A stretch of DNA of 28,076 bases from an uncultured archaeon (GTDB taxonomy: Archaea > Asgardarchaeota > Heimdallarchaeia > Heimdallarchaeales > Kariarchaeaceae). This document shows, in pieces, positions 1 through 28,076 of the stretch. A program made the position numbers and the translations under genes. The notes under the pieces were generated by a model. The model saw only the letters and a list, made by a program, of their open reading frames with translations. It did no database searches and was not told the DNA's origin. Numbering within the stretch: position 1 is the first letter of the stretch; the number at the start of each line of letters is the position of its first letter. The stretch covers positions 1 to 28,076 of the forward strand of contig CAZYCQ010000045.1 in assembly GCA_964645535.1 (NCBI GenBank), given 5' to 3'.

Positions 1-349
1 ACACTGTTCTGATATCTTCTTGTCCAGAAAGAATTGAAATATACATATATGGATAATTGGACTTAAGATAATCAATTGTCTCAAAACTGGTTTCTCCATG
101 AAGGTAGTAGTCTAAAAGCAAAATATGCGGCTTGAAATTCTCTATTTTCTTGTATAGGTCTCTTAATGATTTTTGATGGTCAATTTCAAATAACCCTTTG
201 AAATATTTTTCTAATATCACTTTTAGAATATAGAAATCTGTAGGGTCATCTTCCACGCTTAAAATGCGGTAAGGCCCTTCGCTTAAATCCTCTTCGGGTG
301 AAGGGCGAAGCGGTTGAAATGCCATATACTTCTTTACCATCTTTTTCAT
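1..349 (-). CDS. Response regulator receiver (REC) protein, 3' end runs off the window
   Basis: Not in the ORF track. Manual translation gives MKKMVKKYMAFQPLRPSPEEDLSEGPYRILSVEDDPTDFYILK...PHILLLDYYLHG...ISILSGQED, with the REC motifs ILxVEDD, LLD (phosphoacceptor Asp) and xxLSG. In-frame ATGs at 349, 340 and 325. Confidence 0.85.
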   Translation of the reverse strand, partial: MKKMVKKYMAFQPLRPSPEEDLSEGPYRILSVEDDPTDFYILKVILEKYFKGLFEIDHQKSLRDLYKKIENFKPHILLLDYYLHGETSFETIDYLKSNYPYMYISILSGQEDIRTV

Positions 350-376
350 TATTAAAAAATTTGACTCTTGTTAACC

Positions 377-709
377 TCAAATTAATTGACCCAATTCAAG
401 AACTAAGGATCGAAGTTCATCAAGCAATTTCTTTTCATCCTCTGAAATAATTCCATCACTTAAAGCAACTTTTTCACAATTTGCAACTAACTCCCTCTCC
501 ATCCTCTCAAGTAAGGCTTTGTCGAATTTTTCATTTCCCAACATTTCCAAGATGGTTTTCAGGTATTTATGAAGGTCATTGTTTATGGTATGTAGAAGAG
601 CCTTTTCCTCCTCATTGACGACCCTGTCAGAGGTGGCAACATCAATTAAACCTTCCATTATTTGCGATGTTACTTCCACCTTTTTCAGTATGAATTCAAA
701 ATTGCTCAT
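377..709 (-). CDS. Small helical protein with two TerB-like motifs
   Basis: Two copies of A-x-x-D-x-x-[VI]-x-x-x-E-x-x-L-L: VATSDRVVNEEEKALL and VALSDGIISEDEKKLL. Confidence 0.6.
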   Translation of the reverse strand: MSNFEFILKKVEVTSQIMEGLIDVATSDRVVNEEEKALLHTINNDLHKYLKTILEMLGNEKFDKALLERMERELVANCEKVALSDGIISEDEKKLLDELRSLVLELGQLI

Positions 710-756
710 ATGATAATTAGGTAGTGATTGCAGATAAAACAGTTTGCCTTCTTGGA

Positions 757-2325
757 CTAATTATTGGTCACGTAGAGTACTGTAGAAACTATTATCGGAT
801 GAAGAAATATCACCCCTTCAATGAAAACCAATGTTCCTGTAAAAAGTCCATTAATAATCAATGAAAAGCCTTGATAGATCAAAATGATCCCCCATGCAGC
901 AAAGATCAATGAATTTCGGAAAAGCTTCACGTCTCTATTCCATTTTGCTTTCCCACTTTCTGGATCCTCAATTTTCAAGAATCCCATAAGACTTGCCGGA
1001 AGAATAAGGACACTTGTTGAAATACCAATCATGGTCATTGGAACAATCAATTTCCAGGAATATGCTTCTCCTTGATCAGATTCTTCTCGGGCATATTGAA
1101 TTGCAAGGCTTAATATGACCAGATACGTAAGCAACCCCAAGAATGGGATGAAAATTTGAGAGGAAATCAGAAAAGTACCAAGTTGAAAGCCATATCTTGG
1201 AGTATCTAAACCTAATAGGGAAATTACCCACACGGCAATTCCATAAATGAATATAAATGGGATAATGAAGGTAATTCCGAGTGTTGAAATCAAATCAATT
1301 CTTTGGGTTAAATTCAATTTTGGATTCCTGAGAAATGCTGGAAAATTAAGCCTCAATGATTGACTCCCCCCCATCGTCCATCTCCATATCTGTGAAATCT
1401 GTTCAGTATAAGATGATGGAACCGAACCCCAAGATCCAATATAGTTAATAAATTGTCCATAGTAGCCACGTAAAATAAGTTGTACCGCAGTTTCAGTATC
1501 CTCTGTTATTGATTTTATGCTGAACCCGCCAATCGATTTAACTACATCTGTCCTGAACATGGCTGTTGAACCAGCAAAAAGGACGGTTTTTCTTCTGTTC
1601 TTCGGTCTCTGAACCACTTCAAAATATTGAAGATAGAGAATCGAGGAGAAAAATCCACTCAAGGATGAAATATTCTTGAATCGTTTTATGGCTTGGACAA
1701 ATGCCAACTTTGGATCTTTTCTACTCTTGAATTCTGCTAGAAGGCGAATAACCAATCCTGTATCTGGTTTTTGGTCGTAATCCAAAACAATGAAGTATTT
1801 TGAATTAATCTTTTCCAGAAGAATATTGAGCATTCCAGCTTTGAAATGCCGTTGTGTTCCGGAATTGTAATAGTTGAACCCAAATTTCTTGCAGAGTAAT
1901 TCAATTTCTGACTTCAAATCGGTAGTCGTGTCATCTCCAATCCATACAATAAGCATTTCTTTTGGATAGTTCAAGTCTCTAATGGCAGTCAATGTCTCAT
2001 TTAATACATTGATATCTGGATTTTTAGTAGGGACTAGGATACTTACTTGTTCAAATTCATCAGATGGTTTGCCTTCAATATTGTCTGTGAGAGGGTAGTA
2101 TTTGTCACTAGTCAAAAAAAAATTGATCAGAAAAATTTGAAAAAGAATTAACCCCTCAATGAGGGCAAAAAAAAATGAAAATGCTTTTTCCCATACGTTT
2201 TCCAACTCAAAAACTTTTACAAGTGCAAAATACATGTGGAAAATTGTCAGGCTGAAAACGCCACCAATCCATATTTTTTGAATTATGTTGACTACAAGCC
2301 TTCTCTTATTCAATTTTGACATCAT
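757..2325 (-). CDS. Processive GT2 glycosyltransferase (cellulose synthase/BcsA-like), no PilZ domain
   Basis: Motifs GDD, HFKAG, DYD (DxD), FAGS, TED and QIWRW (QxxRW); two N-terminal and several C-terminal TM helices. Confidence 0.85.
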   Translation of the reverse strand: MMSKLNKRRLVVNIIQKIWIGGVFSLTIFHMYFALVKVFELENVWEKAFSFFFALIEGLILFQIFLINFFLTSDKYYPLTDNIEGKPSDEFEQVSILVPTKNPDINVLNETLTAIRDLNYPKEMLIVWIGDDTTTDLKSEIELLCKKFGFNYYNSGTQRHFKAGMLNILLEKINSKYFIVLDYDQKPDTGLVIRLLAEFKSRKDPKLAFVQAIKRFKNISSLSGFFSSILYLQYFEVVQRPKNRRKTVLFAGSTAMFRTDVVKSIGGFSIKSITEDTETAVQLILRGYYGQFINYIGSWGSVPSSYTEQISQIWRWTMGGSQSLRLNFPAFLRNPKLNLTQRIDLISTLGITFIIPFIFIYGIAVWVISLLGLDTPRYGFQLGTFLISSQIFIPFLGLLTYLVILSLAIQYAREESDQGEAYSWKLIVPMTMIGISTSVLILPASLMGFLKIEDPESGKAKWNRDVKLFRNSLIFAAWGIILIYQGFSLIINGLFTGTLVFIEGVIFLHPIIVSTVLYVTNN

Positions 2326-2342
2326 CGAATTATGTTTTGCTC

Positions 2343-2350
2343 TATATATA
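2343..2350 (-). promoter_or_regulatory. Putative TATA box for the GT2 gene (probably leaderless mRNA)
   Basis: TATATATA begins 25-28 nt upstream of the tandem ATGs at 2325 and 2322. Confidence 0.4.
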
Positions 2351-2387
2351 CCTACTTTCTTAGTACATGGGAGATGTATCCAAATTC

Positions 2388-3926
2388 TTAGCTCTGATGG
2401 TTTGGGACAGTAAAGTAAAATGTTGATCCAGGTTCTGTTTCATTATTCATTACTGCAATGCTCCCTCCATGCATTTCCACAATCTTCCTTACTATGGATA
2501 AGCCAATCCCAGCACCTTGTACCTTCACGTCCGACCCCCTCTTGAACATTTCAAAAATCGTTTCTCTTTCCTCTTCAATGATGCCCATCCCGTTGTCTCT
2601 GCAGAAAAAGATGATATGATCCTTTTTTTTCTCAGCCCAAATCTTTATTCGCGGCGAAACTTCCTGTCTTGAAAACTTTATTGCATTTTGGATTAAGTTC
2701 TGCCAAACCTGTGTAAACAATTTATAATCTCCGACTATGGATGGAAGAGGTCTTTCAATCTCAATGATTGCTTCCTTTTCCAAAACCATATCTCTCAGAC
2801 TCATTTTCAAAACAAAATCAATTATTTTTTCCATTTCAAATGGTTGGATATGCAGATCAGTTTCATCAAGGCGAGAGAATGCAACAAATGATTCAATCAT
2901 GGAGATCAAATGTTTTGAGGTTTCCACAATTAGTCCTAATTGCTCTTTTTCGTTCTCCCCGATTCCTTTCAATGAATTTTGAAGTAATGTTCCAAAGGTC
3001 ACAATTCTCCTTACAGGTGCTTTCAAATCATGTGACGCGATTGTTACAAATTCATCAAGACGTTTATTGAGTGTTTCAAGTTCTAAATTTACCTTTTCCA
3101 ATTCCTTATTCTTGAACTCAAGCTCTTTCTGTTTCTCTACTGTTTCTGTTAAATCAACAATTATTGCCTGAACTAACATGACTTCTCCATGTTGAAAGAC
3201 TGGTGCAAACAGCCATTGACTGTATATTGGTTTTGGGGTTTCTTTCGAAAGAATGACTGGTGAAACCTTGATTTTCTTGATTCCGTTGGCTTGTATTTCC
3301 GAAGCAATTTTCTTGATTTCCTGATGAACCTCCACATCCATGAATGAAACTCCTAAAACTTCTTCATTCTTGAACCCTAAAACCTCTTCTCCTTTCGGAT
3401 TAATATATCTGAATTTCAAATTAGGATCCAGAAGTAAAATTCCTGTAGGAATATTGTCCAGAATTGCCTGATTGATATAGATAGTCTCTCTGAGATGGGT
3501 TATCTGTTCAGTTTCTAATGAAATGTCTCTTGCAATTCCTAAAATGGCTTTTCTCCCTCGCCAAACAACATCTATTAAAGAAGCATGAAGTGGAATTTCA
3601 TCCCCTTCCTTTGTTTTCGCCCAAAATCTTATCTGTGGTTCTACCTTTTCTCCCTTTAATCTCCGATTGGTTCTTGATTCAATTTCTTCTCTGCTTCTTG
3701 GGGCAATCAATTGCATGAATTCAAACTTATCTGATTGTAATTCGTCTATGGAATAACCTAAAACCTGGCTGAACCTTTCATTAACAAAAACAAATCTAAG
3801 GTTTTCAGGCAAAATTAAGTAAATAAGATCCTCTGATTTATTTAGGATCTGATTTAAAATGAATTCTGCCTCTCCTTCTTCAAAAGAGAAATTGAACTCC
3901 GTGTTCTCACGTATTGAACCTTTCAA
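2388..3926 (-). CDS. Cytoplasmic PAS-PAS sensor histidine kinase
   Basis: Two PAS-like domains (FVFVNERFSQVLGYS; YINPKGEEVLGF), a coiled coil, H-box ASHDLKAP, N-box NLIQNAIKF, G1 DNGMG, G2 GAGIGL. No TM segments. TTG start. Confidence 0.93.
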   Translation of the reverse strand: MKGSIRENTEFNFSFEEGEAEFILNQILNKSEDLIYLILPENLRFVFVNERFSQVLGYSIDELQSDKFEFMQLIAPRSREEIESRTNRRLKGEKVEPQIRFWAKTKEGDEIPLHASLIDVVWRGRKAILGIARDISLETEQITHLRETIYINQAILDNIPTGILLLDPNLKFRYINPKGEEVLGFKNEEVLGVSFMDVEVHQEIKKIASEIQANGIKKIKVSPVILSKETPKPIYSQWLFAPVFQHGEVMLVQAIIVDLTETVEKQKELEFKNKELEKVNLELETLNKRLDEFVTIASHDLKAPVRRIVTFGTLLQNSLKGIGENEKEQLGLIVETSKHLISMIESFVAFSRLDETDLHIQPFEMEKIIDFVLKMSLRDMVLEKEAIIEIERPLPSIVGDYKLFTQVWQNLIQNAIKFSRQEVSPRIKIWAEKKKDHIIFFCRDNGMGIIEEERETIFEMFKRGSDVKVQGAGIGLSIVRKIVEMHGGSIAVMNNETEPGSTFYFTVPNHQS

Positions 3927-4046
3927 AGGTTAATTAATTTTTCATTTTGGCTCTATTTAAGTTTCACTCAATTGTGAAATTGATAAGAATCATTTTCCAC
4001 GTGGTATCGGGTAAACATTTTAGAATGTTTTCCTAAATGGAGCACT

Positions 4047-4697
4047 ATGGTTTACATTAATGGTTATTGGGCAATGGCTTGGTCAATAATCGGTGTGTCA
4101 TTAACCTTGGCGGGAAAATTCATTCCACGCACGAAGACTCCATTTACCTTTGCTATTGCCTACTCTAGTATCTTTTCTGGATTAATGTTTCTTCTATTGC
4201 AAGGCTATGAGAATGGTTTTGGAGAAGATTTTTTGATTTCTGTTACAACATCTCTTCAACCAATTATATTTTTCGGCTTGGCATTCTTATCTCTAAGTTA
4301 CGTGATTGCACTTAGATACTATTACAAAAGAATCTTCAATTCCGACACTTTCAACTCCCAACTTGTTTTTGTTTGGCTAAGTCTGAGTATTCCTGAAGTA
4401 TTTACCAAATTTTCAAATTTGGTTGGCGATATTGGCTTTCCTCTGCTTTTTGGTTATTCCGGATTTTTTCTTCTTTATAACTTGGGTGTGGTCTATTTCA
4501 TCGAAAAATCGCTGCCCAATTCAAAATTGGGTATGTTCGCGGCAGTTCTTAAACTAATTTTTGAAATTTGGTTTGTGGGTGTGCTGGGAAATCGATATGA
4601 TTTGACTCAGGTATTTCCCTATTTGATTTCCCTAGCTTTATTGATACAGGTTCTTGTGTTTCTGCACTACAAAAAAATCAGAGATGCTGAAGGGTGA
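4047..4697 (+). CDS. Hypothetical integral membrane protein (about 7 TM)
   Basis: About seven hydrophobic segments in 216 aa; no recognisable motif. Confidence 0.7.
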   Translation: MVYINGYWAMAWSIIGVSLTLAGKFIPRTKTPFTFAIAYSSIFSGLMFLLLQGYENGFGEDFLISVTTSLQPIIFFGLAFLSLSYVIALRYYYKRIFNSDTFNSQLVFVWLSLSIPEVFTKFSNLVGDIGFPLLFGYSGFFLLYNLGVVYFIEKSLPNSKLGMFAAVLKLIFEIWFVGVLGNRYDLTQVFPYLISLALLIQVLVFLHYKKIRDAEG

Positions 4698-4703
4698 AAC
4701 AAA

Positions 4704-5459
4704 CTGAAAAATCATGAATTACTATTCCTAGGTACAGGAAACGCATTCGGTCATGATGGACGCCGTCACTCTGCCTATGTTGTAACCGCAAGACATGCGG
4801 ATGAAAAGAAAATTCTGTTGATGGATTGTGGACCATCAACCCTGCCAGCTCTTCATGAAAACAAAATAGACCCTGCAATGATCAATTATATTTATCTAAG
4901 CCATCTCCATCCTGACCATTGGCTTGGATTGCCTTTGCTTGTACTAGATAACAAATGGATAACAAAACGTCCCAATCCGATTCCCATTATCTGTCCACCA
5001 GGAACCGAAGAACTAATCAAGAATGCTTGTGGATTACTTTATTCTACTGAAGAAGCTGAAATTGTGTCTGATACCTTTCTTTTCAAGGAAGTTGATGACC
5101 ATTCATCTATTTCCTTGCATCGTGATTTCTCAATCCAAACCATTCCGGCTCTCCATGGTGCCAATGGCAGAATGGCGCTTATTACATACTTTGGAAAAAC
5201 CATTGGCTATTCCGGTGACTCCGCATTTTTTGAACCATCCTTTAGGAAATTAGTACAATGTGAAATTATTTTGCATGAAGCTTCAACTTTCGATCTTCAT
5301 ATTCCCAACCACACCACTGTTCTAGAACTCTTGCAAAATAAGGACTTGATCAAAGGCAGGATGTTTCTTACACATGTCGATTCTTCTGTCACTCAAAAGT
5401 CTCATCTTCTTGAACCTCCAATTTTCCTTGCCGAAGAAAATATGAAAATACAATTCTGA
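4704..5459 (+). CDS. MBL-fold metallohydrolase (RNase Z/ElaC-like)
   Basis: HLHPDH (HxHxDH), DCG, YSGDS, HEAS and THV motifs. The conserved N-terminal LLFLGTGNAF lies in frame upstream of the ORF-track start (4818), so the start is probably CTG at 4704. Confidence 0.85.
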   Translation: MKNHELLFLGTGNAFGHDGRRHSAYVVTARHADEKKILLMDCGPSTLPALHENKIDPAMINYIYLSHLHPDHWLGLPLLVLDNKWITKRPNPIPIICPPGTEELIKNACGLLYSTEEAEIVSDTFLFKEVDDHSSISLHRDFSIQTIPALHGANGRMALITYFGKTIGYSGDSAFFEPSFRKLVQCEIILHEASTFDLHIPNHTTVLELLQNKDLIKGRMFLTHVDSSVTQKSHLLEPPIFLAEENMKIQF

Positions 5460-5515
5460 CAATTAAATTTCGTCATTAATCATAAACCTAAATTAAATGA
5501 TGTCCAAATTTAATT

Positions 5516-6583
5516 GTGGATTTTGATCCATCAATCTACTATTCACGGCATTTTCCCTTAAAATCCATTGGAAAGAAAGGACAAAGCCTGCTTTCAAAAA
5601 GACATGTCCTCATAGCTGGAATTGGGGGTCTTGGAACAAAATCAGCGGATTTGCTTGCTGGATTAGGCGTTGGCAAGATAACGTTGGTTGATTTTGACAT
5701 TGTTGAGATGTCAAATTTACCCCGCCAATCCCTATATACTGTTGATGATTTAGGGAAAGCTAAAGTTGATGTTGCCGCACAAAGACTTAGAAAAAGAAAT
5801 CCGTCGATTGAAGTCATTTCTGTTGCTGCCAAATTAGATGGACTCAATGCTGCTTCATTATTGCAAGATGTTGATGTTGTTGTAGACGGATTGGATCGGT
5901 ATTCTTCTCGTCGCCCCATCCACTTTCATTGCATGAAACAAAAAATTCCTTTTGTTTTTGCTGGAGCCGTTGGAGAAACCGCCAATCTATCTACTTTTAT
6001 TTTTGAAGAAGAAGACCCATGCATGATATGTGCATTTGGTGACATTGATGATAATCCTGAACTGACGTGTGAATTTCAAGGTGTCCATCCTTCAATTCTG
6101 GATATTACAGCTAGTATCCAGGTTTCTGAAGTCGTAAGGTTGCTTACCGAAAAAGAACCCATTCTCAAGAAAAAAATCATGACTATAGATTTGCTGGATC
6201 TAGATTTTGAAAAATTCGAGATAAAGAAAAATCCAAAGTGTCCTGTTTGCACAAAAAACGTCGAAGAAAAAGGAAGGATTGGAGAAAGAAAACGCCATGA
6301 AATCAATCTTTTTGGTCAATCAACCGCAAAAATTACTTCAATCTGCGGCAGGAATACCTATATTGTTGAATCAAAGCTTCTCAAAAATCTTGACTTCAAC
6401 CATATCCGAGAAAATTTCAAAGTTCTGACTTCATCTGAAAATGCCATTTCCTTTGAATTTATGCGATCCCAAATCTCTGCCTTGAAAAGTGGAATCTTGA
6501 CAATCAGAGGACCATCATCCATTGGGCTTGTTGAAAGGATTGTAAGGAAGGTTGCAGGTCTAACTCAATCTTCTGTATCATGA
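5516..6583 (+). CDS. ThiF/MoeB/UbaA-family E1-like adenylyltransferase with a C-terminal extension
   Basis: YSRH, GIGGLG, DFDIVEMSNLPRQ, Zn pairs CMIC and CPVC, putative catalytic Cys in TCEFQG. Confidence 0.9.
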   Translation: MDFDPSIYYSRHFPLKSIGKKGQSLLSKRHVLIAGIGGLGTKSADLLAGLGVGKITLVDFDIVEMSNLPRQSLYTVDDLGKAKVDVAAQRLRKRNPSIEVISVAAKLDGLNAASLLQDVDVVVDGLDRYSSRRPIHFHCMKQKIPFVFAGAVGETANLSTFIFEEEDPCMICAFGDIDDNPELTCEFQGVHPSILDITASIQVSEVVRLLTEKEPILKKKIMTIDLLDLDFEKFEIKKNPKCPVCTKNVEEKGRIGERKRHEINLFGQSTAKITSICGRNTYIVESKLLKNLDFNHIRENFKVLTSSENAISFEFMRSQISALKSGILTIRGPSSIGLVERIVRKVAGLTQSSVS

Positions 6584-6631
6584 GAAAATTAATGATATCG
6601 AATTCGAAAATTTAAAAAGTTTTAAGAAGAG

Positions 6632-6871
6632 GTGATTCTCGAAAGAATCGTGGCAGAACCATACACTCCAATAATAGCAGGTAAGTTTTTGGTAGCATCC
6701 ATCTGGATTATGTCCATAATAGCAGTGGCTTCGCTGGTGCTGTTCTCACTATATACATTTACATCAAAAGAGAAATCAAGAAAAGGAATTGCAGTCCTCT
6801 TGCTTCTTTCAGCCCTTACAATTGCAATTGACCTTCAGCTGATTCTATATCAAAATGGTGTAACTTACTAA
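6632..6871 (+). CDS. Small 2-TM membrane protein, hypothetical
   Basis: Two hydrophobic helices joined by a basic loop (KEKSRK); fills an otherwise empty gap. Confidence 0.6.
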   Translation: MILERIVAEPYTPIIAGKFLVASIWIMSIIAVASLVLFSLYTFTSKEKSRKGIAVLLLLSALTIAIDLQLILYQNGVTY

Positions 6872-7501
6872 AAGTCCCCTCGCCGCCATGGCAATTTGGA
6901 TGTTCAATACAAAATGCCCTAACATGAGACCATAAAGGTTTCGTGTTTTTAAGGCAACCAAATCCCCTCCTATGCCTAGGATAAGAGTCAATGCTATTGC
7001 TCCCCACAATCCCATATAATATTGGAGAAGTTGAACCTCATAGATATGGATCGTAAACCACGACATGTTTTGAATGATGATCCCCCACCTTTTTCCATAA
7101 TGATCTGAAAATTGCATCAAGATAAACCCCCGTGTCCAGAAATCTGTCAAAGACGCCATTATTCCGATTAAAACAAGGTTTATGACAACTTCTTCCGATG
7201 TAAATGCCAACCATCCATTGAAAAAAATTTTTTTAGCCAAGAACACAATGGCGGCAATTTGATAGATCATTAATCCTCCAAACAAAGATATCCCGAAATT
7301 TCCCTTTGATTTTGGCAGACATAGTCCCAAATCACATGGACTTCCCCCATATTTTCTTGAAAACCAAATGGGAATTGCTCCATAGATGACCCCCATACGA
7401 ATTGTCCTAAGGACATTATAGATGGTTGGGGAAACTATATATTTCTCTTGAACCGTGAACAGGACACCTGATGCAACCATGGAACCAAATATCAGCAACA
7501 A
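6845..7501 (-). CDS. CPBP/Abi (type II CAAX protease-like) intramembrane protein
   Basis: Multi-TM; LTDFWTRG (variant of EExxxR), FTIH (FxxxH-like), GHFVLN (HxxxN). Start uncertain. Confidence 0.7.
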   Translation of the reverse strand: MLLIFGSMVASGVLFTVQEKYIVSPTIYNVLRTIRMGVIYGAIPIWFSRKYGGSPCDLGLCLPKSKGNFGISLFGGLMIYQIAAIVFLAKKIFFNGWLAFTSEEVVINLVLIGIMASLTDFWTRGFILMQFSDHYGKRWGIIIQNMSWFTIHIYEVQLLQYYMGLWGAIALTLILGIGGDLVALKTRNLYGLMLGHFVLNIQIAMAARGLLVSYTILI

Positions 7502-7539
7502 AATTCGTATAAGCCAGTTGCTTTCTTCACTATGTCCTT

Positions 7540-9222
7540 TTATCCTCCATCACCATTATCATTTTGCATTTCATGGGAGTGTTTCTCCGATTCTGCACTT
7601 GTCATTTTTTGCAATTCTGGTTCTTCTTGATTTTCTTCTTCTTTGCTTTGGAAGATCTTTTCCTCATGCCCTGAAGCTTCTTCACTCTGCTCTTTCTCTT
7701 CATCTCCCTCAGATCCGATTTCTTGAGGTTTAAGCCAGTTAATAAGGGATTGGCTGATAAACTCAATAATATCTCTATTAAGAGTTGGATCAAATTCCTT
7801 AAATGTAATCCCAAATTCGTCTTTTAACGATTTTTGCAGATTCTCAGAAAACAAATCTATTGGTATGCCGTTGATAATGGCATTATTGTAGAGAGAAGCA
7901 ACTGCTGTTTTTATTTCTTCCTCTTTGAGGTCATTATGGCTTTTTCTTTTGAATTTAATGAGTTTGTCCGTAAAAATCAGGATCAATTGGGTTGCTTTCT
8001 CACCTTTTTCCACCATCTTCTCCATTGCCGAAGATGCTTCAATGTGAACAATTTTTTTCATGATAAGGGGAAATGCTTCTTGGACTGCCAATATCAGTGC
8101 CATTTCTGGATTTTGCTCACCAGCATCCATTATATGGGCTTTTTCTTCCTCAATCAGATCTCTAAGTTCTGAAATCACATCTTCTATTCGAGTTTGGCTT
8201 GATTCCTCTAATATCTTCTTTACAATGAGTTCTAAAAGAAAAAGCGGATCAGAAATATTACTTTCAAACATGGTTTGTTCAAACGCTTCAAGAATCTTAT
8301 CCATTGATGATTCTAATTCCTCCGACCTAACCAATTTAATGAAATTAAGAACTGCATCCTCCCGATAGATTTGCTCCGTTTGTTTTTCATTTTTCATGAA
8401 TCTTTCTATCAACCCAACCAGAACCAATGTTGCAAAAAATCTTTTGTCTACAGCCCCTGAAAATTTTGAATCCACATTTTCTTTATGCTTCCTGATTTCC
8501 CTTAGAAGAAATTGCCGAAATGCTTCTGCATCATTGATCAATGTGTTTCTTTCTTCTAAAATTTCTTCTAATTCCATTTCTCGCAATCGGTTTTCCAATT
8601 TTCTGATGGCTCCATCCACAAGGTCTTCTCCCAACCGTACTGTGGCATTTAGAATTAAGGCCATTAGGAGTTCCGTTTGGTTGACTGATGGTTTGTATTC
8701 ATACTGAGATAACCACAAATCAAGTATTGGTTGTCCAATATTTTGTGACAAATTTTCCAGCTCAATTAAAAGATAAAGCATATCGTCCGGTTCCGAACTA
8801 CTGTCAACAAAAAGTCCTCTCCAAATTTGAAGAACCTTCTGTACTTTTGGTCGTAAAATCTCTTCCGTCTTGCTTCTGAAAAATACTACCCATGCTCCAA
8901 ACTCCAAACTCACTCGAACCAAATGGCTTTCAATTGTGGGAAATTCTGTGGCTTCAAGATATCTTTCCAACCATTTGAAATCTTCTTCCAATATCCTTAT
9001 TGGAATGTTGAAATTGGAATGGAGAACATGGATGGTCTTCTTGATGGGTGTGGGATAATCCATATAATGAATTGAAATATCGAACTCCTTGTCATCTGCC
9101 CTTGTATAAAGTGTAAGTAGATCGGAATAGATTTTCCCCAAATATTCGGATATGTTTTCCTTTTCCTCTTCCGAATTGATGAACCGATCAGAGAATGCCA
9201 TCCAAATAACTGAAGCTTTCAA
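7540..9222 (-). CDS. Hypothetical alpha-helical/coiled-coil protein with an acidic disordered tail
   Basis: 560-aa ORF rich in E, L, K and I; the last ~60 aa are low-complexity and acidic. Confidence 0.75.
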   Translation of the reverse strand: MKASVIWMAFSDRFINSEEEKENISEYLGKIYSDLLTLYTRADDKEFDISIHYMDYPTPIKKTIHVLHSNFNIPIRILEEDFKWLERYLEATEFPTIESHLVRVSLEFGAWVVFFRSKTEEILRPKVQKVLQIWRGLFVDSSSEPDDMLYLLIELENLSQNIGQPILDLWLSQYEYKPSVNQTELLMALILNATVRLGEDLVDGAIRKLENRLREMELEEILEERNTLINDAEAFRQFLLREIRKHKENVDSKFSGAVDKRFFATLVLVGLIERFMKNEKQTEQIYREDAVLNFIKLVRSEELESSMDKILEAFEQTMFESNISDPLFLLELIVKKILEESSQTRIEDVISELRDLIEEEKAHIMDAGEQNPEMALILAVQEAFPLIMKKIVHIEASSAMEKMVEKGEKATQLILIFTDKLIKFKRKSHNDLKEEEIKTAVASLYNNAIINGIPIDLFSENLQKSLKDEFGITFKEFDPTLNRDIIEFISQSLINWLKPQEIGSEGDEEKEQSEEASGHEEKIFQSKEEENQEEPELQKMTSAESEKHSHEMQNDNGDGG

Positions 9223-9318
9223 TGTTATTAAATTAATTGCTTTCTAATTTGTTTATTAGAAGAAACCTCACCGTCAATTCTCAAAAAGGTTAAATTACTT
9301 CGCAACCAAATTAAAATA

Positions 9319-10548
9319 ATGAGCAAGGAGGATTATGGTGATATCATTGATGAAAAGATTAATGATCTACCTCTAAGAATTTTCTCCTTGCCCATTTTCC
9401 GAGACTATGGAATTTATTTTATTGCAATTCTCAAATTCGACATGTTTCTTGGACCAGTTCTTTATTACAAAGAAATCAAGCAAGGTTCTGAATATTTAGG
9501 CAATTTGCTCAATATTAGAAGAATGGCTGAAGTTTATGCAGGTTTGGCAGAAAACAGCATTAGGCAACTCACCATCTCCGATCGTGAAGTAGTTTTGATA
9601 GGACGTATCATTGAAAAGGAAGATATGGAAAGTACAACTCTTCTATTGGTTAGCATGCTTCCATCTGACAAAACTAAACTTCTTGAGAACGCAGTTCAAA
9701 GCGCTCTTCTTTCTTCTGGAGGTTCTCCTGAAAAGGTTGGTGAAGTATTGAAACAAGAAATCTCTGCAATTGAGAATCAAATCACAAAAACAATTACCAC
9801 AAAAAAATTGGGTATTGCATTTAAAGTACTCTCCGACAACCGGCCTTTTAGAAACCTTAATTTGACCAATATCAAAGGCGCCTTGATTGTTGATAAAGAA
9901 ACTCGTTTTGTTGATTTTCGGTTTATCCCACAATTCATCGACCAAAAGACAATAGTCCCAAAAGAGTTCATGAATGAATTGGCAGATACCCTTCTTGCAA
10001 TCAAGCAAGGAAAACTAGCCTCTGTTTATGTGGAAAATATCCATTTCATTAGTGCAACTTCTGATTCCCAGTTTTTTCTTTTTCTCTTTCTTCCCTCTCC
10101 AAACCCTATATTTGCTAGCCGAATTGCTGAATGGATTTTTCCTTTCATAGCCGCTCTAAAAATCCATTGGAAGAACGCAAGCCATGAGGAAGTTTTTACC
10201 GCTTTACAATTTTTGGATAAAGCAGGTATACGAAGAACTCCTGAGGGCTATATCTTTAAAATCACCCAAATAGCCTTGATGAGTGATCGTCTAAAGCCGA
10301 TTGCAAACACAGAGAATTCAGATGCATTTTCCATAGAACCTCCTCCAAATATCAGCAATAAACAATGGAAATCCATTCGACATCTGGATGGAACTTATTC
10401 AATTTCCCAATTGGCCGATATTTGGCTTATCAGTAAGCTTGAAACAATTTTCATCTTACAGTGGGCAATATCAAGGAATTTGATATCATACCTATCAGAA
10501 TCACACCAGCAATTGCAGGTCTTCTCTCACTACAACAATTTTAAGTAA
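9319..10548 (+). CDS. Longin/uDENN-like (NPRL2-like) protein with a C-terminal winged helix
   Basis: N-terminal IAILKFDMFLGPVLYY (uDENN/longin F-x4-GP hairpin) and C-terminal HLDGTYSISQLA...LETIFILQWAISRNLI. The ORF is secure; the family call is by eye. Confidence 0.55.
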   Translation: MSKEDYGDIIDEKINDLPLRIFSLPIFRDYGIYFIAILKFDMFLGPVLYYKEIKQGSEYLGNLLNIRRMAEVYAGLAENSIRQLTISDREVVLIGRIIEKEDMESTTLLLVSMLPSDKTKLLENAVQSALLSSGGSPEKVGEVLKQEISAIENQITKTITTKKLGIAFKVLSDNRPFRNLNLTNIKGALIVDKETRFVDFRFIPQFIDQKTIVPKEFMNELADTLLAIKQGKLASVYVENIHFISATSDSQFFLFLFLPSPNPIFASRIAEWIFPFIAALKIHWKNASHEEVFTALQFLDKAGIRRTPEGYIFKITQIALMSDRLKPIANTENSDAFSIEPPPNISNKQWKSIRHLDGTYSISQLADIWLISKLETIFILQWAISRNLISYLSESHQQLQVFSHYNNFK

Positions 10549-10569
10549 GGTCAACCATTTTTGATTTGA

Positions 10570-11496
10570 ATGTCCATTTCCTTCTTTGATGACACCTCAA
10601 AATTAGCAATAGCGACCTATCTCCAATGGTTGGTGGATTTGGGGCTCATTGACTTACTCAGAAGTCATCTTTTCCCAGAAAAATTGATTTTTGAAAGAAA
10701 ATGGGCAGAATCTGCTGTGCCTTTGTTCATGGATATCCTCTCTTTCCTTACTGAAAAGGATATTTTGAAAAATGAAGGGGGAACAATTTCTCTTACCGTA
10801 AAAGGAGAAAAATTTCTGCAAACAAAAGACAAAGTAGAAATTTCTCCAGCCAATCCTGTTTTCCATTATTTGAGGATTGGATTGGAAAAATTGAAAAAGT
10901 TACTGAACCATGATGAAAACATCTTCATCTTGGATCGCGATTGTTTCCTGTTGGAAAATGCCTTTACATATCCCTATAGATTGGAACTTCTTCCATTATT
11001 GAAAAAAATATATCGAGAAGAATTGAAATTGGATAGACCTCCAAAAGTCGCATTGGTCGGGAATTTTGTTGAATGGTTTCTTCCCTCAATTGTTGACCTT
11101 ATAGAAACTCCTGACCAAGTTCATCTGATTGTTCCTTCGGAATTGGCAGTGGAGAGAGGTATATCTTTTGCCGAACTAGATGAAAGGACAGCTATTTTCT
11201 CACCAAATTTTAAAACCTATAATTCAAAGTTCAATGATCAATACGATCTAATTTTCCATTTTTTTGCGTTTGGGTTTGATATAAACCCTTCTGATCTAAA
11301 TGATTTATTGATGAACCATCTCGCTGAAAAGGGAATTTTGGTAGGTGTTTTTCCAATTGGCTTAGCTCGATGTGGAATTGAACCTCTCTTCCCACTAATT
11401 GATACATGGCAAGGAAACTTTTCTCCAGAAAAGATCATTATGGATCTTGAAAAGGTGAAGGATGAAAAATTCTTAAGAATCCTGAAAAAACGATGA
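10570..11496 (+). CDS. Degenerate class I methyltransferase-fold protein with an N-terminal wHTH/dimerisation-like domain
   Basis: LVDLGLIDLL...LTEKDIL...SLTVKG resembles the O-methyltransferase N-domain; YDLIF and HLAEKGILV resemble conserved MTase core strands. Motif I is eroded (VALVGNFVE). Confidence 0.5.
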   Translation: MSISFFDDTSKLAIATYLQWLVDLGLIDLLRSHLFPEKLIFERKWAESAVPLFMDILSFLTEKDILKNEGGTISLTVKGEKFLQTKDKVEISPANPVFHYLRIGLEKLKKLLNHDENIFILDRDCFLLENAFTYPYRLELLPLLKKIYREELKLDRPPKVALVGNFVEWFLPSIVDLIETPDQVHLIVPSELAVERGISFAELDERTAIFSPNFKTYNSKFNDQYDLIFHFFAFGFDINPSDLNDLLMNHLAEKGILVGVFPIGLARCGIEPLFPLIDTWQGNFSPEKIIMDLEKVKDEKFLRILKKR

Positions 11497-11563
11497 AATA
11501 TGGTTGATCCGGGTTGGAAATAACTACAGACTTTTAGTCATTGAGAATAGAGGGAATAAGAGA

Positions 11564-14251
11564 ATGAAAATTCCCCCATTTGATTCAATTCTGTTCTTTC
11601 ATTGGAAAAAGCAATCCGAAAAGGATTATGCTGTATCATTCTTTATTTTGAATGTTTCAGCTAATCCAAACCGGCAATTGCCAATCCTGAGAGGGAAAAT
11701 TTTCTTCACCTTAAGAGGGGAACGGCTCTATCCTGTAAAAGTTGAAGTTTTCAAAGGCAATCTTTCTCGTTTCAAAACATATAAGCTCTTCAAAGAGGAA
11801 TTTCTTTCCAAAGTTCAATACATATTTGTTCCTGATGATGAAACCATTCCGATACAGAAAGAATTTGTTGAATTCATGGAAAAAGAAGGATTCCCTACAC
11901 CTCGAAGAATAACAATTTGTCGATTGTGCTTTTCAAACTTCCAACGTGTCACGTTGCTCTCCAAAAAGAACTTTATTGATTACTACGGAAAAAAAGTTTG
12001 CAAAAGCTGTGCAATGAAAGAAGTAAGGGAAGAATTTACCAAGAGTGGGATTGAAATCACTGAATCTACAACATCGTTTTACAAGCAGCAATTACACCAG
12101 ACCAAATCGGTAGAAAAAACCATAGGGCTTTTGGAGACAAGAAACAAATCAAAAATCAAACAAGGAAGTACTTTGTTTGATGTAATCCCCGCAGACACTT
12201 CCTATTCTCCCATTCCCTTGAAGAAAGGATTAATGAAGTTCGTAAAAAAGGGAATACTTACAACCGAAACCATCAACCTTTGGGAAAAATCATCTTACAA
12301 TCTTCTTCTTCCTGTCCAACAAGAGGCATTGAAAAATGGTCTGCTTGATCTTGAGGATCTGCTTGTTGTTGCAGGAACCTCCTCAGGAAAAACATTTGTT
12401 GGAGAAATTGCAGGCATCTCGAACATTATTCGTCACAAAACAAAATTTGTGTTTTTGACTCCGTTGGTTTCCTTGACAAATCAGAAATACGAACAATTCA
12501 AAAAAAGATATCGTTCAATTGGTTTTAGGGTTGCTATCAGAGTGGGAATGACCAAAATCAATGTTCGGGATCAAGAAAAGGTGATTATTGACGGCAACGT
12601 GTCACAAGCAGATATCATTGTTGCAACATATGAGGCATATGATTGGATCCTCAGAAGCAAACAATACAAGAAAATGGGTGATGTAGGATGCTTGGTTGTT
12701 GATGAAGTCCAACTTCTTGCAGATGAAGAACGTGGTCAGGAATTAGATGGAATAATTGCACGTACCCGTAAAGTTTTTCCTCGTTGTCAAGTCATTGCTC
12801 TCTCTGCAACAATCGGAAACCCAGAAGAATTGGCAAGTGATCTTGACCTGAAATTAGTGCATTACGACCATCGTCCAATACCATTGGAACGACATCTAGT
12901 GATCACTGAGAAAGAAGAAAACAAACCAGCAATAATAAGTGAAATCATTCGAAAAGGATTGGAAGAAACCTCTTCAACTGGGTACAAAGGGAGATCTTTG
13001 ATATTCACCAATTCAAGAAGAAGGGCGCAGGAACTTGCTTCTCATTTTCGAAGCTATGGACTTCGTGTAACTCATTACCATGCCGGTTTGACATATTACG
13101 AAAGAAAGAAGGTCGAAACTATGTTTGAGAAACAGCAACTTGACGCCATTGTGACAACTGCTGCTCTTGGTGCTGGCGTAGATTTTCCAGTATCTCAGGT
13201 CATTCTTGAGCGGCCTTCTATGGGCGCCAAATGGCTGACGGTTGCTGAATTTCATCAAATGTACGGAAGGGCAGGGAGGTATGGATACCATGATATTGGA
13301 AGAGTTTATTTGGTGGTAACTCCTGGAGCGAAATTATATTCTGCTATGGATCGATCTGAAGAAGTGGTTGCATTTGACCTGCTTGTAAAGGAAATTGAAC
13401 CAATTGATATCGACATTGACTTCTATAAGGAACTTGAACAGGTGCTTGCAGGAATTGCAACTCTTCGCCCCGTTACTTTTGGACTTATTGGAGAGTATTA
13501 CCGTACACTTCTGTTTAACACAAACCAGCTAAATGGAATTGTTTCTTCATTGGAAAACCTAAAGCTGATAGTGAATTCAAAACCACAAATAAAATTGACA
13601 TCACTTGGAAAGGCAATTGCAGAGAGTTTCCTTGATCCGAAACTTGGAAATCAGGTTGCCAAAAGACTTTTGAAAGAAGATGTCCAATTAATTGCAATTG
13701 ATTTAGCTCCATTCACCGCGATCCATCTTTCTCCAAGAGCACAGGCTGAACTTGAACAAGCATTGAAATACCGTTTACCTTCAAGGTTTCTTTCAGATGG
13801 TGTCCTTGAAGGAATTACTCAAGGGGCAAACTTGGGGGGCACTTTCTCCAAATCCCTAACCCAAAGAATGAAAAAATGGCAATCCGAATTTCTAGATTGT
13901 CAATGCAGAGAAAATCCCTATTGTGACCATCCTCTGCAAAAAATAACGAAAGTAATGATTGATCTTCGAAAAGAGGGATTGGGACCTGTGGAAATAAACT
14001 ATGAACTCATAAAACGATACGACCTGTCTGCGTTTCCCGGAGATATTTTCTCTTGGTTGGAAGAATTTGTTCATGCAATAGAAACCATTTCTCGAATCGC
14101 AAAGGCGCTAAATCTTAATGACAAAATGCAGGAAATCGCTGACTTGAAAGAAGGAATTGTCCAGTTGGGAGTTTACAAAAAACCAATTAAAAAAAGAAAA
14201 TCCACCCCCATAAAAAAGAAAAGACTAGGTAGCGGAAAATCAGAAACTTGA
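11564..14251 (+). CDS. Archaeal Ski2-like SF2 helicase (ASH-Ski2/COG1202 type)
   Basis: N-terminal CxxC...CxxC, Q-motif LLPVQ, AGTSSGKT, DEVQ, SAT, YHAGL, QMYGRAGR, and C-terminal CxCxxxPYCxH. ATG at 11564 follows GAGGG; the ORF-track TTG at 11504 is an alternative. Confidence 0.88.
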   Translation: MKIPPFDSILFFHWKKQSEKDYAVSFFILNVSANPNRQLPILRGKIFFTLRGERLYPVKVEVFKGNLSRFKTYKLFKEEFLSKVQYIFVPDDETIPIQKEFVEFMEKEGFPTPRRITICRLCFSNFQRVTLLSKKNFIDYYGKKVCKSCAMKEVREEFTKSGIEITESTTSFYKQQLHQTKSVEKTIGLLETRNKSKIKQGSTLFDVIPADTSYSPIPLKKGLMKFVKKGILTTETINLWEKSSYNLLLPVQQEALKNGLLDLEDLLVVAGTSSGKTFVGEIAGISNIIRHKTKFVFLTPLVSLTNQKYEQFKKRYRSIGFRVAIRVGMTKINVRDQEKVIIDGNVSQADIIVATYEAYDWILRSKQYKKMGDVGCLVVDEVQLLADEERGQELDGIIARTRKVFPRCQVIALSATIGNPEELASDLDLKLVHYDHRPIPLERHLVITEKEENKPAIISEIIRKGLEETSSTGYKGRSLIFTNSRRRAQELASHFRSYGLRVTHYHAGLTYYERKKVETMFEKQQLDAIVTTAALGAGVDFPVSQVILERPSMGAKWLTVAEFHQMYGRAGRYGYHDIGRVYLVVTPGAKLYSAMDRSEEVVAFDLLVKEIEPIDIDIDFYKELEQVLAGIATLRPVTFGLIGEYYRTLLFNTNQLNGIVSSLENLKLIVNSKPQIKLTSLGKAIAESFLDPKLGNQVAKRLLKEDVQLIAIDLAPFTAIHLSPRAQAELEQALKYRLPSRFLSDGVLEGITQGANLGGTFSKSLTQRMKKWQSEFLDCQCRENPYCDHPLQKITKVMIDLRKEGLGPVEINYELIKRYDLSAFPGDIFSWLEEFVHAIETISRIAKALNLNDKMQEIADLKEGIVQLGVYKKPIKKRKSTPIKKKRLGSGKSET

Positions 14252-14310
14252 TACTGAAGAAATATTGCCCATGGAAATTTGTTTCCTATTTTGGTATGAA
14301 GGGAATGACA

Positions 14311-14322
14311 TTAATATATATA
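14311..14322 (+). promoter_or_regulatory. Putative TATA box of the ABC exporter operon
   Basis: TTAATATATATA begins 31 nt upstream of ATG 14342, preceded by a purine-rich tract. Confidence 0.4.
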
Positions 14323-14341
14323 GCATGATGATGATACGCCT

Positions 14342-15292
14342 ATGGTTGCCTTGTTGGGAAGGGTTACACAATTTACCCAGAATCTAAGAATTCTTTCAGC
14401 AGTCGTTAAAAGAAATATTATTGTGGATTTACGTTACAAATTCCAAATTTTCGTAGAAATAACATGGACTGCTGTCAACGTTCTGGCGTTTGTTTTGCTT
14501 GGTGCTGCTTGGGATGCAACCTCTTCACCCGCTGGTGTCCCTTATTCAATGGTTACTTTTTTCCTTGTTGCTACTGGATTTTTTACTGTCTTCTCAGGGG
14601 TCATGGAATCTACTGTTGAAGCAGTCTCCGAAGAAAGCAAACTTGGAACCATGGGATTTTTAATCACCAATTCAGTTTCACCCACGACAATTATTTTGGG
14701 AAGGTATATTGCTGCAACGGCAAGATGGCTAGTAGTTCTTTTTGTCATTGTCATCCCTCCATTGATTTTCAAAGGAGTCTATCCCAGTAGCCTTTCATTG
14801 ATTTGGTCTTCAATTCTGGTGTTCATTATGGCTTGGGTTTTCATGGCAGGATTTACTCTTATTCTGACATCAATCTCATTAATATTCAAAAGAACAACCA
14901 CATTCAACAAGGTAGGAATCTATATCGTACGATTTCTTTCTGGAGCAATTGTACCAATTTTCTCATTCGATTCAAATTTCAAATTAATGGGCAGAACCCT
15001 CTCAAGCATTCTCATATGGTTTCCTCCTACCTATGCCCTTGAAAGCCTGAGATGGCTCTTTTCGGTTCAAGATAAGAGTGGTTTAACATTGGGTGGTCTT
15101 CAATCAAAAGATGGTCTTGAATACCGATCATTTAACTCCGTTTTCAATATGAACGCGAAGGACTTCGGCCTTGCAGATCCTACCCTTCAATTGATGTATC
15201 TCATCTCAGGGGTGTTTTTCCTTGCTTCTCTCCTTTTCTCATTTTGGCTGACTAAACTCAGTAGGAAATGGGGAACTATTGAATTCTATTAG
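14342..15292 (+). CDS. ABC-2 type exporter permease
   Basis: About 6 TM; EESKLGT...SVSP and FLSGAIVP...PPTYALESLR patterns; adjacent to an ABC ATPase. Confidence 0.85.
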   Translation: MVALLGRVTQFTQNLRILSAVVKRNIIVDLRYKFQIFVEITWTAVNVLAFVLLGAAWDATSSPAGVPYSMVTFFLVATGFFTVFSGVMESTVEAVSEESKLGTMGFLITNSVSPTTIILGRYIAATARWLVVLFVIVIPPLIFKGVYPSSLSLIWSSILVFIMAWVFMAGFTLILTSISLIFKRTTTFNKVGIYIVRFLSGAIVPIFSFDSNFKLMGRTLSSILIWFPPTYALESLRWLFSVQDKSGLTLGGLQSKDGLEYRSFNSVFNMNAKDFGLADPTLQLMYLISGVFFLASLLFSFWLTKLSRKWGTIEFY

Positions 15293-15304
15293 AGGTGTAT
15301 CCAA

Positions 15305-16243
15305 ATGGTAACATACGCTGTTGAATGTGAAGGGTTGACAAAAACCTTCAAATCACCCCAAAATCGCAATGGTTTGAAAGTTCTAGGAAACATTACGTTT
15401 AAGGTCAAAAAAGGGACAGCTCTTGCCATCACAGGAGGTAACGGTTCTGGAAAGACGACTTTATTGAAGGTTTTGGCAACGCTTTATCTCCCTGATGGAG
15501 GCTCTTGTAAAATTCTTGATTTGGACTTGATTAAACAGGCAAGAGATATACAGGAACGAATTGCCTTTGTTTCAGCAGGTCTCGATTTTCAACGAAAACT
15601 GACCCTTCGAGAAAATCTTGAATTTTTTGCCAAGGTTCAAGGCTCTTCAATAGAGCCCGCACTTCGGTTTCTTGACGAGATGAATATGGGACATATTGTA
15701 GATCAAAGAACTGAAACCTTCAGCGAAGGACAAAAAGCAATTACTAGACTTGCAATTGGCCTAATGAAGGAGCACAGTGAAATCTTGATGTTGGATGAAG
15801 TCACACTCGGTCTAGACGTAACAAGAAAAGAAGAAGTGATAGATTATCTTTCTAAATCGATAAAGAAGAAAACCCTACTGATTGTTGATCACGACAGCGA
15901 TGTTATTGAAAGACTTTGTGATCAGGTTTTGATCCTCAAACCTGGTGGCTATGTGGATACCATACTAACTGTTGAACAACTTTTGAAATCCCTCCCTTAT
16001 TCCCACGAAATAACTGCCGTTCCCATCCGCCAGCTTCAGGATCGTGAAGTAAAGGAAATTTGGCCCCATTTCCTGAGAAATGGAGGTATCCTGAAATTTT
16101 ATCCAATCAATCAAATCCAGGCTGAAAGGATAACAAATCGATTGTTGAAATCCAATCTAATGTCAAGCGTCCAAACTCGAAAAATTGACCTTAATGAATA
16201 TGCAATTAGATATGGACAAAGCTCGCTTTCTGAACTCGTTTGA
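15305..16243 (+). CDS. ABC transporter ATP-binding protein
   Basis: Walker A GGNGSGKTT, variant signature FSEGQ, Walker B LMLDE, H-loop VDHD; GAGGTG SD upstream. Confidence 0.92.
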   Translation: MVTYAVECEGLTKTFKSPQNRNGLKVLGNITFKVKKGTALAITGGNGSGKTTLLKVLATLYLPDGGSCKILDLDLIKQARDIQERIAFVSAGLDFQRKLTLRENLEFFAKVQGSSIEPALRFLDEMNMGHIVDQRTETFSEGQKAITRLAIGLMKEHSEILMLDEVTLGLDVTRKEEVIDYLSKSIKKKTLLIVDHDSDVIERLCDQVLILKPGGYVDTILTVEQLLKSLPYSHEITAVPIRQLQDREVKEIWPHFLRNGGILKFYPINQIQAERITNRLLKSNLMSSVQTRKIDLNEYAIRYGQSSLSELV

Positions 16244-16286
16244 ATTACAACAAAACTGTTAACTAATCTATAAATTATTTGATCAT

Positions 16287-17816
16287 GTGTCTATTGCTGT
16301 TTTGAATTTCGGATCCCAATACACTCATCTTATTGTTCGACGCCTAAGGGAATTGGGCGTAAGAGCGGAAATTCTTCCACCAGCAGTCACACTTCATGAA
16401 ATCACTGATCGTGGATATGAAGCATTGATTCTTTCTGGTGGTCCTCAAGATGCTTACAAAGAAGATGCTTTACGTTTGGATCAATCATTGATTGATTCTG
16501 ACCTGCCCATTCTTGGCATCTGCTATGGTCACCAATTGTTGGCTATACAAAATGGTGGGAAAGTTAGGAGGAATGACGCAGGTGAATATGGCCTCAAGAA
16601 AGTTACCGTTCAAACCAATTCTCCATTGTTTCAGGGCTTACCTTCAACAATCAATGTGTGGATGTCCCATTCTGATACCGTCATTGAAATTCCAGAATGG
16701 GCAAGCCCAATTGCACATACTGATCAGGATCAATATACTGCGATCCAATATTCTAGTACTAGGTTTAGTGTTCAATTTCATCCTGAGGTCTATCATACTG
16801 AATTTGGTACGAAAATACTAGATAATTTTGTGAATGTTTCTATGATTGAACGGAATTGGGATTCCCAAGCCATTTACAACGAAGTTTTCGATAATATACC
16901 TGATGTTGACGGCAATATCCTTTTAGGTGTTTCCGGTGGTGTGGACAGTACTGTCGTTGCCCAAATTCTCCATCAAAAATTTCCCGATCAATTGCATTGT
17001 GTCTTTGTAGATACGGGACTTATGAGAGAAAAAGAACCAGAATATGTAGCAAACCTATTTCATTCGCTTGGTTTCAAACATTTCCATCATGTGGATGCAA
17101 AGGATTTATTTCTTAAAAGACTTGAAGGGGTTGTAGACCCTGAAGAAAAAAGGAAAATCATCGGAAAAACATTCATAGAAGTGTTCGAACAGAAAGCAAA
17201 AGAAATTCAAAACCAATTTGGCCCGTTTGAGTATTTGGGACAAGGAACAATCTATCCGGATCGTATCGAAAGCTCTGAACCCGGTGTTCACTCACATGTA
17301 ATAAAAAGCCACCATAATGTTGGTGGTTTACCTGAAAAAATGGAGCTCAAATTACTTGAACCTATTAAAGAACTCTATAAGGATGAAGTTCGCATCCTAG
17401 GAAAGAAATTAGGTGTCCCTGAAGAATTCCTGAAACGTCAACCTTTTCCAGGTCCCGGACTGGCCGTACGCATCATTGGGGATGTCACCAAGGAAAAATT
17501 GCGAATCGTACGGAAAGCAGACAGAATATTGCATGAAGTCTTGGAAGAAGCTGGGCTAACAAACCATATCTGGCAATTTTTTGCAGCTTACCTTCCCATT
17601 TCCTCTGTTGGTGTAATGGGGGATGCTAGAACATATGATGCCGCCATAGCTGTGAGAATGGTGGACAGTATTGATGGAATGACGGCAGATATCGTCAATA
17701 TCCCAAAGGAAGTGTTGGTGACGATCAGTTCCCGAATAGTTAACGAGGTGAATGGTGTAAACCGGGTCTTTTATGACATCACACAAAAACCGCCTGCAAC
17801 AATAGAGCTTGAATGA
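16287..17816 (+). CDS. guaA: GMP synthase (glutamine-hydrolysing), fused GATase+ATPPase
   Basis: FGSQY, GICYG, QFHPE, SGGVDS, KSHHNVGG, PFPGPGL, KPPATIE. Confidence 0.97.
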   Translation: MSIAVLNFGSQYTHLIVRRLRELGVRAEILPPAVTLHEITDRGYEALILSGGPQDAYKEDALRLDQSLIDSDLPILGICYGHQLLAIQNGGKVRRNDAGEYGLKKVTVQTNSPLFQGLPSTINVWMSHSDTVIEIPEWASPIAHTDQDQYTAIQYSSTRFSVQFHPEVYHTEFGTKILDNFVNVSMIERNWDSQAIYNEVFDNIPDVDGNILLGVSGGVDSTVVAQILHQKFPDQLHCVFVDTGLMREKEPEYVANLFHSLGFKHFHHVDAKDLFLKRLEGVVDPEEKRKIIGKTFIEVFEQKAKEIQNQFGPFEYLGQGTIYPDRIESSEPGVHSHVIKSHHNVGGLPEKMELKLLEPIKELYKDEVRILGKKLGVPEEFLKRQPFPGPGLAVRIIGDVTKEKLRIVRKADRILHEVLEEAGLTNHIWQFFAAYLPISSVGVMGDARTYDAAIAVRMVDSIDGMTADIVNIPKEVLVTISSRIVNEVNGVNRVFYDITQKPPATIELE

Positions 17817-17854
17817 ATGAAAATTCTGAAATGTTGGAGGCATTCTAAGCATTT

Positions 17855-18646
17855 GTGAAAGTCCTACTTGTCGGTCATGTATCTGTTGATGTATTTTCTG
17901 ATGAGCTAAGAATTGGTGGTCCTCCTACTTTTCAAGCACCCTTATTTCTCAATTGGGGTTATGAAGTCACAATACTGACCTCAGCTTCCAAAAATTTTCC
18001 CTTTCTTAGGCATCCCAAATTAAATATTTTCAATATCCCTTCAGAACAGACAACTACCTTTGAATTTGAGCTTAACGAGGATGGATCGAGAAAACTTACT
18101 TTGCTTCGGAGAGCTTCGGATTTGCCTCCAAAACTTCCATTTCAAGATCGATTTGACCTAGCTATTGTATCTCCTATCTGTGGTGAAGTCTCCATTGATC
18201 TTCTGGGTTCAATCCGTTCACAAGCAAAACTTGTAGCAGGTGATGTACAGGGTTTTATTCGGTCTGTTGATGCCAACGGCATTGTTTTCCATAAAACATC
18301 CATTGATTGGGGACTTTTTTCTCCATTTTTTGATATCCTCAAAGGATCTGATGAAGAAATGCTTGAACTTCCACCTCATCCCTCTTTTTACTATGTACAG
18401 ACAAGAGGTGCAAACCCTGTTATCATATGCAAATCTGATCAACTTCTTGAATTCAAGATCCAATCTGTCCCTCCCTCTGAAATTGTAGATTCAACCGGTT
18501 CTGGAGACATTTTTTTGGCAAGCTTCTCTCATGCCTTCATTCATTCCAATGATCTAAAAAAAGCAGTTGAATTTGGAAATAGAATCGCAATAAATAACCT
18601 GTTTAAAAAAGGAGCTCCACAACTACAATCTGGAAACGAAAGTTAG
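17855..18646 (+). CDS. PfkB/ribokinase-family carbohydrate kinase
   Basis: N-terminal VGHVSVD...IGG, and DSTGSGD anion-hole motif. Confidence 0.85.
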   Translation: MKVLLVGHVSVDVFSDELRIGGPPTFQAPLFLNWGYEVTILTSASKNFPFLRHPKLNIFNIPSEQTTTFEFELNEDGSRKLTLLRRASDLPPKLPFQDRFDLAIVSPICGEVSIDLLGSIRSQAKLVAGDVQGFIRSVDANGIVFHKTSIDWGLFSPFFDILKGSDEEMLELPPHPSFYYVQTRGANPVIICKSDQLLEFKIQSVPPSEIVDSTGSGDIFLASFSHAFIHSNDLKKAVEFGNRIAINNLFKKGAPQLQSGNES

Positions 18647-18901
18647 TTCTGCATCTTCCACACCATCAATTCCTCGAATGAATTCTTCCAATTTGTCTTG
18701 CATTCCGTCTTCCTCAGGGATGATGAATTGGACAGTTGCACCTTTGATTCCAAAATAAAGGGGCTTGATTTCGACGCCATCCTGCATCTTAATTCTTTTG
18801 TCCACCGTCGCCAATTTCTCCCTGACTTCCTTTGCGACAGCTTCCAAATCAACCTCTGGAGAGGATCCTTTAATCATATATTGAAGCAATACTTCACCCA
18901 T
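18623..18901 (-). CDS. ef1b: Archaeal translation elongation factor 1-beta
   Basis: MGEVLL...PEVDLE...PLYFGIK...EDAELTFVSRL. AGGTGA SD 5 nt before ATG 18901. Conserved adjacency to the Zn-ribbon gene. Confidence 0.9.
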   Translation of the reverse strand: MGEVLLQYMIKGSSPEVDLEAVAKEVREKLATVDKRIKMQDGVEIKPLYFGIKGATVQFIIPEEDGMQDKLEEFIRGIDGVEDAELTFVSRL

Positions 18902-18914
18902 TTTGTTCACCTAT

Positions 18915-19094
18915 TTATGGTCCTTCAAAGCCACAGCTGACACAGGCATATTTGTTTCCGACTCGTCTGCAAGAAGCACATCTAATGATGTTTGCTCCAC
19001 ATTCCGGACATTTGAACTTTGATGAACCTACGTCTGATGGCGCAAGTTCCCTGTTACAACTATAGCAATGATCTAGAGTAATGTTTGAACTCAT
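18915..19094 (-). CDS. Zn-ribbon protein (DUF1610/COG2888 type)
   Basis: CYSC, FKCPECG, RCASCR, YACVSCGFEGP; directly upstream of EF-1beta. Confidence 0.9.
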   Translation of the reverse strand: MSSNITLDHCYSCNRELAPSDVGSSKFKCPECGANIIRCASCRRVGNKYACVSCGFEGP

Positions 19095-19212
19095 CAAAGC
19101 AATCTCGATTCTGCTTTATAAAAAAAAATCGATAGATATTCCATGATAATCTTGACTCTTGTTGTCAGTTGTGGAAATAATAACATTAATAACTTCTAGT
19201 AAAGTAATCTGA

Positions 19213-19581
19213 TTGATGGTTGAACTAACCCTTTCATTTACAAATCCTGTGAAAAATGAATTATTCATCACTGAAAAGGCTGCGGAAAAAATAGAAAAAC
19301 TTCTTGAGCTTGAAAACAAAACAGACCACGCTCTTCGGATCAAGGTTATTCCTGGTGGATGTGCAGGCTTTTCCTATGATTTGGAATGGTTCCCCCTAAA
19401 GGATCTGAAAGACGAATTTGTCTTTGAGAAAGGGAAAGCGAAAGTTGTTGTTGGAATCTCTGATATGCGGCTCATTACAGGAAGTACTTTGGATTATGTC
19501 GAATCTTTGATGGCCAGCAAATTTGAACTCAAGAATCCTAATGCAACCAATACATGTGGTTGCGGAAAAAGTTTCTCATAA
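19213..19581 (+). CDS. A-type Fe-S carrier protein (HesB/IscA/ErpA family)
   Basis: ITEKAA, GGCAGFSY, NPNATNTCGCGKSF. The true start may lie a few codons downstream. Confidence 0.93.
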   Translation: MMVELTLSFTNPVKNELFITEKAAEKIEKLLELENKTDHALRIKVIPGGCAGFSYDLEWFPLKDLKDEFVFEKGKAKVVVGISDMRLITGSTLDYVESLMASKFELKNPNATNTCGCGKSFS

Positions 19582-19629
19582 ACAATTGCTCAATCTTTTT
19601 ATTTTCATAAGAAATTATGAAATCTGAAA

Positions 19630-20580
19630 GTGACAGAGGAAGATTTCCCCGGTATACCAACAGAACTTGCGGCTCAATTGAAGAAAATTGGTTATCCCTC
19701 ATTGAAATCTTTGGCCTTAGCAACTGAAGATGAACTTATTCATGACCTGAATATTTCCAGTGAAATGGCTGTAGATCTCATCAACAAAGGGCGATCCTTA
19801 ATTTCAGTGCCCCCTGTCACTGCTGATCAACTCCTTGAAGATGAATACAATCGAGGAAAATTGACTACTTCTTCCAATAACCTTGATTCTCTCTTGGAGG
19901 GCGGCGTATGGGAAAAAGAAATTACTGAAATAGCCGGGGGTTTCGCAACTGGAAAAAGTCAAATATGTTTCCAACTATCAGTAAATGCCCAACTTCCAAG
20001 AGATCGTGGTGGCTTGGAAGGAAAAGTTTTCTTCGTTGATACTGAGGGCACATTTTCTGCAAAACGTGTGGGCGAACTTGCAATTGCTCATGATCTAGAT
20101 CCCCGTGAAGTGCTTTCAAACATTTTCGTTGCCAGAGTCCTTGATTCAACTCAACAGTTCAAGATCATCAAAAAGGTCAGTGAAATGGCAGAAAAAGAGA
20201 ACATCAAGCTTGTTATTGTTGATTCTTTGGCAGCCCATTTTCGGGCAGACTATATTGGCAAAAACAAGCTTGTAGAAAGACAGCAAAAGATTATGCAACA
20301 AGCTACTCTTCTTTCTACGTTAGCTTTTACACAAGATCTTGCTGTAGTGGTGACCAATCAAGTCATTGCAAGAGTGGATGAGTTTGCCAGTTCGACAAGT
20401 GACCAACCTGCATTGGGACAGGCTTGGGCACATCGACCACAAACAAGGCTTCTTCTCAGGAAATCCCCTGGTTTGGCCAGAATTGCAAGGCTATTGGATA
20501 GTCCTAGAAGACCGGAAGGAGAAGAGATATTTTACATAACTCCTGTAGGTATTCGAGACAAACCTCATTCTGGTTTTTAG
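19630..20580 (+). CDS. RadA/Rad51-family recombinase paralog
   Basis: N-terminal HhH (FPGIP), Walker A GGFATGKSQ, VDTEGTF, Walker B VIVDS, VVVTNQV, RIARLLDSP. FxxA absent and L2 region atypical, so not called radA. Confidence 0.9.
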   Translation: MTEEDFPGIPTELAAQLKKIGYPSLKSLALATEDELIHDLNISSEMAVDLINKGRSLISVPPVTADQLLEDEYNRGKLTTSSNNLDSLLEGGVWEKEITEIAGGFATGKSQICFQLSVNAQLPRDRGGLEGKVFFVDTEGTFSAKRVGELAIAHDLDPREVLSNIFVARVLDSTQQFKIIKKVSEMAEKENIKLVIVDSLAAHFRADYIGKNKLVERQQKIMQQATLLSTLAFTQDLAVVVTNQVIARVDEFASSTSDQPALGQAWAHRPQTRLLLRKSPGLARIARLLDSPRRPEGEEIFYITPVGIRDKPHSGF

Positions 20581-21279
20581 GTGAACACACTGAACCCACA
20601 GCAAATCACGGGAATAATTCTGTCTGGTGGAGATTCAACTAGATTTGGATCTGACAAGGCTTTAGCTCCGTTTTTGGGGACTTCATTTCTTCTTCGTCAA
20701 CTGGGATTGCTTGAAAAGGTATGCTCCAAAGTTTTTCTTTCCGTAAAAAACGAGGAAAAGCTTACCGAATACCGTCGTCATATCATTGAAGGCTGGAAAT
20801 TGGAAAAACTTCCTGATTGGTTATCCTTTGTTGTTGATTCCCCTGATTTTTATTCAAGAGGGCCTGCGAAAGGAGTTTTTTCGTGTCTCAAAAAAGCAAC
20901 CTCTGAATACATCCTTGTAATCCCTGTAGATATGCCATTTATTGAAATTGCACATCTCTCATTTCTACAGAAACTTTTCAAGAAAAAGCAGATCAATAAA
21001 GAAATTGCATTGGTTGGCTGGAAGCAAAAAAATGGGAAAATTCCCTACCCTTTTTTTATGGGAAAGACAATTCCTATCCTTGAACTCCTGAAAAGGGTAA
21101 AAAAATCCTCCACAGTACCTCTAAGATGGATTTATCATCAAGTTCCCAACCAGATACTGATCGAACCAATCAATGACCAGTTTTTGACAAACATCAACTT
21201 TCCAGAGCTTTTGAACAAGCCAAAATCCCAAATCCCATTTCATGTGAAGTCATTGTTCATCAGGCATCATAATCCCTAA
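20581..21279 (+). CDS. mobA: MobA-like molybdenum cofactor guanylyltransferase
   Basis: ILSGGDSTRFGSDKA, GPxxG, PVDMPF, FLTNIN. Start is GTG 20581 or CTG 20590. Confidence 0.82.
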   Translation: MNTLNPQQITGIILSGGDSTRFGSDKALAPFLGTSFLLRQLGLLEKVCSKVFLSVKNEEKLTEYRRHIIEGWKLEKLPDWLSFVVDSPDFYSRGPAKGVFSCLKKATSEYILVIPVDMPFIEIAHLSFLQKLFKKKQINKEIALVGWKQKNGKIPYPFFMGKTIPILELLKRVKKSSTVPLRWIYHQVPNQILIEPINDQFLTNINFPELLNKPKSQIPFHVKSLFIRHHNP

Positions 21280-21720
21280 TTTTGCTATTTCGTCTGAATA
21301 ACGATAAAAAAATGCCTTTTCTTGCTTGGCATCCCTCAGCGAATCTGGATACATGACTGGAATTTCACGGTCAACAATAAAATATCGGACTTTCCCTTTA
21401 TGTTCAAAATAAAGAATTGCATCAACTATTTCCTCTTCAAAACATCTTAAACATTCTTCAAAACTCACCACTTGATTAATCTCTGATTTTGGTAAAGTCT
21501 TTTCTTCTGGTTCCAATGGGTCTTCCACTAAAAACTTCTTTTTCCTAGAACAATAAAATTTGCAGAGCAAACCAGTTTCAGAATGAGGGATTGGTTTCTT
21601 GGATCTTTCCCTTTTCTCCGATTTGAAAACTTCAATTTCCAATGGCCAATTTCTTGGGTTGTCTGGATCCGCAAGAATGTCCAATAACCTAAATTGCATC
21701 AAATCTTTTCTTTTTTCCAA
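21250..21720 (-). CDS. Trm112-family methyltransferase activator (long form)
   Basis: RLLDILAxP...PLEIEVF and EEIVDAIL...RYFIVDREIPVMYPDSLR, with a Cys-containing insert. Confidence 0.72.
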   Translation of the reverse strand: MEKRKDLMQFRLLDILADPDNPRNWPLEIEVFKSEKRERSKKPIPHSETGLLCKFYCSRKKKFLVEDPLEPEEKTLPKSEINQVVSFEECLRCFEEEIVDAILYFEHKGKVRYFIVDREIPVMYPDSLRDAKQEKAFFYRYSDEIAKLGIMMPDEQ

Positions 21721-21824
21721 TTACTAAAAACATACTATTATGACTATTGAAAGAAATTTCTTGGAAATTGTTTTGATGTGGTGTATATACACCTCAAAGA
21801 GTTAAATATGAGGTTAAGAAAAAT

Positions 21825-22955
21825 ATGTTCGAAGTGAATTCAACCGATAATCTTATCGAGCTAGTCTCAAAATTTGAAAAATCATTCAGGGAACTTGACT
21901 TCGAATTACATAGTATATTGACATATGATAGTGGCGGTGAATTTATCCTTCACGCTGGTTATGAAAGCAATCTGATTGATCCCAAAGTAATCGGAGGTCT
22001 TGTGGTAGCAATTAATGAATTTACTGGAAAACCAACAAAACGTACTATCAGAACCATTGCCATGAAGGAAATGACCCTGAAATTTTCAACTCAAGATGAT
22101 GTGCTCTTCGTTTTTGTCACCAAAAAGGCAGTCCCCTCGGAAGACAAATACAACACCTTTATTAACAGATTTCTTGATGCATTTCATGTATCCTTCAAAC
22201 AGGAACGTGACGAAGAAAGAGAAGAGAGAGATAAAATTGCCACAGCCCTTGTCAAAATCACCCTTTTGCTGTCGGAAGAGTTCCAACCATCCTTGAAATT
22301 AGGTGAAAATCAAACTCTGGATCTCGAATTGGTATTCTACGAAGCTGATAAACGTATCTCAAATCTTCTCAGCACATTCTATACTGAGGTTCCAAAAGCA
22401 GATGAAGAAGAAGAGGAAATAACTTCTGAAACACGAGTTCCTCAAGAAACTGATGCTTTATCCAACGATACTCCCCCTGTGTCTGATATCGAAGAAGAAA
22501 CTAGGAGACTTGAAGAATCGGCTGGCATCGAAGAAGAAACTCCTGTATCTTCAGATGCCGAAGCATTCCGAAGTATTGAAGTTGATCCATTCAAATCAAT
22601 AGAATTCATGGTTCAGAAGTTCAATCAATCCTTTCCAGATATCATGTTGACCACAGTTGTTGTTTCTTCTCCAAATGGTGCGTTTCAAACAATTTCCCAA
22701 GGGACTCTTCCTTCACACATCCTTGAAAAACTCAATTCTACCGTTTTCGAGCTGATGCCGGTAATCTATTCAATTTGGGATAAGTCTGTGGAAGACAGAA
22801 CTCTTGAGTTAGGTGAATATTGGGCTTTTTTCCAAAAAATCAATGATTCCTCCTTCATGTATGTGATTACAAAAACCCATGATTCCATTATATTGATCGA
22901 ACCCATTCTGGAAAGGTTGGCCTTTTCCATCAATTCAATTCTTCCATCACAATGA
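21825..22955 (+). CDS. Longin-like + acidic linker + roadblock/profilin-like two-domain protein
   Basis: N-domain ILTYDSGG...DPKVIGGLVVAINEF...IRTIAM; Glu-rich linker; C-domain FNQSFPDIMLTTVVV...WAFFQKINDSSFMYVIT. Confidence 0.55.
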   Translation: MFEVNSTDNLIELVSKFEKSFRELDFELHSILTYDSGGEFILHAGYESNLIDPKVIGGLVVAINEFTGKPTKRTIRTIAMKEMTLKFSTQDDVLFVFVTKKAVPSEDKYNTFINRFLDAFHVSFKQERDEEREERDKIATALVKITLLLSEEFQPSLKLGENQTLDLELVFYEADKRISNLLSTFYTEVPKADEEEEEITSETRVPQETDALSNDTPPVSDIEEETRRLEESAGIEEETPVSSDAEAFRSIEVDPFKSIEFMVQKFNQSFPDIMLTTVVVSSPNGAFQTISQGTLPSHILEKLNSTVFELMPVIYSIWDKSVEDRTLELGEYWAFFQKINDSSFMYVITKTHDSIILIEPILERLAFSINSILPSQ

Positions 22956-23708
22956 CGATTCGAATTTCCTCAACTGCCATTGTGCATGAGGGACTCCAAT
23001 GATGATGAAATAGTAAATATAGCCTATGAATATCTTCCCCAATGTTGGAAACCAATTTGAAGGGGAATATGTCAACAAAAGCATTAGCACAATGCCTAGA
23101 ATAAAGTGAAAAAGATCAAAATAATTGTCAATTTTTCTCATTCCTGTAAAGGGAAGGCTAGACATCATCAGTGTACTAATCAAAATTGCAGAAAATGCTA
23201 TAAATAGGGGATGAATATCTGGGACAACATAAAAAGAGGCAATGAAAATCGCTGCTGGAGGAGAAGGCATTCCAGCAAATACAAGGGATGTTTTGGCTAT
23301 CACAAACCTTGAAAGCCTGAAAGAAGCAGTCAGCACATATAAACTCCCACAAATCCAAGCGATTATTTGATTGTAATCATTGAGCATTTCCAAAATCATA
23401 AACGCAGGTGCCAATCCAAAAGTAACTAAATCTGCATATGTATCCAAATGCGATCCAATTTTGAATTGATAATTGGATCTCCTTGCCAGCTTTCCATCAA
23501 TCGCATCAAACGAAGCTCCAAGAACAATCAATCGAGTTGTCAAGATATGGTTCAATGGATTTCCGATTACGAAGAAAAACAAAACTATTGATCCACACAA
23601 AGCATTCGAAAAGGTAGAAAAATAAGCCATCAATGCATAAATATCCAATTCCATTCCAACCAACGAAATCTTCCTTTTTCCAACTTTATCTAATCCCATC
23701 ATTTTCAC
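22947..23708 (-). CDS. pssA: CDP-alcohol phosphatidyltransferase, PssA/archaetidylserine synthase type
   Basis: DAIDGKLARR...GSHLDTYADLVTFGLAP, RLSRF, FAGMPSP; overlaps psd by 4 nt. Confidence 0.9.
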   Translation of the reverse strand: MKMMGLDKVGKRKISLVGMELDIYALMAYFSTFSNALCGSIVLFFFVIGNPLNHILTTRLIVLGASFDAIDGKLARRSNYQFKIGSHLDTYADLVTFGLAPAFMILEMLNDYNQIIAWICGSLYVLTASFRLSRFVIAKTSLVFAGMPSPPAAIFIASFYVVPDIHPLFIAFSAILISTLMMSSLPFTGMRKIDNYFDLFHFILGIVLMLLLTYSPSNWFPTLGKIFIGYIYYFIIIGVPHAQWQLRKFESSL

Positions 23709-24334
23709 TCAATCCTTGCAATTGGAGTTAAACCTGCTCTTACCTTATCGCCTTTTGTGACCAACAATGTTAAACTCCTTTTGGTTTTCAATCGGAAATT
23801 TGTCTGACTCCCAAATCGAATGATTCCCATCTTTTTTCCTTGGTGGATATGATCTCCATAAGTTATCCACAGATCAATTCTTCGAGCGAATGCGCCTGTA
23901 ATGAGCAATAATTCTATTGCTTCTTTGGATGCTGAGCTTCCAGTGACTAACTTCCGTTCATTTTTTTGTTCTGCCCCTGAGAAATAAACCGACCTATGAG
24001 CCCCTCGCTTATGAAGAATTTCATTAACTTCAAACTCCATCGGAGCCCTGATTATGTGTACATCAAATGGTGACATCCTTACACTTATTCTCAATTCTGA
24101 ACCGTTTTCAGCTTCGATGATCTCACTATTAATAACACTCCCATCAGCAGGAGCATAGATTGTATTTGCATCCACCAAGATTTCTCGATTCGGATCTCTA
24201 AAAAACCATATCTGGAAAATTCCAAACCCTACTGAAGGTATCACCAATATCCAAAACCATTGGCTCAAGAACAACAATGGAATGGGAAGAAAAAAAGGCA
24301 CAATCCAAACCAATGAGCCTTGGGCTAGTTTCAT
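23705..24334 (-). CDS. psd: Phosphatidylserine/archaetidylserine decarboxylase proenzyme
   Basis: FFRDP, APADG, DVHIIRAP, NER, and the IRFGS autocleavage motif. Confidence 0.92.
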   Translation of the reverse strand: MKLAQGSLVWIVPFFLPIPLLFLSQWFWILVIPSVGFGIFQIWFFRDPNREILVDANTIYAPADGSVINSEIIEAENGSELRISVRMSPFDVHIIRAPMEFEVNEILHKRGAHRSVYFSGAEQKNERKLVTGSSASKEAIELLLITGAFARRIDLWITYGDHIHQGKKMGIIRFGSQTNFRLKTKRSLTLLVTKGDKVRAGLTPIARIE

Positions 24335-24445
24335 TAATCAAATTCAGAAATACTTTCAATTTAACTATTTAGGAATTTTCACTGAATCTGTTTTTTTTTC
24401 ACGACAATCGTTTGTCTTGTTTGTTCCAATTCTGCAAAAACGATG

Positions 24446-24464
24446 TTATTTCATCATGAAATAA
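24446..24464. promoter_or_regulatory. Perfect 9-1-9 inverted repeat, candidate operator
   Basis: TTATTTCAT-C-ATGAAATAA in the 301-bp divergent region between psd and HMG-CoA synthase. Confidence 0.45.
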
Positions 24465-24635
24465 TAAATCCTGTAGAATCAAGCTTTGTATCCATTAATT
24501 TTTGAACCTCAAATGCTAAATTTCATTTTGTTCCGTTGGATTTTCTGGCAATGCCATAAAGCAAGACTATTAATGAGGTCCTAAAAATTTGAACTGTCCA
24601 AAATCCTTTTTTGGAAACAGAAGTGAGTTGATAAG

Positions 24636-25679
24636 ATGAGCCTTGGAATTTTGGGTTATGGAGTTTATGTTCCCAGATATCGTGTGACCGTGAATGAAAT
24701 CGCTAGAGTCTGGCACGAAGATGGAGAATCGATAGCAAAAGGCATCAATGTTATCGAAAAGGCTGTACCAGACCTTGATGAAGATACCGCTACAATTTCC
24801 GTCACAGCAGTCCAAAACGCGCTGAGGCACAGTGGTATTTCTCCAGAACGAATTGGTGCAATATATGTCGGGAGTGAATCACACCCATATGCAGTTAAGC
24901 CAACTGCTGTTACAGTTGCTGAAGCAATTGGGGCAACACCAAATCTGACCGCTGCTGATCTTGAGTTCGCATGCAAGGCAGGAACAGCAGGAATGCAAAT
25001 GGTTTTCGGTTTGGTGGGTGCTGGGGAAATTGATGTGGGTATAGCCGTGGGAACTGACTGTGCCCAAGGTAGACCGGGAGATGCCCTCGAATATACTGCT
25101 GGTGCAGGAGGTGCCGCTTTTGTAATTGGGAAAGACAAACCATTGGCTGTCTTGGAAGGAATGTATTCTTATACCACAGATACGCCAGACTTTTGGAGAA
25201 GGGAGGGCGCTCGCTATCCATCCCATGCCGGTCGATTTACAGGCGCTCCTTCCTACTTTAGGCATACATTATCTGCAACAAAAGGTCTCCTTGACAAACT
25301 CAATTTGACCCTTGATGATTTTGATCGGGTCTCTTTCCATCAACCTAATGGTCGTTTTCCTTTGAATGCTGCAAAAACATTGGGTATTCCCAAAGAAAAA
25401 ATCATCGATTCACTCTGTGTCACAAGGATTGGAAATACATACAGTGCCTCTTCAATGATGGGCTTTGCCCGCCAATTGGATCTGGCAAAGCCAGGTGAAA
25501 GAATTTTATTGGTTAGCTATGGTTCTGGAGCGGGGAGTGACGCCTTCTCGTTTAAAGTAACCGATGAAATTTTGAACAAAAGAGAGAGATCCGTTCCCGT
25601 CGATTATTACATGGACAAAAGAGTCGAACTGGATTATGCCCTATATGCAAAACATAGAGGGAAAATAATAATGAAATAG
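24636..25679 (+). CDS. Hydroxymethylglutaryl-CoA synthase, archaeal type
   Basis: GSESHPYAVKP, EFACKAG (catalytic Cys), FHQPN, IGNTYS, SYGSGAGSD. Confidence 0.95.
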   Translation: MSLGILGYGVYVPRYRVTVNEIARVWHEDGESIAKGINVIEKAVPDLDEDTATISVTAVQNALRHSGISPERIGAIYVGSESHPYAVKPTAVTVAEAIGATPNLTAADLEFACKAGTAGMQMVFGLVGAGEIDVGIAVGTDCAQGRPGDALEYTAGAGGAAFVIGKDKPLAVLEGMYSYTTDTPDFWRREGARYPSHAGRFTGAPSYFRHTLSATKGLLDKLNLTLDDFDRVSFHQPNGRFPLNAAKTLGIPKEKIIDSLCVTRIGNTYSASSMMGFARQLDLAKPGERILLVSYGSGAGSDAFSFKVTDEILNKRERSVPVDYYMDKRVELDYALYAKHRGKIIMK

Positions 25680-25684
25680 GAGGT
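25678..25684 (+). promoter_or_regulatory. Shine-Dalgarno site of the thiolase gene
   Basis: AGGAGGT ends 6 nt before ATG 25691. Confidence 0.7.
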
Positions 25685-25687
25685 TTC

Positions 25688-26854
25688 GTGATGGCAAACG
25701 GGAAAATTGCAATCATAAGCACAGCGATGACTGAATTTGGTGACCTTTATGAATATGAAATCACAGATATCGCAAATTTAGCAATTTTTGAGGCTTTAGA
25801 CAAGATTAAGGCTGAAAAAAAGGATATTGAGTCCCTCTATGTCGGAAACATGGGCTCACATCTTTTTGAAGGTCAAGAGAACCTTGGAAACTTAATTGCA
25901 ACATATGCTGGACTTACTTGCCCTGCCTTCAAAATTCAGGCAGCTGGTGCTTCTGGGGCAGTTGCTCTTAGAAATGCAGTCAAAGGCATTCAATCTGGAT
26001 CAAAGGAAATGGTCATGGTTCTGGGTGTGGAAAAGATGACCGAGGCAACAAAACAGCACGAAGCACAGCTAGCCTTGGCATCTGGTCTTGATACCAATTG
26101 GGAAACTAGGATGGGGGCAACCTTGGCATCTCTTTTTGCCATTATGGCTAGGGCTCACATGAGGGAATATGGTACAACAAGAGAACAAATTGCTCAAGTT
26201 GTTGTCAAAAATCATTACAACGCCAGTCTAAATCCCAAGGCTCAATATAAGAATAGAGTTAGACTTGAAAGCGTATTGAATTCGAAACTTTTGGCAGACC
26301 CGCTTAGATTATTTGATGCTTGCGCCCTTAGTGATGGCGCTGCTTCCGTTATTCTTACTTCTGAAGAACTTGCCTACTCTTATGATAGCGACCCAGTGTT
26401 TATCCATCAGATTAAACAGGGATTTGCCCCTATTGCTCTACACATGCGGGAAAGCCTGACTGAATTTAGTGGCACAAAATTCGCTGCTGAAAAGGCATAT
26501 AAGGATCAAGGTATTACTCCAAAGGACATTTCTTTTGCTGAAGTCCATGATATTTTCTCAATTGCTGAAATAATTGCCATCGAGAGCCTTGGTCTTGTCG
26601 AGAAAGGAAAAGGTGGCATTGCAACGGAAAATGGTGATACTTCTCTAGAAGGATCAATCCCTATCAATACAAGTGGGGGATTGAAAGGAAGAGGAGCTCC
26701 TTTAGGTGCAAGTGCCATTGCACAGATTATTGAACTTTATGACCAATTCAAGGGTAATGCAGGTGACCGCCAAATCAGCGATCTCAAATATGGCCTTGCC
26801 CATTCAATGGGAGGAACAGGTGGCACTTCGGTAGTCACACTTATTGGAAGGTGA
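25688..26854 (+). CDS. Thiolase-fold protein (archaeal acetoacetyl-CoA thiolase position) with substituted catalytic residues
   Basis: GVEKM, NPKAQ, SDGAA, EVHDIF, NTSGGL; but QAAGASG instead of xAACASG, and GAP instead of GHP. Confidence 0.88.
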   Translation: MMANGKIAIISTAMTEFGDLYEYEITDIANLAIFEALDKIKAEKKDIESLYVGNMGSHLFEGQENLGNLIATYAGLTCPAFKIQAAGASGAVALRNAVKGIQSGSKEMVMVLGVEKMTEATKQHEAQLALASGLDTNWETRMGATLASLFAIMARAHMREYGTTREQIAQVVVKNHYNASLNPKAQYKNRVRLESVLNSKLLADPLRLFDACALSDGAASVILTSEELAYSYDSDPVFIHQIKQGFAPIALHMRESLTEFSGTKFAAEKAYKDQGITPKDISFAEVHDIFSIAEIIAIESLGLVEKGKGGIATENGDTSLEGSIPINTSGGLKGRGAPLGASAIAQIIELYDQFKGNAGDRQISDLKYGLAHSMGGTGGTSVVTLIGR

Positions 26855-26859
26855 ATATC

Positions 26860-27258
26860 ATGGGTGTAGCAAGATCATGGAGAACACAAAAGTCTAGGTA
26901 TAGACTCACTGGCAGCAAATGCATTTCATGTGGGAATCTGTTTTTCCCAATCAATCTGATTTGTGTAAAGTGCTCAAGCAATCAGATCGAGGAATTCCAG
27001 TTTTCTGGAAATGCAAAACTAATTGAATGGACGCGTGTTGATGAAGCTGCAAAAGGCTTCGAACACATGGTTCCCTATTATTTCGCTATTGTCGAATTGG
27101 AAGAAGGAATAAGACTTTCTTGTCAGTTGACTGGGATTGATGATGAAGAAATGCTTCAACCGGGGTTACCTCTTCGAATGACATTTCGTAAACTGGGCGA
27201 AGGGCATGAAGAAGCCATTATTAATTATGGCTTGAAAGCAGAGCCCGCGGATCAATGA
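26860..27258 (+). CDS. DUF35 Zn-ribbon/OB-fold scaffold protein
   Basis: CISCG...CVKC, PYYFAIVELEEG. AGGTGA SD 5 nt before ATG 26860. Third gene of the HMGCS-thiolase-DUF35 trio. Confidence 0.92.
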   Translation: MGVARSWRTQKSRYRLTGSKCISCGNLFFPINLICVKCSSNQIEEFQFSGNAKLIEWTRVDEAAKGFEHMVPYYFAIVELEEGIRLSCQLTGIDDEEMLQPGLPLRMTFRKLGEGHEEAIINYGLKAEPADQ

Positions 27259-28076
27259 TTGCCATATCCAAAAATTCCCATCCCGTTTGAAAGACATTCC
27301 GCCATTATTGAGTTTTCATAAATTGGTCTACAGGAACAATCGAGATGATCTAGGTATTCCAGTTGTTGAGACCCAGAAAATAATTTAAGTGCATCTCTGA
27401 TTTTATCATCGCAAGCTCCGCAATTTCTTGGACCTCGTTCCTTTCCTGCTGCCACTGGATCGCTTATAACAATTATTTCCTGCCCCACTAATTGTTTTAT
27501 CTCTCTCGTGACATCTAGAACTGTCCATAACCATGGAGGCGTATACGTTCCTTTCTTGAAGAGTTTGTCCATAAGCGTTCCTTTTCCAATATAACATGGG
27601 TTGATGGAAATTCCATCAACTCCTGCCTCTTTCATTTGCTTTGCAGTTTTGATTGCATCAGCTGTTGCAAGATATTCGGATACAAAAATCGGCTTTAGGA
27701 GAATATATCCCTTTGTCCTGAAACCATACTCTTTCAGAAGCTTCACAGCTCTCTGAAATTGCTTTAAAGTGTGCCCCTTGTTGTTTGCCCTTTTGTTGAT
27801 CTCATCATTTGTGGTTTCTTGACCAATTGCAACAATCACTTTTGATGGATTGACAATGCTCGCCAATCCATCAAGATGTTTCTTGATGACATATTCACAC
27901 CTTGTCTCAACAACTATTTCTTCTACCATTGAATCAAATTTCGAAATGAGATCGTCCCTAATTTCATATGGTAACTCCCATGGGTCAAGAAAACTACCTG
28001 ATGTGTAAAACTTGACCACTTTCAAATCATTGACTGATTTGTTCTTTTCTTGAAAAATTTCAAGTGCATTGATTGG
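27252..28076 (-). CDS. Radical SAM protein RaSEA (archaeosine biosynthesis), 5' end outside the window
   Basis: KFYTSGSFLD, VETR, YILLKP, YTPPWLW, RGPRNCGACD, CSC. The frame stays open to the window edge; the CxxxCxxC motif would lie beyond it. Confidence 0.85.
   Translation of the reverse strand, partial: PINALEIFQEKNKSVNDLKVVKFYTSGSFLDPWELPYEIRDDLISKFDSMVEEIVVETRCEYVIKKHLDGLASIVNPSKVIVAIGQETTNDEINKRANNKGHTLKQFQRAVKLLKEYGFRTKGYILLKPIFVSEYLATADAIKTAKQMKEAGVDGISINPCYIGKGTLMDKLFKKGTYTPPWLWTVLDVTREIKQLVGQEIIVISDPVAAGKERGPRNCGACDDKIRDALKLFSGSQQLEYLDHLDCSCRPIYENSIMAECLSNGMGIFGYGNH

Follow-up and report, generated by a model that had tools for sequence, protein, structure and literature searches.

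A conserved second RadA family of Heimdallarchaeia with the PALGxxW element of eukaryotic RAD51C and RAD51D

The locus and its RadA-like product

The window, i.e. the whole stretch of 28,076 nucleotides analysed here, contains an open reading frame with a GTG start coding for a full-length RadA-like protein of 316 amino acids (Table 1). The start may lie two codons (6 nt) upstream, since the database's own gene call gives 318 amino acids. The neighbouring genes encode GMP synthase, a PfkB kinase, aEF-1-beta, an HVO_2753-like zinc finger, an IscA-like protein and a MobA-like transferase, and only EF-1-beta and IscA neighbours recur beside a relative with 64% identity. No repair gene was found in this housekeeping neighbourhood, nor at three other loci of the same family, referred to below as the PALG family.

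The protein was matched by Pfam PF08423 (Rad51) with 227.5 bits (cut-off 22; 1.9e-67) and passed NF003301, the NCBIfam RadA equivalog, with a score of 313.8 (cut-off 259), residues 4-310 being aligned to nearly the whole model. The cut-offs of TIGR02236 (RadA, 294.2 vs 361.15) and TIGR02237 (RadB, 133.5 vs 172.4) were missed. Sequence similarity was greatest to true RadA, the best matches being among canonical RadA/Rad51 proteins (229 and 226 bits, the former to S. solfataricus RadA, vs 116 bits to RAD51C), and the language-model neighbours in the ESM Atlas were all ordinary RadA/RAD51 clusters. The AF2 model of the protein (pLDDT 91.1, pTM 0.88) has the protomers of RAD51 filaments as its closest PDB folds, with a TM of 0.88 to full-length RAD51. 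The N-terminal HhH domain announced by the original prediction is thus present as a fold, but its two glycine hairpins are degenerate in the whole family (FPGIPT instead of LPGVGP), and Pfam HHH_5 gave no match to the protein at E up to 0.01.

Table 1. Features of the PALG-RadA gene, with positions in the window
Feature	Positions	Strand	Basis
Whole gene, RadA paralog of the PALG family	19630..20580	+	ORF, profile matches, database gene call
N-terminal helical domain, aa 1-58	19630..19803	+	AF2 helices 11-58, full-length RAD51 match, column counts
PVTA in the linker, aa 62-65, at the place of FxxA	19813..19824	+	exact motif position, family columns
Walker A GGFATGKS, aa 103-110, Lys109 invariant	19936..19959	+	motif position, family alignment
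Phe134, presumed Phe-accepting pocket, at the place of human RAD51 Met158	20029..20031	+	column comparison; pocket identity from the RAD51-BRC4 literature
DTEGTF, catalytic Glu139 invariant	20038..20055	+	family alignment
Walker B LVIVDS, Asp198 invariant	20209..20226	+	family alignment
L1 YIGKNKL, aa 208-214; Tyr kept, Arg equivalent to RAD51 R235 replaced	20251..20271	+	column comparison
L2 loop, aa 245-259, normal length	20362..20406	+	column comparison; low pLDDT block 250-260
Family signature PALGQAWAHRPQTR, beginning with PALGQAWAH (aa 260-268, nt 20407-20433)	20407..20448	+	motif position, family alignment, RAD51D/C/B matches
DSP, Asp290 equivalent to human RAD51 D316, ATP cap	20497..20505	+	column comparison

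Distribution and conserved residues of the PALG family

About 100 protein clusters carry an invariant PALGx[AS]W[ASG]HRP. In a collection limited to a single genome for each species, 78 of the 80 loci that matched best also bear this signature, in records labelled Heimdall-, Kari-, Hod- and Wukongarchaeota. With the family profile, a PALG paralog scoring at least 397 bits was detected in 43 of the 44 sampled Heimdallarchaeia genomes. Outside this class, two other families contributed 3 genomes with the paralog. About 150 other Asgard genomes gave no such paralog, and their best matches were canonical GGH RadA proteins where the motif was read. PALG-RadA is therefore a conserved second RadA family, present in essentially all sampled Heimdallarchaeia and in a small number of other Asgard lineages.

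The source genome contains six Rad51-family genes, including three further paralogs, with other Asgard paralog types lying on contigs C83, C16 and C20, and two canonical RadA copies (contigs C5 and C20); these canonical copies, whose existence had been proposed as a check of the original prediction, rule out that the protein is the sole RadA of its genome. A canonical RadA was also present in every PALG carrier checked. In an alignment of 52 diverse members, 42 columns are invariant, and the family is near-universal in its class; a pseudogene or a decaying copy was ruled out on these grounds.

The columns of 102 PALG family members were compared with those of 17 canonical RadA proteins. The motifs that had been read at this locus were all recovered at their exact places: L1 is YIGKNKL rather than YxGRxxL, PALGQAWAH follows L2, and both Walker motifs are intact, their Lys and Asp being invariant in the family. 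The loss of FxxA, read here as PVTA, was borne out for one of its two anchor residues. The Phe position is occupied by P in 87 members, Q in 7, L in 4, A in 3 and F in 1, vs W, F or Y in 17/17 canonical proteins, but the Ala is kept in all 102. In the L1 Arg column (K211 in this protein) the family has K (48), D (23), E (16) and other residues, where the canonical proteins have R in 17/17. The signature stands where RadA and Rad51 have P[VI]GG[HN]xxAH, and all 102 members agree at its P, A, L, G, W, H, R, P and final R positions. L262 and W266 are thus found in every member, and the L262 column is G in 17/17 canonical proteins. Position 134, which we take from the RAD51-BRC4 literature to be in the Phe-accepting pocket of RAD51, is F or Y in 102/102 members and L, V or I in canonical RadA. 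An Ala201 specific to the family follows Walker B, and the same residue occurs in RAD51C.

The equivalents of human RAD51 K133, E163, D222, R229, R241, Q268, H294 and D316 are all invariant in the family. Tyr208, R205 and R217, equivalent to RAD51 Y232, R229 and R241, are kept. The L2 pair is Val249-Asp250 in the PALG protein and Pro-Asp in archaeal RadA. The Asp290 column holds Asp in PALG and in RadA/Rad51, and Lys in the RAD51C, RAD51D and RadB proteins sampled. As read from the alignment, four elements of DNA binding and polymerisation are gone: the Phe of FxxA, the L1 Arg, the GG after L2 and the glycine hairpins of the HhH domain. In the filament structures of RecA and RAD51, the GG-N cap and the L1 Arg touch the ssDNA backbone.

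Relationship to RAD51C and RAD51D

Loading and capping of RAD51 filaments is the task of the RAD51 paralogs, which are tumour suppressors of unsettled origin and are usually paired with archaeal RadB, a protein that has no N-terminal domain. The PALGxxW motifs that the original prediction gave for RAD51C and RAD51D, as opposed to the canonical GG, were confirmed by searches of the PDB and of protein clusters. With a motif query of 22-24 residues, the only matching chains of the Rad51 family in the PDB were RAD51D (KPALGRSWSF), RAD51C (IPALGESWGH) and RAD51B. A loose [PAST][AST][LMIV]GxxW pattern occurs in 126 of 150 RAD51C cluster representatives, nearly all of them with PALGxxW, and PALGRSW in 118 of the 119 proteins obtained from a search with RAD51D as bait. 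Canonical RadA, Rad51, Dmc1 and RadB alike have GG at this place.

The comparison was extended to the 8 derived conserved columns of the family. Five of them are derived in both PALG and RAD51C, with the same residue in 3; seven are derived in both PALG and RAD51D, with the same residue in 4, including the F->P change of FxxA and the G->L change of the signature. The corresponding same-residue figures are 2/11 for RadB vs RAD51C, 2/15 for RadB vs RAD51D and 7/16 for RAD51C vs RAD51D. The derived residues of PALG are largely those that define eukaryotic RAD51C and RAD51D. Identity to RAD51D outside the motif is 28.3% for PALG, above every canonical group (about 25.8%), but identity to RAD51C outside the motif (33.6%) is not above that of canonical RadA (34-35%).

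Phylogenies were computed as unrooted trees without a RecA outgroup, in which 'sister' denotes an unrooted split only; eukaryotic mediators were represented by RAD51C and vertebrate RAD51D, and XRCC3, RAD51B, XRCC2 and Rad55/57 were left out. In every tree PALG was placed beside the RAD51C/D branch, at its junction with canonical RadA/Rad51/Dmc1, and RadB formed a separate clade (support 100/99). The dataset 1 ML tree (LG+C20+F+G4 PMSF) united PALG with RAD51C and RAD51D (82/98), whereas the quick tree of dataset 1 (87) and the free tree of dataset 2 (94/98) joined it to RadA/Rad51. A position inside canonical RadA, which would have spoken against the predicted relationship, was not recovered: in dataset 2 the clan of canonical RadA, Rad51 and Dmc1 excludes PALG with a support of 100/98. 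Under the full LG+C20+F+G4 mixture, the dataset 2 tree with PALG and RAD51C/D united was better than the free tree by 2.3-3.5 lnL (p-AU 0.546), and the passage from LG+F+G4 to the site-heterogeneous model shifted the likelihood by about 16 lnL towards this union. By column, the signal for the union was +8.6 lnL in the motif and -5.1 in the remainder. After removal of the 10 motif columns the union was 8.2 lnL worse (p-AU 0.35), and 14.5 lnL worse when the FxxA and L1 columns were removed as well. A tree with PALG nested in Asgard/eukaryote RadA was 11-20 lnL worse with all columns. Its p-AU was 0.212 with the full mixture, 0.085 with PMSF, and 0.29 once the motif had been removed. None of three placements of PALG was rejected by the AU test: it may be sister to RAD51C/D (p 0.35-0.55), sister to canonical RadA as a whole, or a branch within Asgard RadA (p 0.085-0.29). 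The suggested Asgard origin of RAD51B, RAD51C, RAD51D and XRCC3 would agree with the union seen in dataset 1, but the signal for this union comes mainly from the motif columns, and two rival placements pass the same test.

The likeness to RAD51C/D may be due to common descent or to the same functional shift having occurred twice, and the trees settle neither. In the case of common descent, PALG-RadA would be the archaeal sister or stem of a RAD-beta group made up of RAD51C, RAD51D and probably XRCC3 and RAD51B, derived from a duplication that preceded eukaryogenesis in the Heimdall lineage; we regard this as a serious but rather doubtful possibility. It is favoured by the dataset 1 PMSF tree, by the preference of the full mixture for the union, and by the likelihood shift under the site-heterogeneous model, which is expected if the grouping of RAD51C/D with RadB is a long-branch attraction. 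A201, A225, A261, L262, W266 and the Pro at the FxxA position are identical in the two groups, RadB retaining the RadA states, and the excess identity to RAD51D persists with the motif excluded. Genomes labelled Hodarchaeota, which have been proposed as the sister group of eukaryotes, also carry the family. A 2026 preprint reports a structural cluster of Asgard and eukaryotic proteins only, whose eukaryotic members are RAD51D (PMC13734099); this cluster may be the PALG family. Against common descent, the union was never significant and loses likelihood with the removal of the motif and of the FxxA and L1 columns; two of the trees join PALG to RadA/Rad51; the ATP-cap Asp and the L1 Tyr are as in RadA/Rad51, where RAD51C, RAD51D and RadB have Lys and Phe/Leu; and the L1 deletion of RAD51C/D is absent from PALG. 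The restricted sampling of paralogs described above and the missing outgroup weigh in the same direction. If common descent held, RadB would not be the archaeal counterpart of the mediators bearing an N-terminal domain, and PALG-RadA would be their surviving sister, probably including that of XRCC3/Rad57 and RAD51B; this too is advanced tentatively.

For a duplication internal to Asgard archaea, with PALGxxW and Pro-x-x-Ala gained independently and the basal position of PALG being an artefact of fast change, we see a fair prospect that falls slightly short of even. Convergence would then have arisen because the same shift, the giving up of strand exchange, selects the same few residues. The distribution agrees with such a history, since an origin of PALG older than its range, restricted to Heimdallarchaeia and a few other Asgard lineages, needs many losses. 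So do the nested placement that passes the AU test, the resemblance of PALG AHRPQTR to the AHVPQTR of canonical RadA from several Asgard lineages, the RadA/Rad51-type states of Asp290 and Tyr208, and an identity to RAD51C that does not rise above the canonical level. Convergence is opposed by the exclusion of PALG from the canonical clan and by the poorer likelihood of the nested tree; moreover the PALG stem is short (0.14-0.27), so the family is not an obvious victim of long-branch attraction. It would also have to account for five to six derived residues identical to those of RAD51C/D, proportionally as many as RAD51C has in common with RAD51D, when RadB, another non-recombinase paralog, never converged on them.

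PALG-RadA combines the diagnostic residues of the RAD51 paralogs with an otherwise RadA-like protein of full length, and it is found almost throughout the archaeal class regarded as closest to eukaryotes. If descent is true, mediator-assisted recombination was already present in the archaeal ancestor of eukaryotes; if convergence is true, the family reveals the few substitutions that turn a recombinase into an accessory subunit. In both cases it offers a simple archaeal system of two proteins, suited to testing what the PALGxxW element does. Asgard annotations of 'RadA' mix two proteins of presumably different function, which bears on studies in which RadA serves to date the Rad51/Dmc1 split.

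Proposed function and comparison with known systems

Judged from its residues, PALG-RadA is probably an accessory ATPase of the RAD51-paralog type and not a strand-exchange enzyme: a mediator or cap fits better than a recombinase because the determinants of DNA contact and of Phe-dependent polymerisation are lost and the residues of the ATP site and of the interface are kept. The protein would bind ATP and dock in a filament-like manner on canonical RadA or on itself. RadA filaments would be nucleated, stabilised or capped by this accessory subunit, much as RAD51 is assisted by paralogs of the RAD51C/RAD51D type. The non-polymerising or capping behaviour put forward by the original prediction is what we infer from these losses. 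Some DNA binding is likely, since L2 is of full length and Tyr208, R205 and R217 are kept.

A predicted complex of PALG-RadA with the canonical RadA of the same genome scored 0.58, the best of 3 controls giving 0.00; the runs agreed in at least 88% of contacts, with a partner pLDDT of at least 80. For comparison, 58 of 80 solved complexes came up to this mark, as did 2 of 110 mismatched pairs, and the passing cases with a score at or under 0.60 comprised only 7 of the 80 solved complexes and both mismatches. Since RadA/Rad51 filaments are solved structures, the prediction may mirror this likeness only, and it lends weak support to the docking of PALG-RadA on RadA.

The protein may also be a recombinase with altered specificity. 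The conserved P-x-[TS]-A and the F/Y of the pocket could mean a private interface for self-polymerisation rather than none, in which case PALG-RadA would be a second, orthogonal recombinase that does not mix with RadA and serves a specialised recombination. In its favour, conservation extends to the linker motif as well as the pocket substitution, which are found together in 102/102 members, the ATPase and trans-interface residues are intact, L2 is of full length with a Rad51-like Val/Ile-Asp pair, and the RadA equivalog model is passed. We nevertheless hold such a recombinase to be unlikely: the L1 Arg, the GG-N/H phosphate-binding cap and the HhH hairpins, i.e. three DNA contacts, are lost family-wide, and the same replacement of GG marks the non-recombinase RAD51 paralogs. 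We know of no characterised RecA-family recombinase that lacks the GG.

The aRadC and crenarchaeal RadA paralogs are accessory proteins reported to be KaiC-like and to lack an N-terminal domain, and membership in aRadC was ruled out on this reported architecture. Like PALG, RadB is a paralog of RadA found alongside it, and it is regarded as an accessory or capping factor (PMC7618403). It lacks the N-terminal domain and keeps the GG after L2, whereas PALG has the domain and lacks the GG; membership in RadB was ruled out by this domain, by the TIGR02237 score below cut-off and by the separate RadB clade.

A second RadA clade with two RadA copies per MAG was described in Heimdall-, Njord- and Gerdarchaea by Matsuo et al. 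2025 (PMC12722695), who compared it to Rad51/DMC1 only, described no motif differences and included no RAD51 paralogs. From the same taxa and the two-copy pattern, this clade is very probably the PALG family. Among the papers searched, none connects a RadA paralog of Asgard archaea with RAD51C or XRCC3.

With canonical RadA (S. solfataricus 2bke, P. furiosus 1pzn) and Rad51/Dmc1, PALG shares the two-domain architecture and length, Walker A and B, the catalytic Glu, the Gln, the trans His and the ATP-cap Asp. It differs from them by Pro in place of the FxxA Phe, the absence of the L1 Arg, LGxxW in place of GG[HN], the absence of HhH glycine hairpins and the F/Y of the pocket. RAD51C and RAD51D are subunits of the BCDX2 and XRCC3 complexes, which assemble and cap RAD51 filaments (PMC7618403, PMC7614784). 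PALG resembles these two subunits by its PALGxxW(x)H and by its coexistence with a true recombinase, and is of full length with an N-terminal domain as are RAD51C, RAD51D and XRCC3. It differs from RAD51C and RAD51D in being much closer overall to RadA than to them, in having Asp and not Lys at the ATP cap, and in keeping the L1 Tyr in an L1 of full length.

The paralog and the PALG family

The gene studied is an open frame with a GTG start, and the paralog may begin two codons upstream, since the database gene call for the same contig has 318 aa against 316 codons here. The Pfam Rad51 profile matched residues 77-310 (1.9e-67). The protein passed the cut-off of the NCBIfam RadA equivalog NF003301 (313.8 vs 259; residues 4-310 aligned), stayed below that of the older RadA model TIGR02236 (294 vs 361) and scored far under those of the RadB, RAD51 and DMC1 models. 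The motifs of the original prediction were recovered in the translated frame at exactly the expected positions.

Table. Coordinates of the paralog, its motifs and neighbours, and the other Rad51-family genes of its genome (G000; C, contig; L, locus)
Feature	Location	Strand	Remark
PALG-family RadA paralog	19630-20580	+	open frame, 316 codons
Linker motif PVTA (place of FxxA)	aa 62-65	+	translated ORF
Walker A GGFATGKS	aa 103-110	+	translated ORF
L1 YIGKNKL	aa 208-214	+	translated ORF
Post-L2 PALGQAWAH	aa 260-268	+	translated ORF
aEF-1-beta, HVO_2753-like zinc-finger protein, IscA-like Fe-S protein	18626-19581		upstream neighbours
MobA-like nucleotidyltransferase	20581-21279		start codon directly adjoins paralog stop codon
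Canonical RadA (L001)	C5:40690-41385		~400 aa, duplicated N-terminal HhH module; genome search
Canonical RadA (L002)	C20:6325-7014		~400 aa, duplicated N-terminal HhH module; genome search
RadA without NTD (L003)	C83:4757-5476		FKSA and GGN kept; genome search
Very divergent copy (L005)	C16:14050-14724		genome search
Very divergent copy (L006)	C20:23033-23734		genome search

By whole-sequence score against PDB chains, the paralog is RadA-like: 229 bits with S. solfataricus RadA, 188 with human RAD51, 116 with RAD51C, 104 with XRCC3, 90 with RAD51B and 85 with RAD51D. When a query of 22-24 residues around the post-L2 motif was used, the only Rad51-family PDB matches were RAD51D (KPALGRSWSFVPSTRILL), RAD51C (IPALGESWGH) and RAD51B. 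Among 150 cluster representatives of RAD51C, 126 had the loose pattern [PAST][AST][LMIV]GxxW, almost always as PALGxxW and once as exact PALGQAW; PALGRSW was present in 118 of the 119 proteins from a RAD51D-bait search, and RadB has GG at this place. The motifs named in the original prediction for RAD51C (PALGESWGH) and RAD51D (PALGRSW) were thus seen in the PDB chain and in the bait search, respectively.

The protein database search returned about 100 cluster representatives of the family (44-84% identity), ordinary RadA ranking only below them; their sources, where named, were all Asgard MAGs (Heimdallarchaeota LC_2, Kariarchaeaceae, Heimdallarchaeaceae, 'Asgard group' and one 'Thorarchaeota'). 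In 102 members, P260, A261, L262, G263, W266, H268, R269, P270, R273 and the Ala of the linker motif are invariant, and Pro takes the Phe position of this motif in 87, followed by Q (7), L (4), A (3) and F (1). At the L1 Arg position, K/D/E and others occur; the residue preceding the conserved L2 Asp is I/V/M/F and not Pro, and residue 134 is F or Y without exception, in place of L/V/I. The 42 columns invariant across 52 diverse members, including the Walker A Lys, the Walker B Asp and the catalytic Glu, indicate purifying selection on a distinct protein. The initial observation is confirmed and extends from one gene to the whole family.

Residues kept and lost, and predicted contact with RadA

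The family was aligned to a mammalian RAD51, with Walker A, DTEGTF, LLIVDS, YSGRGEL and PIGGNIIAH as anchors. The equivalents of RAD51 K133, T134, E163, D222, R229, R241, N267 and Q268 are invariant, as are those of D316 (ATP cap) and of H294, the residue that reads ATP bound to the adjacent protomer. The L1 R235 and the FxxA aromatic are changed, and P286-I-G-G-N has become P-A-L-G-x. The AlphaFold2 model built with the family alignment (pLDDT 91.1, pTM 0.88) is of low confidence in L2 only, and Foldseek matched it best to full-length filament protomers of RAD51 (human and yeast), Dmc1 and RadA (TM up to 0.88-0.89), so that the N-terminal domain is kept as a fold. The predicted full-length RadA architecture therefore holds for the fold, but the N-terminal HhH domain has lost its two glycine hairpins, with no position-wise conservation in the family, whereas canonical sequences conserve LPGVGP in 15-17 of 17 and GIG in 12-14 of 17.

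In filament structures of RecA and RAD51 with DNA, the ssDNA phosphates are gripped by the L1 Arg and by backbone amides in the GG-N turn; duplex DNA is bound through the HhH hairpins, and the FxxA Phe plugs into the next protomer. The position of Met158, which from the RAD51-BRC4 literature we take to be part of the Phe-accepting pocket, is a bulkier F/Y in the family. The family has thus kept its ATP engine and the interface that works through ATP, but has lost three DNA contacts and the main knob for polymerisation. A putative accessory, mediator-like role, close to the non-polymerising mediator first proposed, is well motivated by this pattern. In the L2 loop, a Val-Asp pair (20374-20379, aa 249-250) matches the state of eukaryotic Rad51; all 17 canonical archaeal RadA compared read Pro-Asp there.

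One complex of the paralog with the RadA-homologous part of its genome's canonical RadA and ATP was predicted. It scored 0.58 (best of three controls, 0.00) and was classed as weak support, with at least 88% contact agreement between runs and a partner pLDDT of at least 80. Among solved complexes, 58 of 80 reached the mark used, as did 2 of 110 mismatched pairs; of these passes, only 7 of the 80 complexes, plus both mismatches, lay at 0.60 or under. As RadA/Rad51 filaments are solved structures, the score probably reflects likeness and not binding. The abutting MobA-like start codon suggests co-transcription with the paralog. The order EF-1-beta/IscA/paralog is also found in a 64%-identical relative (L212). 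For two further frames, 21253-21720 (-; 156 aa) and 21825-22952 (+; 376 aa), no Pfam match was obtained at E up to 0.001.

Distribution among Asgard genomes

The family profile, run over 200 genomes from the phylum, gave high scores that stood apart from a continuous lower range. The high group, at 397 bits or more, comprised 43 of the 44 genomes belonging to the paralog's own class (families f1-f6) plus three from two other families; about 150 other Asgard genomes reached no more than 385 bits. Twenty matches were inspected; the 16 at or below 385 bits were canonical RadA with P[VI]GG[HN] and the four high scorers carried PALG. A one-genome-per-species collection was scanned for the signature PALG.[AS]W[ASG]HRP, and 78 of its 80 best-matching loci carried it. 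The record labels are Heimdall-, Kari-, Hod- and Wukongarchaeota and, in a few cases, Thor-, Hermod- or Bathyarchaeia; the closest relative is a Heimdallarchaeota MAG (84% identity). The paralog occurs in L194 (DATKZI010000004.1), L148, L207 and L189, under the record labels Bathyarchaeia, Thorarchaeota and Hermodarchaeota; either these MAGs are mislabelled or the family ranges beyond the Heimdall group.

The paralog's own genome (3.6 Mb, 89% complete) contains six Rad51-family genes. Canonical radA is encoded elsewhere in it, in two copies bearing AVGGNIMGH, YAGRGTL and FTNG/FTNA, and canonical copies were found in other carriers too, so that the paralog is not the only RadA, as one refuting condition of the original prediction would have had it.

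Relationship to RAD51C and RAD51D

PDB-chain fragments served as baits for eukaryotic sequences in the protein database, and RAD51C as the query of a representative search; genomes were searched for RadB and additional RadA. Dataset 1 (83 rows, 317 columns) was analysed under LG+C20+F+G4 PMSF, and dataset 2 (87 rows) was aligned by L-INS-i, two very long paralogs being left out and more Heimdall RadA included. With dataset 1, the quick search placed the PALG family with RadA/Rad51/Dmc1 (support 87) and the careful search, of higher likelihood, with RAD51C+RAD51D (82/98). With dataset 2, the careful search made it sister to the canonical RadA+Rad51+Dmc1 clan (100/98), both being separated from RAD51C, RAD51D and RadB at 94/98. 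The phylogeny called for by the original prediction, with RAD51C/D sampled, thus favoured the eukaryotic paralogs in the first careful tree and the canonical clan in the second. The deep topology was altered by inclusion or exclusion of the two divergent own-genome copies (L005, L006), which have terminal branches of 2.3 and 3.2 changes per site and score below all curated cut-offs.

Topology tests on dataset 2 compared grouping with RAD51C/D and nesting within Asgard/eukaryote RadA (ΔlnL relative to the free tree, negative being worse; p-AU in brackets). The values were, respectively, +2.3 (0.546) and -11.25 (0.212) under the full C20 mixture, -1.1 (0.51) and -20.3 (0.085) under PMSF, and -13.1 (0.32) and -14.9 (0.25) under LG+F+G4, all columns being used; better-fitting site-heterogeneous models therefore shift towards the RAD51C/D link, not away from it. 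Without ten motif columns, PMSF gave -8.2 (0.35) and -8.3 (0.29), and by site likelihoods these ten columns contribute +8.6 lnL to the link and the remaining 311 columns -5.1, indicating that it comes mainly from the motif. Mean core identity with RAD51D is 29.4% with the motif and 28.3% after its removal, vs about 25.5% for canonical groups; with RAD51C, no excess is seen without the motif. Together, trees and tests put the family at a three-way junction of canonical recombinases, RAD51C/D and RadB.

Columns conserved in canonical RadA were also scored for group-specific conserved replacements, of which the family has only eight. It shares five derived columns with RAD51C (three with the same residue) and seven with RAD51D (four, including Pro at the FxxA Phe and Leu for Gly). 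The corresponding numbers for RAD51C and RAD51D are 11 (two) and 15 (two) with RadB, and four (none) and seven (one) with Rad51+Dmc1; RAD51C and RAD51D share 16 (seven). Contrary characters are the ATP-cap Asp and the L1 Tyr, common to the family and RadA/Rad51, where RAD51C, RAD51D and RadB have Lys and Phe/Leu. One character set must then be homoplastic, possibly through reversal along the RAD51C/D stem, which is long (0.8-0.9 changes per site), or through convergence along the short stem of the PALG family (0.14-0.27). That the family is the forerunner of RAD51B/C/D/XRCC3 is a tentative reading of the sequences, which we hold to be possible but less likely than not.

In canonical RadA of other Asgard lineages (L007, L009-L013, L016, L018, L022), the post-L2 helix reads GGHVLAHVPQTRL, resembling AHRPQTR of the family and SFVPSTR of RAD51D, where other archaea and Rad51 have AH(A/S)(A/T)T(Y/T)R. 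This likeness to AHRPQTR could be a trace of an origin of the family within Asgard RadA.

Among the papers searched, none described the PALG signature for RadA paralogs of Asgard archaea or tested such proteins against RAD51 paralogs. Two RadA clades were described in Heimdall-, Njord- and Gerdarchaea and compared only with Rad51/DMC1, motif analysis being absent (Matsuo et al. 2025, PMC12722695). Asgard recombinases were sorted into 18 groups, four of which were discarded for want of clear Walker A, L1 or L2 motifs, and Val before the L2 Asp was reported as nearly absent from archaea (Ferlez et al., bioRxiv 10.1101/2025.02.19.639135); this filtering may have removed the PALG family. A 2026 preprint mentions in passing a structural cluster of Asgard and eukaryotic proteins only, the eukaryotic members being RAD51D (PMC13734099). 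Among known systems, the XRCC3-RAD51C-RAD51D-XRCC2 complex caps the 5' ends of RAD51 filaments, and RadB was treated as the archaeal counterpart (Greenhough et al., PMC7618403).

Follow-up and report, generated by a model that had tools for sequence, protein, structure and literature searches.

In the textbook view, archaea enter membrane-lipid synthesis through a complex of thiolase, HMG-CoA synthase (HMGCS) and DUF35 protein. The accepted rationale of this complex is that acetoacetyl-CoA formed on the thiolase is channelled to the active site of HMGCS. The DNA described here comes from the Heimdall class; among archaea, this group is the one generally regarded as nearest to eukaryotes. The complex of Methanothermococcus thermolithotrophicus (PDB entries 6ESQ and 6ET9) has the same fold and the same three-gene set as the present locus. 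PMC12960953 (citing Vogeli 2018) states that single expression yields an insoluble archaeal thiolase and an inactive HMGCS, and that the two proteins have a fused CoA-binding chamber where they meet. The HDCF motif of archaeal and SCP2-type thiolases contains a cysteine that acts as proton donor and acceptor in acid/base catalysis (PMC12329534). At our locus the thiolase fold, the HMGCS and the DUF35 protein are all present and the thiolase catalytic residues are gone; the thiolase-like protein is referred to below as the pseudo-thiolase.

The three-gene locus and the replaced catalytic residues

The window (the whole stretch of DNA analysed, 28,076 nucleotides) contains the genes for HMGCS, the thiolase-like protein and DUF35 in the same direction and closely spaced (Table 1). 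The Shine-Dalgarno box of the thiolase-like gene shares one base with the HMGCS stop codon TAG, namely its last, and the DUF35 reading frame overlaps the stop codon of the thiolase-like gene. The intact frame and the ribosome-binding site are thus as described in the initial annotation. The true start of the pseudo-thiolase is probably ATG 25691 rather than GTG 25688, as the database gene call has 387 residues, and DUF35 probably starts at ATG 26860, which is preceded by AGGTGA. DUF35 is flanked on one side by the HMGCS and thiolase-like genes, and a radical-SAM gene is also its neighbour. Its zinc-ribbon cysteines (residues 24, 27, 38 and 41) are invariant among 13 orthologues.

Table 1. Coordinates of the features of the locus and of the intact thiolase/DUF35 gene pairs of the source genome (given as contig and position)
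Feature	Position	Strand	Basis
HMG-CoA synthase (HMGCS), archaeal type, 347 residues	24636..25679	+	Pfam HMG_CoA_synt_N/C and ACP_syn_III_C
Shine-Dalgarno box GGAGG, 5' of the thiolase-like gene	25679..25683	+	read from sequence
Pseudo-thiolase, thiolase fold without catalytic residues, 388 residues from GTG 25688	25688..26854	+	Pfam Thiolase_N and Thiolase_C_1
Gly87 (GGT), where AACASG has the nucleophilic Cys	25946..25948	+	alignment
Ala-Cys-Ala (residues 211–213), replacing Cys-Ser-Pro of DCSP	26318..26326	+	alignment with Cys-bearing homologues
HDIF (His287-Asp288-Ile289-Phe290), replacing HDCF	26546..26557	+	alignment
Ala337 (GCT), where GHP has its His	26696..26698	+	alignment
DUF35 protein, zinc ribbon and OB fold, 135 residues	26851..27258	+	Pfam zf-ChsH2 and OB_ChsH2_C
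Intact thiolase/DUF35 pair	C9:29506		
Intact thiolase/DUF35 pair	C13:52538		
Intact thiolase/DUF35 pair	C13:7129		
Intact thiolase/DUF35 pair	C11:34066		

In the archaeal complex, the counterpart of this HMGCS is chain 6ESQ_I, which it matches with an E-value of 4.9e-135. The catalytic cysteine pointed out in the initial annotation is retained as Cys113, together with Glu81, His235 and Asn267, and this tetrad is invariant in 15 Heimdall HMGCS orthologues, whether the partner thiolase is dead or alive. To judge from its residues, the HMGCS of the locus is catalytically intact.

The best PDB matches of the pseudo-thiolase are archaeal thiolases, with E-values of 1e-79 for 7YVY and 9e-78 for 6ESQ/6ET9. 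When aligned with 7YVY and 6ESQ, Gly87, located in KIQAAGASG, occupies the place of the cysteine of AACASG, and Ala337, located in GRGAPLG, that of the histidine of GHP. The cysteine and the histidine are found at these positions in all 39 Cys-bearing homologues aligned. Codons and the alignments with solved thiolases agree on both replacements, as initially reported. The HD motif, initially regarded as kept, is indeed present as His287-Asp288, but the cysteine that follows it in the HDCF motif of 38 of the 39 Cys-bearing homologues is here Ile289 (codon 26552–26554), which is a third catalytic loss. A mutant of exactly this cysteine is present in the PDB (entry 4BIA, C337A). The Cys-Ser-Pro of the DCSP motif, invariant across the 39 Cys-bearing homologues, has also disappeared. 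By alignment, the loss spans all the thiolase catalytic residues (nucleophilic Cys, HDCF Cys and GHP His) plus the DCSP motif; with all of these replaced, the pseudo-thiolase should be unable to form an acetyl-Cys intermediate.

At least 92% conservation among the 39 Cys-bearing homologues is observed at 98 sites. Retained in both the pseudo-thiolase family and a second Cys-less Heimdall family (f1 and f2, respectively, see below) are 62 of these sites, while the 36 lost ones include the catalytic loops (residues 86–87, 146–147, 211–213, 289–290, 337, 342, 373 and 375). Within the family of the pseudo-thiolase (n = 16), residue 87 is Gly, Asp, Glu or Ala, residue 211 is Ala, Gly, Met or Thr, residue 289 is Ile, Val or Met and residue 337 is Ala, Tyr or His. 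Still invariant are His287-Asp288, Asn327, the SGGLK loop and the GG.G loop. The same 16 sequences contain no family-wide cysteine: Cys78 is present in 11 and Cys212 in 10, and both were rejected as substitute nucleophiles, neither being conserved within the family. The derived residues common to families f1 and f2 are only Ala91, Lys200 and Arg335, none of which looks catalytic.

Fold, selection and distribution

The AlphaFold2 model of the pseudo-thiolase has a pLDDT of 93.8 and a pTM of 0.94, and Foldseek superposes it onto chain A of 6ESQ with a TM-score of 0.96 and an r.m.s.d. of 1.3 Å, at 40% sequence identity. Comparison with an orthologue of 89% identity gives a pN of 0.09 and a pS of 0.72; for this orthologue and one of 82% identity together, pN is 0.09–0.12 and pS, which is saturated, about 0.72–0.73. 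Within its own family, the divergence of the thiolase-like protein exceeds that of HMGCS by a factor of 1.6, while the corresponding ratio is 0.97 in family f6, in which the thiolase is intact. From these ratios, and with pN far below pS, the constraint on the pseudo-thiolase is relaxed, yet clearly present. Former catalytic sites that drift, in a protein of which the fold is retained and selection continues, describe a dead active site in a protein that is still needed.

The orthologues give the same picture. In the nearest 20 database relatives (49–93% identity, from other assemblies), the nucleophilic cysteine is absent without exception, all 20 have Ile, Val, Met or Ser in place of the HDCF cysteine, and 19 have Ala or Tyr in place of the GHP histidine. 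Source names among these relatives include Kariarchaeaceae and Heimdallarchaeota LC_2. The family spans 55–93% identity, and in three distant members, among them Heimdall LC_2, the gene order HMGCS, thiolase-like, DUF35 is unchanged and the divergent pair upstream (phosphatidylserine decarboxylase and CDP-alcohol phosphatidyltransferase) is likewise kept. The orthologue alignment proposed in the initial annotation thus bears out both substitutions, and its judgement that a sequencing error is unlikely is upheld, because the same losses occur in independent assemblies. We rejected sequencing or assembly error and a decaying pseudogene: nothing beyond the absent residues speaks for them, whereas the reading frame is uninterrupted, the fold is predicted with confidence, pN lies far below pS and the same substitutions recur in independent assemblies down to 55% identity. 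The probability left to them is negligible.

In the class, 61 genomes were searched for a thiolase adjoining HMGCS and DUF35, and seven families were distinguished. The operon thiolase is Cys-less in the pseudo-thiolase's own family (f1), in f2 (Asn/Thr87, HDS[YH] and GDP), in f4 (Glu87 and HDSF) and in f7 (Asp87 and HDSF, with GHP retained). It is intact in f6, with Cys, HDCF and GHP; f5 contains a longer, divergent HMGCS-like gene with no thiolase beside it, and f3, from which one genome was sampled, gave no match. The f2 substitutions (Asn/Thr87, Ser289 and Asp337) are uniform and not drifting. A maximum-likelihood analysis of 80 sequences unites f1, f2 and f4 in a single Cys-less clade (SH-aLRT 94) and places further Cys-less proteins, from relatives not in the class sample, in clades of their own. 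At least three changes of state between Cys-bearing and Cys-less are required by the tree. One of the Cys-less proteins from outside the class sample, P0084, is also encoded in an HMGCS-thiolase-DUF35 operon. A literature search returned no paper on a Cys-less thiolase in an archaeal mevalonate operon; new here are the distribution of the Cys-less operon thiolase in Heimdallarchaeia and the existence of relatives without any catalytic thiolase, described below.

Supply of acetoacetyl-CoA and role of the pseudo-thiolase

The source assembly is 89% complete. The HMGCS of the window is the only one found in the genome (a single tblastn match), and there is one HMG-CoA reductase. The search for other thiolases suggested in the initial annotation yielded four, with 39–42% identity to the pseudo-thiolase, which all keep Cys, HDCF and GHP and each adjoin a DUF35 gene of their own (Table 1). 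The thiolase of the C9 pair (G000:C9:29506-31062) groups closest to the canonical archaeal thiolases in the tree; the surroundings of this pair offer no functional clue. Free thiolase/DUF35 pairs of Sulfolobus have been reported to condense acetyl-CoA (bioRxiv 10.1101/2024.07.05.601840). Neither a bacterial-type thiolase nor an NphT7-like acetoacetyl-CoA synthase was found in the source genome. The sole other KAS III-like gene is located about 4 kb upstream of a large PKS gene on contig C21.

A different situation is encountered in five f2 genomes (G001, G053, G045, G041 and G039, 88–95% complete), where no thiolase-fold gene was found besides that of the Cys-less operon protein in searches with Thiolase_N, Thiolase_C and an intact-thiolase query on all five and with Thiolase_C_1 on G001, G053 and G045. 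All five keep HMGCS and the Cys-less operon, and HMG-CoA reductase is present in the four checked (G001, G053, G045 and G041), each of which also contains a single Hbd-like 3-hydroxyacyl-CoA dehydrogenase; the surroundings of this lone gene in G053 give no functional clue. As these five genomes contain no Cys-bearing thiolase, their acetoacetyl-CoA does not come from a classical one, and supply by an active paralogue is not the general rule for the clade. It would come either from oxidation of 3-hydroxybutyryl-CoA or another route, or from an undescribed chemistry of the complex.

A scaffold, one half of a heterodimer and new chemistry had been put forward as options in the initial annotation. 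The first of these fits best, since the catalytic sites are lost and drifting while fold, operon and selection are kept, and it is on balance probable that the protein is a pseudoenzyme maintained under purifying selection as a structural, non-catalytic partner of HMGCS and DUF35. The gene product would then be the thiolase-fold subunit of the archaeal HMGCS/thiolase/DUF35 complex, minus thiolase catalysis: it would still assemble with HMGCS and DUF35, contribute the thiolase side both of the assembly and of the CoA-binding chamber shared with HMGCS, and be needed by HMGCS for solubility or activity. Such a structural need may be expected from the statements cited above on the insoluble thiolase, the inactive HMGCS and the chamber shared by the two. 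In a complex prediction of HMGCS, DUF35 and pseudo-thiolase, the control scored nearly as high. Acetoacetyl-CoA would be made elsewhere and reach HMGCS by diffusion, in this genome most likely from one of the four intact thiolase/DUF35 pairs. A scaffold supplied by a paralogue is at odds with the f2 genomes that contain no active thiolase, and the uniformity of the f2 replacements also speaks against a scaffold; the residues and loops that are still invariant in the pseudo-thiolase family could likewise reflect ligand binding or chemistry that the protein has retained.

These last observations are what would be expected if the trio still made HMG-CoA from acetyl-CoA or malonyl-CoA by chemistry independent of the thiolase cysteine. 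Both condensations might take place on the HMGCS cysteine, with the CoA ester bound in the thiolase-like pocket, or the reaction might be decarboxylative, for which Cys-to-Gln/Asn ketosynthases are a precedent. Many invariant residues in the region of the pocket, the uniform Asn87 and Asp337 of f2, and the five f2 relatives that keep HMGCS and the operon (and HMG-CoA reductase where checked) favour such chemistry. It is nevertheless unlikely, as the catalytic sites vary within the pseudo-thiolase family (G/D/E/A at 87 and A/Y/H at 337), as a new active site would not, the two Cys-less families share no derived residue of catalytic character, the source genome has four ordinary thiolases, and the lone 3-hydroxyacyl-CoA dehydrogenase of the f2 genomes could yield acetoacetyl-CoA without a thiolase. 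Equally doubtful is the broader proposal that HMGCS, Cys-less thiolase and DUF35 of Heimdallarchaeia constitute the real mevalonate entry without classical thiolase, fed by an undescribed Cys-independent condensation of acetyl-CoA or malonyl-CoA or by 3-hydroxybutyryl-CoA oxidation; its basis is the relatives, 88–95% complete, in which HMGCS and HMG-CoA reductase occur and a catalytic thiolase was not found. Mixed dimers, with one working and one dead site per complex, are made conceivable by the fact that thiolases are obligate dimers and by the four active paralogues in the source genome; to that extent the heterodimer initially suggested has candidates. Each of these paralogues has an adjacent DUF35 of its own, though, there is no link between the loci, and as an explanation for the whole clade the heterodimer fails, because the five related genomes contain the dead subunit and no active paralogue. 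We consider it improbable. A function as aldolase or other lyase of the Ltp2/Sal type in partnership with DUF35, an analogy that the initial annotation drew for Ltp2, would account for the glycine in place of the nucleophile, which Sal has too (PMC12329534), and for the DUF35 partner, and Foldseek also matches the pseudo-thiolase to 6OK1 and 9MYR. The catalytic tyrosine of the YDHF/YDCY motif is a histidine in our protein, though, with Ile as third residue (HDIF), the 135-residue DUF35 protein has a MaoC hydratase neither as fusion partner nor as neighbour, the operon partner is an intact HMGCS, and 6ESQ is far closer (40% identity, TM-score 0.96) than Ltp2 (23% identity). The analogy does not hold, and an aldolase was rejected on motif and gene context, making it highly improbable.

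If the pseudo-thiolase is a non-catalytic partner, the first step of lipid-precursor synthesis in the source organism is most likely carried out elsewhere than on the operon thiolase, and a "rewired entry to isoprenoid synthesis", as initially worded, can reasonably be inferred. The channelling rationale cannot apply at this locus or in the four Cys-less families among the seven sampled, because the thiolase site is absent. In database source names, such genes are annotated as "acetyl-CoA C-acetyltransferase", an annotation the pseudo-thiolase should not carry; reconstructions of Asgard lipid synthesis that follow it would therefore be wrong at step one. The findings raise the question of what role a dead thiolase plays for HMGCS and from where the acetoacetyl-CoA originates, for which the relatives without any catalytic thiolase are a sharp test case.

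Comparison with related complexes

By its closest matches, the pseudo-thiolase is a descendant of the thiolase subunit of a complex of the 6ET9 type that fails three defining catalytic features. Set against the thiolase of 6ESQ, the protein has other residues in place of the nucleophilic Cys, the cysteine of HDCF, the histidine of GHP and the DCSP motif. An archaeal-type thiolase fold without the nucleophilic cysteine is likewise seen in ST0096 of Sulfolobus tokodaii (PDB entry 4YZO), in which a serine is aligned at this position. Foldseek gives query-normalised TM-scores of 0.84–0.86 for 4YZO, with 36–38% identity to the pseudo-thiolase; it keeps the GHP histidine, which the pseudo-thiolase does not. 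Only the structure of ST0096 is available: we found no paper on its function, and its mentions in the literature are incidental.

Ltp2 and Sal (6OK1 and 9MYR) also combine a Cys-less thiolase fold with a DUF35 domain. Their catalytic tyrosine lies in a YD[HC][FY] motif (PMC12329534), and their DUF35 is part of a MaoC-type hydratase partner (ChsH2/Shy), while at our locus DUF35 is a free protein and the operon partner is HMGCS.

The same three-protein architecture, with one superfamily subunit dead yet retained, is found in PhlACB/MucABC and in PfACAT/HMGS-DUF35 (PMC12960953, PMC6392133). In the PhlACB and MucABC Friedel-Crafts acyltransferases, the HMGS-like subunit lacks the Glu-Cys-His-Asn tetrad and the thiolase-like subunit keeps the cysteine and GHx (PMC12960953). 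The pseudo-thiolase was rejected as an acyltransferase subunit of the PhlC/MucB kind, as it contains no cysteine nucleophile. With its HMGCS intact and its thiolase dead, the Heimdall locus is the natural mirror image of these recently described bacterial complexes, in which it is the HMGS subunit that is dead.

Family f2 genomes without a catalytic thiolase

A genome-wide search of five genomes of family f2, a related family with a Cys-less operon thiolase (G001, G053, G045, G041 and G039; 88–95% complete), found no thiolase with the catalytic cysteine. The four f2 genomes checked for HMG-CoA reductase (G001, G053, G045 and G041) all encode it, and all four also have an Hbd-like 3-hydroxyacyl-CoA dehydrogenase that stands alone. 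The same four contain open reading frames of 3376–3524 residues, with the same weak ketosynthase (KS) matches as a 3202-residue, PfaA-like type I polyketide/PUFA synthase encoded in G000, the genome of the window. The latter protein is made up of KS and AT domains, four tandem ACPs, KR and DH domains and a carboxy-terminal PPTase; G000 also contains a KAS III-like gene.

Coordinates of the features discussed
Feature	Location	Strand	Remarks
Phosphatidylserine decarboxylase and CDP-alcohol phosphatidyltransferase genes	window 22947-24334	minus	divergent to HMGCS operon
HMGCS and Cys-less thiolase, two copies	G004:C1:1296366-1303982 (L046, L048)		~4 kb apart
Thiolase carboxy-terminal fragments, Heimdall LC_2	L010:7422-7953	both	end of contig MDVR01000160.1
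Adjoining thiolase-fold genes (L006/L007)	G000:C58:16060-18475	minus	open frames ~430 and ~400 aa
PfaA-like synthase	G000:C21:36265-45873 = L056:6266-15871	+	Asgard genome
KAS III-like gene	G000:C21:31332-32342
HMGCS-like gene, family f5	L049:919-2649	minus	same type of gene at L050-L053; genomes 4-6 Mb

Duplication, rearrangement and loss of the operon

In the closed genome G004, the double copy shows that the dead-thiolase module has been duplicated in tandem. In Heimdall LC_2, the extra thiolase fragments directly follow the DUF35 gene, and stem either from rearrangement of the locus or from misassembly where the contig ends. The pairing of the two phospholipid head-group genes with the isoprenoid (HMGCS) operon is kept in the loci of three distant relatives (L008, L010 and L011). 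In family f5 the operon is dissolved, judging from the neighbourhood of L049, the one locus inspected, because no thiolase was found there beside the HMGCS-like gene, which is the only such gene in these genomes. Its product, of about 576 residues, is 32–35% identical to the window HMGCS, has a carboxy-terminal extension of about 200 residues and retains the Glu, Cys, His and Asn residues; no Pfam match was found at an E-value of 1e-3.

Other Cys-less thiolase-fold proteins

The two strongly divergent thiolase-fold genes at L006/L007 both lack the nucleophilic cysteine as well as the HDCF and GHP motifs, and their products may form a heteromeric thiolase-like pair. An additional Cys-less group was observed (P0078, P0090 and P0102), in which GHP is retained and YDSS replaces HDCF; the tyrosine at the first position of YDSS recalls that of the YDHF/YDCY motif of the Ltp2/Sal aldolases.
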